A DNA stretch of 60,207 nt from the NCBI GenBank assembly GCA_028283955.1, contig JANQSP010000055.1, positions 1-60,207 on the forward strand. The letters run 5' to 3'. Below the pieces are notes generated by a model, which had not been told where the DNA came from, made no database searches, and saw only the letters and a list, made by a program, of their open reading frames with translations. Below are positions 1-60,207 of this stretch, in pieces (within the stretch, counting starts at the first letter, position 1; every line of letters starts with the position of its first letter). The position numbers and the translations under genes were made by a program. This DNA is from Bdellovibrionales bacterium (GTDB lineage Bacteria; Bdellovibrionota; Bdellovibrionia; Bdellovibrionales; UBA1609).

Positions 1-1
1 A

Positions 2-2998
2 ACAATAGGGCAAGAGAAGCAACTTATTCCAAGAAGAGATACACAGCAGGTTATTGAATTAAATCCTGATAAAGAAGTTGTGAAAAAAATCTTGTCGGAC
101 AGTCAGGATATTACAAACAAATATGTTGATTCAAAATGGCTTCGGCTAACATCAGGTTTCCCATTGATGGCCAAACTGCTTAAAGATTTAGGTCCTATTA
201 AATTACTTAAAGGTGATATTTCTACAATTAGAAAAAAAATGCTTTGGGGAATGGGTCAACTGCACAAAGAGGAAAGAATTATAGGGGAAAAGGTCATAAA
301 AGCTTGTTCCTTATTTGATACAGTTTGTATTTCCGATGATGACTGGAGGAAGAAAGGATGGATCATATCTAGTACGACTGTTAATAGAGGAGTAGAAGAG
401 GCAAAATATATAGCCGAAAAAGTATGTAAAGTGGATTATGACCAATTCTGTGCTAAGGTACAATATTTTAGGGAGAGAAAAATTATCCAACAACATGGTA
501 GGTTTATACAGGTTCGTCCAAAGCCTTTAGCAGGTGGGTTGGCTGCTAAATTGATTCAAGAAACTCCTCCAGAATCCTTAATAAAATGGCTTACTGGTAT
601 GAACTCTTATCAAATAGAAGGTGAATATTCTGTTTTAAATGGCCTACGAGAATCTTTTTGTAAACAATTTTCTTATCTAAGTTTATCTTCAGAAGATCAA
701 GATTTAGGAGAACCACTCTGTGGAGCAGAAGGTTTTTTTGGAAAAGAGAAAATACTAACTACACAATGGGGCTCTGCTTGTTTTTATCACCTCGCAGAGG
801 CAAGTCCTAAAACGGCTTTAAAAACTCTGAAGAGACTCTTTGGAAATAAAACTGTAGAAGAATTATCTAATCTCAGGGAACCTAGAAGAAATTTAGTACA
901 AACTCTGCAAAAACTTGCTGTCAGAAAAGAATTGTATCCAAGCTCTGCCCGATTACTTTTAAAATTTGCAGAGGCAGAAAATGAATATCATAATGGTCAG
1001 CCTATAAGTAATAACTCTACCGGTATTTTTATACATCACTTTCAAATACTTTTATCTGGAACAGAAGCAGAACCTGATATGAAATTTAAGATCATTGATG
1101 AAATAGAACAATCTGGTTCTATAACACAAAAAGAAATAGCTATAAAAGCACTTAAAGAAGCTTTACCGAAGCAGAGTGCTACAGGTTTTTCTGATAGTGT
1201 AATGCAAACTACGAAAGGCGAGCGAATTCAGGATTGGAAACCTAAAACCTATGGAGAGTCCTGGGATTATTTCCGAAAAGCCCTTGAATATCTCGTTAAA
1301 TTCGCCACAAAAGATGAGAATAAGGAGATTCAAAATAATGCAAAAACAGTAATTGCGCAGAACCTAAGTTCTCTTCTTATAATAAACAATTTACATAATG
1401 ATATGGATAAAGCTGTTCAATCTGTTATTTCAGTTCATGGTACATATTGGCCTGAAGCCATCCGTAACTTAGGGTGGTTTATTAAATATAAATCAAAAAC
1501 AACAACAAAAGAAAATATAGAAAAAGCGAACGAAATGCTGAAAATATTACAACCAAAAAAAGAAGATATAAACAAGCGATTGAAGCTTTATGTGAAAGAA
1601 GACAGTGATTTATATGACCTGGACAAATCTAAGAATAAAAATATGCCAAATAGATATAACACGCAGTTTAAAAGTCTTATTGAAGATTTTAAAAATTATT
1701 TAGAAAATGTGGACGAAGATAAAATAGTTTCTATCTTTCACCTTTTGTTTCATGGAAAACAGAGTAACACTATCCCCTTTGCAAGAGAAGTTTCTCAAAA
1801 ATTAGAGAATCCGGTGAAATTAGCTACTCTATTACTTGGTCTTATAAAAGAATGGAAAAAAAATGCAGATTTTAACCCTTCTTTTCTAAGTGGTTTTTTA
1901 GACGGGTTAAATAAAAATAATCCAGATACAATACAGAAGATTTTAGACAATATATCAAATGATAATCATTTAGCAGATTTAATTTTACCTGCTTACTGGA
2001 GCTTGAGACTACAGGACCAAGATATAAAAAGGCTAATAGAGGTTATAAATAATAAATCGGTGAAAATAAATGCCAGTGAGTTAAAGTATTTATCTACAGC
2101 GCAGAAATGCCAGTCTGTTAGTGTAGAAGTAATGGAAAAATTAATCAGTATTCTCACAGACAAAAATATAGAGTTCTCCTGGTCTGCTTTACATATATAC
2201 AGTTATTATATTGATTCTAAACCTGAAAAAAAAGAGGAGTTACTTCACACCCTCTACAGGTTACTGACAAGAAAAAAATTATTAACTCAGGATAAAAAAA
2301 GATATGATACTATGAATGGTCACTTTTACAAAAAAGCAGTAAGTGATGTTTTAGACTCTACTTATGGAAAACGATTTTCGGAGATTTTTACTTCTGAGGT
2401 TCTAAGTTCTAAATTATCTCTATTTGAGTTTCCAATTGACGACTACTATATAAAAGAGTGTTTTAAAAAAGTTATGGAAAAATATCCTGACACAGTTATA
2501 TCTGAAGTAATAAACTGTGATCCAAATAATTTTAATATGCAATGTATTTTTGAAAATATCCTTGGAAGTAAAAATTCTTTAGGTGGAGGAGGGGATATTT
2601 TTAATACAAATTCTTCGTGTATTTTAAATGAACAGCAGCTTAAAAAATGGTGTGAAAAAGCACCTGATAAAGTTCCTGCTTTTTTAGCTAGAAATATGGA
2701 TTTATTTTCGAAAGAGGAGAAACAATGGTCATGGTCTTCTTTTGCCTTATTTTTATTTGATAAATATGGAGATAGAGAAAATGTTACAAGAGCTATTACA
2801 ATGAATCTTAGTAGTTTCCAATGGGCTGGAGATATATTAAAATATTTCGAGCGAATAAAAACAGCAGTAGAAGGATTACAAAATCATAAACATAAAAATG
2901 TGCGTGAGTTTTGTGAAAAAGAAATTGAATTCTTAGAAGAAAGAATAAAGCAAGAAAAACGAATGCAAAAGGAGAGAGAAGAGTTTGGAGTATGGTGA
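2..2998 (+). CDS. Large helical-repeat protein, 5'-truncated by the window; probably the C-terminal part of a STAND-like ATPase/sensor protein (possible defence gene)
   Basis: Frame is open from base 2 through the track ORF 80..2998. Segments SGFPLMAKLL..LWG, IIQQHGRFIQVRPKPLA and the C-terminal FQWAG..L.NHKHKNVREFC resemble large island ATPase proteins. The P-loop is not inside the window. AT-rich. Confidence 0.5.
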   Translation, partial: TIGQEKQLIPRRDTQQVIELNPDKEVVKKILSDSQDITNKYVDSKWLRLTSGFPLMAKLLKDLGPIKLLKGDISTIRKKMLWGMGQLHKEERIIGEKVIKACSLFDTVCISDDDWRKKGWIISSTTVNRGVEEAKYIAEKVCKVDYDQFCAKVQYFRERKIIQQHGRFIQVRPKPLAGGLAAKLIQETPPESLIKWLTGMNSYQIEGEYSVLNGLRESFCKQFSYLSLSSEDQDLGEPLCGAEGFFGKEKILTTQWGSACFYHLAEASPKTALKTLKRLFGNKTVEELSNLREPRRNLVQTLQKLAVRKELYPSSARLLLKFAEAENEYHNGQPISNNSTGIFIHHFQILLSGTEAEPDMKFKIIDEIEQSGSITQKEIAIKALKEALPKQSATGFSDSVMQTTKGERIQDWKPKTYGESWDYFRKALEYLVKFATKDENKEIQNNAKTVIAQNLSSLLIINNLHNDMDKAVQSVISVHGTYWPEAIRNLGWFIKYKSKTTTKENIEKANEMLKILQPKKEDINKRLKLYVKEDSDLYDLDKSKNKNMPNRYNTQFKSLIEDFKNYLENVDEDKIVSIFHLLFHGKQSNTIPFAREVSQKLENPVKLATLLLGLIKEWKKNADFNPSFLSGFLDGLNKNNPDTIQKILDNISNDNHLADLILPAYWSLRLQDQDIKRLIEVINNKSVKINASELKYLSTAQKCQSVSVEVMEKLISILTDKNIEFSWSALHIYSYYIDSKPEKKEELLHTLYRLLTRKKLLTQDKKRYDTMNGHFYKKAVSDVLDSTYGKRFSEIFTSEVLSSKLSLFEFPIDDYYIKECFKKVMEKYPDTVISEVINCDPNNFNMQCIFENILGSKNSLGGGGDIFNTNSSCILNEQQLKKWCEKAPDKVPAFLARNMDLFSKEEKQWSWSSFALFLFDKYGDRENVTRAITMNLSSFQWAGDILKYFERIKTAVEGLQNHKHKNVREFCEKEIEFLEERIKQEKRMQKEREEFGVW

Positions 2999-3846
2999 AT
3001 AAAGTAACTAAATCAAAAATGAAAAAAATTTTTAAAAAGCATCCAATATTATCTACAATTTGTTGTTTTCTATCCCTTCTTTGCTTTGTCCATTTGCTCC
3101 CTCTGGAGCATGAGTTTATAACTGGTTTTAAAGTTAATTGGGATAATTATATTTCTTATTTATACAGCGTTATGTTGACAACCGATATTGCTTTGATTGT
3201 TTATTTATTCGTAGATACAGAAACAGATGACAAATTGAAAAAAATAAAGGATACCGAGAAGAATATACAAAAAAATACTGAACAAATAGGTGAAATAACT
3301 AAAATGGTGCAAAATGATGTTAATAAAATGGAAGAAAATGTTCAAAAAATATCAGAAATTCAGAATAAAATTGCTCTTGAAACAGAGAAAAATCGCCTTA
3401 TAAATTTTGCTCAGCATTCTTCCTTGCCTGAGGAAAATAAGCGTTTTTTTAGAAGTAATATAAAATCTATTTTTCATGAATCGAAATATAATTTCAGGCA
3501 AATAGACCAAGATAATAATACTTTAGATTATTTTACAATTATTTTCATAAGAAAAAATAACGGATTACCAAAAGTATTTTATCCATTTGGCAGAGTGCAT
3601 GAGTTTCCTTATTTTTGTGTACATGTGATTGACAAAAAACCTTCTTTGGAAAATGGAGACAGTGGAGTGCAGCTGGATTTACATTATTATTTAAGTTATG
3701 ATTTTTCTGATAAAACTTGGCGTATTGCTGAACAATACCCTATAGAAGGTTCCCATATGAATAAAAGTTTCAAAATTATTTTTTCTGGTACCAATTACAT
3801 TGGAAAAGGTGGTCCATCCGCAGAAGAATTTTGTAAAAACTGTTAA
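2992..3846 (+). CDS. Hypothetical membrane protein (two N-terminal TM segments, coiled coil, soluble C-terminal domain)
   Basis: 284-aa ORF overlapping the upstream stop. Hydrophobic ILSTICCFLSLLCFV and YLYSVMLTTDIALIVYLFV segments are followed by a heptad K/E/Q-rich stretch. Confidence 0.6.
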   Translation: MVNKVTKSKMKKIFKKHPILSTICCFLSLLCFVHLLPLEHEFITGFKVNWDNYISYLYSVMLTTDIALIVYLFVDTETDDKLKKIKDTEKNIQKNTEQIGEITKMVQNDVNKMEENVQKISEIQNKIALETEKNRLINFAQHSSLPEENKRFFRSNIKSIFHESKYNFRQIDQDNNTLDYFTIIFIRKNNGLPKVFYPFGRVHEFPYFCVHVIDKKPSLENGDSGVQLDLHYYLSYDFSDKTWRIAEQYPIEGSHMNKSFKIIFSGTNYIGKGGPSAEEFCKNC

Positions 3847-4004
3847 AGTTTACTAGTTTCACTTAAGAGAAAAGTCTTTAACTTAATCCCTGAGCACTTA
3901 AGAAAACCAGCCTCACAGAAGAAAAAGCGAGAATGTTTCCAGCGGGAAGGGTGGACAGTGTGTAACAAGAAAGAGTTAAAAGTACACTCTAAAAAACAAA
4001 TAAA

Positions 4005-4251
4005 TGGCGGAGAGAGAGGGATTCGCCTACTACGTTCGTTCGCATCACGCTCACTCACTGCGCAGGCCCCCCTCAGTCGCTCAGAAAATCATCCAGATTT
4101 TCTGCCCTGTATTGTCTGCTCCCATAAGGTCGCAGGCAACACAGGTCTCTCCTTTTACTTCTTTGGAGAGAGAGGGAAAACGAAGCCTCGAGACGGTTTC
4201 CCGCCTACACGCTTTCCAAGCGTGCGCCTTCAGCCACTCGGCCACCTCTCC
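4005..4251 (-). tRNA. tRNA-Ser(GGA) interrupted in the T-loop by a 157-nt insertion
   Basis: Minus strand 4251-4181 reads GGAGAGGTGGCCGAGTGGCTGAAGGCG-CACGC-TTGGAAA-GCGTG, then the long variable arm TAGGCGGGAAACCGTCTC, then GAGGCTTCG. The 3' end AATCCCTCTCTCTCCGCCA lies at 4023-4005. Functionality is uncertain. Confidence 0.85.
4024..4180 (-). other. Structured intervening sequence within tRNA-Ser (intron-like RNA or miniature integrated element)
   Basis: Helices at 4171-4165/4152-4146, 4145-4132/4119-4106, 4104-4096/4090-4082, 4178-4172/4074-4068 and 4067-4062/4030-4025. A 13-nt direct repeat GGAGAGAGAGGGA occurs at 4009-4021 and 4165-4177. Confidence 0.75.
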
Positions 4252-4266
4252 TTATTTTAAACTTTA

Positions 4267-4321
4267 TCCCGCCTACACGCTTTCCAATGCCTGCGGATTT
4301 CAGCCGCTCGGCCACCTCTCC
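4267..4321 (-). pseudogene. Degenerate tandem duplicate of the 5' half of tRNA-Ser(GGA)
   Basis: GGAGAGGTGGCCGAGCGGCTGAAATCCGCAGGCATTGGAAAGCGTGTAGGCGGGA. 4267-4287 is identical to 4199-4219. The D-arm/anticodon-stem region is mutated and there is no T arm. Confidence 0.8.
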
Positions 4322-4341
4322 TATATTTTCCTAGACACATT

Positions 4342-5865
4342 TTACTTTTTATAAAATTCCTGCATTTGTGACTTGAACATCTGTCGTGAATGCTTCCAGG
4401 TGTAAAACATATGTCCTCCATGAAACACCTTAAAGGAAATTTGCTGTTTTAATTCTTCCGGAAGATTCATAGACTGCACCACCCGCTCAGAAGAAAAATA
4501 AGGGGTCGCCAGATCAAATATCCCATGACAGATAAATACCTTCATCTTCGGATTCATGGACATAGCATAACGAAGATCATCCGTGGCCCCTATTTGCAAA
4601 TCGAAAAAATGATCCCGCTTATCCTGCTTCCAACTTTTATTCACCTCTATATTTATAAGACGATATTGCCTGTCACAATCCAATTCCAGATGCTCCCTCA
4701 ATAAAGTATTAATCCCATGACTGAAAGCATGTTCAGTACCGGATAAACCGGGGTCAGGTCCTTCAAATTCATTCCGATGGGGAAAAGGATCATAAGTGGT
4801 AATGGAAGTGTCATACATGCCACACCACTTTCTTTCATTCTGTAAGAGCAGACGGCAAAACTGCCAAATCTGAAGTCGGCCATTTCCCTTTCTCATCCTC
4901 TCAAAAGGCACGCCTATAAATTTCACCACCTTTTGTAAAATGGCTTTTCTTTTCTCCTCATCCATTCTTTCACCCTGGACGAGCAGACAGTTCATCTCAT
5001 TAAGTGCAAAGTCCTCCGCCTCCTTCAAGAAAGACCGTAAATCCGATCCCAAATTCATACCCTGTTCCCGACCGGCAAAATAAGGAGACTTTTGATGATG
5101 AACCGCTGAAGCCACCATGGTGGGAAAAGACTCAATCCAACCAAGAACATCGTAATCACTACCGGTAAAAGTATTGAGTTCCAGACAGGGGGAAATCAAT
5201 ATCACACCGGATAAACCCACTCCATAATCCTCCTGAAGTTTTCGCGAGAGCTTGGCTACACGAAAACCTCCGTAACTTTCTCCGGCAATAAACACAGAAG
5301 AAGACCAACGGCGGTACTTTGATAAAAATCTCCCTATAAATTCCCCTATTGTTTCCAGGTCTCGATTCATTTTGTAAAACTCCTGGCCGAACGCTTTCTC
5401 TTTTTTATCCTTCTCACCGGGAGGGGTTAAATCCACCTCTTCCAAAGAACGACTAAACCCTGTACCCACCGGGTCCACAAACACCAAATCAGTAAAATCA
5501 AGCCAGCTCTCTGTATTGTCTTTTAAATGGGCCGGAGGAGGTAAACACTCTCCTGTGTCACCAAAAGTGATTGTCTTTGGCCCCATTGTTCCTACATGTA
5601 AATAAGCGGAAGAAGCCCCAGGACCACCATTGAAAACAAAAGTGACAGGCCGGGAAGACCCCGTCTCCTTACAACAATAGTAGGTATAAAAAATGTCCGC
5701 TATAGGCTTTTCTTTTTTGCGGATAGGAAGCCACTGCGCTTCGACGGAACAATCGACACGCTTCCCTTCCAACTTCCAGGACCATATTTTTTTTTGTCCT
5801 TTAGGTGGCTGATAAACCTTTTCTTTGTTTTCAGACGACTCTTTCTTTTTTTCCTCTTTACTCAC
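4342..5865 (-). CDS. Peptidase S10 family serine carboxypeptidase
   Basis: Motifs FNGGPGASS, DLVFVDPVGTGFS, GESYGG (catalytic Ser), DLATP and GGHMFY (His). Confidence 0.92.
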   Translation of the reverse strand: MSKEEKKKESSENKEKVYQPPKGQKKIWSWKLEGKRVDCSVEAQWLPIRKKEKPIADIFYTYYCCKETGSSRPVTFVFNGGPGASSAYLHVGTMGPKTITFGDTGECLPPPAHLKDNTESWLDFTDLVFVDPVGTGFSRSLEEVDLTPPGEKDKKEKAFGQEFYKMNRDLETIGEFIGRFLSKYRRWSSSVFIAGESYGGFRVAKLSRKLQEDYGVGLSGVILISPCLELNTFTGSDYDVLGWIESFPTMVASAVHHQKSPYFAGREQGMNLGSDLRSFLKEAEDFALNEMNCLLVQGERMDEEKRKAILQKVVKFIGVPFERMRKGNGRLQIWQFCRLLLQNERKWCGMYDTSITTYDPFPHRNEFEGPDPGLSGTEHAFSHGINTLLREHLELDCDRQYRLINIEVNKSWKQDKRDHFFDLQIGATDDLRYAMSMNPKMKVFICHGIFDLATPYFSSERVVQSMNLPEELKQQISFKVFHGGHMFYTWKHSRQMFKSQMQEFYKK

Positions 5866-6000
5866 TTTTTATACCCTCATCTGTTAAACTTTTAAACAAT
5901 CCACAAAAACACTCTAACATATCTTTACTTGATAAAAATTTACTTATATACTGAATAACAAGCTTTATACTATATAATCCAAACACAGGAAAAACAAATC

Positions 6001-6618
6001 ATGAACACAAAAAATAATAAGGAAATAATTGAAGATCAGGTAAATATATGGAATCAGGCCGCCTCCTCCGCACTTGCAGACGGACAAATTGATCCGGAAG
6101 AAATGGAAAAACTGAGAAGCTCTCTTAAAAATCTTCCTTTTGAGCTAACAGCAAAAAACAAAAAGGAAATGACAGAAAGTCATTTGAATATGTGGAAGCT
6201 CGTGGCTTCGGCTGTCCATGCCGATGGACGGGTTGATCCGGAAGAAATACAAATGGTTAAAAAGTATATTGAAGAGCTGCATTTCGATGCCAGACAAAAA
6301 GAAATAATAAAAAATGAGCTTAGGTCCCCTACTCCCCCTGAACAAATTCTACCCAAAATCACCGACCCGGGAGACAGAAGCCAAAGTCTTTACTTCGTGA
6401 GACTTTTGTTATGGAAAGACAACAAGCTCACAGATACAGAACAGGCTTTTTTAAAAAAAGTCAGTGATTACTTAATGCAGTTTGCTGACATACAGGAGCT
6501 TAGTCACCAATTGGAACTATCAAAACAAAAAACATCAATGACAGAAGCACTTCTCTACTCTATGAAAAGCTCTGTAGTCCAGTTTTTAAAAAGATTTACG
6601 TTCTTTTTCAAAGAATAG
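6001..6618 (+). CDS. TerB-like/DUF533-type protein with an N-terminal 48-aa tandem duplication
   Basis: A.ADG.IDPEE motif occurs twice, and the C-terminal half has D..L...E..FL, typical of the TerB fold. Confidence 0.7.
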   Translation: MNTKNNKEIIEDQVNIWNQAASSALADGQIDPEEMEKLRSSLKNLPFELTAKNKKEMTESHLNMWKLVASAVHADGRVDPEEIQMVKKYIEELHFDARQKEIIKNELRSPTPPEQILPKITDPGDRSQSLYFVRLLLWKDNKLTDTEQAFLKKVSDYLMQFADIQELSHQLELSKQKTSMTEALLYSMKSSVVQFLKRFTFFFKE

Positions 6619-6634
6619 GCCACTGTCACTCTTC

Positions 6635-7702
6635 TTACTGAGCCATTGCCTTTTCAGGCTTACTATTGTCTTTTAACATTTTAAATTGTTTACACTCCTC
6701 GGGAAAATGACTCTCTTTTTCCAATTTCCTTAAAAGACTGAAGGCCAACACCTTTCCAAATGAGGGTTTGCATATATCAAATACATAACCACCTGAGCCT
6801 TTTGCAAAACTTATAAGTTCAGTTGGTGACTGATCAACTATAGAAGTGGCATTTGAAAAGTCAACTAACAGATAGGAGGCCAACACAACCAAAGGATTCA
6901 TGGTAACAGCACCATACAAACCACCTGCTTTTCCTACATATTTTACACCATTAGAAATAAAACCACTGGACTGATCAACACAATCATCCCTTGTATTGGA
7001 ACCTGTCACAACCAGTCCTATAAAGTTATCCTCTGTATAATGTTCATAAACGGAAGCCAGAGCCCCTTGAGCATCAGTAATGTCACTGGAAAACATGCCA
7101 CTTGATTCATCTTTTGATGATATAACTATAACCGCAAATGCAGAACCCTCTCTTAAAAAAGACCCTTCCCTGCCTGCCTGCCTATGCATAAATGATTTTA
7201 CCGCACTAAGAGGTTTTATCGCTCCATCACTGCAATAGGGGGGAAAAGAACATCCTGATTTTAAGGAAACCGTATCGGAAAATACCTGTTCATAATTTGC
7301 AGTATCAGAAGTAATAAACTTTTGAGTGGAAATTTGTCCGGATACCTCTGTATTGACTAAAACTCCAAGCGAACTTTCCGAGCTTCCCTTCACACCAGGT
7401 ATAACCCCCACTTTCCAATCAACCGCTTCCACACACTTTAAAAATTGATTTAAATTGGATGTCACTCGGGAATTTAAATCCTGCCCATCTGAAGAATTAT
7501 CCAGGGTAATAAGAATATCCATCGATTTTTTTTCCAACCATCCTATATCACCATTTTGTCTACAGTCCCTGGTTCCATCTTCCACACAATTGTAGGAAGA
7601 CATATATAGCTCAGAACAGTTAAAAAAAAATATACAACCCGCTACAATGGCAAGTGTAGCAAGACGACTCTGTTTTGTAATTAGAAAATTATTCAGCCTC
7701 AT
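6635..7702 (-). CDS. Lipoprotein with vWA-like domain
   Basis: Signal peptide ending IFFFNC. DILITLDNSSD is a degenerate MIDAS-like strand, followed by DWKVGVI and FLREGSAFAVIVISSKDE. Confidence 0.6.
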   Translation of the reverse strand: MRLNNFLITKQSRLATLAIVAGCIFFFNCSELYMSSYNCVEDGTRDCRQNGDIGWLEKKSMDILITLDNSSDGQDLNSRVTSNLNQFLKCVEAVDWKVGVIPGVKGSSESSLGVLVNTEVSGQISTQKFITSDTANYEQVFSDTVSLKSGCSFPPYCSDGAIKPLSAVKSFMHRQAGREGSFLREGSAFAVIVISSKDESSGMFSSDITDAQGALASVYEHYTEDNFIGLVVTGSNTRDDCVDQSSGFISNGVKYVGKAGGLYGAVTMNPLVVLASYLLVDFSNATSIVDQSPTELISFAKGSGGYVFDICKPSFGKVLAFSLLRKLEKESHFPEECKQFKMLKDNSKPEKAMAQ

Positions 7703-7792
7703 ACCTCTTTTATCTCGGAAAAAGAAGTATGAAAATTGAAATATTAGACTCCGGTATAGACTTTCATCCAGTTGTAAAACAATCTATCCAAA

Positions 7793-8962
7793 TTACATCC
7801 CCAACTGTATCTTATAAAGCCAACCGACATTAGAGATAAAGTACAGCTCCGCAGTTGCTTTTGACACGACAGGCGGGGCGGACATCCCGCTCCCAAAAGG
7901 AAAGGAATGCAGCTCTTCCCCGGTACTCTTGGAGATAAAACGCAAGGCACCCGTATACTCTCCATAAATTAAAATACCCTTATACAATACAGGAGAAGTA
8001 GCTATAGATTCAGGAACATCGTGACTCCAAATCTGTTTTCCTGACTTTTGATCCAAAGCCAATACCTGTCCATTATGAGTGGAATAAAAAAGCCGGGAAC
8101 CATCAAGAAGTAAATCCCCATACGATCCGACGTCGGTTTTCCATATCACTTTTCCGGTTTTTTTATTTAAACAATAAACCCCCGATTCCAAACTGGAGGA
8201 ATATAAACACGCTTTCCCTATAACCGGTGAGGAAAAAGCAGTGGTAAATCGATTACCCGAATTAGATAATGTATGCTTCCATTTCAAACGTCCTTTAAAA
8301 TTCAAAGCAATAAGAGATCCATCACTAACTTTAAAATATATAAGATCATCTCCAACAAGAGGAGCCGCCACACCTTCAACTGTAAATTCCGCCGGTTTTA
8401 TCTGGGTAGAATAAGTCCAGATATTTTCACCTGTTTTCACATTTAAACAATAAATTTTATCAGCGGAAGCAAAATATAAATTCAACCCCCTTAATACCGG
8501 CGCACTGATACCAGTCAGGCCGGTATAATACTTCCACAATACTTTGCCCGTTTTCAAATAAAGAGCATATATAAAACCATCAGATCCTCCAAAAAATACA
8601 AATTCACCTGAAACCAGGATATCCCCCGCAACACCTCCTTTAATCGAAAAAAACCACTTCCTCTTACCCTGTTCCGAAGTGTAAACACTGACCCCGTTCA
8701 CCTTATTTCCCTGAACCAGCAAACCTTTCCCGGTAAGCACAGGTTTTATAGACTGTAAAATAGAAGGACGAGTAAAATCTTTTGAAAAAGTTTCACGTAT
8801 CCAAACTTTTCTGGCTAAAACAGAAGGTGTTTTTCCCCTTATATAATGAGCCACTCCTCCTTTTGCTTTTTTATAATCCTGAAAGAATCGATTATCCGTC
8901 GGTTTCAGGTGCTGACAGGAAGTAAAAAACAAGAAAGCAAACAACAGATATATTATATACAT
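7793..8962 (-). CDS. bamB: BamB-like PQQ-repeat beta-propeller lipoprotein
   Basis: Lipobox FFTSC after the start at 8962 (MYIIY). Repeated YAL..KTGKVLW / YCL..KTG.VIW propeller motifs. Directly downstream of a yfgM-like gene. Confidence 0.75.
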   Translation of the reverse strand: MYIIYLLFAFLFFTSCQHLKPTDNRFFQDYKKAKGGVAHYIRGKTPSVLARKVWIRETFSKDFTRPSILQSIKPVLTGKGLLVQGNKVNGVSVYTSEQGKRKWFFSIKGGVAGDILVSGEFVFFGGSDGFIYALYLKTGKVLWKYYTGLTGISAPVLRGLNLYFASADKIYCLNVKTGENIWTYSTQIKPAEFTVEGVAAPLVGDDLIYFKVSDGSLIALNFKGRLKWKHTLSNSGNRFTTAFSSPVIGKACLYSSSLESGVYCLNKKTGKVIWKTDVGSYGDLLLDGSRLFYSTHNGQVLALDQKSGKQIWSHDVPESIATSPVLYKGILIYGEYTGALRFISKSTGEELHSFPFGSGMSAPPVVSKATAELYFISNVGWLYKIQLGM

Positions 8963-8966
8963 AAAC

Positions 8967-9773
8967 TTACTCTCCGGTTTTCTCTTCTTCCGCTTTTTCA
9001 TTGTCCACACGCTTATTCATCCTGTCTTGAATACGAAGCAGGTTGAGATATTTCTCAGCTACTCCACTAGCCTGGGAATCCGAAAAATCATTTTTTATCC
9101 TTTTATAAATTTCTTCTGCTTTTTCTTTTTTATTCTGCTGCTCATAACAAAGAGCTATTTTAACCAAAGTGTCCGGCCATAACCACTTTGCTTTTTCATT
9201 CTCCATAATAAACTGAAAACTTTCAATTGCGTCATTATAATTTCCCTGGTCCATTAAATAAGCCCCTGATTGAAAGGAAACTAAAAACCCTAGCATGTTT
9301 TTCCTCTTATTAAGCCTAACCAACTTAACCAGTTCCATGGCCTGCTCTTTTTTTCCATATTGATGTAAAAATGACACCATTTCAATTGCTGCTGTCAAAC
9401 CCGCTGATTTTGAAATCCATTTCTCAATCACACTGATATACTGATGAACCGCCTGTTCCATCTCTGAGTTGTATTCCGCTTTTTTGGTTCTTCCAAAAAA
9501 GTTTTGACTGCTATTGAAGCCCAATATGTCTCCCCCCGCTTTCTCTTCAGCCAACACCAGCTCTTTCCTCGCCTGATAGAGTAACTCTTCCGCTTTTTCA
9601 TTTTGCTGTTTTCCCAGGTAGGCATACAGAAGTGACAATCCAAAAATCAAAATACCACCAACTAATAAAGAAGTGGCAGGCCAAAAATATCTACTCACAA
9701 AACTATTGGATTTTTTAATAAATAAAGATAGCGGGTCCCGCTCCTCTTTCTCTGGAAAATTACTTTTGGCCAT
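8967..9773 (-). CDS. YfgM-like membrane-anchored TPR protein
   Basis: One N-terminal TM helix and TPR motifs (GNYNDAIESFQ, KIALCYEQQNKKEKAEEIY). yfgM-bamB synteny. Confidence 0.75.
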   Translation of the reverse strand: MAKSNFPEKEERDPLSLFIKKSNSFVSRYFWPATSLLVGGILIFGLSLLYAYLGKQQNEKAEELLYQARKELVLAEEKAGGDILGFNSSQNFFGRTKKAEYNSEMEQAVHQYISVIEKWISKSAGLTAAIEMVSFLHQYGKKEQAMELVKLVRLNKRKNMLGFLVSFQSGAYLMDQGNYNDAIESFQFIMENEKAKWLWPDTLVKIALCYEQQNKKEKAEEIYKRIKNDFSDSQASGVAEKYLNLLRIQDRMNKRVDNEKAEEEKTGE

Positions 9774-9829
9774 CTTGAATTATCCTTATTTATTCATACA
9801 AGAGTGTCGTAAAACCACTCATAAATGTT

Positions 9830-10876
9830 TTAACACTTTTCTTTTATTCTTTTATCAGCAATGTCAATAGCCACATCTGTTGCATTTTTCCCATCCTTTT
9901 CAGAAATAGAAAAAATCTCTTTCAGCACATTATATATATTGGAGATTCTATCCTGCACTTCCTCTTTGGAATACCTGCCTTTTGACTCCACAAATACACT
10001 GATCACCCCTCCGGCATTGATGACAAAGTCAGGTGCATAAAGAATACTTCTCTCCCGAATAATATCCTCTGTCTCAGAAGTATCCAATTGATTATTTGCC
10101 GCTCCGGCAATAATAGAACACTTTAACCGCTTTAGTGTTTTTGGATTAATCACAGCTCCCAGAGCACAAGGAGAAAAAACATCACACTCTTCATCGTAAA
10201 TCTTTTCATGATGAACAATTTTTACCTGCGGGTGTTTTTCCTTAAACTGCAATACTTTCTTCTCAAAAATATCACTAATACTTAACTGACAGCCTTCTTC
10301 CAAAAGGTATTTTGCCAAATACACTCCCACATGACCCATTCCCTGGATAGCCACTTTTAAATCTTTCAACGAGTTCTGTTTCAACTTGTGAGCGACAGCG
10401 GCTTTCATTCCAACAAGGGTACTCTGAGCTGTAAAGGGACTGGGATCTCCCGAACCGCCTAATTTTTCCGGTAAACCGGTAACAAAGGGAGTACTTTCCC
10501 GAATATACCTCATATCCTCCACACTGGTTCCTACATCCTCCGCTGTAATATAGGCCCCATTTAAAGAATTAATAAAACGTCCAAAAGCTTTAAAAAGCTC
10601 CGGCGTTTTATTTTTAGGGTCGTATATAATAACCGACTTTCCCCCTCCCTGCTCCAATCCTGCCGCAGCCGCTTTATAAGTCATCCCTCTGGATAACTTC
10701 AAAACATCCACCAAAGCCTCCTTTTCAGAGGCATAAGGCCACATACGACAACCTCCCAAGGCAGGGCCAAGAGTGGTACTATGAATAGCTATAATACCTT
10801 TTAAATTAACTGATGGCTCATGAAAAAATACAATTTGTTCATGGTCTCCGTATCGCTCAATATGTTCAAAAACCAA
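9830..10876 (-). CDS. ldh: Leucine dehydrogenase (Glu/Leu/Phe/Val dehydrogenase family)
   Basis: Motifs GPALGGCRM, GMTYK, GGGKSVI, TAEDVGT, QGMGHVG and IAGAANNQL. Confidence 0.93.
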   Translation of the reverse strand: MVFEHIERYGDHEQIVFFHEPSVNLKGIIAIHSTTLGPALGGCRMWPYASEKEALVDVLKLSRGMTYKAAAAGLEQGGGKSVIIYDPKNKTPELFKAFGRFINSLNGAYITAEDVGTSVEDMRYIRESTPFVTGLPEKLGGSGDPSPFTAQSTLVGMKAAVAHKLKQNSLKDLKVAIQGMGHVGVYLAKYLLEEGCQLSISDIFEKKVLQFKEKHPQVKIVHHEKIYDEECDVFSPCALGAVINPKTLKRLKCSIIAGAANNQLDTSETEDIIRERSILYAPDFVINAGGVISVFVESKGRYSKEEVQDRISNIYNVLKEIFSISEKDGKNATDVAIDIADKRIKEKC

Positions 10877-11036
10877 TTTAGTGCTCCTCTCAGTATTTTT
10901 TTATAAGTAAATTACCACCTCTTTAAACTTCAAAAATGATATTACAGATATCCTTTGTTTGCTTTAAATTCAAAAACACTCTACCAAAAAAAAAATAAAT
11001 TTCCAGCTTGTAATAACGATAATTAAAAATGTTTAC

Positions 11037-11537
11037 TTAAAAAATCTGAACATTTCTTTGAAGTTCAGACCAGTCCAGAAAAGTTTTTGAAGGTGAATAA
11101 CGAACCACCCGGGCTTGTTTTGTTGTATATCTTCTATTTTGTTGAGCCAATATATCCCCTATTGTATCAGAAGGATGAGAGTCAAAATTAGAAATAAGAG
11201 ATATCCTCTTCCATTCTTTAAAACCTTTTTTCCAGACAAAATCCCTTGACTCACATACACCTATTTCCAAAAACCGACGAATTTGCATGGTACTATATGG
11301 CCCCTTTTGTCTAAAAGACTGTCTTTCACCTTGCCTTTTCAGAAGAATCCAGTGCTTGGGTTTATCGCAAGATCCATAAAATAAACTCCACTCCGGAGTT
11401 TCGTTTAATTTCTTCCAGGCACCGCTTAATCCCTTTTGAATATTTACCGACGGCTTTAGTTTTCCATCAAAAAGCTTCTGTATTAACTCCTGACGAGTTA
11501 AAGGAAAAAGACTGGAGTCCGTATATATGTGATACAT
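11037..11537 (-). CDS. GYF_2 (DUF4339) domain protein
   Basis: QKGPYS..QI..FL..G.....DFVWKKGFKEWKRI matches the GYF_2 pattern; a degenerate copy lies at the N-terminus. Confidence 0.7.
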   Translation of the reverse strand: MYHIYTDSSLFPLTRQELIQKLFDGKLKPSVNIQKGLSGAWKKLNETPEWSLFYGSCDKPKHWILLKRQGERQSFRQKGPYSTMQIRRFLEIGVCESRDFVWKKGFKEWKRISLISNFDSHPSDTIGDILAQQNRRYTTKQARVVRYSPSKTFLDWSELQRNVQIF

Positions 11538-11767
11538 TTTTCCCCGACTTCCCTATAGCAATCAAATAATATATAGCTTGTTTTCCCCTCTGAACCTGCC
11601 TTAAGTAATAAAAACAATCAAGACGCAAAAGGTCTTGAAATATGACCAAAAACAGACATAATTACTCACAGCATTAGAGCTTTTATTCAAATTACAAACC
11701 AAGGAAAAAACAACACTGGCAAGGGCAACAGGCCAATGATATTAACACCTCAAACCCTTTTAGGAAT

Positions 11768-12925
11768 ATGAAAAACAAGCTTTATATTATTCTTATCTGT
11801 TCTCTGTTATCCATGGGTTTTCAACTCTATTTAAGCGAAAGATCGTATTCTATAGCCTCTGATAAAGTGGAAGGTTCCACTATTTGTCATATCAATGATT
11901 CCTGGGATTGTGACAACACTCTTACATCCCCTTATTCTGAGTTTATCGGTATCCCTCTTTCAAACTGGGGGTTTTCCACTCATCTGATTATAGCCCTTCT
12001 CTCCCTTCTCCTGCTTATAGGCTGGGCGGAAAATACCGCTCTTGTTTGGCTCACTCTGAGTCTCTTTGCCTCTCTTTCCGCCGGAGCCTCTTTAATCATG
12101 TTCTCTATTTCCCTATTTGCCCTGCGTCTTTTCTGCCCTTTTTGTGTTATTCTGTATGTTCTGTCTTTTGTTATAGCTGTTTGCGCTTTGCCTTCCGGTA
12201 AACACGGTATTTCACTGCCCTCCCTTAAAAAAGCAAAGCTGCTCCTCTCCGGTTCCTCTATTGGATTAATACTGACAACTATTCTTCTCCATCTGATTTT
12301 TATGAACACCCACAACATAAAATCAACTGATAAAACAGTTCAATCAAACGTAATGGACTGGAATTCAGCCCCTGTGAAACACAGTACGGAAGAAGCTCTC
12401 TTAACAACAGGCCCAGCCAAAACAGAAGCTGCAATAACTATAACAGAGTTTGCCGACTTTCTTTGTTCCTATTGCCGTAAAAGTTATTACATATTAAAAA
12501 TATTCAAAGCCTCAAATCCCAAAGTGCGGATAGAATATTTTTCTTTCCCTTTAGATCAATGTAAAAGCAAAAGAGCTTCCTGTGCTTTAACCAGAGCTGT
12601 TTACTGCGCGGAAAAACAAGAACAGGGGTGGAAAATGCAGGAGACTGTATTTGAATATCAAAAAGAGTTCATCACTATAATGGATGATAAAAAAGCTTTT
12701 CAAAAAGTAAAAGACCTGAACAATGACCTGCAAATGAATTGGGATAAATGGACTGAATGTATTAACTCCCCTTCCGCTATTGAAGCTCAAAAAAACCAAA
12801 TAAAAGCAGGAAATGATATGAATGTTATGGGAACCCCTTCTCTATTCGTAAATGGAAAAAAAATTAATCATGTTTATTTTACCAAAACCATAAAAGCCAT
12901 TCAGGATACCATTAAAAATAAATAA
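11768..12925 (+). CDS. VKOR-DsbA/thioredoxin fusion (disulfide bond formation)
   Basis: VKOR loop cysteines C.IND..DC, TM helices and CPFC, followed by a DsbA-like domain with TEFADFLCSYC and GTPSLFVNG. Confidence 0.9.
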   Translation: MKNKLYIILICSLLSMGFQLYLSERSYSIASDKVEGSTICHINDSWDCDNTLTSPYSEFIGIPLSNWGFSTHLIIALLSLLLLIGWAENTALVWLTLSLFASLSAGASLIMFSISLFALRLFCPFCVILYVLSFVIAVCALPSGKHGISLPSLKKAKLLLSGSSIGLILTTILLHLIFMNTHNIKSTDKTVQSNVMDWNSAPVKHSTEEALLTTGPAKTEAAITITEFADFLCSYCRKSYYILKIFKASNPKVRIEYFSFPLDQCKSKRASCALTRAVYCAEKQEQGWKMQETVFEYQKEFITIMDDKKAFQKVKDLNNDLQMNWDKWTECINSPSAIEAQKNQIKAGNDMNVMGTPSLFVNGKKINHVYFTKTIKAIQDTIKNK

Positions 12926-12955
12926 TATCGGAATCCCCTTCCAGAAAACAATTAT

Positions 12956-14458
12956 CTATGAAGTCAGATGAGATTGTTGCTTTTGTAAGATAGATACTCT
13001 TTTTAGTAAAACTTTACGGCTGATTAAAGGAATGACCGCTTTTAACTCTATCCCTTGTGGACGACCCAGAACAGCTGTTCTGATAGGCATAAATAACAAC
13101 TTTCCTTTTACCTCTGTTCTTTTTTGAATATCTTTACAAGCTTGAGAAAAAGCCTCAGGGGTGATTTCCTCCTGCGGATAAGAATTTAAAAAACCTTCCC
13201 AGGCGCCTAATACAGAGGAAGTCGAAGGCCATAGTAAAACCTCCCTGGCTGTATCATGCACCTCAAAAAAACTGTCCGACAAAAAACGAAATACATTAAC
13301 CGCTTCATGCAAAGAGGAAAATGTATCTTTTAAATTCAATATTGCTTTCTCCCACCATATTGGGTTTTGAGGAAATTCCAGACCTTCCTTTCTAAAAAAA
13401 GGTTTTAGCTTTTCCAAAAAGTCCTCCACTTTCATTTGCTTTAAATGTTTACCATTGATCCAATCCAGCTTTTTTTTATCAAAAACACCGGGAGAAGGAT
13501 TTAAACCCTGAAGAGAAAAAGAATCCACCAACTCGGAAAAAGAAAAAATCTCCTGTTCCGTCTTAGGGTTCCAACCCATTAAAGCCAAAAAATTAAGAAG
13601 AGCTGCAGGCAGGTACCCCTGTTTTTTGTACTCACCACAACTGACAGAACCATGTCGTTTACTCAGCTTTTTACGGTCCTCCCCCAGAATCAAAGACAAA
13701 TGCCCATAGCGTGGAAGAGGCCAGCCAAAAGCTTCAAAAATCATCATTTGCCGGAGTGTATTCGCCAGGTGTTCCTCCGAACGAAAAACATGAGAAATTT
13801 TCATGGAATAATCATCTATCGCACAAGAAAAGTTATACACCGGCAGGCCGGAAGACCTTAGCAGAATAAAATCCCCCACCATATCCACAGGAAAACACAC
13901 TTCTCCCCGTACAATATCTTTTAATACATAATTTTTTTTGACTTTAGGAACCTTAAAACGAACAACAGCCGACTCCCCTCTCTTTATTCTCTCTTTCGCT
14001 TCCTCCAAGCTCTTATTCCGGTAAGGACTCTCCACACGAAAAGGCTCCTTATTTTTAAGGGCCCTCTCTTTCATCACTTCAATTTCCTTATCAGTTAAAA
14101 AACAATAGTAAGCCTTATCGGACTGAATAAGCTCCTGAGCATATCCCTGATAAAGAGAAAGTCTCTGACTTTGACGATAAGGACCATAGGAACCCTGATC
14201 CTCCAGAGTTACCGGATGTGGCCCCTCATCCCATTTAAAACCCAGCCACTGTAAATCACCAAGCTGTGCCTTAAGATAAGTATCATTACTCCTGTCCAGG
14301 TCTGTATCCTCCACCCGCAAGACAAAAACACCCTTCTGATTCTTTGCAAAAAGATAATTAATGAGGGCTGTACGCACCCCCCCCATATGGAGCCAACCGG
14401 TAGGACTGGGGGCAAAACGCACCCGAATATTTTTACTTGGGGCCAGTTCTTCTTTCAT
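12956..14458 (-). CDS. gltX: Glutamate--tRNA ligase
   Basis: RVRFAPSPTGWLHMGG (HIGH motif), LRVEDTD and KLSKR. ATG at 14458 is preferred over the track start 14488. Confidence 0.97.
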   Translation of the reverse strand: MKEELAPSKNIRVRFAPSPTGWLHMGGVRTALINYLFAKNQKGVFVLRVEDTDLDRSNDTYLKAQLGDLQWLGFKWDEGPHPVTLEDQGSYGPYRQSQRLSLYQGYAQELIQSDKAYYCFLTDKEIEVMKERALKNKEPFRVESPYRNKSLEEAKERIKRGESAVVRFKVPKVKKNYVLKDIVRGEVCFPVDMVGDFILLRSSGLPVYNFSCAIDDYSMKISHVFRSEEHLANTLRQMMIFEAFGWPLPRYGHLSLILGEDRKKLSKRHGSVSCGEYKKQGYLPAALLNFLALMGWNPKTEQEIFSFSELVDSFSLQGLNPSPGVFDKKKLDWINGKHLKQMKVEDFLEKLKPFFRKEGLEFPQNPIWWEKAILNLKDTFSSLHEAVNVFRFLSDSFFEVHDTAREVLLWPSTSSVLGAWEGFLNSYPQEEITPEAFSQACKDIQKRTEVKGKLLFMPIRTAVLGRPQGIELKAVIPLISRKVLLKRVSILQKQQSHLTS

Positions 14459-14556
14459 ATTACTATCCCCAAAGATAATACCATCCACATAAGAATAACA
14501 GTTGTATAATAGAATGCAGTATAGACAAAATACTTTAAGAAAAACTTAATACTGTT

Positions 14557-15063
14557 TTACTGCTTCAGATTTGCCAAAGTGCCGGAAAAATCAAAAGCCT
14601 TCTGAAGCTCGGTAGTAGTCATAACCATGGATATCTCATCAAAAATCATTTTACAAACAGTCAGCATAAGCTGTCTTTCGTAAAAACTTAATCCCTTTTT
14701 TTCATCTATGTTCAATAATTCCCTGAATACTCTAGCTGTTTTAATTATATTACCTGTCTTGATAATTTTCATATACTCCTGGTATCTCTTGCTCCAGTTT
14801 TTTCCTGTTTCCACAAGCGAACGGCTTTGTTCACCGTTTCGTAAAATATCCAATACTGTTTCCGCTGTTTGACGGGTAATAACCGAGCGCAGACCCACTG
14901 CTTTCATACGATTCTCAGGTACCATGATTTTCATGTCAGAGCTGGCGAGAAGAATAGAATAAAATTTCTGTCGGGCTCCGGAAATTTCCTTTGTTTCAAT
15001 TGATGTGATTCTGCCAAGACCGTGACCCGGATAAACCGCTTTATCGCCGACTTTAAATTGCAT
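14557..15063 (-). CDS. carD: CarD family transcriptional regulator
   Basis: FKVGDKAVYPGHGLGRI and NWSKRY (conserved Trp). GGAGGAG RBS upstream. Confidence 0.92.
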   Translation of the reverse strand: MQFKVGDKAVYPGHGLGRITSIETKEISGARQKFYSILLASSDMKIMVPENRMKAVGLRSVITRQTAETVLDILRNGEQSRSLVETGKNWSKRYQEYMKIIKTGNIIKTARVFRELLNIDEKKGLSFYERQLMLTVCKMIFDEISMVMTTTELQKAFDFSGTLANLKQ

Positions 15064-15106
15064 GTAGCTCCTCCATTAAAAAAACTAATACCTAACCTGA
15101 GTAAAT

Positions 15107-15135
15107 CTTATAGCAAAAAAAAACAAAATAATCAA
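15107..15135 (-). promoter_or_regulatory. Putative sigma70 promoter of carD
   Basis: Minus strand TTGATT-17 nt-TATAAG with an extended -10 TG, ~45 nt upstream of the ATG. Confidence 0.4.
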
Positions 15136-15400
15136 GTCTTGCCGTATCCTACAAAGCTTCCCTTAAGGAGTATCAAGATAAAAAACTATTTTATTATCAG
15201 TAGTTTATAATGAATTCTTAAAAATTATTAATAAGTAAGCATCACGTGTAAAAATTATACCCTATATGATTGTCCCAAAAATCGACAACTTGAGCTTCAT
15301 ACATAGTGTAGCTGTGGGTTTATATATGAATAATGAAGCCCTTATTATTCCCTCTATATCAGTTGCTTTTTTAAATTGTACTAAAATAAAAACTTTTATA

Positions 15401-17626
15401 TTACTCTTCTCTGTGTACACTGATAACACTCTTAAGAGACTTTAACGAACGAACCAAAATCTGCAACTGTTTTAAGTCATACACTTCAACACTAAATAAA
15501 GATACCGCTTTTAAATCTTTGGTTGCACTCACTTTGAGATTAAAAATATTCACATTTTGCTCAGCAAAAACTTCTGAAAAACTTTTTAACACACCCGGAA
15601 CATCATGAGAAACCACTCTTATCTCAGTAATGTGTTTATTTTGTCGCTCTCTATAGCTTTGATTCCACTGCACATCCACATATCTCTCAGAATCCATAGA
15701 TAATAAAGACCGACAAGGCTGACGATGCACCACTATGCCCCTGCCACGGCTAATAAACCCAACAATGTTATCACCCGGAAGGGGACGACAACACCGCGCC
15801 AGATGCACCATTATATTACCAAGCCCTTCAACAACAACCGGAGAAGAACTGCCTGTTTTCCCCTTCTTCCTTTTTTTATCCTCCAGAGAAACCTCAAGAG
15901 GAGAGGGGTCTTCCGTTTTCTCCTCCTCTCCGGGAATAACGACTTCCAACCAGTCTTTAACTAAAATTTTTCCATACCCTAATGAGGTGTAAAGATCTTC
16001 CCTTGAATTAATTCCCTTATCCCTCATATACTTTATACAAGCCGGAGTTTTTATCACATCCTCTATTCTCATCCTTTTTGCCTTAAGTTCTTTCTCAACC
16101 AACTTTTGCCCTATTTCCAAAGCCTGTTTTCGGCTCTCCATTTTCAAAAAAGATTTAATTTTTGACTTGGCTTTGGAAGTAATACAACTTTTTAACCATT
16201 CTTCTGAAGGGGTTTGATTTTTTGAAGTAATGACCTCCACTGTATCTCCGTTCTTCAGCCTGTACTTAAGAGGCACCAAACGCCCATTAACCCGGGCACC
16301 GGTGATACGATGCCCAAGATCTGTATGAATACAATACGCAAAATCAATAGGAGTGGCCCCCCTCGGAAACTCTTTTACATCACCATTAGGGGTAAATATA
16401 TATATATCAGAATCAAATAGATCCATTTTTATGGATTCCAAAAACTCACCAGAGTGAGTATGTTGCTGATGCAAGCTAACCAAATCCTGAAGCCAGTTAA
16501 ACCGTTTCAAGGTTTCACGATCCACAGCAGACTGATTCTTCCATGACTCTGTTTTATACTTCCAATGAGCCGCAATTCCCCGTTCGGCCATAAGGTGCAT
16601 CTCATGAGTTCTTATCTGTATCTCCACTCTTTTATTCTTTTCCCCCAAAACAGTTGTATGCAGACTTTGATAATTATTTTGTTTAGGGATAGCTATATAA
16701 TCCTTAAACCGCCCTGGTATGGGTTTCCAAAGGGAATGAATAAGCCCTAATACTTTATAGCACTCTTCAATTCTCTGTACACAAATACGAAAAGCCAAAA
16801 TGTCATATACCTGACTATAATCCACATTTTGGCTCACCATTTTTTGGTATATAGAATACAGGTTCTTTGGCCTTCCGGCTATCTCCGCCTTTAATTTCAT
16901 TTTAACGGAAATCTCCTCTTCCAGAATATGAATCACCTCGTCGATATATTTTTCCATTTCTGTTTTTTCGCTATCCATCTTTTCAACCAAAGAACGATAA
17001 GCCTCCAAATCAGAATACCGAAAAGCCAGATCTTCCAGCTCCACTTTAATAGAATGAATACCCAGTCGGGATGCCAGTGGTGCATAAATATCCATTGTTT
17101 CCTGGGCCACCCTCAACTGTTTTTCCTGAGAAAGATGGTTGAGAGTTCTCATATTATGCAAACGATCAGCCAACTTCACTAGAATAACCCGCACATCACG
17201 AGCCATAGCCACGATCATTTTTCTCATATTTTCGCTGTCTTTTTTCTGAGTGTCCTTAAAATGAATTTGAGAGACTTTACTGACCCCATCAACCAAAAAA
17301 GCTATTGTTTCATTAAACTGATCTTTAAGAAAGTCCAAACCAACAGGGGTATCTTCCACTACGTCATGTAATAAACCTGTTACAATAGTGTAAAGATCCA
17401 ACTTCAGGTCAGCCAGAATAGAGGCAACACACAGAGGGTGAAATACAAAAGGAGAACCATCTTTACGATATTGACCTGTATGAGCTTTCTCGGCCAAATT
17501 GTAAGCCTTATGAACAATCTCCAAATCAGCAGTAGGATAATATGTTTGTATTCGGGCAATGAGATCATCAATACCCTTTGGAGTTTCATAATTATGATCC
17601 AAATCCATAGTCCGTGGCAAAGCCAT
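15401..17626 (-). CDS. rel: Bifunctional (p)ppGpp synthetase/hydrolase Rel (RelA/SpoT)
   Basis: Intact HD motif LLHDVVED, RFKDY, YQSLHTT, EIQIRT, plus TGS and ACT domains. Confidence 0.96.
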   Translation of the reverse strand: MALPRTMDLDHNYETPKGIDDLIARIQTYYPTADLEIVHKAYNLAEKAHTGQYRKDGSPFVFHPLCVASILADLKLDLYTIVTGLLHDVVEDTPVGLDFLKDQFNETIAFLVDGVSKVSQIHFKDTQKKDSENMRKMIVAMARDVRVILVKLADRLHNMRTLNHLSQEKQLRVAQETMDIYAPLASRLGIHSIKVELEDLAFRYSDLEAYRSLVEKMDSEKTEMEKYIDEVIHILEEEISVKMKLKAEIAGRPKNLYSIYQKMVSQNVDYSQVYDILAFRICVQRIEECYKVLGLIHSLWKPIPGRFKDYIAIPKQNNYQSLHTTVLGEKNKRVEIQIRTHEMHLMAERGIAAHWKYKTESWKNQSAVDRETLKRFNWLQDLVSLHQQHTHSGEFLESIKMDLFDSDIYIFTPNGDVKEFPRGATPIDFAYCIHTDLGHRITGARVNGRLVPLKYRLKNGDTVEVITSKNQTPSEEWLKSCITSKAKSKIKSFLKMESRKQALEIGQKLVEKELKAKRMRIEDVIKTPACIKYMRDKGINSREDLYTSLGYGKILVKDWLEVVIPGEEEKTEDPSPLEVSLEDKKRKKGKTGSSSPVVVEGLGNIMVHLARCCRPLPGDNIVGFISRGRGIVVHRQPCRSLLSMDSERYVDVQWNQSYRERQNKHITEIRVVSHDVPGVLKSFSEVFAEQNVNIFNLKVSATKDLKAVSLFSVEVYDLKQLQILVRSLKSLKSVISVHREE

Positions 17627-17711
17627 AACTGTATTGTAACCTATTTTTGAGAAAAAATATATTTTTATTTGTTTTGTATGATATCCGCTTTGGGTTTCAT
17701 AGATAAACGGT

Positions 17712-17975
17712 TCACTCAGAAGACAGATACTTTGGAATTTCCCTTTCCACTCTCAAGTCCTCTTCCAGTTGCTCTTCAGGAAGAGTATCTCCACAGTCAA
17801 AGTTCACTTTATCCGCAGCCACCTCTCTTAAAGCATTAACCACATTGTTGTTCTTTTCATCCACCAGACATTTATCACCTTTTAAAAACTGCTTTACCCG
17901 TTTCGTAACTAAAGACACCAAAGCAAATCGATTGGATACTTTTGTCAGACAATCTTCGACTGTAACACGAGCCAT
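17712..17975 (-). CDS. rpoZ: RNA polymerase omega subunit
   Basis: [17 protein letters not shown] and ALREV. Located between gmk and rel. Confidence 0.96.
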
Positions 17976-17999
17976 TAGGACCTCCCTTTTTTAACAGAT

Positions 18000-18578
18000 T
18001 TAAACCCTTTCAATATATTCTGCAATAATTTTCTTTAATTTTTTCACTGTTTCTGAAAGATTTGCATTCTCCAACTGATAATCAAAACAGGAACTTTGCT
18101 CCATCTCCTTTTGCGCCTCTTTAACCCTTATTTCTATATCCTTCCCTTTGTTTTCACTCCTCTTGTGTACACGATGAATAAGCTCTTCTATAGAAGGAGG
18201 GGATATAAAAACCCTTAAAGTCTGCGGGTAAAGTTTTTTAATAATACTCGCTCCCTGCAAATCAAGGTCCTTGATAATAGCTCTACCCTTTTCCCAATGA
18301 TCATTAATCTGTTCAACAGCCGTGCCATAGTAATAGTTATAGACAAAAGCCCATTCCGCAAAAAAACCCCTCTCTTTAAGAGATACAAATTTTTCTTCAG
18401 ATATAAAATAATAATCACGCCCTTCCTGTTCCAACCCTCTTACCGGACGAGTTGTATAAGTAATAGTTGTTCCCATTTTTTCAGGACCATAGACAGATAT
18501 CATTTCCTTAACTATTGTAGATTTACCCACTCCACTGGGCCCTGACAAAATAATGAGAGGCTTTTTCTTCATTGTCAT
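18000..18578 (-). CDS. gmk: Guanylate kinase
   Basis: GPSGVGKST, TTRPVRGLEQEGRDYYF and YYGT. Confidence 0.96.
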   Translation of the reverse strand: MTMKKKPLIILSGPSGVGKSTIVKEMISVYGPEKMGTTITYTTRPVRGLEQEGRDYYFISEEKFVSLKERGFFAEWAFVYNYYYGTAVEQINDHWEKGRAIIKDLDLQGASIIKKLYPQTLRVFISPPSIEELIHRVHKRSENKGKDIEIRVKEAQKEMEQSSCFDYQLENANLSETVKKLKKIIAEYIERV

Positions 18579-18579
18579 A

Positions 18580-19461
18580 TTACTCTATATTTTGAACCTG
18601 TTCCCGCATTCTCTCAATAAAGGTTTTTATCTGAACCACTTCCTTTGTCAGCTTGAAATCCTGAGCTTTAGCCCCCGCTGTGTTCATCTCTCTTATCATC
18701 TCCTGAAGATAAAAAGACATCTTTTTTCCTATTACCCCTTTAACAGCAATAAGAGAACGAAAAGCCTTTATATGTTCTTCCATACGACTGACTTCCTCAC
18801 TGATATCCATTCGATTGATAAGTGTGCCGGCAACTTCCTGTATCGCTTTTTTCCCTTCAATATCATCATCATCTATAACCCCCACTTTGCTTTCTATTTT
18901 TTTACTCACTCCCTTGCTTTGTCTGAGAGCATGAGATTTTACTTTTTTAAGAGAAAGCATAAGTTGGTTTAAGTTCTTTTGAAAATCTTTTTGTAAAGCT
19001 TTCCCCTCACGCTCCCTTTCCTTATTACATAAATCAACCGCCCTACGCACAAGCATCTTTACCTTGTTCTTCTCCTGTAATGAGATAACAGCAGGCTGAG
19101 CAGTCACCTCCAACACCCCTGGCTGTTGAGCCAGATTGGACAAACTCATTTCATATTTCATTTTTAATGTTGTAGCCATATTTTTATAAAGAGTCTTCCA
19201 TTTCAAAGCCTGCCCCTTATTCCACTTCACTGTCGTCTTCTTTACAGGCCATAAAGGACTGCGGGTTACTGATAAACTAACAAACCCACGTATGAATTTT
19301 TTTTGCAGCTCTTTTCTTAATTCCCCTTCCAATGAGTTATAAAAAGCAGGTGTTTGCACCCGCAACTCAAAGTACTTGCCATTATAGCTCTGCACTATAA
19401 TCTCTATATAGCAGTCTTTTGATTTCCACTGGCTAATACCATACCCGGTCATACTTTTCAT
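18580..19461 (-). CDS. yicC: YicC/YloC family endoribonuclease
   Basis: MKSMTGYG, DISEEVSR, GKKMSFYLQEMIREMNT and REQVQNIE. Confidence 0.93.
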   Translation of the reverse strand: MKSMTGYGISQWKSKDCYIEIIVQSYNGKYFELRVQTPAFYNSLEGELRKELQKKFIRGFVSLSVTRSPLWPVKKTTVKWNKGQALKWKTLYKNMATTLKMKYEMSLSNLAQQPGVLEVTAQPAVISLQEKNKVKMLVRRAVDLCNKEREREGKALQKDFQKNLNQLMLSLKKVKSHALRQSKGVSKKIESKVGVIDDDDIEGKKAIQEVAGTLINRMDISEEVSRMEEHIKAFRSLIAVKGVIGKKMSFYLQEMIREMNTAGAKAQDFKLTKEVVQIKTFIERMREQVQNIE

Positions 19462-19582
19462 TACCATACCCTCATTTATGTTTTGCACACATCCAAAAAA
19501 AGATCACCTTAGTACTAAAAATGTAATTGGTTTTTATTGGAACTGCAATAGGAATAAATCCGGAAATGTAAATTTTCCTGCC

Positions 19583-20557
19583 TTAATCAAGAGTACGCTC
19601 TTTGATTCTTTGATAGATGACAGGCCAGTTTTTACGTTCGGATACATACCACTTGATGCTCTTATCTCTTTTAAACCAGGATATTTGTTTTTTTGCCAGT
19701 TGCATTGTTCTATTGGTTATATGCATTTTCATTTCTTCTTTGGTGATTTTATGCTGCAAATACAAGACGGCTTCTTTATACCCCACACTTTTCATAATAG
19801 GCCAATCTGCCAATCCTTTTTTTAAAAGACCCTGTACTTCTTCCAATAGCCCGCCTTCAATCATTTTGTCCGTCCTGAATTGAACATTTTTTAATAAAAC
19901 CTCCCGCGGAAGATGTAACCCTATTTTCAAATAGGGCCAGGGCAGCCTTTGCGCCTGAAAAGAGGAGCGAATAAGAGAAACCGGTTTTTCCTCAGAAAGA
20001 ACAAGGCAAGTCCCTCTAAAAATTCTATATTTGTCCTGGGGTGATATTTGTTTTGCGTATTTCGGATCCAAAAACTGAAGCATCTTATACAGATGAGCTA
20101 ATCCCTTCTCCTTATACATTTTTCTCACTTCCGTTTTTATCTCCGGCTTGATCGGTTTAACAGAATACATCCCCTTTTCCAGAGCCTGAATATAAAAACC
20201 ACTTCCTCCCACAGCCAGCACAGAACGTTGAGCCAATTCCCGCTCCAAAATAGCCAGAGCTTTTTTTCTGAATTCTCCGGCTGTACAGGTAAAAGGAGGC
20301 TCCCACTCATCAAAAAGAAAACAGGTATGTTTTTTGTTTTCCTCTACCGGTTTGGCTGAACCTACATCCAAACCTTTATACATCTGGATACTGTCACAAT
20401 TTAAAATAGAAGCGGAAAGTTTCTCAGCCAGATAAAAAGAAAGATCAGTCTTACCCACGGCCGTGGGTCCCAATAAAAAAATGACAGAATAACCCGAAGA
20501 ATCCCGCTTTGGAACCCCCACCAACGGCTCTTGTCCCAAGCTCTCTTTTTTATTCAT
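19583..20557 (-). CDS. miaA: tRNA dimethylallyltransferase
   Basis: GPTAVGKT, DSIQMYKGLDVGSAKP, VGGSGFY and AKKQISWF. Confidence 0.96.
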   Translation of the reverse strand: MNKKESLGQEPLVGVPKRDSSGYSVIFLLGPTAVGKTDLSFYLAEKLSASILNCDSIQMYKGLDVGSAKPVEENKKHTCFLFDEWEPPFTCTAGEFRKKALAILERELAQRSVLAVGGSGFYIQALEKGMYSVKPIKPEIKTEVRKMYKEKGLAHLYKMLQFLDPKYAKQISPQDKYRIFRGTCLVLSEEKPVSLIRSSFQAQRLPWPYLKIGLHLPREVLLKNVQFRTDKMIEGGLLEEVQGLLKKGLADWPIMKSVGYKEAVLYLQHKITKEEMKMHITNRTMQLAKKQISWFKRDKSIKWYVSERKNWPVIYQRIKERTLD

Positions 20558-20572
20558 AACCCACTCAAAAAA

Positions 20573-22438
20573 TTAAACCCGCCGGCCGAAATCTTTTTCC
20601 AGACGGGAAAGGGGATATTCCACAAAAACAGGGCGGCCATGCGGGCAAAAACTGGAAAGTGGAAATTCATCCATTTGAATCAACAGTTCCTTCATTTCAT
20701 CTTTACTTAAAGCCTGTCCGGCCCGAATAGCGGAGTGACAGGCCATAGTGGCACATAAATCAGATACCTTGTTCTCAATGGCAAAACTGCCGCCCAATGA
20801 TTTCATTTCATCAGCCATTTGCACCAGGGCTTTTTGTAAAGCCACATCCTTTAAAATAGCCGGCGCAGAATGAATGACCAGCCCGTCCGGTCCGGAAAGC
20901 TCCACCTCAACTCCTATTTTCAAAAGCTCTTTTTGAACAGATAACAAGGGTTTCACCAAAGACTCATCCAGGTCCAAAACCAGAGGTATAAGACGGTTTT
21001 GCACTTCTCCCTTTCCTGTATTCCAGGATAGCATTAACCTTTCGTAAAGCACTCTTTCATGAGCGGCATGCTGATCAATAAACACAATCGCCTCACGAGT
21101 CTGAGCCAGAATGTAAGTTAAATGCGCCTGTGACAAAACATATAGAGACGACCAATAGCCCTGCTTTCCTTCCGGTTCTTTCTCTTCTTGGACTTCCCGG
21201 GAAAGTGAATCCTTAACAAGAGCAGGTTTCATGTCCATATTCTGTATAGTGGAAGCTAAAGACGAAGAAGTTTCATAAAAGTCCTGCGTTTTGTCAGAAG
21301 AAGGTGAAGCAGAGTAATCTTTTTGAAAACGGGACTTATCGGAATGACCATAAAAACCAGAGTCTTTCTTGTGAAAATGAGTTTTATCAAATCCAACATT
21401 TGGAAATTTCAGTTCTGTTTCCTGACTCTGCTGCATTGACCTTTTGTTATTAATCCAGGGGGCTTTTTCCAATACAGCACGAAGGCTATGATGAACGGCT
21501 TTAAATACGGGAGAGGAGTTTTTAAACCGCACTTTGGACTTTGACGGATGTACATTTACGTCCAAATCCTCCTGTCTGCAGGAAAGATGTAACACCACCA
21601 GGGGATATTCCCCATGCATCAATAATCCCCGATAAGCAGACATTACGGCTGAATGAATTGTGCTGTCCTCCACCCATCGCCCACTTATAAAAAACCACAT
21701 CTGACGACGGTGAGCGGCTGTTTCATTAGGCGCACACATTACAGCTTCCACCATTATATCGTTATATTTTGTTTTGGTATAAAAGGTGTTTTTAAAAGAT
21801 AACACTTCCTCTGCTCTTTTTTGCAAATTTTCCGCCGCCGGCCAATAAAACAATAACTTACCTTTATGCAGTACTCTAAACTCCACTTGAGGATGAGAAA
21901 GGGCCATAGCCTTAATAGTGTTTTTAATTAAATTAGTTTCCGAAGCTTCTGATTTTAAAAATTTTAATCGGGCTGGAGTATTTTGAAACAGATTTTTTAC
22001 TATAACAGTAGTGCCTTTTTCTGATGCTATACGCTCCACGGGCCTTTTTTTTCCAAACTCACTTCTTAAATGGGCAGCTTGATCCTGATTTTCCGTTTTT
22101 GACACCAAAGTAAAATCACTTACTTCAGAAATACTGGCCAGCGCCTCTCCACGAAACCCATAGCTGTTAATGGTCCAAATATCTTTTAAAGAGGATATCT
22201 TACTGGTGCTATGCGGGGATAAGGCCAGGTTTAGTTCAGAGTCTCTAATACCACACCCATTATCCTTCACCTGAACAAATCGACCACCTTCAGAAAAATG
22301 AATTTCAATTTTAGAAGCCCCGGCATCCATGCTGTTTTCAACAAGTTCCTTCACCATACTGGCAGGACGCTCAACCACTTCTCCCGCAGCTATTTGATTA
22401 ACCACCTCCTGTGGAAGCTGATGAATAGATTTTAACAT
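20573..22438 (-). CDS. mutL: DNA mismatch repair protein MutL (endonuclease type)
   Basis: IAAGEVVERP, GFRGEALASI, DQHAAHER, ACH and CPHGRP. Confidence 0.97.
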   Translation of the reverse strand: MLKSIHQLPQEVVNQIAAGEVVERPASMVKELVENSMDAGASKIEIHFSEGGRFVQVKDNGCGIRDSELNLALSPHSTSKISSLKDIWTINSYGFRGEALASISEVSDFTLVSKTENQDQAAHLRSEFGKKRPVERIASEKGTTVIVKNLFQNTPARLKFLKSEASETNLIKNTIKAMALSHPQVEFRVLHKGKLLFYWPAAENLQKRAEEVLSFKNTFYTKTKYNDIMVEAVMCAPNETAAHRRQMWFFISGRWVEDSTIHSAVMSAYRGLLMHGEYPLVVLHLSCRQEDLDVNVHPSKSKVRFKNSSPVFKAVHHSLRAVLEKAPWINNKRSMQQSQETELKFPNVGFDKTHFHKKDSGFYGHSDKSRFQKDYSASPSSDKTQDFYETSSSLASTIQNMDMKPALVKDSLSREVQEEKEPEGKQGYWSSLYVLSQAHLTYILAQTREAIVFIDQHAAHERVLYERLMLSWNTGKGEVQNRLIPLVLDLDESLVKPLLSVQKELLKIGVEVELSGPDGLVIHSAPAILKDVALQKALVQMADEMKSLGGSFAIENKVSDLCATMACHSAIRAGQALSKDEMKELLIQMDEFPLSSFCPHGRPVFVEYPLSRLEKDFGRRV

Positions 22439-22471
22439 TACTTACTCCCCCAACTCGTCTCAAATAAAAAA

Positions 22472-23389
22472 TTAAAAAGCAACTAACAAACCTCCAACCA
22501 AAACAGGAACCACTCCCTGCTCCGACAGGTCATAATACCCTTTCCCTTCCATTAAAAAAGAAAACCTGTCACTCATTTTCAAAGTTAAGGATGCGGACCC
22601 TGCCACACCCGCGCCCACTTCGGAAAGCGCCGGATCTGAAGGGGCAAGAGCACCTTTCAATTTAGCCATCACACCCGCACCTAACTGAAAAGAAAAGAAA
22701 GGAGCTTCAAATAAAGGCATCTTGAATAAAAAATCTCCCATAAGAACATAACCGTTTTTCAAAGTATCCCCTCCGATAACAGGTGGAGAAAAGGAAAACA
22801 TTAAATTTATATCAGTAATCACATTACTTATGGGAATACCCGCCCCACTGAGTTTTAAACCAAAAAACCAGGATGGAAAAAATGAAGATTTGGACTTATA
22901 AGTAAGCCAGGAATAGGATGCAGTCATACCAATAAATCTCATTTTTGAAAGAGGTGTATCACTAAAATCCAACCCTGCATCCGGTTCAGCATTAAATTGA
23001 AAATCTTTAACGTATTTTAGCTTTTTCTTCACCTGATCAAATGAGGGATTAATTTTAAACTGAGCACCCGATCTAACATAACGAGGCACTACATCTATTT
23101 CAGAAATATAGGCTTTTATTTTTTTTGGTTTACTAATATAAATACGATAAAAAGTGCCAAAACGGGTCTCAGGTCGATAAATTTTTTTGGAAATAGTGAC
23201 CATTGTTCCGGCCGGTATACTAGTTATCTGAATGGAATCAAAATTTGGTCTGGTATAAACAAAAGCATTTTTTTGAATGACATAAGCCTTTTGAAGATAA
23301 GAAGGAAGAACTTTTGATTTTTTTTCTTTTGCAGATCCTGAAAAAGAAAATATAAAAAACACAAAAAATACAGTCGAAAATAATTTCAT
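22472..23389 (-). CDS. Exported protein with SH3b-like N-terminal domain and C-terminal outer-membrane beta-barrel
   Basis: Signal peptide, AFVYTRPNFDS..I..IPAG (SH3b-like), alternating beta strands and a terminal Phe. Confidence 0.55.
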   Translation of the reverse strand: MKLFSTVFFVFFIFSFSGSAKEKKSKVLPSYLQKAYVIQKNAFVYTRPNFDSIQITSIPAGTMVTISKKIYRPETRFGTFYRIYISKPKKIKAYISEIDVVPRYVRSGAQFKINPSFDQVKKKLKYVKDFQFNAEPDAGLDFSDTPLSKMRFIGMTASYSWLTYKSKSSFFPSWFFGLKLSGAGIPISNVITDINLMFSFSPPVIGGDTLKNGYVLMGDFLFKMPLFEAPFFSFQLGAGVMAKLKGALAPSDPALSEVGAGVAGSASLTLKMSDRFSFLMEGKGYYDLSEQGVVPVLVGGLLVAF

Positions 23390-23396
23390 TTTATAT

Positions 23397-23855
23397 TTAC
23401 ACACCTGTTGAACCAAATCCCTTTACTCCCCTCTCTGTAGCATTCAGATTATCCGCCCACTTCAATTGAGCTTGAAATACGGGACACAAAACCACTTGTG
23501 CCACTCTCTGTTGATCCTCAATGATTACGTCTTTATCTGAAAGATTAATAACTATAATTTTTAACTCTCCTCTATAATCAGAGTCAATGGTTCCGGGCGA
23601 ATTAGGTACGGATAAGCCTTTTTTTAAACTTAAGCCGCTACGAGGGCGCACTTGCAGTTCAAAGCCAGGTGGAATCTCAAAAATCAAGCCAGTGGGGATA
23701 GCATCCCTTTGTAAAGGACTCAATGTGACCGGCAACTCCAGTTGAGCCCGAATGTCAAAACCACTGGCCCACACACTTTGGTATGCAGGCAGCTCTCCCT
23801 TAAAATGAGACAGTTTTTTTACTTTTAAGGCAATTTTATTTTTATTATCCAGCAT
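23397..23855 (-). CDS. dut: dUTP diphosphatase
   Basis: SGFDI, QVRPRSGL, NSPGTIDSDYRGE and RGVKGFGSTG. Confidence 0.97.
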   Translation of the reverse strand: MLDNKNKIALKVKKLSHFKGELPAYQSVWASGFDIRAQLELPVTLSPLQRDAIPTGLIFEIPPGFELQVRPRSGLSLKKGLSVPNSPGTIDSDYRGELKIIVINLSDKDVIIEDQQRVAQVVLCPVFQAQLKWADNLNATERGVKGFGSTGV

Positions 23856-24005
23856 CGACACATTAAAGCACATTTATATTTAATGCTTAAGGGTAAAACA
23901 GTAATGACACAACTTCCTAAACATTCTTTTTATCTTTTATACTGAATATTTAGAACACAAAAACAAAGTCAAAAATAATTGCCTCCTCTTACATAAATGA
24001 GTTGT

Positions 24006-25289
24006 TTACTCTTTTTGCATTGTAGAGCCTGTTATTTCCAAAATTTCTTTAGCCGCCGGAAAATAATTATTTTCCCTTGCCGCCTTTCCATGCCAAAACA
24101 AAGCTCTCTCTTTATAAAGTGCTTTCTTCTCATCTGTATCACTTTCCTCATATTTCTTACGATAGAACTTTCCCAAGTCAAACTGAGCTAAAACATGCCC
24201 TTTGGAAGCAGCCATTACAAGATGGGATTCCGATTTGCTTAACGCATTTTCTTCATCACTTAATACTGTTTGTAGTAGCATGCCTGTAACGTAATTCGCA
24301 GGGACATTGCCTTTTTCAGCGGCTATCCGAATATTTTGAATACCTTCCTTAATATCACGTTGATTTCTTCTTTCTATCAAAGACAAGCCAAAATTAAGCA
24401 GGGCTTCAATATGCCCGGACTCAGACGCCAAATACCACCATAAGAATTTATTTAACTGTATGTCTCGTCCCAGCTCTTCCACATAGTACGCTAAATAAGG
24501 ACCCAAACCCCTATTGAGTAAGTTACCCAATATAAATTGGGCGTGTGGGTCTGACTGATTAGCCTTGGTAAATAAACTGTTTACAGCAGTAAACTGACAT
24601 GACTCTTCCTCTTTACAAACTTTTCCTGTTGCAATCAATTCATTAACCTTTGAAACAGGAGTAATCAAGCCAACATTATAAGAAGAAATAAACACAACAC
24701 CCGTTACCAGATCCTCTTCCTCTCTTAAAACAGGAGCCCCACTCATCCCATCAATCTCATAAAAATTTAACATGCCCGTATTAAAATAATCTCCTTTCTC
24801 AATCATCGCTCCTTTTAAGCGGGTAAGGTCAGGATAATCAGCCACATATCCGAAAGTGCGAATTTTCTCCTCTTCCTGAAAAAAGTCAGCTTCATCAAGT
24901 GTTAAAGAATATTCTGAAGAAAAATCATCCAGTTCCAAAACAGCTAAATCATTATACGGATCCAAATAAACAATATTACTCACAGCCACCTGTTGTTGAT
25001 TGAATGTAGAGATAAATAAAGTCTCATTAACAGGTTCACGAAAACAACAAACAGCATGAAAGTTGGTGACCAATCTATTGGAATTAATAAAAAAAGCGGT
25101 CCCGGTGGCGGAAGTGTGTTTATTAAAAATACTTGCTACGGAATAAGCAAGATGAGCTTCCTCTTTTTGATATTTATAAATCTCCTTACTCAAAACAGAA
25201 TGCAACTCACCTGACTCAACAGAAGAATAGGCAAAAAAGGCATGCGTAAATAATAAAAAAAAACTAAACGACAAAAAAATATTTTTCAT
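24006..25289 (-). CDS. Secreted trypsin-like serine protease fused to Sel1-like repeats
   Basis: Signal peptide and catalytic triad motifs TNFHAV, DLAVL and GMSGAP. Sel1 repeats: AQFILG, AAEKGNVPA, AASKGHVLAQFDLG. Confidence 0.85.
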   Translation of the reverse strand: MKNIFLSFSFFLLFTHAFFAYSSVESGELHSVLSKEIYKYQKEEAHLAYSVASIFNKHTSATGTAFFINSNRLVTNFHAVCCFREPVNETLFISTFNQQQVAVSNIVYLDPYNDLAVLELDDFSSEYSLTLDEADFFQEEEKIRTFGYVADYPDLTRLKGAMIEKGDYFNTGMLNFYEIDGMSGAPVLREEEDLVTGVVFISSYNVGLITPVSKVNELIATGKVCKEEESCQFTAVNSLFTKANQSDPHAQFILGNLLNRGLGPYLAYYVEELGRDIQLNKFLWWYLASESGHIEALLNFGLSLIERRNQRDIKEGIQNIRIAAEKGNVPANYVTGMLLQTVLSDEENALSKSESHLVMAASKGHVLAQFDLGKFYRKKYEESDTDEKKALYKERALFWHGKAARENNYFPAAKEILEITGSTMQKE

Positions 25290-25397
25290 ATCTTAACCAT
25301 ATATAATTTATAAGTGAGAATATAATACAAGAGACTGCATAAAGACAGTGTGCAGATTCAAAGTGTAAAACTTATAGTACTTTTCTGCCTTCCTGTC

Positions 25398-25988
25398 TTA
25401 ATTACTTTTAATCATTCCCTTTTCTTTTGGTGAGAAATTTTGAGGGAACTTCGTTTTTTCATTATAAATGGCATCTGTGAGATCAGTGGTGGTTAAATCT
25501 GTATCTAAATTTGCCCCAATAACCAGTGTTTCTTTCATATTTGTATTAGTTAGTATTGCTCCTTGTAGATTTGCGTAAGCCAGGTTGGCACCACTGAGGT
25601 CTGAGTTAGTGAGATCTTTTTTACTCCAATTTAATCCGATTAATTCTGCACAAATAAAAAATGTAGATACTAATTTCACATCTTTAAAATCATTACATCC
25701 TTTGGAATACTTTGAAGGTATATTATCCCAAGCCCAGTCCGTTGCATCTACTCCAGATGCTTTTACACAACTCAATTTACATTTTGTTCCTGAACTATAA
25801 ATGTATTTTTCATAATTATTTATGTTACAACCCTCTTTTTCAGGACAGGTTACAGTCATGGCTACTACAGGTTGTGTAGGTAATTGTTGGTTTGGTTTAG
25901 GAGATTGAGTGTTTGGGGAAGTGCAGCCGGATAGGCAAAAAATGACAGATACAAGAGTCCATTTTATATTAATTTTTGATATCTTCAT
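25398..25988 (-). CDS. Pentapeptide-repeat lipoprotein
   Basis: Lipobox LSGC and repeats SDLSG-ANLAY-ANLQG-AILTN-TNMKE, ending AIYNEKTKFP. Confidence 0.85.
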   Translation of the reverse strand: MKISKINIKWTLVSVIFCLSGCTSPNTQSPKPNQQLPTQPVVAMTVTCPEKEGCNINNYEKYIYSSGTKCKLSCVKASGVDATDWAWDNIPSKYSKGCNDFKDVKLVSTFFICAELIGLNWSKKDLTNSDLSGANLAYANLQGAILTNTNMKETLVIGANLDTDLTTTDLTDAIYNEKTKFPQNFSPKEKGMIKSN

Positions 25989-26111
25989 AAGCTATGATTT
26001 TTTATATTTATTAATATAGTAAATGTTGTGTTGCCGTTAAACAAGTATTTATTAAATGGAATCAATCTAGAGAAAAAATGAGAATATTTTTACTTGGGTG
26101 ACATAGAGAGC

Positions 26112-26510
26112 TTAGTCTTCTTCTCTATTCCAATGAATTTCATAATCACCATAATCCACAAAGTTAGCGGATTCTTCCTCATAATCGGTTGACTCTTCGT
26201 CAGAGGCCAAGCCTCTATGTTTTGATAACTCCCCGTTTAAAGATGTATTCATTGCTGATTCTTCCTTTGATAAATCTTTAACAGCGTCAGTTAGAGAAGA
26301 TAGGTCTCTTTTAATTATCACTTTGTGCTTTTTATATACTTTTTCTATACGCGGCCCCGCCAAATCAAAATCACCACCCTCTATGTCGTCCGTTTCCACA
26401 ATCTCACCTTCATCAGTATCTCCTTTAATAAAAAGATCGTTACTGATTTCAATACTGAAAGTGTAGAATGAAAAAATAGAAAAAATAAAAAAACAGATTA
26501 AATTTTTCAT
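26112..26510 (-). CDS. Small secreted acidic hypothetical protein
   Basis: 132 aa with a signal peptide, D/E-rich body and RGLAS motif. Confidence 0.6.
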   Translation of the reverse strand: MKNLICFFIFSIFSFYTFSIEISNDLFIKGDTDEGEIVETDDIEGGDFDLAGPRIEKVYKKHKVIIKRDLSSLTDAVKDLSKEESAMNTSLNGELSKHRGLASDEESTDYEEESANFVDYGDYEIHWNREED

Positions 26511-26736
26511 AAGCCAAACTAAATTAAAAAAACCTAACCTCTGAGCCTCTACCCAACAGAGGAGCTTTACTTTGTATTAAAAGTATATCACTTATCAAGT
26601 AAAAAATGCGTTTTCTCTCGAAAAAAGAGCTTTGGTTCGGAAAAAACAGTTCACATTAGATAAAAGTACAATTACTGGACTTTGAACTGTCAAAAAAATA
26701 AACGATTAACAATATAGTAAACAGAAAAACTGTAAG

Positions 26737-28206
26737 TTAATGAGAAATATCCAAACCATTCGTTTGAATGTATCTATGATACTTTTCATCCACTGTCTCA
26801 TCATCACCCAATTGAGTCAAAGCGGGTCGGGCATACATATCCAAACGATCCTCCGGTATGGGTTGATTGATAAAAGCTTTACGACGATACAGTTGATCCG
26901 AGTCCAGTTCCTCCTGATGTATAGAGAGAAACGATAAAAAATCTGAAGTAGGGTTCGTTAGAAGTTCCACCAAAGCTATAAATGCACTATCCCGCACTTT
27001 TGTATCCTGTTCATCCCGAATTCTTTGTTCGTAAGTGACAAAGTCAGATTCAGGAATTCGTTTATTATCCCGGACAATTTCATAAAGTGCCTGGGCCGCT
27101 GAGCTAAAATAAATACTCAAGTCCTGTAAAGCCTCAACAGCTCTTATACGAAAGTAGAGGTTCATATCATACTTCATAGCCATTTTTTTTAATTCAGAAA
27201 TAACACTCTCATTTTGAGTCCTAAAACCCACACGCACCAAAGACCAAAGTATAGACTGAATCATAGTCTGACGAAAATCCAACAATTCTATCGACATTCC
27301 CTCTGAATTTTGTTGAACAAAACCGGAGAAAAAAGAAATTATTTTATTATCACAAACCCCCTTTACATCAGCCAAGATCCATATAATAGCATCTCTAACA
27401 TGCCAATCCCTATTGTCAGAAAAAAACAACTGAAGATGATTTAAGACCGCATCAGAACATATACGTTTATAATCAGGATCATGCGACAAAATAATTTTTT
27501 CTTTTAAAGCCCATTCCAACTGAGGTTCAACAGTCAAAGCAGTCATCGCACTTTCAAAATTACCATTTTGATTACACACCTTGAAAAAAAGATCCAATAT
27601 TTCCTCTCTCTCACGAATATCCTGCTCATTATCCTTAACTATATCTATAGTGGCTAAAACAACAGATTGTGTACATACATCCTGATCCAGATATTTTCTA
27701 AGAAGAAACAACCGAAATGTCACAGACACACTACCACTGACTAAAGACTCCTCCATACCAAATTCAGTTATAATGTCTGTAGATAACTGATCCAGAATTA
27801 AAGGGTTTAAAAATTTATTATACTCCGGTTGATTACTGATCACGCCAAATAAGATAGCCCCATAATTATAGTTACTCATATCATTGGCTCTCTTCATTTC
27901 AAGAAGAAATTGAAGCATCTGCATTTTAAACTGCGGGCTTTTCTGGCTATTCAACAAATTAACAATCCCTGTAACAAGATCCTGTTCACGTACTAACTGA
28001 TTAAAAATGTCTCTCTTCTCAGAATAAGCTTTTGTATTTGTAAATTGATTTATTAAAGAATCTCTATCGACCGGCTGGCCATTTCCACCCACAGCTGAAA
28101 TAGTGGTTCTATATGGTGTTACTCCTCCGGCATCATTATCCGCAGCATAAGCAGCACAACAGGTAAGAACAATAAATATAATAACCGGTTTCACAAAGCA
28201 AAACAT
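26737..28206 (-). CDS. Secreted helical (HEAT/ARM-like) hypothetical protein
   Basis: Signal peptide from MFCFVK (28206). HEAT-like segments WHVRDAIIWIL, FRIRAVEAL and VRDSAFIAL. Confidence 0.55.
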   Translation of the reverse strand: MFCFVKPVIIFIVLTCCAAYAADNDAGGVTPYRTTISAVGGNGQPVDRDSLINQFTNTKAYSEKRDIFNQLVREQDLVTGIVNLLNSQKSPQFKMQMLQFLLEMKRANDMSNYNYGAILFGVISNQPEYNKFLNPLILDQLSTDIITEFGMEESLVSGSVSVTFRLFLLRKYLDQDVCTQSVVLATIDIVKDNEQDIREREEILDLFFKVCNQNGNFESAMTALTVEPQLEWALKEKIILSHDPDYKRICSDAVLNHLQLFFSDNRDWHVRDAIIWILADVKGVCDNKIISFFSGFVQQNSEGMSIELLDFRQTMIQSILWSLVRVGFRTQNESVISELKKMAMKYDMNLYFRIRAVEALQDLSIYFSSAAQALYEIVRDNKRIPESDFVTYEQRIRDEQDTKVRDSAFIALVELLTNPTSDFLSFLSIHQEELDSDQLYRRKAFINQPIPEDRLDMYARPALTQLGDDETVDEKYHRYIQTNGLDISH

Positions 28207-28345
28207 AGCAGTACAGTACCCTTTACTGTCAATTTTTAAATTAAAAATTAACATATTTATTATATTTTAGGATTATGTTAATAATAACCTGTGTTTTACA
28301 AGTGACTGTGCAATTATTACAATTCATATATAGTATTTTATAGCT

Positions 28346-28582
28346 ATGCATAAAATAGAAAATAAAACAAAAAATAATGTGCCTGGCCCCTATTATGTGG
28401 ACCAGGAATGTATTGCCTGTGATGCTTGTGTCCTGGTGGCTGAAAAACACTTTAAAATAGACGAAGAGGAAAGTCTGGCCTATGTCTGCCAACAACCCCA
28501 AAATCAGGAAGAGAGAGACCTCTGCCAGGAAGCTATGGAAGCCTGTCCTGTAGAAGCCATTCACAACGACGGAGATAAATAA
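28346..28582 (+). CDS. Ferredoxin (single 4Fe-4S cluster)
   Basis: YVDQECIACDAC...CPVEAI. Confidence 0.92.
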   Translation: MHKIENKTKNNVPGPYYVDQECIACDACVLVAEKHFKIDEEESLAYVCQQPQNQEERDLCQEAMEACPVEAIHNDGDK

Positions 28583-28583
28583 T

Positions 28584-30059
28584 ATGCCTCTACTTATTTA
28601 CAACAGCTTAAGTCAAAAAAAAGAAGTTTTTAATCCCATAAATCCACCTCAGGTTAAAATGTACTGCTGTGGTCCCACCGTATATGACTTTTTACATATT
28701 GGTAACTTTAGAGGGGCCGTCTTTTTCAACTTTCTGAGACAATGGCTGGAATACAATGGGTACCAGGTTACCTATGCTTACAACTTCACTGATGTGGATG
28801 ATAAAATTCTCAATCGCGCCAAAAAAGAAAACAAACAAATGAAAGAAATAGCGGATAAATATATAGCTGAATTTAAGAAAGACTTTCAGGCTCTTAAGTT
28901 AAAAGAACACGAACACAATCCCCAGGCCACCCGGTTTATACCAAACATGATTGAAGTCATTGATACTCTGTTAAAAAAAGGAAAGGCCTATAAAGTAGGT
29001 AAAGATGTTTTCTATTCTGTAAAAAGCTTTTCCGATTATGGAAAACTCAGCAAGAAAAAAGCAGATGAACTGATAAGTGGCGCACGGGTGGATGTGGATG
29101 AAAGAAAACAAGACCCAAGAGATTTTGCCCTGTGGAAGTCCTGCACGGAGGAGGAACCGGGTTGGGATGCCCCTTGGGGACGGGGACGACCCGGCTGGCA
29201 CATCGAATGCACCAGTATGATTTTTTCCCTGTTGGGAAACAATATTGATATTCACGGAGGGGGAACAGATCTTATTTTTCCCCATCACGAAAATGAACTG
29301 GCTCAAGCGGAAGGAGCCAGACAAGGCCCCTTTGTCAAATACTGGGTCCACAATAATATGTTCACCTTTGGCGGGGAAAAAATGGCCAAGTCCACAGGTA
29401 ATGTCAGTATCATGAGGTCCTTCCTGGAAGAATACAACGGAGAAATTTTTAAGTTCCTGGTGCTCTCTTCACATTATCGCTCCATGACAGAGGTATCAGA
29501 AAAAAAAATCCTCCAATGCATTCAAGCTCTCTCCAGAGTTTACACTTTCTTAAAAACCGCCGACTTCTTAGTTAGGGCAGTTTCAGAGGAGACAGCAACT
29601 GATAAAGAAAAAACCCTGCCGGAAGTGCAGTCAGCGGAAAAACAAATAGAAGACAGTCTAAATGATGATCTGAATACGCCCACCACCCTCTCTATAATAT
29701 TTACACTTATTCGCCAATTTAATGAAAAGAGAAGTCACTCTGAATCCCAAACAAAAGAAATCATTTTATACGCCAAAAATATTAAGAGTATAATTATAAA
29801 GTACGGAAAAATAATGAGCCTCTTTCAGGAACCCCCTGTCTCATTTTTGAAACAACTGGATGATATTTTCCTTGGAAAAAATAATATCAGTAAAGAAGAA
29901 GTCAATAAGCTGGTGGAAGACAGAACCCGGGCCCGAAAAAGCAAAGACTTTAAAAAAGCGGATGAAATAAGAAGGAAGCTTATGGATATGAATATAGAAG
30001 TTCAGGACTCTCCCACTGGTACAACATGGGGAACAAAAAAAACAGACTTTTTACCTTAA
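28584..30059 (+). CDS. cysS: Cysteine--tRNA ligase
   Basis: [40 protein letters not shown] and KMAKS. Confidence 0.97.
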
Positions 30060-30075
30060 CCTGAAAGACAACACA

Positions 30076-33000
30076 CTACTGCTGTCCTCCCCTTTGAGGT
30101 AAAGCATTTGAATTATCAAAACCGATATAACCAAAAGGATTGTTATCAACAAACCACTCACCAAATCTTTCAAACATGCCCTTCTTCTTATCTTCGGGGT
30201 CTCTGAAGTAATGATGTTGTTCATCATACCTCATATCATAAACCCCCGGGTAAAATCCTGTTCTGTTCCACACTTTAGCCTGTTGAATCACCCTTCGCAT
30301 ACCATCCGCCGGCTTGGAAACCGTATTATATGAGTTGGTATGCAATCCATACGGATCATAATCCTCCACTCCTTGTATTTTATCCGCTTCGACAAAAGCA
30401 TGAGTGAGAAAAGTGAATTTTTCCAACTCTGTTGCTCCTCTTATAGATAAAACATAAGGCCGGTTTCTAAAACTGAGTAAATTGTGAAACTGCCCCCGAT
30501 CACCCGCTATAGGTTGATAAAGATAAAAGTAGTTTTCCGTTATATAAAAAGGTTCCGCCACTTCCGCTTCGTCAATATCTTCAGAACAAAGCATCAAGCC
30601 TGATTTAATATAGGGAATCTGATGAATAAAATTATCTTTCAACTCTTCTTTCCATACCATATTTGTATCATATCCATCGAAAGCCAGGTTTTGTGCCCTT
30701 ACCACCAGACAATGACGATATTTTTTTAAGCGAATGGATATCGCAGAATGATTCACATTTAAATATAAAGACTCATCGGCAAAACGCAAAGACTGCTGCC
30801 GACGATTTTGATCTGATTCCGAACGACTGGTTTGCCAATCACTTTTTAAACCAAAACCACCAAATGAAACAACAGGACTTACAACACTCAAGGGACTCAG
30901 TATATTCTGCAGAAACTTCGGTCCCCCTCCTGCCAGTCCTAAAAAGGTAAATCCCATTCCAAGAGAAGTGGAGAAAGAACGGGACATGGACCAGGTAGCG
31001 GAGTAAGCATAATCAAAAGCCCTTTGTACATTAAAGTTTCTGGTCTGACCAAACTCATAAATAAGATCAGAATAATCAGAGCCAATATCCCCTACTATAA
31101 CTTTCTTTTCTATATGAAAGAAATTAAATGGATTAGCGACACATTTAAAATAAGGATGGCGATATGATCTAAGGGCATTTATAAAGGGCCTGGCTGTCAT
31201 GGCTCCCGACAGAGCCACCATTTGTTGATCTTCATTCGCTCTTTTCAAAGCCAGCTGCTTATCTTTATAGATAGACTGTACAACTGTATTCGGCTCCTCT
31301 TCTTCACTTTCTTCTGTCTCTTCCGAAGAAAACAGCCTCTCCCACAAAGGAGGCGGCTCGCTTACATCGTGAACCAGAAAAGGATTTTCCACAGTCAGTA
31401 AGGTTTTCTCCATTGGCAATAAACTGTATTGTTGCATAGCTCTATAAAGATCCGCATACTGTTCCTCGGCATCTTTCTCTTCTAAAAAATATTGTAAAGT
31501 CCCTTTGTAATATCTAAAATGTTCCATGTGCTTAAGGTAAATACTATCCAATTGCCTTTGTTCAAGATATTCCTGATAGAACTTATCAAACCAAAAACCA
31601 CAAAGAGAATGTAAGAACGACATGACTTCCGGTGTTTGCAAAGTGGAAGCGTGAACACCCTCCATAACCACTTTATTTAACCAGGATCTGTTCATATCAG
31701 GTATAAACATCTGCTTTATTTTTTTATCTATAGCAAAGTAATCATCCCCTTCTATAAGTTCAAAATTATTCCAAAAAGCCTGGCTGTATTCTCCATATTC
31801 ATCCACCAGCCTGCTATGAGCTTCCATATTTAATTCTTCATATGCTCTTCCCTCTTGCTCCCTTATTTGAAAATATAATTCCCGTTCCATAACACCACCC
31901 AACCGGGAATCACGTACAGCTTTCTGTTTTTCCTCATTTGCCTTATGGTTAAAGTGATATTCATTATGTAACTGAGCTGTTGCCTGCAAATCGCCTATAA
32001 AACGATTCACCAAAGTGTCATCATCCAGAGTAATGACTTTTAAACCTTCATCATTAGCAAACAAATTCATATTAAAAGCGGACCACTCTGCAGGATCATC
32101 CGGAAAAGAGATATCAGAAGTAAACCATTTATTTCTCTCACTCTCCCTGCGACTCAAATAATTTTGTTTTTGTGAAATAGATATAGGTACGGAAAAAGAC
32201 TCACTTGCCAAATTAATGAACTTCTTTCTGTCCTCCTCTAGTACCTTTTTTAGATCCGGTTCGGAAATATCCGAATTTTCCAGAAAAGCCAAAGATCCTC
32301 TTAAAATATTAATCAATTCCCTGAAAAAATTTCTTTCCTTACTATCATCACTACTCGGCCCGTTAAGAGCTGTTGAGGCAAATGTAATAGTTCCATGAAT
32401 AGTTTCGATAAGAGCGTTTTTTTGTTCTTCAAAATCAGATATTGTACTGTCATCCCACTTTGTTCCCAATAGCTTACTCATATCCTCATACAGCTTCTCA
32501 AGAACCGAACCTGTTCTTTTTATCACAGCGACAGACGTTTCACTCCATTCACCTGTGTTCACAAGGAAGGTGCTCTGTAACTTTGTAAAGAACTCATGTT
32601 CGGAAATAACCTTTTCTTCTTCTTCTGCTGCTTCTCCTTTTAGCACGACACTATACTCTTTTCCCATTTTAATAAACTGATCCAGCTGCCAGGGGTCCAT
32701 ATCCAACTGCATTTGCTCGGCACCATTACCAGTAATTTCCAGGTTCGTGTACTCATTTAACACTTTAAAAATATTCCAGTTCCTCAAATCACCAGGAACA
32801 AAAGTACCCATAAAAGGACGGGCTATTAACTCATGCTCAGTAAAAGGCACGAAAGAAGACCTGGAAGGGTCCACCTTACAAGAACCGGAATAGGTATAAT
32901 ATTTCGGATCCGTAGGTAAAAGCTGCACAATAAGACGATTGTTTGAACCTATAAAAATAAACTGATCCAGATCAAACAAAAAGTTGGTATAGGCATTAAC

Positions 33001-35421
33001 AACACTGTCTCTTACCTGTACGTATGTATCAAAATGGGTGATATACTCCAGGTGTGTGTTCATCATTTGCCCGATTTGATTGCCGTCTCTATCTATTTTC
33101 CATCCCAGATTGGTATTCCAATCATGCATCTTGTAGTATTGCTTCCTAAAACTTTCATCCTCAACAACCTGATTCCCCTTACCTGCCGTCTCTTCCGTGT
33201 GCGACTTAACAAGAATAAGGCGGAGAAAATAATAGCCTCTTCTGGAATCCTGAGAGGAGGGCCTTTGTCCTCCGGCCCCGGTAGCTATATTATCCGGACG
33301 ATCTATTTTGATTCTAAAAAGAAACAACAGATTTTGAAAAATATTGATGCCCAACCAACGATCAATAGTATAGATAAATTCAGGTGATAAACTTCTAAAG
33401 TCATGTAAAATAATTTGCGGTCGTTCCGCGCCTTTCGCCAAATGAGCTGTTCTGATAGAGCTATGCCCCAACTGAGTAATATCCTGGAAGAATACAAAGC
33501 CCCAGTGCCAGGGATTGATGGCGATCACTCTCTCCCCTTCAAAACCCCATTCCTTTTTTGAAAAAATCATCTTTCTGACGAAATAATGTTCGCGGTCATA
33601 CCATTTATGGTAAATTTTATCCATCCACTGTAAACACCCTCTTGTATCCGAGATATAGGGCGTATTTTTTAATGCCTTTCCACCCAAATCCTGCCACTCA
33701 CCCTCTTTAAAGTCGGATATATCCCAATCCTCGCTCTTCCTTACTTCAGGTATGTCAACCACCCCTCCTTCCCGAGACTGGCCATCCCTGCTAAAAAAGA
33801 CATTTTGTCGCTGAATAGTAATATGAGTATTGGGAACGGGATCATTAGTCAGAGGGTCCACAATGCATACTTCACCAACATAGCGAACGGTACGATCCAC
33901 CGGTGTGAGACATTCATTTTTCTCAACACTGATATCAGAAAAACGAAGACGATTCAGCCTCACATCCCATCCCGCTTTTCTAAAACCCTCCTCCTCTCTG
34001 CTCAACCAGGAACCCGACAGGTTATAACTATCTATGAGCGACATCTCATTAAGTGAGTTCTTCTCATAGAAAGCTTTGATGGCCGGTTCCAGCTGTAAAC
34101 TGTTTGAACCGAGGACGGCTCTTAACTTACCGGGAAAAGAAAACACACCTTCAAAAGGAAGAAAAAAATCCTTGGAATCCCCCTCCGGCTGCACCTTTAA
34201 ACCTAAAAAAGCCGGTAACCCGTAATGCTCATAAGGTACATGAAAGTAAAACTCAGAAGTTAAGTCCCTTTCCTTTGTTCCCACTGTCAATGAAGCTGAC
34301 TTAAACCCCATATCCCTATGCAAAACAATGTGCTTTCCTTTTTCATTTTTAAGAAACAAATAAGCTTTAACAGAATAACTCCCACGATTTAAAGGAAGAA
34401 GTTCCAGCTCATTCCTGTAATTCCTCACCTGAATTCTCAGTGGCATTTGCAAACGAACCTTAAAGAAACGACCTGGAGGGTCACAATTCTCCTTTATATC
34501 AGCATGACATACTCTAAACTGCTTGAGAGCATTCAGGTGCTCCTCAGAATGATCTTTTTGAACAAGCACATACTCCTGACTAATATTGGCGTCTATCTCA
34601 TTTAACAAAAGACGTGGACGAGGTGCCTTACTTTCAAAATGAGAGATAACACTGGATAAACTTCTTTTTTTATAATCACATAACTGGCAATCTATATCGT
34701 TATTATTTTCAGTACAAAAGCGGCACTGAGGAATATCCTCCTCTTTTAAACTGATGAGCGTCTTCTTTTGATCAATAGCACCAGGGTGGGATAGCAGATC
34801 CACCAATTGAAGTTCAAGAGCCGATCCGGACGGATCCAAAGAAAGCCAGGGGTTTACCGCCATAGGTACGGTAAAAGTACCTTTATGTTTCCCCGTACCT
34901 TCAAAAGTTCTTTCATAACGAAACCATACAGACCGGTTTACAGGATGATAAGGATATACCTCCGTCCATTTAAAACAACCACTGGAATCTGTTCTAATCT
35001 GAATACAGGACTTATTGGATGACAGCAGGAAAGAGTCACTTTCGGAGCACTCCGTATCCTTATCAGATCTCTCTTTATTTCCGGTATTTCCACTCGTTCT
35101 TTTTGAATGAGACGCTGAGTTTTCCTTTTTACTTAAACCAAAATTCTCATGAAAATGAATTTTAAAAAGACTATTCTGTATAGTATTATCCTGATGAACA
35201 TGATCTCTAAAACAGGCTGTATAAAATATTTGAATCTCTTCCGGCAAACCATTTACTCTGGTAGCAACAACCCGACCTTTTACTTCATCTACAATAAATC
35301 TGGCATTATTCGTATTATCATCAACAGTAGATCTTCTTGTGTCATCCCCAAAAAGAAAAGAACAGGAGGCAAGTAATAGAAATAAAGATACTGTGAACAG
35401 GCGAAACAGGATCAAAGGCAT
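30076..35421 (-). CDS. Very large lipoprotein of unknown function
   Basis: 1793-aa track ORF from 35457. The ATG at 35421 gives a signal peptide with lipobox LLLASC. Cys-rich beta domains and an internal repeat are visible. Confidence 0.75.
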   Translation of the reverse strand: MPLILFRLFTVSLFLLLASCSFLFGDDTRRSTVDDNTNNARFIVDEVKGRVVATRVNGLPEEIQIFYTACFRDHVHQDNTIQNSLFKIHFHENFGLSKKENSASHSKRTSGNTGNKERSDKDTECSESDSFLLSSNKSCIQIRTDSSGCFKWTEVYPYHPVNRSVWFRYERTFEGTGKHKGTFTVPMAVNPWLSLDPSGSALELQLVDLLSHPGAIDQKKTLISLKEEDIPQCRFCTENNNDIDCQLCDYKKRSLSSVISHFESKAPRPRLLLNEIDANISQEYVLVQKDHSEEHLNALKQFRVCHADIKENCDPPGRFFKVRLQMPLRIQVRNYRNELELLPLNRGSYSVKAYLFLKNEKGKHIVLHRDMGFKSASLTVGTKERDLTSEFYFHVPYEHYGLPAFLGLKVQPEGDSKDFFLPFEGVFSFPGKLRAVLGSNSLQLEPAIKAFYEKNSLNEMSLIDSYNLSGSWLSREEEGFRKAGWDVRLNRLRFSDISVEKNECLTPVDRTVRYVGEVCIVDPLTNDPVPNTHITIQRQNVFFSRDGQSREGGVVDIPEVRKSEDWDISDFKEGEWQDLGGKALKNTPYISDTRGCLQWMDKIYHKWYDREHYFVRKMIFSKKEWGFEGERVIAINPWHWGFVFFQDITQLGHSSIRTAHLAKGAERPQIILHDFRSLSPEFIYTIDRWLGINIFQNLLFLFRIKIDRPDNIATGAGGQRPSSQDSRRGYYFLRLILVKSHTEETAGKGNQVVEDESFRKQYYKMHDWNTNLGWKIDRDGNQIGQMMNTHLEYITHFDTYVQVRDSVVNAYTNFLFDLDQFIFIGSNNRLIVQLLPTDPKYYTYSGSCKVDPSRSSFVPFTEHELIARPFMGTFVPGDLRNWNIFKVLNEYTNLEITGNGAEQMQLDMDPWQLDQFIKMGKEYSVVLKGEAAEEEEKVISEHEFFTKLQSTFLVNTGEWSETSVAVIKRTGSVLEKLYEDMSKLLGTKWDDSTISDFEEQKNALIETIHGTITFASTALNGPSSDDSKERNFFRELINILRGSLAFLENSDISEPDLKKVLEEDRKKFINLASESFSVPISISQKQNYLSRRESERNKWFTSDISFPDDPAEWSAFNMNLFANDEGLKVITLDDDTLVNRFIGDLQATAQLHNEYHFNHKANEEKQKAVRDSRLGGVMERELYFQIREQEGRAYEELNMEAHSRLVDEYGEYSQAFWNNFELIEGDDYFAIDKKIKQMFIPDMNRSWLNKVVMEGVHASTLQTPEVMSFLHSLCGFWFDKFYQEYLEQRQLDSIYLKHMEHFRYYKGTLQYFLEEKDAEEQYADLYRAMQQYSLLPMEKTLLTVENPFLVHDVSEPPPLWERLFSSEETEESEEEEPNTVVQSIYKDKQLALKRANEDQQMVALSGAMTARPFINALRSYRHPYFKCVANPFNFFHIEKKVIVGDIGSDYSDLIYEFGQTRNFNVQRAFDYAYSATWSMSRSFSTSLGMGFTFLGLAGGGPKFLQNILSPLSVVSPVVSFGGFGLKSDWQTSRSESDQNRRQQSLRFADESLYLNVNHSAISIRLKKYRHCLVVRAQNLAFDGYDTNMVWKEELKDNFIHQIPYIKSGLMLCSEDIDEAEVAEPFYITENYFYLYQPIAGDRGQFHNLLSFRNRPYVLSIRGATELEKFTFLTHAFVEADKIQGVEDYDPYGLHTNSYNTVSKPADGMRRVIQQAKVWNRTGFYPGVYDMRYDEQHHYFRDPEDKKKGMFERFGEWFVDNNPFGYIGFDNSNALPQRGGQQ

Positions 35422-35748
35422 TTGGTAATCCAAGTAGCTATTTTGTAAAGTTTTCACAAATAAACCCAGGGGGGAAATTAAAGCACAAACCCTGCTTTCA
35501 CAGATGCTATAGAAAATTTTTTTTCCTAAATCAAGGGGGGTAATAAAATTTACAAAAAGACAATAATTCCTTGACTTAATATTATCATTTCATTTTGGCT
35601 GCTCTAACAGAGAAGACGATGTTCATCTCATATATAAAGCTTGTGAAGAAACAGGACTTTTTACCTTCCGCCCTGGAAAAGAACTAACAGCTGTCTTTAC
35701 AAAAATAAAAGTGACAAAATATTAAAGAACTTTAGATATAATATCAGA

Positions 35749-36903
35749 TTATAGAGACGAGTAACGGGAACTCACAAAAACCATAAAAGAGTGCTGCCGA
35801 TCCCCTATAGAAGAAGGACTGACAACACTTTGTTGAATAGGATCAGATAAAATATAACGAAAACCCAATTCAAAATTTCCTTTCGGAAAAAAAGACTTTA
35901 GTTCCATCAAAAAACCTGTCCTGTCATTATGTCCATACTTCTCTTCGTTAAAATACGCCGGAGCCGAATCAGAATTATTATAAAAATACTCCACACGGGA
36001 ATAGATTTTAGCGAATTTCCAAAAGTCCATATCCAAAATACCATATACTCTCTCTCCCCAAGCTCTTTCAATAGGGGCCCCCATATTCATCAAACCATTG
36101 TAACCAAGAGAGAAATATATTTCCGGTGTAATCCTGATCTGCGAACTAAAATCGAAATTAACCCCGTAATATGAATAAACAAACTCAGCACTGTTTCGAG
36201 TCCCGGAAATAGTATTTCCATAACCTTTACTCTCATATGCGATAACAGCAGGTAAACTGTTAAAATAAAAGCCCGTGACATGACCTTTAAAAGAATAGTA
36301 GTCGGAAGGAATCCATTCACTATAAGTAAAGAGAGAAGTGAAAAAAGGACTGTCTTCAATCTCATTACTTCTTCTGAAAGAGTTCACGATAGAGGGGGCA
36401 CTCAGCTGAAGAACTGTCTGCACCTCATACTTTTCCTTTATATAAGAGTAAGCTAACAAAGCGGACAAAAAAGACTGATCCGACACCAGGAGCGGAGCGC
36501 TCAGATAATCCTGGTTAATAGCACCTATTTGAAAACTAAAACGTTCTAATGGCCTGATCTCAAAAAAGCCCTGGTGCATCTGTATAACTGAAGACTCAGA
36601 ACGAACAAAACGAAGATGTTGAACCTCCCCTTCCTTTACAACCAGGTAAGGTTCAAAATAACCGAACATATAAGAATTAAATTCCAGGTTAAACTTTCCA
36701 TACAGTTTAATCTTCATCAAACGTTCAAATTTTGAATTGTTTTTGAGGACAGTCCCCTCAACATGAGTTTTCCAATAGCTATTCACTTTAAAATCAGAAG
36801 AGATTTCCTCATCATCCACTTTATAGAAGTGACTATCCTGGAGTTGCGCTTGAACCACGCTGGAAAAACCGGAGATGCAAAAAAGCAACACTAACTTTTT
36901 CAA
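35749..36903 (-). CDS. Putative outer-membrane beta-barrel protein (porin-like)
   Basis: Signal peptide ending VVQA and aromatic-rich alternating beta strands throughout. Confidence 0.6.
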   Translation of the reverse strand: MKKLVLLFCISGFSSVVQAQLQDSHFYKVDDEEISSDFKVNSYWKTHVEGTVLKNNSKFERLMKIKLYGKFNLEFNSYMFGYFEPYLVVKEGEVQHLRFVRSESSVIQMHQGFFEIRPLERFSFQIGAINQDYLSAPLLVSDQSFLSALLAYSYIKEKYEVQTVLQLSAPSIVNSFRRSNEIEDSPFFTSLFTYSEWIPSDYYSFKGHVTGFYFNSLPAVIAYESKGYGNTISGTRNSAEFVYSYYGVNFDFSSQIRITPEIYFSLGYNGLMNMGAPIERAWGERVYGILDMDFWKFAKIYSRVEYFYNNSDSAPAYFNEEKYGHNDRTGFLMELKSFFPKGNFELGFRYILSDPIQQSVVSPSSIGDRQHSFMVFVSSRYSSL

Positions 36904-37170
36904 TTGTGATATAACCCCTTCAACCTTAATCTATAGGTTGAAAACACAGGCATCAAAAGTAAAAAAAGCCACGTTACACCAAACAACTTTGCCCTTATTT
37001 CTTCTTAAATCCCATTTCGAAAAGGATAAAGGAATAAAACACTTCTTAACAAACACCTAACATTTATCTGGACAATACGATAATCAAAAAATTGACGCAA
37101 AAGGATTGCTACGCCGCTCCTTTGATGGCAACACCAGCCAAAGAACCCAACGCAACGTTTAATATACCTC

Positions 37171-38637
37171 TCATACACTTAAAGCCTCTTTCAATAGAGA
37201 GTAGATACCCCCAAAGTCCCCATTACTCATAGTTAAAATCACATCCCCTTTTAGTACTTTCTGTTTCACAAGACCAACCATCTGCTCTACATCTTCAGCG
37301 TAAAAAGCTCTCTTTTTCTCCTTCTTCTGTCTATTCAAATTATCAACCAGCAGCTTCGAAGAAAAGCGCTCTGATTCGGCAACAGAAGAAGCATTATAAG
37401 CTTTCATACAAAAAACCAAATCAGCTTGCGATAAAGCATTTTGATAATCTTTTTGAAAAATATTTCTTCGGGAGGTATTGGATCGAGGTTCAAACAAAGC
37501 CAGAATGCGACGGCCTGAATACATTTCCCGTGCGGATTTTAACACAGACAGAACCGCTGTAGGATGATGAGCAAAATCCTCAATTAAAGTTATTCCGGAA
37601 AAGTGACCCAAAACCTGAAATCTTCTTCTGACCCCCTGAAACCTTTTTAAAGCCGACAGCACCTTTTCCTTATTGAGGTTAAGGACACAAGACAACACCC
37701 ATACAGATAAAACATTTAGAGCATTATGTTCACCCGGCAAGGGAGTCCGGATTTCCACCGTTTCCCCTTCCGGGTCTTTCACCTGTAACAACTGTCCTTC
37801 ACCGGGAACAGGTGTTCTTTTCACCAGGTGCCAGTCTCCTTCGTTTGTACCGTAGGTAATCACTTTCTGATCCGTAATAGAAATAAGCTTTTTTACCAAA
37901 GGAGAATCAATACCCGCTATTAAACAGGAAGAAGCGGAAATTTTCTTTTTCATTAAAAGCCGAAAGGCCTGCTCCACATCCTTTATATCTCTATAAATAT
38001 CCGCATGATCAAATTCGATATTACTTAATAAAGTATATGTGGAATGATAGTGAACACATTTCGGTGTTTTCTCAAAAAAAGCCGTATCATACTCATCCCC
38101 CTCCACGACAAACCAATTGGAGTCACTGAAATGAAATCCCTTTTTAAAGTTTTCAGACACACCTCCAATCATGAAGCCCGGATCCAATCCACATTCATGC
38201 AACACCCAGGCAACCAAACAGGAGATAGTGGTCTTTCCATGTGTCCCACAAACCATAACGGTATTTTTTTCTCCAATGACAAAAGAATTAAGGGCTTCCG
38301 GTAAACTGATATAAGGAAGACCGGAAGACAACAGCGCCTGAGTTTCCGGTAGGTTGCGGGAGATAACATTTCCCACCACGACCAGATCCAAGCCGGCATG
38401 AATATTTTGAGCCTCGTACCCTTTGACAGTGGAAATTCTCATCTTTCTTAATTCATCTGATATAGGAGGATAAAAGTGGCGATCACTGCCGCAAATATTA
38501 TACCCTTTTTCTTTTAACAAACCGGCCAAAGAAGACATGGCTGTCCCGCATATTCCCATAATATGAATTTCTGCATCAGATTTAAGGTCTATATAGGAAG
38601 TCTCAGCAGACGAACCACGGTGAATTTTTAATTTCAA
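37171..38637 (-). CDS. mpl: Murein peptide ligase Mpl (MurC family)
   Basis: IHIMGICGTAMSSLA, GTHGKTT, VEGDEYDTAFF, EFDHADI, DFAHHPTA and FEPRSNTSRR. Confidence 0.92.
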   Translation of the reverse strand: MKLKIHRGSSAETSYIDLKSDAEIHIMGICGTAMSSLAGLLKEKGYNICGSDRHFYPPISDELRKMRISTVKGYEAQNIHAGLDLVVVGNVISRNLPETQALLSSGLPYISLPEALNSFVIGEKNTVMVCGTHGKTTISCLVAWVLHECGLDPGFMIGGVSENFKKGFHFSDSNWFVVEGDEYDTAFFEKTPKCVHYHSTYTLLSNIEFDHADIYRDIKDVEQAFRLLMKKKISASSCLIAGIDSPLVKKLISITDQKVITYGTNEGDWHLVKRTPVPGEGQLLQVKDPEGETVEIRTPLPGEHNALNVLSVWVLSCVLNLNKEKVLSALKRFQGVRRRFQVLGHFSGITLIEDFAHHPTAVLSVLKSAREMYSGRRILALFEPRSNTSRRNIFQKDYQNALSQADLVFCMKAYNASSVAESERFSSKLLVDNLNRQKKEKKRAFYAEDVEQMVGLVKQKVLKGDVILTMSNGDFGGIYSLLKEALSV

Positions 38638-38652
38638 AAATATTCCCCTTAT

Positions 38653-39819
38653 TTAAGAAAAAGATCGAATGCGTTTCACAGAATCAACAAGATCGGATAT
38701 AAATCGATTCAGATGCTCTTTGCTCACTCCCAAACCCAGACTGATTCGAATAGCCATACGAGCTTCTTCTTCACTCAATCCCATAGCCACCAAAACACCA
38801 CTGGGATTAAGACTCCCTGAATGACAGGCCGACCCGACACTGAAAGCATATCCCTTTAAATCCATATTCATTAAAAGAGTCTCTCCCTGTACCTCGGGAA
38901 TATGAATACAGGAGGTATTGCCCAAGCGCTTCCCTTTTTTTCCTAAAACCTTTGCTCCGGAAACAGAGGATAAAATATTTTGTTCCATCTCATCTCTCAT
39001 TTGCTCCAACTGTTTAAACTCTTTTAAAATTTCTTCTCCTCTTTGAGCTACAGCTCCAAAACAAGCCATTCCCAACACATTTTCTGTTCCCGCGCGACGA
39101 TTTCTCTCCTGCGGCCCCCCATGTATCAGATTGCCAGGCAACAAACCTTTTCTACAGTAAAGGACACCCGCCCCTTTTAAAGCATAAAACTTATGAGCTG
39201 AAAAACCGGCTGTATCCACACCTAACTTGGATAAATTAAAATGAACTTTCCCTAAAGCCTGAACAGCATCACAATGGAAAAAAGCCCCTACTTTATGAGC
39301 CATTTTTACTAATTTGGAAACAGGAAATAAATTACCTGTTTCATTATTCGCATACATTATAGATACCATAAACGTTTTTTCACTTAAAGCAGACTCATAG
39401 GCGGATAAATCCAACTCACCCTGTATGGATACGGGGACATATTTTACCTTCATCCCTTTTATCCGCAAAGCCTCCACAGGAGCTTTTACACTGGGGTGTT
39501 CCACATTAGATATAACAATCTCATCTCGTTTCGGATCCTGAGGAAAATATTTCTCATACAGGCCTTTGATGGCCATATTATTGGCTTCACTGCCACCGCT
39601 GGTGGCTATCAACTCCAGAGGATGACACCCCATAAACTCCGCTAAATGAAGCTTGGAAGACCAGAATAGAGAGCGTGCATTCTGACCAATTTGATGCACA
39701 GAGCTTGGATTACCCCACAATGATAACCATTCTTGAATTTTCCGACTGAGAAATGAGGCGGGAGGAGTGGTTGCATTATAGTCTAAATAAACACGTCTTT
39801 CGTCCTGTAAAGTGTACAT
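38653..39819 (-). CDS. Cysteine desulfurase (IscS/NifS family)
   Basis: YLDYNATTP, GNPSSVH, SAHKF (PLP Lys) and GSACHS. Confidence 0.94.
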   Translation of the reverse strand: MYTLQDERRVYLDYNATTPPASFLSRKIQEWLSLWGNPSSVHQIGQNARSLFWSSKLHLAEFMGCHPLELIATSGGSEANNMAIKGLYEKYFPQDPKRDEIVISNVEHPSVKAPVEALRIKGMKVKYVPVSIQGELDLSAYESALSEKTFMVSIMYANNETGNLFPVSKLVKMAHKVGAFFHCDAVQALGKVHFNLSKLGVDTAGFSAHKFYALKGAGVLYCRKGLLPGNLIHGGPQERNRRAGTENVLGMACFGAVAQRGEEILKEFKQLEQMRDEMEQNILSSVSGAKVLGKKGKRLGNTSCIHIPEVQGETLLMNMDLKGYAFSVGSACHSGSLNPSGVLVAMGLSEEEARMAIRISLGLGVSKEHLNRFISDLVDSVKRIRSFS

Positions 39820-39931
39820 ATAAAAGGAAAAGTACCACACAGGGTGTATCGAAATCAGCACATATTTAAGAAAAACCCCTTTTTTTCCGAAAAATAAAAA
39901 AACTTTAACACTACGAAGAAAGAGCCAATTT

Positions 39932-40903
39932 ATGGAAAAAGAATGGCTAAAACAACTTAATCTTCCTGAAGAAGACTATCAAGAATGGAAAAACTCTTCT
40001 CAAGAGGACAGCTTTCCTGTCTGGGCTTTAAAAAATAAAAAGCTGCATCCGGACAAGTACATAGATTGGGCTACACATCATTATAAAATACCTTTTCTCA
40101 AAAGCTCTTTTTTTCATGATATTACACCAAACCAGCCACTTTGGAACCGTAATAAAGACCGTGAAGACTGGAATGAAAGCTTTGTACCCCTGTACGAATG
40201 GGATTCAACCCTGTTCGCAGGATGTATCAAGCCTCCCGACAAAACCAAGGACCCCAACATAGTACCTGTTCTTGCTCTACCAAACAATTTGGAGATTTTC
40301 TGGCATAAAATCAAAAAAATTTCCGCATCTGAAAAACCCTTTTACGGTTCAGACAATCCAACGACACCGGAAAGTAATACCCAAAAACAATCAGGGTTCT
40401 TCTTAAAATCAACTATATTACTTAATTCATTTATTAATAGAACCATTCTTACACAATTAAGACCTACTAACGAAAATAAGGTGTATGAGCAAATCCTTAC
40501 TATTGCAGAAAAATACTTCATTGGTGCCATCATTTTCTCATATCAAGATAACGAATTTAAACCAGTGGAATGGACGGAATCAGTAGCAGGCCCTGCTACA
40601 CCGGTAAAAACAGATAAGCCTTCCATATTCAAAATGATTATCAAATCCAGAAGTTCTTACCATGGATTTATTGTCGATAACCCCGAACACCAGAACTTTT
40701 TTACACCACGAGGGTTTAGCGAACTCCCCAAGCACGTAACCCTTGTACCTGTATTCAACAGTTCAAAAAATATGATAGGGGCTTTTATGGGAATATCCAA
40801 CAGAGTTATTCATCAAAAACACCTTCATGAAGTTACAGGGTGGACAAAACCTCTTGCAAAAATACTTATAGAAGAAGAAAAAAATTATAAAGCCGCAGCT
40901 TAA
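39932..40903 (+). CDS. Hypothetical cytoplasmic protein (GAF-like C-terminal region possible)
   Basis: 323-aa ORF filling the gap between divergent and convergent neighbours. No diagnostic motif recognised. Confidence 0.65.
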   Translation: MEKEWLKQLNLPEEDYQEWKNSSQEDSFPVWALKNKKLHPDKYIDWATHHYKIPFLKSSFFHDITPNQPLWNRNKDREDWNESFVPLYEWDSTLFAGCIKPPDKTKDPNIVPVLALPNNLEIFWHKIKKISASEKPFYGSDNPTTPESNTQKQSGFFLKSTILLNSFINRTILTQLRPTNENKVYEQILTIAEKYFIGAIIFSYQDNEFKPVEWTESVAGPATPVKTDKPSIFKMIIKSRSSYHGFIVDNPEHQNFFTPRGFSELPKHVTLVPVFNSSKNMIGAFMGISNRVIHQKHLHEVTGWTKPLAKILIEEEKNYKAAA

Positions 40904-40909
40904 CCTTTT

Positions 40910-41416
40910 TTACTTTTTTCCATCACCCCAAAATTCCAACTGTACGTGACGGGTTTCTTTATATTCCCCAAAGGAAAGTATAAGTCTTATATAATTCCAA
41001 ATGGGAGGAAGAGAACACGGATTTAAAAGATTGGCCCATTCTATAATGATCAAATTCTTTTTTTCCGGCTCCGAAAAAACATCCCAAAATCCTGTCGATT
41101 CCAGATCCTCATCATTTTTTAAACGATATAAGTCTATATGTTGTATAACACCAAAAGAAGTTGAATAACTGTGATGAACTGAAAAAGCAGGTGATACCAC
41201 TTGCCCTCCCCCTTGCAGCCCTTTCCCGTCCCCTTCCTTTTCAGTACCCCGATCATCTTCCGCTAAAAAATCAAACAACAAACGAACAAAAGTGGTTTTA
41301 CCCACTCCCAGCGGACCTTCCAACAATAAAACCTGCGGCTTTTTCAAAAGAGTTCCTAACTCCCTCGCAAAGCCCCTCATGTCCTCTAAATTTAAATTCT
41401 TCTTAAAGCTATTCAT
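40910..41416 (-). CDS. tsaE: tRNA t6A biosynthesis ATPase TsaE
   Basis: LEGPLGVGKTTFVR, VSPAF, HIDLYRL and IIEWA. ATGA overlap with nnr. Confidence 0.95.
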   Translation of the reverse strand: MNSFKKNLNLEDMRGFARELGTLLKKPQVLLLEGPLGVGKTTFVRLLFDFLAEDDRGTEKEGDGKGLQGGGQVVSPAFSVHHSYSTSFGVIQHIDLYRLKNDEDLESTGFWDVFSEPEKKNLIIIEWANLLNPCSLPPIWNYIRLILSFGEYKETRHVQLEFWGDGKK

Positions 41417-42930
41417 CTGAGTTTTTTTAAAACAAAGGGTAAAATATCCTTTAGGTCCTGAGCCATCAAGCTGTCTTTATCTTTTCCGGATTTCGTCCAC
41501 TCTTCCGCCAGGCTTCCATGAACAAAAGCCGCTACGGCGGCTGCAGAAAAAGCATCCAAAGAGCGAGCCATTAAAGCTCCAACAAAGCCGGTTAACACAT
41601 CTCCTGTCCCCGCTTTGGCCAAAGCTGAATTTCCTTTGGGAATCATCCAACATCTATCCTGTTGAGCCAATACAGAATAAAACCCCTTCAATAACACCAG
41701 GCAACCTGCCCTTTGACTCGCTTTCATGGCATAAGCACAACGATCCTCATCCACTTCCTTTCCTGTCATGTCAAATAATCGAGCCAGCTCGCCACTATGA
41801 GGAGTTAAAACCCAATGGGCAGGCAAAGGAAACAGATTTTCCCTTACACAAACCGTAAAAGCATCCGCGTCCACCACGACCGGTAATTGTGTTTTCTTTA
41901 GAGCCAGCAAAAGCTCCTTCGTTTCTTCTCCCGTTCCCAACCCCGGACCGATAGCCACCGCTGTTTTATTTTTTAATAATTCAGGATCCGATAATTTCTG
42001 CGCCAACACATCCGGAATTTTTTTACTTAGGACAGGTTCAGAAAAGTGATTAACATCTGACCACAGGGGAGAAGCCCAGGTTACATATCCAACACCCATG
42101 CGATAAGCGGAAAGGGAAGCCAAAATCCCTGCACCTATAAAACCTTCCCTCCCGGCTAATACCAGCAAATGCCCTTGCTTTGCCTTATGATCCGTAGGCT
42201 GACGCTCAGGAAGTTGAGAGGCCACCCATGACCTTTCCACCAGGAAATGGGTATCCGCCTTTTCTGACAGAAGAGAATCCGGAAATCCGATAGAAAATAT
42301 TTTAAGACAACCGACATGATAAGGGCCCTGCATCAGATAAAACCCCGGCTTGGACAAACCAAAAGTCAAAGTGAGATCGGCCCTTACCGCCTGTCTTTTT
42401 ACCTGTCCCGTATCCACATCCAAACCGGAAGGGGTATCCAGGGCTATAACCTTTTTACCGGATGAATTCACCCACTGTATTAGCTCTGCATAAAAGCCCT
42501 TTATATCTCCCATTAAGCCCACACCAAAAAGAGCGTCCACAATAAGAGAACATTTTTCACCTCTTTCTTTTATCTTCTGCATTTTCTCCAAGGAATGAAG
42601 AGTAATGTTTAAAGCTCTTAACCTGTCTTTTTGCTTTTCCACCAGAGTGGAACCTTTTGTGTCAGGACAAAATACCTCAACATCTATCCCTTCAGAAATA
42701 AGATGACGGGCTACCACCAAACCATCTCCCCCATTATGTCCCGGCCCACACAAAACCATAACAGAAGGTGATTTATTTTTTTTATGTTTCCTCAGGATTT
42801 CCCGAGCTGATAAAACCCCTGCCGACTCCATCAAAACTTCAGCGTTTAAACCATAATCTTTTTCCGCCAAACGATCTATCTCAGCACTTTGAGCTGAACC
42901 GGCCAAAGGAATCATTTCATCTTCTTTCAT
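41413..42930 (-). CDS. nnr: Bifunctional NAD(P)HX epimerase/dehydratase
   Basis: LMESAG, GPGHNGGDG, VDALFGVG, GPGLG, LTPHSGEL and LAKAGTGDVL. Confidence 0.95.
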   Translation of the reverse strand: MKEDEMIPLAGSAQSAEIDRLAEKDYGLNAEVLMESAGVLSAREILRKHKKNKSPSVMVLCGPGHNGGDGLVVARHLISEGIDVEVFCPDTKGSTLVEKQKDRLRALNITLHSLEKMQKIKERGEKCSLIVDALFGVGLMGDIKGFYAELIQWVNSSGKKVIALDTPSGLDVDTGQVKRQAVRADLTLTFGLSKPGFYLMQGPYHVGCLKIFSIGFPDSLLSEKADTHFLVERSWVASQLPERQPTDHKAKQGHLLVLAGREGFIGAGILASLSAYRMGVGYVTWASPLWSDVNHFSEPVLSKKIPDVLAQKLSDPELLKNKTAVAIGPGLGTGEETKELLLALKKTQLPVVVDADAFTVCVRENLFPLPAHWVLTPHSGELARLFDMTGKEVDEDRCAYAMKASQRAGCLVLLKGFYSVLAQQDRCWMIPKGNSALAKAGTGDVLTGFVGALMARSLDAFSAAAVAAFVHGSLAEEWTKSGKDKDSLMAQDLKDILPFVLKKLR

Positions 42931-43015
42931 AGTTTAATCAAACCTCATATTTATTTCATTTGTATATAGCCGTCTCTTTGAGTGACACATAAACTATTTT
43001 CTCCAACTAATTATA

Positions 43016-43150
43016 ATCTATGAAGTCAAAAGTCAGCTCAAAAGCTCAGACATGCGTTTTGCCACAGAGCCGTCATCCCCGCGAAGGCGGGGATCAGCCG
43101 CTCTGTGATCAAAGCCGAACTCGTTTTGACCTGCTTTTGACTTCATAGAT
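43016..43150. mobile_element. MITE-like nested palindromic element with REP-like core
   Basis: 17-bp perfect inverted repeats ATCTATGAAGTCAAAAG (43016-43032 and 43134-43150), an inner CACAGAGC/GCTCTGTG pair, and the core hairpin GTCATCCCCGCGAAGGCGGGGATC. Confidence 0.7.
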
Positions 43151-43231
43151 AAGTATTTAATAGATACATACTTAAAGCTGTTTTTCTGAAGGAAATTTAC
43201 ACTAATAAAAATTCCTTTTCTGGACTCTCGT

Positions 43232-44608
43232 TCAAGCAGGGTTGAGATTTTCACGAAGAAAACAAGTCACTTCATCCGCGTAATTTTGAATTAAGCTTTT
43301 ATCCTCTCCTTCTATTAACACTCTCACAACCGGTTCTGTTCCTGAATACCGTACATATACCCGGCCCTTATCTTTTAATCCCTTCTTTATATTTTCCATC
43401 AAATGATTATACCCTGGAATACTATTCAATTCACTTTTCCTGTTTATACGAACGGCGGTTTGAATTTGTGGAACAGACACTAAAACAGATCTTAAATCCG
43501 AAAGCGCCTTATTCTCCGCACACATAACAGCCAATACATTCAAAGCGGCCACACAGCCATCTCCTGTAGTACTTTGATTCAAAAAAACAATATGACCCGA
43601 AGGTTCCCCTCCCAGGACAATATTGTTTTTCTTCATATATTCCACTACATTTCGATCACCCACTTCCGTGCGTTCCAGATGAATATTATTTTTTTTCAAC
43701 ATAGTCTCCAAACCCATATTAGACATGGAGGTCGCCACCACCTTATTATTTTTCAACTCTCCTTTTTTCTGTAAACTTAAAGCACAAATTCCAAGGATAT
43801 AATCCCCATTAACCAAATGACCCTTTTCATCCGCCATGATAACCCTGTCACCATCCCCGTCCAGACTGATACCCACATCCGCTTTATTCTTTAATACCGC
43901 TTCCTGCATTTTCTCCAGGTGTAAAGCCCCTGCCTGCTCATTGATATTATATCCACTAGGATCATTCCCTATCACAAACACTTCAGCCCCCAATTCTCCA
44001 AAAATTTTAGGGGCCACTTTATAGCAGGCGCCATGAGCACAATCCAAAACCACACGAAAACCATCCAGAGTATGATTGAGAGGAAATGAATTTTTCACAT
44101 GGACAATGTACCTTCCGGCCGCATCATCAATTCGACGACTGCGTCCCACTCTATCAGAAGAAGCTATTAAATTATCCAGTTCATCAGAAAAAACGAGAGA
44201 CTCTATTTCTTCCTCCACATCCCTGGAGATTTTAAATCCATTTGCATCAAAGATTTTTATTCCATTATCATGGTATGGATTATGGGAAGCGGAAATAACC
44301 ACTCCGGCCGCCGTCCTCATATTTCGTGCCAAAAAACCAATCCCCGGTGTAGGCAAAGGACCGGTTAACTGCACCCACACTCCCATAGAGTTTAGGCCAC
44401 TGGCCAAAGCCTGTTCCAGCATATAACCGGAAAGACGTGTGTCCTTTCCTATTAAAACCATGGGAGCTTTTTTACCTTTATGATTTTTTCTCAGCAAATA
44501 ACCCATAGCCTGTCCCACCCTCAAAACGATATCGGGACGAACAGGAAAACAGTTGGATTTTCCTCTAATACCATCTGTTCCAAAAAGACGACGAGACTGT
44601 TTACTCAT
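43232..44608 (-). CDS. glmM: Phosphoglucosamine mutase
   Basis: LFGTDGIRG, ISASHNP, DGDGDR, GGEPSGH and RYSGTEP. Confidence 0.97.
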   Translation of the reverse strand: MSKQSRRLFGTDGIRGKSNCFPVRPDIVLRVGQAMGYLLRKNHKGKKAPMVLIGKDTRLSGYMLEQALASGLNSMGVWVQLTGPLPTPGIGFLARNMRTAAGVVISASHNPYHDNGIKIFDANGFKISRDVEEEIESLVFSDELDNLIASSDRVGRSRRIDDAAGRYIVHVKNSFPLNHTLDGFRVVLDCAHGACYKVAPKIFGELGAEVFVIGNDPSGYNINEQAGALHLEKMQEAVLKNKADVGISLDGDGDRVIMADEKGHLVNGDYILGICALSLQKKGELKNNKVVATSMSNMGLETMLKKNNIHLERTEVGDRNVVEYMKKNNIVLGGEPSGHIVFLNQSTTGDGCVAALNVLAVMCAENKALSDLRSVLVSVPQIQTAVRINRKSELNSIPGYNHLMENIKKGLKDKGRVYVRYSGTEPVVRVLIEGEDKSLIQNYADEVTCFLRENLNPA

Positions 44609-44708
44609 AGCTTACTTTCTTTTGGAGATAAGATACCGGGTAATAAACAGGACAACCGAATGAAGAAAGAAGCACACATAATACACTGTCTCCTCACCTG
44701 TTAAAAAG

Positions 44709-46679
44709 TCAGGTGATAACCGGTTTCGGACCCCCCAATGGATCCACTCCGGATGGTTCATCTTTTTTTTGCTTTTTCTTCATTTTTTCAGCAGATTCCT
44801 TTCGCTCCTGCTCCAATTTTAAATCATGTTCTTTACGGTTTTTTTCCAGATCGTCCAAACCCGCTCCTCTTGTAATCATATCCACTTCATCACCGCTGAT
44901 TGTTTCATACTGTAATAAAGCCTTTGCCATCACCTCCAATATTTTTCTATTTTCTTTTAAAATATCCACCGCCTTTTTATAAGCGGTATCGATAAGACGA
45001 TATACCTCCTGATCCACCTCTTTCGCCTTGGCTTCCGAGTACTCTCTTCCCTTGTTATATTGAACACCTAAATAGACAGGGCCTTCCCTTTTCTCCAAAG
45101 CGAGGGGGCCCAGTTTTTCACTCATTCCCCATTCACATACCATTCGACGTGCCAGCTCTGTCGCCTTTTCAATATCGTTTCCCGCGCCCGTAGTGTAGTC
45201 CTTAAAGACAATCTCTTCCGCAGCCCTTCCACCAAACAAGAAGGCCAAAGTATTTTCCGCCTTGCTCTTACTGAGATTTAAAGTGTCTTCCTTAGGTAAA
45301 GTTTGTGTCACTCCCAGTGCCATCCCACGGGGAATAATGGTCACTTTATGAACAGGATCAAGGTTAGGCAACCTCTTACCAACAAGAGTGTGGCCTGCTT
45401 CGTGGTAAGCCGTTATTTCGCGATCCTTTTCACTAATCACCATGGATCTTCTTTCCCTCCCCATAATTACCTTGTCTTTGGCTTTTTCAAAGTCTGACAT
45501 TTCAATTTGATTTTTATCAACACGGGCTGCCATAAGCGCTGATTCGTTCACCAAATTTTCCAGATCCGCTCCGGAAAATCCCGGTGTTCCCCTGGCAATT
45601 TTCTTCAGTTCCACATGACTGGAAAGAGGTATGTTACGCGTATGCACTTTTAAAATTTCATGCCGCCCTTTCAGGTCAGGCACATTAACCACCACTCTCC
45701 GATCAAAACGCCCCGGACGCAACAGAGCGGGATCCAACACATCCGGTCTGTTTGTAGCCGCGATGAGAATAATACCCGCCTTACTTTCAAAACCATCCAT
45801 CTCCACTAAAAGTTGATTTAATGTTTGCTCCCTCTCATCGTGCCCCCCTCCCATTCCGGAACCGCGATGTCTTCCAACAGCATCAATTTCATCCACAAAA
45901 ATCACACAAGGGGCACTTTTCTTTCCCTGTAGAAAAAGATCCCGGACACGGGAAGCCCCCACTCCCACAAACATTTCCACAAAATCCGAACCGGAAATAG
46001 TAAAAAAAGGAACTTTAGCCTCCCCGGCTACGGCTTTAGCCAAGAGAGTTTTACCCGTTCCCGGTGGACCTATCAGTAATACTCCTTTTGGAATACGCCC
46101 TCCCAGCCTTGTGAACTTTTTTGGATTCCTTAAAAACTCCACTATCTCCTGCAGCTCCTCTTTAGCCTCCTCCACACCGGCTACATCCTTAAAGGTTACT
46201 TTCTTCCTGTCTGAAACCAGGCGCGCCCGACTTTTACCAAAAGCCAAAGCCTTTCCACCACCGATCTGAAGTTGACGAATAAAAAAGATGAACAATCCGG
46301 CAAAAATGAGAATGGGTAACCAGTTTAAAAGAACAGAAGTCCAAAATGAATTATCCGTATTTACATAAGAAGGGGTAATTCCCTGATTACGTAATAACTC
46401 AAACCCCTTATCTGTCACATTACCCTGAATACGAAACTTTACCCCTTTGTATTTTGCCACCCCTGCTTCAGTCAGCTCCCCTGTAATTTCCTGTTTACTC
46501 GTATTAAACACAATAGAGTCTTTTTTTATTTCTTCATCAGAAAGGGCCTGAATAAATTTAGGATAATTAAAGTCAGAAACATAAGAGCTACGCCGGTACT
46601 CATAAATCTGAAAAAAAACCAGACCGGCCACCAAAAAAAACATCCATAATAAAAACACTTTTCTTCCTGAAGGTTTCAT
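44709..46679 (-). CDS. ftsH: ATP-dependent zinc metalloprotease FtsH
   Basis: Two TM helices, [21 protein letters not shown] and HEAGH. Confidence 0.98.
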
Positions 46680-46818
46680 TTGTTCATCACCTCTTTTATT
46701 ATCAGATAAGAAATACTTATATCTGTGCTGTTTTAAAAATTACCTGCTCATCATGATATTGCTGATAAGAATATTTTGCAAGGACAGATTGCTCTGTTCC
46801 TTTTTTCCTTGACCTCTT

Positions 46819-47850
46819 TTATAATAGTTGTAGCCATTGAGCACTCATTGTCCACTTTTTTCCAAGTAAAGAAAAAGTAAACTCCTTTTGAGGTCTGTTC
46901 ATCTGTTTCAACAGCTCCAGTACATGTGAAGCACGATAGTTTTTCAGGCCCTGCCTTTTCATATAGTATGCCAAAATTTTCTTTTTATCCTCCAAAGGAA
47001 AAGCAAAAAAAGCAGAATCTCTTTTTAACTTTTGACCTTCAATCAAGTCATGGCAAATTTTATGTACTCTCTGTTGATCTTTATTGGTTTTATAAGCCAT
47101 TAAACTCAAAGAACGAGACATAGCCTCAACAGAGCCGGCTCTCTTTTTTTCCAGTCGAGGTAACCACTCATTCCGAATCCAGTTTCTAAAGCTATACTCT
47201 GAAGACCGGTTGCTGGGGTCTTCACACCATTTTACCTGTCTTTTTTTCGAGTAATCCAAAAGGCGAGAACGGTTAATATTTACCAGTGGACGTAAAAGTT
47301 TTCCTTTATTAACACCCATTGCTTTTAAGCCCTGTCCACCGGTTCCGCGAATCAGTCGAATCAGACGGGTCTCCAACAAATCATTTGCCGTATGAGCCAA
47401 AACCAAAAAATCCGATTCAGATTTTTTCATATAATGTGAAAAGACCTGATAACGGTATTTTCTCATTTCCGCCTCGTTCACTCCTGAAGAAAGAGAAAAA
47501 CCCATCTCCTTGTTTTCTTTTTTTAAAGAACCCGTATTCACAGAGTAAACAGCTTTATTGGAATAACACTTTATATTGTTTTTCATACAAAAGTTTTTTA
47601 CTGTCTCTGCTGCCTGATCCTGAAAATCCTTTTGCCGTTTACCTTTGGCTCCATGGTGAACATGCACAACGGAAATATTTAAGTTCAACACTTTCTTTAC
47701 TTCCATTAAAACCGAAAGCAAAACCATTGAGTCTATACCTCCGGATACACCCACCAACAGATGACAGTCTTTTAACTCAATAGATTGAAACTGTTTTAAC
47801 AGATAATGAAAAAGAAAATGTTTTGATTTCCGGGTCGCCATAACTTCCAA
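46819..47850 (-). CDS. tilS: tRNA(Ile)-lysidine synthetase
   Basis: VSGGIDS, AHTANDLLET, RPL and EDPSN. Upstream of ftsH; the true start may be 47841. Confidence 0.93.
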   Translation of the reverse strand: MEVMATRKSKHFLFHYLLKQFQSIELKDCHLLVGVSGGIDSMVLLSVLMEVKKVLNLNISVVHVHHGAKGKRQKDFQDQAAETVKNFCMKNNIKCYSNKAVYSVNTGSLKKENKEMGFSLSSGVNEAEMRKYRYQVFSHYMKKSESDFLVLAHTANDLLETRLIRLIRGTGGQGLKAMGVNKGKLLRPLVNINRSRLLDYSKKRQVKWCEDPSNRSSEYSFRNWIRNEWLPRLEKKRAGSVEAMSRSLSLMAYKTNKDQQRVHKICHDLIEGQKLKRDSAFFAFPLEDKKKILAYYMKRQGLKNYRASHVLELLKQMNRPQKEFTFSLLGKKWTMSAQWLQLL

Positions 47851-47948
47851 AGAATATACTGATCCCTTATTTATGTCTATCTAAATAACCACTCCCGTTT
47901 TTTGTAAAATAAAAGTGAAAAAATTATTAAAAAAAGTTAGAAAGATTT

Positions 47949-50000
47949 TTAGTAATCACTTTTGTTGAAATATTTATACAAATCAAAATTAAATTCACTG
48001 GCATATTGTTTAAAAGCGGCTAAGATCATATCGTATAGCTCTCGATCCTTCAGTCTGGCTGTGACAGATAAAAGTCGAAGAGGGGTTGTTGTGCAACGAG
48101 TATCGTGATTCCAAGGTTCAAATGAATTATTGGAAAATAAATCGTCGATATATTTTTTGATATCCTGTTTAAGTTTTTGTCGGTTGGATTGCTGCTTTGA
48201 AGAACTTAGCTTTTTTTGTTCATTGGATTGTATTATTCGATTTAGAATCTTTAAGTAATTTGTTAACCATTTTGGATCTTTATCATTGAGGGGAAGGGCA
48301 TCCAAATCGGCTCCCTGAAATAAGGCGATTTCATGCAAAAGGCCCCATGAGGCCAATTGTGTCTCATACCTTATCTCTTTTTTACTGAATTGAATGTGTC
48401 TATTTCGAACTTTATTGAGATCATCCATAACGTTATATAATATATGTGCGTCAATACAGCTCCAACCCTTATCTGTATTATTTTTACACGAATCTTCAAA
48501 ACCTTGGTATGCCTTTTTCAATTCACCTAGGCCTACAAGAGTCAGGTGTAGCTTTGCAAGATTATAACCATAATTCCACTCTTCCGTGGGCTTAGCATGA
48601 TTCCGAACTGCCCAATTAAGAAACATGGCATTAGCTTTTTGAAACTGTAATTTAGCTTCTGACCAACGATTTAAAATTATAAAAATTTGACCATACTCAT
48701 GAGCGGCACGAGCACTATAAGGTGCTTGTTGAACAAGGATTTCCGCCTTTTTCAGAGCTTTCTGTGGTAAGGCATTACTCTTATACCAAAGTGCAAGATA
48801 GAAATTAGCCCCTGGATGTAAAGGTTGAGCTTTAAGAGCTTTGAGATAATTGTCTTTTTGTTTAGTGCTATCAGACTGTGTTGTAAGTTTGGTAGCTAAA
48901 ATGAGTGTTTCTACATCATTTGGATCAAAGTTAAACAATTCTGTATAGGCATCAGATGTTTTTTTTATTTCGGGAAAGACTTTTTTTATGGTGTCTTGAA
49001 GGGGCTCTCTTTCAACAAGAAAAGAAAGAGCAAGATTATACCAAAGTTTTTCTCTTGGCGAAGCTGAATCTATAAGATGTGTTGAATCTAAAGCTAATTT
49101 CCCGGCAAGAGCCTGCCCCTTCCTTATAGAAATATTGATGTAGCTAATAATCATTCCTGTTATGGGATATAAAGATCTAGGATCGATTTTGTGAGCCATT
49201 TTAAACGAGCGTAATGCATCAGTATAATTGAAGACATGAAGAAAGGCTACCCCTTGATTAACATAAGAATCAAATTTTTTATCTTCAGTTTGAACCCAGG
49301 TTATAGAATTATTCAAAAGTTCTATTTTGATTTTCTTGTTGGCTAATTTAGTGGATACATTTGCAAGACTGTCCGTTTTTTCTATCCTATCTTCATAACT
49401 CTTATAAAGGACCTGAACAGGCTCCAATACTTTTATTTTAGGAGAGGGCTGCCATTTTTTTTCTATATCCCTCTCTAATTTTTTTAGGGATGAAAAAGCG
49501 GAAAGGTAGATAGGTGAGGATATAAGTTTTTCTGTGTATGGATCAACCAAGAAACCCGTATTGTACTCATAAAGACGAATCCCCAGTTTTTCCTGTAGCT
49601 GGGAAATAGATTTATTATTGAAATGACCCCCATAAATCTTTATGGGAACAACTTTTTTGGAGAACCTATTGTAAGCTTTCAAATCACCATGAAGTACGTT
49701 ATCAAACTTTATACAAGGCGGACACCAGTCTGTTCCATATATAAGTAAAATCGGTCTATTGTACTTTTTAGCTATAAGGAGTCCTTCATTCCAGATCTCC
49801 ATTTGATCCTCACATTCAGCATATACTTTTCCACCACATTTCTCCAGATAGGGAATCATAGAGAATATTCCCTCTTCATCCTCTTGGGCCGGAGGGGAAT
49901 GAGGGCTCAAAAACAATTGAGTGGATATTAAAACACAAGTTATACCAAGGCACAGAACAAGAACTAACCATAAGATATTAGAAGGGAAAGCGAATTTCAT
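47949..50000 (-). CDS. Membrane-anchored thioredoxin-like (WCPPC) plus TPR protein
   Basis: N-terminal TM helix, RPILLIYGTDWCPPC and TPR helices (QGVAFLHVFNYTDALRSF, RWSEAKLQFQKA). Confidence 0.7.
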   Translation of the reverse strand: MKFAFPSNILWLVLVLCLGITCVLISTQLFLSPHSPPAQEDEEGIFSMIPYLEKCGGKVYAECEDQMEIWNEGLLIAKKYNRPILLIYGTDWCPPCIKFDNVLHGDLKAYNRFSKKVVPIKIYGGHFNNKSISQLQEKLGIRLYEYNTGFLVDPYTEKLISSPIYLSAFSSLKKLERDIEKKWQPSPKIKVLEPVQVLYKSYEDRIEKTDSLANVSTKLANKKIKIELLNNSITWVQTEDKKFDSYVNQGVAFLHVFNYTDALRSFKMAHKIDPRSLYPITGMIISYINISIRKGQALAGKLALDSTHLIDSASPREKLWYNLALSFLVEREPLQDTIKKVFPEIKKTSDAYTELFNFDPNDVETLILATKLTTQSDSTKQKDNYLKALKAQPLHPGANFYLALWYKSNALPQKALKKAEILVQQAPYSARAAHEYGQIFIILNRWSEAKLQFQKANAMFLNWAVRNHAKPTEEWNYGYNLAKLHLTLVGLGELKKAYQGFEDSCKNNTDKGWSCIDAHILYNVMDDLNKVRNRHIQFSKKEIRYETQLASWGLLHEIALFQGADLDALPLNDKDPKWLTNYLKILNRIIQSNEQKKLSSSKQQSNRQKLKQDIKKYIDDLFSNNSFEPWNHDTRCTTTPLRLLSVTARLKDRELYDMILAAFKQYASEFNFDLYKYFNKSDY

Positions 50001-50025
50001 TAGATTTACTCCTTTTAATAATAGA

Positions 50026-50712
50026 TCATAAACGATTCAAAAACAAAGACTGGGCTATCTCACACCAAAGAGAAAATACCTCTTTCAATTCCGGCTGCAC
50101 ACTATAACTGTGAATAGAGTCATGAGGACGATGAGATACACCACAGCTTCTAATCAAGTCAAAAAGATGAAGATCATTACAAACATTAATGGCCAATCCA
50201 TGCTGACTGACCCCACGGGAAATATGAATACCAAAGAACGCAATCTTACCTTTTTGAGTAAAAAGCCCCGCCGAGCTTTCCCGCTTTTCAGCCAGGACTC
50301 CATATTCTTTTAAAGTCTCCACCGTAATCTTCTCTAAAACGGATAAAAAATCCCGAGGCCGAACCTTCCACTGTAAAAGGTCCATGACCGGATAAATAAC
50401 CAATTGCCCGGGAGAATGTAAAGTGGCCTGCCCACCTCTTTTAATGGTGACAATCTCTATACCTTTTTTTTTATACTCCTCGACAGCGCCGCTTAAGTCT
50501 TTCTCCTCTTCCCCTCGCAGCCCCAGAGTGATACATGCAGGACATTCAAAACCGATGAAAAAAGCCTGACGGGTTTTACAGGCCCGTGCTTTTAACTCTT
50601 CCTGTAAGAGAAGACTTTCCCTGTAAGGTATTCTCCCTTTCCATATTGGTTTGACTTCACCCTCTGTTTTCAAAGAGCCATTACGGGCATCCTGACTGTT
50701 CTTTGCGTGCAT
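50026..50712 (-). CDS. lipB: Octanoyltransferase LipB
   Basis: RGGQATLHSPGQLVIYP, KIAFFG, HGLAIN and IRSCG. Confidence 0.93.
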   Translation of the reverse strand: MHAKNSQDARNGSLKTEGEVKPIWKGRIPYRESLLLQEELKARACKTRQAFFIGFECPACITLGLRGEEEKDLSGAVEEYKKKGIEIVTIKRGGQATLHSPGQLVIYPVMDLLQWKVRPRDFLSVLEKITVETLKEYGVLAEKRESSAGLFTQKGKIAFFGIHISRGVSQHGLAINVCNDLHLFDLIRSCGVSHRPHDSIHSYSVQPELKEVFSLWCEIAQSLFLNRL

Positions 50713-50752
50713 TATTTTCCTTCACACTTTTTACCCAAATAATTGAAAAGTC

Positions 50753-51901
50753 TCACTTTTTAGGGCTTACTTCTAAAATAATCTCATTTTTTCCAACGCG
50801 GGAAACACGAACATAGAAGCCGGGAAACAAATCTTTTTTAATTTGTTTTGAAACAGCTTCAATTGAAGCATTGGTATTTGCAATATAAGTGACAGAGTTA
50901 GACCTAATGACATTCTCCTTCAGTTCTCCCACACTCTTCATTTTTGAGCTTAATAACTCTCTAAACCGGTTAGAGTTTCTGTAACTCATCTTCCCTTTTA
51001 CAGTAATTTTTAATAAATTAGCTGAAATCTGTCCCGCTTCATAAATAGACTGTAGTTGCACCCCGAGACCTTTTGCAAAATCTTTCTGTTGTTTTAAAAA
51101 ATACGCAACGGGATCAAACTGTTTTTCATCTGTTTGAATTTTTTCAAATCGTTCAACTTCCGCCAACAACCGTCCACTGTCTGCATGGTAAACGCTTAAC
51201 TCCACTCGCACACTCAATACAGATTTAATATCAGACTCTCTTATCTTTACCGAACCTGTCATCACCAGATTGCATTCAAAAAATCCCGCTAAATTAAAGA
51301 CATTCCTTTTTTTGGGTTTTTTGAATGACAAACTATCAGGAACAAAGTAACGGCTTCCCGCCACCTCCGGATTGATTAAAAAAAAGCCATAAGACATTAA
51401 TGCACTCTGTACATTATTATAAAATTCACTCATTCGTCTTGATATATCAGTACTAACCTTTTTCTTTATCCACCACCCATATGTTTCACGTTCCACAAGA
51501 TCCTCATACAAAACAAGCGGCAATACTCTAAGATGGGAGGTTCCTGAGTAAAAAAGATCCTCTTCCAGTAAAATTTTTTTCAGATTCTCTGCTGAAAATC
51601 CGATTGTTACAGGGATGATAAAAGATTTACCGTCCTCCTTCTTAATAGGAGGAGATGTGCGTGTATATAAAATATAACGGTTTGAATATGTTGATATTAT
51701 TTTTCGTATTCGTCTTCTTTGTGCCTTTAATTTTGATGGTTCAATAAACTGCTCCATCATCTCAATAGACACTTTCTCTATAGCTGTCTGAACCGCCTTT
51801 TTTACCTCATCAGGTGAGCTTTGTTCTATCTCCAAAGTAGTCTCGCCACTATAAGCAAAAAAAGAGAACAAAAAAGAAACCAAAAAAACAGCTCTATACA
51901 T
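50753..51901 (-). CDS. Exported hypothetical protein
   Basis: 382 aa with a signal peptide (FFAYS), directly downstream of dnaE. Confidence 0.6.
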   Translation of the reverse strand: MYRAVFLVSFLFSFFAYSGETTLEIEQSSPDEVKKAVQTAIEKVSIEMMEQFIEPSKLKAQRRRIRKIISTYSNRYILYTRTSPPIKKEDGKSFIIPVTIGFSAENLKKILLEEDLFYSGTSHLRVLPLVLYEDLVERETYGWWIKKKVSTDISRRMSEFYNNVQSALMSYGFFLINPEVAGSRYFVPDSLSFKKPKKRNVFNLAGFFECNLVMTGSVKIRESDIKSVLSVRVELSVYHADSGRLLAEVERFEKIQTDEKQFDPVAYFLKQQKDFAKGLGVQLQSIYEAGQISANLLKITVKGKMSYRNSNRFRELLSSKMKSVGELKENVIRSNSVTYIANTNASIEAVSKQIKKDLFPGFYVRVSRVGKNEIILEVSPKK

Positions 51902-51918
51902 ATATATCCATCTTTCTA

Positions 51919-54900
51919 TCAGTAAAGGCGCACTTTTTCATGCCCCCCCATCATTTTCTGAATTTGTTCCAGAAACTGCGAACTTAAAGCCACCCCGTTT
52001 AAAGCACTGGATTTCAAACACACCATTTTAGAAGGGTTTTCCAGTTTTACATTAAAATAAATAGGCACATTACCCGCATATTGGGTGAGCACCTCTTTCA
52101 AGTCGGAAAGCTTATGTTTTTCCTTTTCACTAATCTGCAAAATAATACCACTGGAACGATTATTCAACTGATTACGAACCAACTCCACCTCTTGTACCAA
52201 TAACCTAAGACGGGTGTTTTCCTCCCGTGACAACGTCCCTTTAATAACCAAAGGTTCCCCCACAGAACGAATTTGCTTTTCAAATTTCAAATACACGTCT
52301 GAAAAAAACACAGTTTCAACCATTCCTGTACCATCCTCTAACTTCGCAAAAGCCATCGGTACCCCTTTTCTCGTCATTACCTCACGAAAATCATTCAGTA
52401 CCCCCCAAGTACAAATAGAGGCTTTATGTTCTTTTTCCGCCACAGACGAAATAGACTGGCAACCACAAATACCAATAAAAGGCTTGAGATGATCCATGGG
52501 GTGGCCACTTAAATAAAATCCAATCACTGACTTTTCATAATCCAAACGAACAGAGGCTGTCCATTCCAGTTTTTTTACATACATAAAATCCTGTTTTTGA
52601 TTACCCGAAAATAAATTAATCTGTCCGGATTCAAACTCCTCTTTTTTTTGATCGACCTGTTCTATCAAACTATCATAGTTAAATAATATTTCCCTTCGGT
52701 TCATTTCCATACCATCAAAAGCACCCGCTTTGACAAGAGCTTCTATACATTTTTTATTGATCTTTTTTATATCCACCTTCTCAAAGAACTGCTGAACAGA
52801 CAAAAATTTGCCCGTCTCCATACTTTTTCTGACACTGATAATATGATCCGCGGCTGAACGGCCTACACCTTTAATAGCTCCCAACGAAAAGTAAATCTGA
52901 TTTTCCACAGGAGTAAATAAATACTCAGAGTGATTTATATGGGGAGAAAGAACTTTTATACCGTGTTTTCTGGTATCTCGTACATAACGAACTATTTTAT
53001 CCGTATTGTTAATCTCCATAGAAAGTAAAGAGGCGAAAAACTCCACAGGATAATATTTCTTAAGCCAGGCTGTTTGGGCCGCCAACACACAATAGGCTGC
53101 CGCATGAGATTTATTAAATCCATATTTCGCAAACTCGGCAACCAGGTCAAACAATCTCTCTGACTTTTTCAAATCATATTTGTTCTTCTTGGCTCCATCC
53201 AAAAATCTGGTTTTTTGTTTTTTCATTACAGCCGTTTTCTTCTCCCCCATGGCTCTTCTCAAAACATCCGCCTCCCCATAACTGTACCCGGCAATCTTTG
53301 CGGCAATGAGCAGAACCTGCTCCTGGTACACAATAACTCCATAGGTCTCTTTTAAAATCGGTTCCAATTCAGGAAATAAATATTCCACCTTCACTCTTCC
53401 CTTTTTCCTGTCCAGATAAGACGGAATCATATCCATCGGACCTGGACGAAATAAAGCATTGATCGCCACGATGTCTTCAAAACAGGAAGGCTGAGCTTTG
53501 ATAATCAAATCGGTAATACCTTCTCCCTCAAATTGAAATACCCCCTTGGTATCCCCCTTACACATGACTTCGTAAATTCCCGGATCCTCCAAAGAAACAT
53601 CCTTGACAGATAGTGTTTTTCCCTTGTTTTGCTTAATCATTTGAAAAGCGGAATGAACCTGAGTCAGTGTCTTCAAACCCAGAAAATCAAACTTAACCAA
53701 ACCTATTTTTTTGGAATGATTCAAATCACATTGAATAACATTTTCCCCTTCCGCTCCCCGATACAGAGGAGCAAAACCGATAATCTGATGATCCGCAATA
53801 ATAACTCCGGCAGCATGAATACTCACATGACGAATCAAACCCTCTATCTGACGGGCTAAATTCATCAAGTTTTCAATCTGAGGGTCTGCTTCCATTAATT
53901 CATTTAGCCGTTGATTATTTTTCGTAGCTTCATCCAGGGTAATGCCCAAACGTTCCGGAATCAGTTTAGCCACCTGATCCACCTCGGCATAACCCATACC
54001 CAATACACGCCCTACATCCCGAATAGCCGCTCTTGCCTGAAGCCTTCCGTAAGTCATCACCTGGGCTACATAGTCCTTACCATACTGTTCACTGACGTAC
54101 TCAATGACACGGTTTCTATTCTCCTGACAAAAATCAATATCAAAATCCGGAAGTGAAATTCTTTCCGGGTTTAAAAATCTCTCAAATAGCAAATGATAGG
54201 GCATGGGGTCTAAATCCGTGATCTCCAGACAATACGCTACTAAAGAACTGGCCCCCGAACCACGCCCGGGACCTACCGGAATACCTTCTTTCTTGGCCCA
54301 ATGAACAAAGTCATAAACAATCAAAAAGTAGTCAGCAAACCCCATATTAATTATAATTTTAAGCTCTTCCTCCAAACGCTCTTTGTATTTACACATATCC
54401 TTCGTATCTACTTCCGTTTCTCTTTCACTCAACTCTTTCCATCGTTTCATGAGCCCTTTAAAACTCAATTCTCTCAATGTCTGCTTTGGACTCTTTGCCT
54501 TTTCCTCCCATTTTAACTTCGGCAGATGATAAACAGAGCGTCCTTCTCTCTTAAGTTGAAACTGAACCTGGCAACGGGAACTAATCTCCAAAGTGTTGTC
54601 ACAAACATTGGGAATATCTTTAAATAAATCTCTCATCTCATTGGAATCTTTGAAATAAAATTGATCTGATTTTAGCCTAAATCGCTCCGGATCCCTCAAT
54701 GTCCTATTAGTGCCAATACAAAATAAGACATCCTGAACAACATGATCAGCCGGGTTCAGATAATGCACATTATTTCCCGCCACCATTTCCACACCGGCTA
54801 TTTTACCCGCTTCCAAAAGAAAAGGATTAATCTGATCCCACTCCCGTAATCCTGTTCGATTCAATTGCAGGTAAAGACGATCATGATAGATACTCTTCAA

Positions 54901-55476
54901 TTTCCTGACAGCTTCCAAAGCCTTTTCAGAGCCTTTTTTTAAAAAAGTCTGAGGTATCTCCCCATTAAAACCACCCGTTAAAGCTATAACTGAATGACTG
55001 TATTTTTCCAGCACTTCATAATTTACCCTGGGGACATAATAAAAACCTTCCTGATAAGCTATCGTATTAATTCGACAAAGATTCCTGTAACCTTCCACAT
55101 TTTGCGCCAATAAAACCACAGAAGAATTCCTTGTTTGAAAAGAACCGGGGGCATGGCGAGATGAAGGAGAGCTTTTTTTATCCGAAAGGGGCCCGGAACA
55201 GAGATATATTTCCAAACCCAAAATAGGTTTAATTCCTTTTTCCCTGGCTTTGAAATAAAGGTCCAACACACCAAACATATTTCCATAATCTGTAATGGCA
55301 ACAGCAGGCTGAGAGTGCTCAACACATTTATTTACCAATTTGGAAATAGTACAAGAGGATTTTAAAAGGGAATAATGAGTGTGCACATGCAGATGCACAA
55401 AGGAGGATTGAGGGTGTTTATCTTCTTTGACAGACTCCCCGTCTATAGGTTTCTTTATAATAGAAGGACGATTCAT
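51919..55476 (-). CDS. dnaE: DNA polymerase III alpha subunit
   Basis: PHP domain FVHLHVHT, then GPGRGSGA, PDFDIDF, KFDFLGL and YGFNKSH. Confidence 0.98.
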   Translation of the reverse strand: MNRPSIIKKPIDGESVKEDKHPQSSFVHLHVHTHYSLLKSSCTISKLVNKCVEHSQPAVAITDYGNMFGVLDLYFKAREKGIKPILGLEIYLCSGPLSDKKSSPSSRHAPGSFQTRNSSVVLLAQNVEGYRNLCRINTIAYQEGFYYVPRVNYEVLEKYSHSVIALTGGFNGEIPQTFLKKGSEKALEAVRKLKSIYHDRLYLQLNRTGLREWDQINPFLLEAGKIAGVEMVAGNNVHYLNPADHVVQDVLFCIGTNRTLRDPERFRLKSDQFYFKDSNEMRDLFKDIPNVCDNTLEISSRCQVQFQLKREGRSVYHLPKLKWEEKAKSPKQTLRELSFKGLMKRWKELSERETEVDTKDMCKYKERLEEELKIIINMGFADYFLIVYDFVHWAKKEGIPVGPGRGSGASSLVAYCLEITDLDPMPYHLLFERFLNPERISLPDFDIDFCQENRNRVIEYVSEQYGKDYVAQVMTYGRLQARAAIRDVGRVLGMGYAEVDQVAKLIPERLGITLDEATKNNQRLNELMEADPQIENLMNLARQIEGLIRHVSIHAAGVIIADHQIIGFAPLYRGAEGENVIQCDLNHSKKIGLVKFDFLGLKTLTQVHSAFQMIKQNKGKTLSVKDVSLEDPGIYEVMCKGDTKGVFQFEGEGITDLIIKAQPSCFEDIVAINALFRPGPMDMIPSYLDRKKGRVKVEYLFPELEPILKETYGVIVYQEQVLLIAAKIAGYSYGEADVLRRAMGEKKTAVMKKQKTRFLDGAKKNKYDLKKSERLFDLVAEFAKYGFNKSHAAAYCVLAAQTAWLKKYYPVEFFASLLSMEINNTDKIVRYVRDTRKHGIKVLSPHINHSEYLFTPVENQIYFSLGAIKGVGRSAADHIISVRKSMETGKFLSVQQFFEKVDIKKINKKCIEALVKAGAFDGMEMNRREILFNYDSLIEQVDQKKEEFESGQINLFSGNQKQDFMYVKKLEWTASVRLDYEKSVIGFYLSGHPMDHLKPFIGICGCQSISSVAEKEHKASICTWGVLNDFREVMTRKGVPMAFAKLEDGTGMVETVFFSDVYLKFEKQIRSVGEPLVIKGTLSREENTRLRLLVQEVELVRNQLNNRSSGIILQISEKEKHKLSDLKEVLTQYAGNVPIYFNVKLENPSKMVCLKSSALNGVALSSQFLEQIQKMMGGHEKVRLY

Positions 55477-55637
55477 GAACTCTTACCTCTGAAGGCACCA
55501 ATGTACAGGGCTTTTCATGGACAGTCCAGCAGATACATTTCCCGTTTTCATATCCTGATTAAAACCACCCGCTTTTTTAACCAATAAAGCGCTCCTTTAA
55601 ACTGAAAACAACTCCTGTCTATATTCCCATCTACTGA

Positions 55638-57152
55638 CTAGGTGAAATCTTTTCTCAGTTCTTTAAGAAAGGAATAGCAGATAAAGCAAAGCAATAAAGA
55701 AAAGGGAAAAGCAACAACAATAACCAAAAGCTGTAAAGACTCTATTCCACCAAAATAAATCAATACCATAGCCAACACACCTTCCAACAAGGCCCAATAA
55801 ATTTTACCAAAAACGGGTGATTTACCGGTTCGATCAGAAATATGATGTACTATATAAGAAGCGGAGTCAGATGAAGTAACAAAGAAAATAACAACAGCAA
55901 AAAGAGTAACCACGGATATCAGTTTTGTAAATGGAAAGTGTTTTAAAAATTCAAAAACCACCATGGAATATTCTGTCTTTAAAAGAGATACTAAATCCAT
56001 TTTTCCTATTAGATGATACTGAATAGCTGTACCACCAAAAGCGATAAACCAAATGCAGGAAACCAAAGAGGGAATAAGAAGACTGCCAAGAACAAACTCC
56101 TGAATGGTTCTTCCCCTGGAAATATGAGCAATAAACAAACCCACGAAAGGAGCCCAGGCAATCCACCAGGCCCAATAAAGTATAGTCCACTGTGAACGCC
56201 ATTCCGTAGAGCCCAAAGAATGCACCCAAGTCATACTGCCAAGCAAATTTTGCAAATAAGCTCCTGAGTACTCCACAAAGGAATCCAATAAGAAAACAGT
56301 AGGACCGGTAAATAGAATAAACAAAAGTAAAAAAATACAAACCAGTATATTTAGTTCACTGAGACGACGAATACCCTTGTCCAAACCGGAGAGAAGGGAG
56401 AGGGTGGCTATAAGAGTTATAACAGATATAATAACACTTTGAGACAACTGGGAATAAGATATACCAAACAACTCCTTTAATCCGGAGTTAATTTGCATGG
56501 CGCCTCTACCTAAAGTGGTGGCCACTCCAAATAAAATCACCGTAACAGACAGAATATCTATTGCCGTTCCCCACCTTCCCGATGTCTCCCCTTTTACAGG
56601 ATTTTGATTTGAAGTGGAGTAACATATAGAAGAGATCCTTTGAGGAAAACTTTTGCAAAAAGAAAAATAAGCAAAAGCCAGACCCATCACAGTATAAATA
56701 GCCCAGCCCGAGAACCCCCAATGCAAAAAAGTAAGTTGAAAGGACAATTGAAGAGACTCAGGCGTATCTCCTGTTCCGACAGGCGGATAGAAATAATGGT
56801 AGAGAGGCTCATACACACCGGAAAACAATAAACCGGTTCCCATACCTGCGCTAAAAAGCATGGCAACCCATGTAAATCTTGTATATTTTGGCCGTGAAGT
56901 CAGACCCAGGCGAACTTTTCTATAAGGTCCAAATGCCATATAAACACAAAAGCAAAAAAAGAAAAATACCAACGAAACATAAAACCAGGAGATACTGATC
57001 ACAAAAGCATTTTGAATCCAGGACAGAACACCAAAAAAGAGATTCGGAGCTGAAAAAGCGCAAAGGAGAACTAAAAAAATAAGGGCAAAAGAGCCGATAA
57101 ATATCGGATTCCAGGAGATTTTTTTTACTTTACTTATAATGAAACCAAACAA
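55638..57152 (-). CDS. BCCT family (betaine/choline/carnitine) transporter
   Basis: WVAMLFSAGMGTGL, FLHWG, WTILYWAWWIAWAPFVGLFIA and TSSDSAS. Confidence 0.94.
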   Translation of the reverse strand: MFGFIISKVKKISWNPIFIGSFALIFLVLLCAFSAPNLFFGVLSWIQNAFVISISWFYVSLVFFFFCFCVYMAFGPYRKVRLGLTSRPKYTRFTWVAMLFSAGMGTGLLFSGVYEPLYHYFYPPVGTGDTPESLQLSFQLTFLHWGFSGWAIYTVMGLAFAYFSFCKSFPQRISSICYSTSNQNPVKGETSGRWGTAIDILSVTVILFGVATTLGRGAMQINSGLKELFGISYSQLSQSVIISVITLIATLSLLSGLDKGIRRLSELNILVCIFLLLFILFTGPTVFLLDSFVEYSGAYLQNLLGSMTWVHSLGSTEWRSQWTILYWAWWIAWAPFVGLFIAHISRGRTIQEFVLGSLLIPSLVSCIWFIAFGGTAIQYHLIGKMDLVSLLKTEYSMVVFEFLKHFPFTKLISVVTLFAVVIFFVTSSDSASYIVHHISDRTGKSPVFGKIYWALLEGVLAMVLIYFGGIESLQLLVIVVAFPFSLLLCFICYSFLKELRKDFT

Positions 57153-57463
57153 ACTCTATCACTCCACAAAATACCCTTTAAGGCATTAACCTGCTACAAA
57201 AAAGGCGCATACACAAGCTGTTGGAACGGGGCAAACACCCTGGAAAAAAGTATTTCATTTTACCCTTCCCCACTTTATATAAATAACCCTATAAAGCTCT
57301 TTTTTTCTGCCGGAAATCTGGACATCCAAAAGATTCAATGATAGCTTGATTTATTCAGTTGTAATAAATATACATATGTAATAGAAGAGCAGGAAAATGG
57401 CTCATTCGTTTGCATGTATAAACTAATTTCTAACGAAAACCAGGTTTTTATAGGACAGGTAAA

Positions 57464-57577
57464 ATGAAAGTGCGGGCTTCTGTAAAAAAAATATGTAAAA
57501 ACTGTCGTGTGATTCGCAGAAAAAACCACCTTCGGGTTATCTGCACAAACCCCAAACACAAACAAAGACAAGGATAA
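57464..57577 (+). CDS. rpmJ: 50S ribosomal protein L36 (zinc-binding type; absent from the ORF track)
   Basis: Translated by hand: [37 protein letters not shown]. Confidence 0.97.
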
Positions 57578-57583
57578 TAAGTC

Positions 57584-57961
57584 ATGTCTCGTATAGCCGG
57601 AGTGGACCTACCAAAAGAGAAAAGAGTGGAAGTGGCCCTAACCTACATCTACGGTATTGGAAGAAAACGGGCGCGGGATATATGCAAGAAAGCGGGTTTT
57701 GAACACTCTATGCGAACCAAAGACCTAAATGATGAGCATGTTGCCTCACTGAGAGCTATTATTGAAAAACACTATAAAGTAGAGGGGGACCTGCGCAGAG
57801 AAGTAGGCTTATCCATTAAAAGACTGATGGACCTGTCGTGCTACCGGGGACTACGTCATAAAAAAGGCCTGCCTGTTCGTGGTCAAAGCACAAGACAAAA
57901 CGCCAGAACCAGAAAAGGCCCCAGAAAAACTGTTGCAAACAAGAAAAAAGCCACTAAATAA
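57584..57961 (+). CDS. rpsM: 30S ribosomal protein S13
   Basis: [19 protein letters not shown] and GLPVRGQ. Confidence 0.98.
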
Positions 57962-57984
57962 GAAACAATCTATTTAATTAAGGA

Positions 57985-58377
57985 GTGACCGTGTCTGTAC
58001 GAAAACCAAAAAAGAAAAAAGCCAAAAAAAATGTACCGGTTGGAAATTGTTACATTCATGCCGGATTCGGGAATACTCAAGTCAGTTTTACCGACCCCAA
58101 CGGTCAGCTGATTTGTTGGTCCTCATCCGGTGTATTAGGTTTTAAAGGTTCACGTAAAGGCACCCCCTTTGTCGCACAGGCTGTGGCGGAAGATGCTGTT
58201 AAACGAGCACAGGACTGTGGTGTAAAAACAGTGAGTGTATTCTTAAAAGGTCCGGGAACAGGAAGAGAAATGGCTGTACGCACTCTCTCTGCTGCCGGAG
58301 TGAAAATCACTTCGCTCAGAGATATTACCCCTATCCCACATAATGGTTGCCGCCCGCCTAAAAGAAGACGGGTCTAA
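57985..58377 (+). CDS. rpsK: 30S ribosomal protein S11
   Basis: [11 protein letters not shown] and [18 protein letters not shown]. Confidence 0.98.
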
Positions 58378-58441
58378 ACTTTTAATCAGGTAAATTTTAT
58401 TGACAGGAAAGAATGAAAAATAAAACAGGAGATGCACACAA

Positions 58442-59800
58442 ATGGAAAAAATAGAACTGAAGCCACACTATTATAAATACTGGAAAAACCTTATTAAACC
58501 AAAAGGTTTTGAATTGGATAAAGACAGTCTGACTCCCACTTACGGAAAGTTTACCATTCGTCCTCTGGAAAGAGGTTATGGTTTAACTTTAGGTAATGCC
58601 ATCCGCCGTGTTCTACTGAGTTCTATGATGGGTTCCGCTGTTTCAGCTGTAAAATTCGACGGAGTTTTACATGAGTTCACTACTATACCTGACGTTCTGG
58701 AAGACATCACAGACATTATTTTAAACTTAAAACAAGTGCGTTTTCAGCAGGACGATGCAGATCAAAAAAAATTAAAAATAAGTAAAGAAGGCCCCGGTCT
58801 CATAACAGCAAACGATATTGAACTGGTCAGCGGCATTAAAGTCATCAATCCTGAGCAACTTATTGCCACTCTGGAAAAAAATGCAAAATTCAATGCGGAA
58901 ATCATAGTTAACTTTAATCGTGGTTACATTGAAGCCTCTGAACAAACAAAGAATCTACCTGTAGGGTTCATCCCTGTTGATTCTATTCACTCTCCCATTC
59001 GACGTGTAAACTACACAGTCACTAATGCCCGTGTCGGTCAAAAAACAGACTACGACTCCTTAATATTACAAGTATGGACAGACGGATCTTTAACTCCGGA
59101 AGAAGCTGTGCCTCTGGGATATAAAATTCTAAAAGAACAAATACAGGTCTTTATGAATTTTGACGAAAATATTGAACCGGAAGAGAAAAAAGAAACAGAA
59201 GAAACCCCGCAAGTGAATAAAAATCTATTTCGCCCGGTTGAAGATCTGGAGTTGTCTGTACGTAGTGCCAACTGTCTGAAAAATGCCCGTATTCGCTACA
59301 TAGGAGACCTTGTCACCAAGACAGAACAGGAAATGCTAAAAACCAAAAACTTCGGTAGAAAATCCCTGAATGAAATAAAAGACATTATTAAACATATGGG
59401 ACTCTCTCTGGGTATGGTAGTAGAGGGATGGCCTCCAAAAGATCTGGAGGCACATAAAGCCAAAAGTGAAACAGAACAACAAACCAATGGATCTTCTTTT
59501 GGATTCTCCAGCAATGCCGGCTCAACGGAAGATACATCACCATCTCCACAAAGCACTTCCTCTTATGCCGTCTCGGGACTGTCACCTGCTGCACCCTCAC
59601 CGCCAGATACTCAACAACAAGCTGAACCTCAAAGTACAAATGACGACATGAGTTTCAAGAATATATCAAATGAAGAGCATACCACTGCTGATGACCCACC
59701 TCCTGAAAAATCATCACAAGAAACAGAAAACGAATTTGAAGGCTCCGATAACAAGCCATTTTCAAATGATGATGATGACGATTACAATCCAATTCAGTAG
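58442..59800 (+). CDS. rpoA: RNA polymerase alpha subunit with C-terminal extension
   Basis: [32 protein letters not shown] and [10 protein letters not shown], followed by ~120 extra residues. Confidence 0.97.
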
Positions 59801-59824
59801 GCAAAGAAAGAAAAGGTTATTCTA

Positions 59825-60207
59825 ATGAGACATCAAATGCGCAGTAACCCCTCCTTCGGGAGACACAGAGGACCCAGAAAAGCCCTCATAAAAGGGCTGG
59901 TGAACAGTCTTGTGGAAAAGGAAAGAATCAAAACCACTGTACCTAAAGCCAAATACGTGCGCCCTTTGATAGAAAAAGCCATTACAATGGGAAAAGAAAA
60001 AAATACTCATGCCCGCCGCTTATTACTGGCCCGCTATTCCAATAAGAAAACAGTGGATAAAATTATAAACATCCTTTCACCTCGTTTTAAAGACCGCCCG
60101 GGAGGTTATACCCGTATTATAAAACTGGGTTTTCGATCAGGTGATCAGGCCCCCCTGGCTTATCTGGAATTTGTGGACTACAACACCCAGGCAATAGCCA
60201 CGACAAA
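59825..60207 (+). CDS. rplQ: 50S ribosomal protein L17 (3'-truncated by the window; absent from the ORF track)
   Basis: MRHQ...ERIKTTVPKAK...RFKDRPGGYTRIIKLGFRSGDQAPLAYLEFVD, open to the window end. Confidence 0.97.
   Translation, partial: MRHQMRSNPSFGRHRGPRKALIKGLVNSLVEKERIKTTVPKAKYVRPLIEKAITMGKEKNTHARRLLLARYSNKKTVDKIINILSPRFKDRPGGYTRIIKLGFRSGDQAPLAYLEFVDYNTQAIATT

Follow-up and report, generated by a model that had tools for sequence, protein, structure and literature searches.

The window, the whole 60,207-nt stretch of DNA analysed here, belongs to an 85-contig MAG of a Bdellovibrionales bacterium (G000; 31 tRNAs, 90.85% complete). On its minus strand a tRNA-Ser(GGA) gene starts at 4251 and reads through GAGGC (4189-4185) and TTCG (4184-4181). 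A distal 3′ piece, AATCCCTCTCTCTCCGCCA, lies at 4023-4005 of the same strand, separated from the 5′ piece by 157 nt (4180-4024) with CG on each side; excision of 4180-4024 would leave a C53/C61 mismatch. Reading of the minus strand bore out all these points of the initial annotation, which had described a tRNA split in the T-loop by a single structured insert. The simple split, however, did not survive. The 157-nt stretch opens with TTTT CCCTC TCTCTCC A (4180-4164), in which the 3′ strands of T-stem and acceptor recur, and ARAGORN therefore calls a contiguous tRNA-Ser(GGA) at 4164-4251. Our comparisons show that 4005-4251 is a rearranged tRNA-Ser(GGA) locus holding one 5′-truncated copy of a non-coding structured repeat of ~135 nt (Table 1).

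Table 1. Features of the rearranged tRNA-Ser(GGA) locus, in window positions.
Feature	Position	Strand	Basis
Upstream partial tRNA-Ser copy (~positions 1-52), altered anticodon arm GAAATCCGCAGGC	4266-4322	-	Direct repeats D2 and D3; comparison with L013 and L020
tRNA-Ser(GGA) 5′ piece, from position 1 through four bases of the T-loop (GAGGC TTCG)	4181-4251	-	ARAGORN, Rfam alignment, relatives
Decayed proximal copy of the tRNA 3′ end: TTTT (for AAT), CCCTC, TCTCTCC, A; lacks G73 and CCA	4164-4180	-	Sequence, relatives
Short A-rich spacer	4153-4163	-	nhmmer match starting at profile position 15 of 154; alignment A1, row 1
Repeat body: GGAGAGACC, three hairpins, linker GAGCGACTGAGGGG	4025-4152	-	nhmmer 143 bits; model R1 148.5 bits; consensus structure, covariation
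Hairpin 1	4145-4106	-	Consensus structure
Hairpin 2, loop TGGAT	4104-4082	-	Consensus structure
Hairpin 3, GCCTGC…GTAGGC, tandem GA internal loops	4067-4025	-	Consensus structure
Distal intact copy of the tRNA 3′ end: G57 AAT CCCTC TCTCTCC G CCA	4005-4024	-	Sequence; flank compared with G010 and G013
T-rich flank with weak hairpin (AGAGT…ACTCT)	3966-4004	-	Sequence reading

The contiguous tRNA is a poor one. With the Rfam tRNA model (RF00005) 4164-4251 reached 40.4 bits in a 551-nt search (3900-4450), against a gathering score of 29; it was missed by the default-filter runs, both window-wide and genome-wide, and is the lowest-scoring tRNA of its genome, where the others score 54-75 bits. Its T arm, GAGGC TTCGTTTT CCCTC, has C at 53, a lengthened T-loop and no A58, and so lacks the G53-C61 pair and the 7-nt T-loop with T54 and A58 of a functional tRNA. 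Intact relatives read GAGGG TTCGAAT CCCTC TCTCTCC G(CCA), so that the window changes are G53>C, AAT>TTTT and G73>A. Since the proximal 3′ end is decayed and the element next to it has lost its 5′ arm, the contiguous window tRNA is weak and, judged from its sequence, probably defective. No intact tRNA-Ser(GGA) was found elsewhere among the 31 tRNAs of this 90.85% complete genome, a check that the initial annotation had proposed; tRNA-Ser(UGA) and tRNA-Ser(GCU) are present. With no second gene found, a window tRNA that is both defective and dispensable is an inference. A good 3′ end lying 157 nt away does not imply splicing.

The 247 nt of 4005-4251 are strongly structured (MFE -113.9 kcal/mol, z -5.83, none of 200 shuffles as good), and the hairpins of 7, 14 and 9 bp that had been noticed in the insert are indeed there. 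The proposed closing helix TTCCCTC/GAGGGGG is not, as the MFE structure pairs GAGGGG with the distal CCCUC. The spacer or terminator and the inverted T-loop copy (…GGATTCGAAGCG) that usually precede the body are absent at 4153-4163, and the window copy is therefore 5′-truncated. Downstream, the distal flank (CCGCCATTTATTTGTTT…) resembles by inspection the flank of the intact tRNA-Ser(GGA) in G010 and G013. The segment 4005-4024 is read as the native 3′ end of the window tRNA gene, and the hairpin at 3966-4004 is a possible candidate for its terminator. The 3′ end displaced from the T-loop, as first described, thus appears to hold at the DNA level, where the distal piece and its flank read as the end of the native gene.

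The insert is not singular. With blastn against 40 related genomes, the stretch 4154-4016 recurs many times in genomes of the same genus, the totals per genome, tRNA matches included, being 17 in G010, 13 in G013, 12 in G003, 11 in G012 and 10 in G005; the window's own genome has a second copy, on contig C50, directly after tRNA-Leu(UAG). An nhmmer search over the fetched loci gave 102 matches, none of which bears an ORF, and 52 unique full-length copies. The covariance model R1, built from 46 copies, detected members in 18 of the 61 genomes searched from the ‘Bdellovibrionales’ MAG family to which the window belongs, spread over 11 of its 35 genera; some of these genomes measure 3-4.5 Mb. A pattern scan of one genome per species for 185,579 species returned 36 stretches, 35 of them in MAGs titled Bdellovibrionales or Bdellovibrionaceae and one on a 4.5-kb contig of a MAG titled Caldisericaceae. 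Three Rfam searches gave no family match for the repeat body, the hits being to tRNA and, far below threshold, to hairpins. As in MITE-type elements, the repeat is short, multi-copy and non-coding, and is present in some relatives and absent from others. Full-text literature searches turned up no earlier description of such a tRNA-linked repeat; an unrelated palindromic motif is described after tRNA genes of Methanopyrus (PMC5217627). We are apparently dealing with an undescribed family of small folded repeats, hosted by sponge- and coral-associated bacteria.

The association with tRNA genes is almost complete. A tRNA on the same strand lies within 140 nt upstream of 41 of the 52 unique copies and just past this cut in two more; eight of the remaining copies are later units of tandem arrays, and one was left unresolved. 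More than 20 anticodons are represented among the host tRNAs. In other genera, a tRNA was called at 16 of 20 loci; among the other four, one is N-masked with a tRNA 3′ end, one lies at a contig end, and two have none called. Within the ‘Bdellovibrionales’ MAG family, the repeat is found essentially only 3′ of tRNA genes.

The full unit is ordered as follows. Positions 1-56 of the tRNA are followed by one copy of its remaining 3′ part, which begins near position 57 and extends 0-10 nt past the tRNA, and by a spacer specific to the locus, often with a terminator hairpin. Then come an inverted copy of the host T-loop and of the T-stem 3′ strand, sometimes extending to the whole 3′ end, and the body, which consists of three hairpins led by GAAG and ends in GYAGGC. 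The 3′ part of the tRNA then recurs in direct orientation, starting near R57/A58 and again extending 0-10 nt beyond the tRNA, ahead of the native flank. Of 55 first copies, 52 have the inverted 9-nt T-loop anchor, and in 35 of these 52 it is exact through the T-stem strand. The direct repeat from A58 usually spans 16-30 nt and is longer in arrays. Both arms track the T-loop variant of their host, whether GAATCC, AAGTCC, AAATCC, GAGTCC or GAGGCC. At some loci, mostly in other genera (L070, L086, L069 and L082), the inverted copy extends through CCA, and the terminator is then enclosed in a long palindrome. The acceptor strand could be recognised in inverted form at only 9 of 51 loci, so that these long palindromes are not general, and we rejected as a rule the idea that the inverted arm always covers the same segment as the direct repeat. 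The locus-specific proximal spacers fit neither a fixed mobile unit nor the native flank. Capture of DNA from elsewhere was considered for the proximal spacer of the tRNA-Trp locus in G010 and set aside, this spacer matching itself alone in five genomes.

The fold of the body is under selection on one strand. RNAalifold gave 46 consensus pairs, 34 of which show compensatory changes, and covariation is found in all six helices. Paired cells amount to 96.0%; shuffles give 83.4±0.4%, with none of 500 as high, and slid controls 31-43%. The body helices contain 67 G·T and T·G but only 8 A·C and C·A combinations, an excess indicating that the selected fold is that of the tRNA-sense strand, whether in RNA or in single-stranded DNA. 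Motifs in the loops and linker, such as nGGATGn in hairpin 2, are kept across genera whose copies have 51-62% G+C. A functional RNA could likewise account for covariation of this strength and for loops kept from genus to genus. The inverted arm closes the body into a T-arm-like stem. The initial annotation had proposed a covariance search of related genomes for the insert; the family recovered in this way covaries, and its members lie downstream of complete tRNA genes.

Which of the two 3′ ends is native? At the tRNA-Trp locus the distal flank of G010 matches the empty site of G000 with a score of 15, against 9.3 in shuffles (3 of 200 as high), whereas the proximal spacer scores 10 against 9.6 (85 of 200). 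At tRNA-Arg(CCT), the flank past the distal copy in G012 matches, by inspection, the flank of the empty G000 site. Ten of the 12 flank comparisons were uninformative, the intergenic DNA having diverged. Together with the window flank set against G010 and G013, the evidence on topology comes from three loci, of which two were compared by eye. In all three the native flank lies past the distal copy, and this suggests that the T-loop is where the native gene is broken and that a proximal 3′ end on the element side normally restores it. Direct repetition of the tRNA 3′ end, together with a native end that lies distally (at three loci), is the arrangement expected of integrase-type insertion.

Relatives differ in the presence of the element at a given site. 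The genes for tRNA-Gly(TCC) and tRNA-Thr(GGT) lie 7 nt apart in G010, and in G013 an insertion of ~270 nt with the full anatomy separates them. The tRNA-Trp site is empty in G000 and filled in G010, G005, G002 and G015, and tRNA-Ser(GGA) carries no element in three relatives (L007, L009 and L011). Identical tandem units exist, such as the three of 211 nt in L018. Decay by deletion is visible in G000 itself, where remnants follow tRNA-Gln (the arms only) and tRNA-His (the 3′ part and a 21-nt repeat). On a tree of the bodies only, copies group by genome: genome labels required 26 changes, against 30.5±1.4 after shuffling (2 of 500 as low), and tRNA labels 31 against 32.9±1.1 (55 of 500), counts that leave out five later array units and belong to a kind of test that kinship inflates. 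In the same tree the G005 copies at six tRNAs form one clade, and those of G010 and G013 pair by locus.

The tRNA-Ser(GGA) locus itself has the standard form in G005 and G008. In G003, G010 and G013 it is an array in which pseudo-tRNAs with truncated elements are followed by an intact tRNA with a terminator. The pseudo-tRNAs of these three arrays have the C in place of G53, the GAGGC arm and the short A-rich spacer of the window, and the fragment at 4266-4322 is the same variant as the pseudo-tRNA units in the arrays of G010 and G013. The window presents one pseudo-unit of this kind, in which the element continues up to the native 3′ end, and it has no intact copy.

No partner enzyme emerged from the searches. 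The Y1 (HUH) transposase (PF01797) was not found in G000, G010, G012, G015, G065, G081 or G085, which hold 2-26 copies each; TnpB (PF07282) gave no match over the cut-off in five of five copy-rich genomes; reverse transcriptase (PF00078) was not found in G000, G012 (nine copies on one contig) or G065; and the DEDD transposase of IS110/IS1111 (PF01548) occurs in one of the five genomes, G010, and does not track the element. None of these enzymes co-occurs with the repeat, and we rejected them as partners. The corresponding classes were dismissed on the same grounds: REP/REPIN-RAYT or IS200/IS605 derivatives for want of a Y1 transposase in the repeat-bearing genomes, TnpB guide RNAs, IS110/IS1111 guide RNAs, and retroelements (retron, group II or tRNA-primed). 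A MITE with the fixed terminal inverted repeats of an autonomous transposon was discarded because the arms vary with the host tRNA. Tyrosine recombinases are present in all five copy-rich genomes, and hence do not discriminate; none is encoded inside the unit. They include integrases of ~400 aa in all five genomes, and two such genes adjoin a tRNA with partial elements. These two were considered as partners and rejected, as they are placed at the 3′ side of the tRNA like those of ordinary islands.

Our preferred reading, to which we give a probability of about 0.7, is that the supposed intron is a 5′-truncated copy of a tRNA-T-loop repeat, an element that inserts, displaces the native 3′ end, multiplies and decays. 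It would insert into tRNA genes at the T-loop, on the tRNA-sense strand and probably in the form of a single strand already folded, with the insertion anchored at R57/A58 and a long, variable duplication of the tRNA tail. The native 3′ end would be pushed downstream, and the gene would stay functional by virtue of the host-matched 3′ end, often with a terminator, that ends up proximal. The units would then multiply locally into tandem arrays and decay by deletion. In the window, either the rebuilt proximal end would have decayed or the short-read assembly would have collapsed an array.

The main competing idea at the outset was that of an intron or a processed intervening RNA in the T-loop, the 157 nt being removed by self-splicing or by a host enzyme to give a canonical TTCGAAT loop. 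Excision of 4180-4024 does restore the loop, the 5′ acceptor strand pairs with the distal 3′ strand in the MFE structure, the MAG yielded no second tRNA-Ser(GGA), and contigs of run X1 hold a variant, …GAGGCTTCG joined to AATCCCTCTCTCTCC, with loose ends at 4181. However, this joined form is DNA, and the contig that carries it has 4 mismatches to the window over 55 positions, which points to another unit or strain and not to a spliced product. The C53 would still disrupt the 53-61 pair after excision, and the insert has its own copy of the 3′ strand. Furthermore, group I, group II and small-ribozyme families gave no match at the gathering score, at E<=10 on 3900-4450 or at E<=1 with three full copies, and the homologous element stands after complete, uninterrupted tRNAs in 41 + 2 of the 52 copies and again at the C50 locus of the same genome. 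Neither the minimal group-I-like intron nor the processed RNA is supported by these data, and we consider splicing of any kind very improbable here; the third suggestion of the initial annotation, a tRNA-targeting miniature element, is what the comparative data show. A different doubt concerns the contig: its arrangement might be a short-read collapse of an array of pseudo-tRNAs and elements ahead of an intact tRNA-Ser(GGA), like those of G003, G010 and G013. The MAG is fragmented (85 contigs), and relatives assembled in one to five contigs show such arrays with the intact tRNA last. The Logan unitigs of X1 break at overlaps of ~30 nt over 4008-4215, a variant T arm occurs in the same run, flank depths are 4.7 and 12.8 in these unitigs, and the left flank, the tRNA-Ser(GGA) locus and the right flank are non-adjacent in five relatives. 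Such non-conserved synteny neither proves nor excludes a chimeric contig. On the other hand, exact unitigs tile 3700-4215, and one of 101 nt (4115-4215) crosses both the decayed 3′ end and the start of the element; probably derived from the same read set as the assembly, they support the junctions and not the long-range path. The window junctions are real, whereas the long-range path may be collapsed, a possibility that we take seriously while holding it the less probable case.

The repeat could also be, in the main, a functional RNA acting in cis, a structured 3′ trailer that influences the maturation, termination or quality control of its tRNA. Transcribed with the tRNA or just after it, it would act through the antisense and sense copies of the 3′ end and could be trimmed by tRNA-processing enzymes. 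The six-helix covariation with conserved loops across genera of different G+C, the G·U pairs on the tRNA-sense strand and the match of both arms to the host tRNA are what such an RNA would show, and at 9 of 51 loci a full acceptor/T minihelix would result from pairing of the arms. However, its presence is patchy (18 of 61 genomes) and differs between species at the same tRNA, identical tandem arrays and truncated remnants occur, and the element usually stands after a terminator hairpin, all of which makes this reading rather unlikely. None of the sequencing runs that contain the locus is an RNA run. We think it less likely still that the units are att-site remnants or mini-derivatives of ordinary tRNA-integrating islands, which a tyrosine integrase would mobilise in trans. 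Their topology matches T-loop integration by such enzymes, with the native 3′ end displaced, the proximal end rebuilt and direct repeats of the tRNA 3′ end; tandem copies do occur; and the ~400-aa integrases of the five copy-rich genomes include the two next to tRNAs with partial elements. But integrase elements are normally specific to one tRNA, and here a single conserved body is found at more than 20 tRNA species with ends matched to each. Strand-specific covariation over several helices is also unexpected for a double-stranded att site, and the two integrase genes sit 3′ of their tRNAs as in ordinary islands.

Coming back to the insertion element that we prefer, no simple model explains how its proximal 3′ end and inverted arm match more than 20 host tRNAs. 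Candidate explanations are an insertion that copies its target, an integrase working on a folded strand, and a functional RNA that selection keeps in place. Tentatively, and with less confidence than in the element itself, one may think of a new class: a folded nucleic acid of ~135 nt, devoid of a known transposase, that inserts at any tRNA T-loop and copies the 3′ end of its target in both orientations. Were this so, the gene would be rebuilt while the element gains arms matched to its target, either by a target-templated insertion of a single strand or as a tRNA-linked RNA with a catalytic or guide role, and the arms would imitate a T arm or a minihelix, to which tRNA-processing enzymes could respond. 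Arms that match more than 20 tRNAs without the usual enzymes make the problem worth solving, as the solution would reveal a new mechanism of insertion or a new tRNA-linked RNA. For annotation, the practical point is that an apparent T-loop intron in a bacterium can be a repeat with a duplicated tRNA tail. At such loci tRNA finders will give weak or duplicated tRNAs, and short-read assemblies tend to break or collapse. The arrays of tRNA genes and the pseudo-tRNAs in the reduced genomes of these symbionts may likewise have their origin in the element.

The family unites the tRNA targeting and 3′-end replacement of integrase islands with the size of miniature repeats or small RNAs and a single-strand fold, and several known systems share part of this combination. 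Phages and islands with tyrosine integrases target tRNA genes, with the crossover in the T-loop region. Like them, the repeat is inserted on the T-loop side, displaces the native 3′ end, leaves a gene that the proximal copy completes, has direct repeats of the tRNA 3′ end on either side and can form tandem copies. In contrast, its unit measures only ~165-270 nt and carries no gene, the same body occurs at more than 20 tRNA species with host-matched ends, and it contains an inverted T-loop/T-stem copy and a covarying single-strand fold. MITEs, REP/REPIN sequences and the palindromic elements of Rickettsia are likewise short, non-coding and multi-copy, with hairpins, a patchy distribution and decay by deletion. 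The present repeat differs from these in standing strictly after tRNA genes, in having arms copied from the host tRNA and not fixed inverted repeats, in its 16-30-nt duplication at A58, and in the absence of RAYT/Y1 from the richest genomes.

The known introns of bacterial tRNAs include group I introns in anticodon loops, and archaea have bulge-helix-bulge introns and split tRNAs at non-canonical positions. The locus resembles both in that the parts of a tRNA gene are separated by a structured insert. It departs from them by its T-loop position in a bacterium, the lack of an Rfam intron match and homologues lying outside complete tRNAs. The right-end guide RNAs of IS200/IS605 TnpB offer another likeness, as a structured scaffold of ~130-150 nt is followed at its 3′ end by ~20 nt of flanking DNA, but the repeat has a target duplication, its five copy-rich genomes show no TnpB over the cut-off, and no Y1 transposase was found in the genomes searched for it. 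A further parallel, for the fold, is offered by the attC sites of integrons and the attP hairpin of the CTX phage, with which the repeat shares a strand-specific fold with compensatory changes, an occurrence in arrays and a hairpin that imitates a double-stranded target. The likeness seen is one of fold, and the target here is the T-loop of tRNA genes.

The 60-kb window contig may be chimeric at the element repeat. In sequencing run X1, the Logan contigs that match the two sides of the tRNA-Ser(GGA) locus (3700-4037 and 4293-4700) differ in depth, with values of 4.7 and 12.8. In five relatives, neither flank adjoins the other or the Ser(GGA) locus. Element repeats at tRNA genes may also have caused breaks elsewhere in the assembly of G000, the genome that holds the window. 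A tRNA-Arg(CCU) that duplicates the one found on C20 has its 3' terminus exactly where contig C26 stops, a tRNA-Gly(UCC) lies close to the start of another contig, and only 31 tRNAs were found in this MAG.

Features at tRNA genes in G000 and in related genomes (G-numbers, genomes; C-numbers, contigs; L-numbers, single element loci)
Feature	Location	Strand	Remark
Element deletion remnant	G000:C16, ~80 nt after tRNA-Gln (7857-7930)	+	no body
5'-truncated element remnant	G000:C50, ~100 nt after tRNA-His (9462-9536)	+	last ~23 nt of body left
tRNA-Arg(CCU)	G000 C26:3374-3447
tRNA-Gly(UCC)	G000 C13:217-293		216 nt from C13 start
Second-kind arrays	L013 (G010), L014 (G003), L020 (G013), L032 (G010), L089 (G010), L090 (G015)

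Two remnants of the element were read elsewhere in G000. The one following tRNA-Gln keeps the 5' arm, GCAGGATTCGAAGCGAAGGAGTGACC, which is followed by a few bases and then by …TAGTAGGC, the body being absent. In the one following tRNA-His, the body is reduced to its last ~23 nt, after which the 3' end of the tRNA recurs as a direct copy of 21 nt.

The proximal spacers, which separate the tRNA from the element, appeared on inspection to be mostly locus-specific, yet common to tRNAs with similar 3' ends. By the same inspection, tRNA-Ser(GCU) of G005 has its spacer in common with tRNA-Ser(GGA) of that genome (L004 and L017), and the spacer of the Gln array in G013 (L002) is similar to the sequence that lies downstream of tRNA-Arg(UCU) in G000 (contig C6).

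Outside records titled Bdellovibrionales, the pattern scan (one genome per species) gave a single match, L058, on a short contig (JAGHBR010000400.1, 4515 nt) belonging to a MAG titled Caldisericaceae; either misbinning of the contig or a transfer could account for it. In G010, contig C5 carries, at 12 places, twelve identical copies of a transposase gene of the IS110 family (352-aa frame), which was not found in four other element-rich genomes.

A second kind of array is built from units that comprise a tRNA, or pseudo-tRNA, and only hairpins 1-2 of the element. These units are repeated 3-4 times upstream of an intact tRNA (Ser-GGA, Ser-GCU or Ile), and at two of these loci, L089 and L090, the tRNA is bordered on its 3' side by a gene for an integrase of about 390-415 aa.
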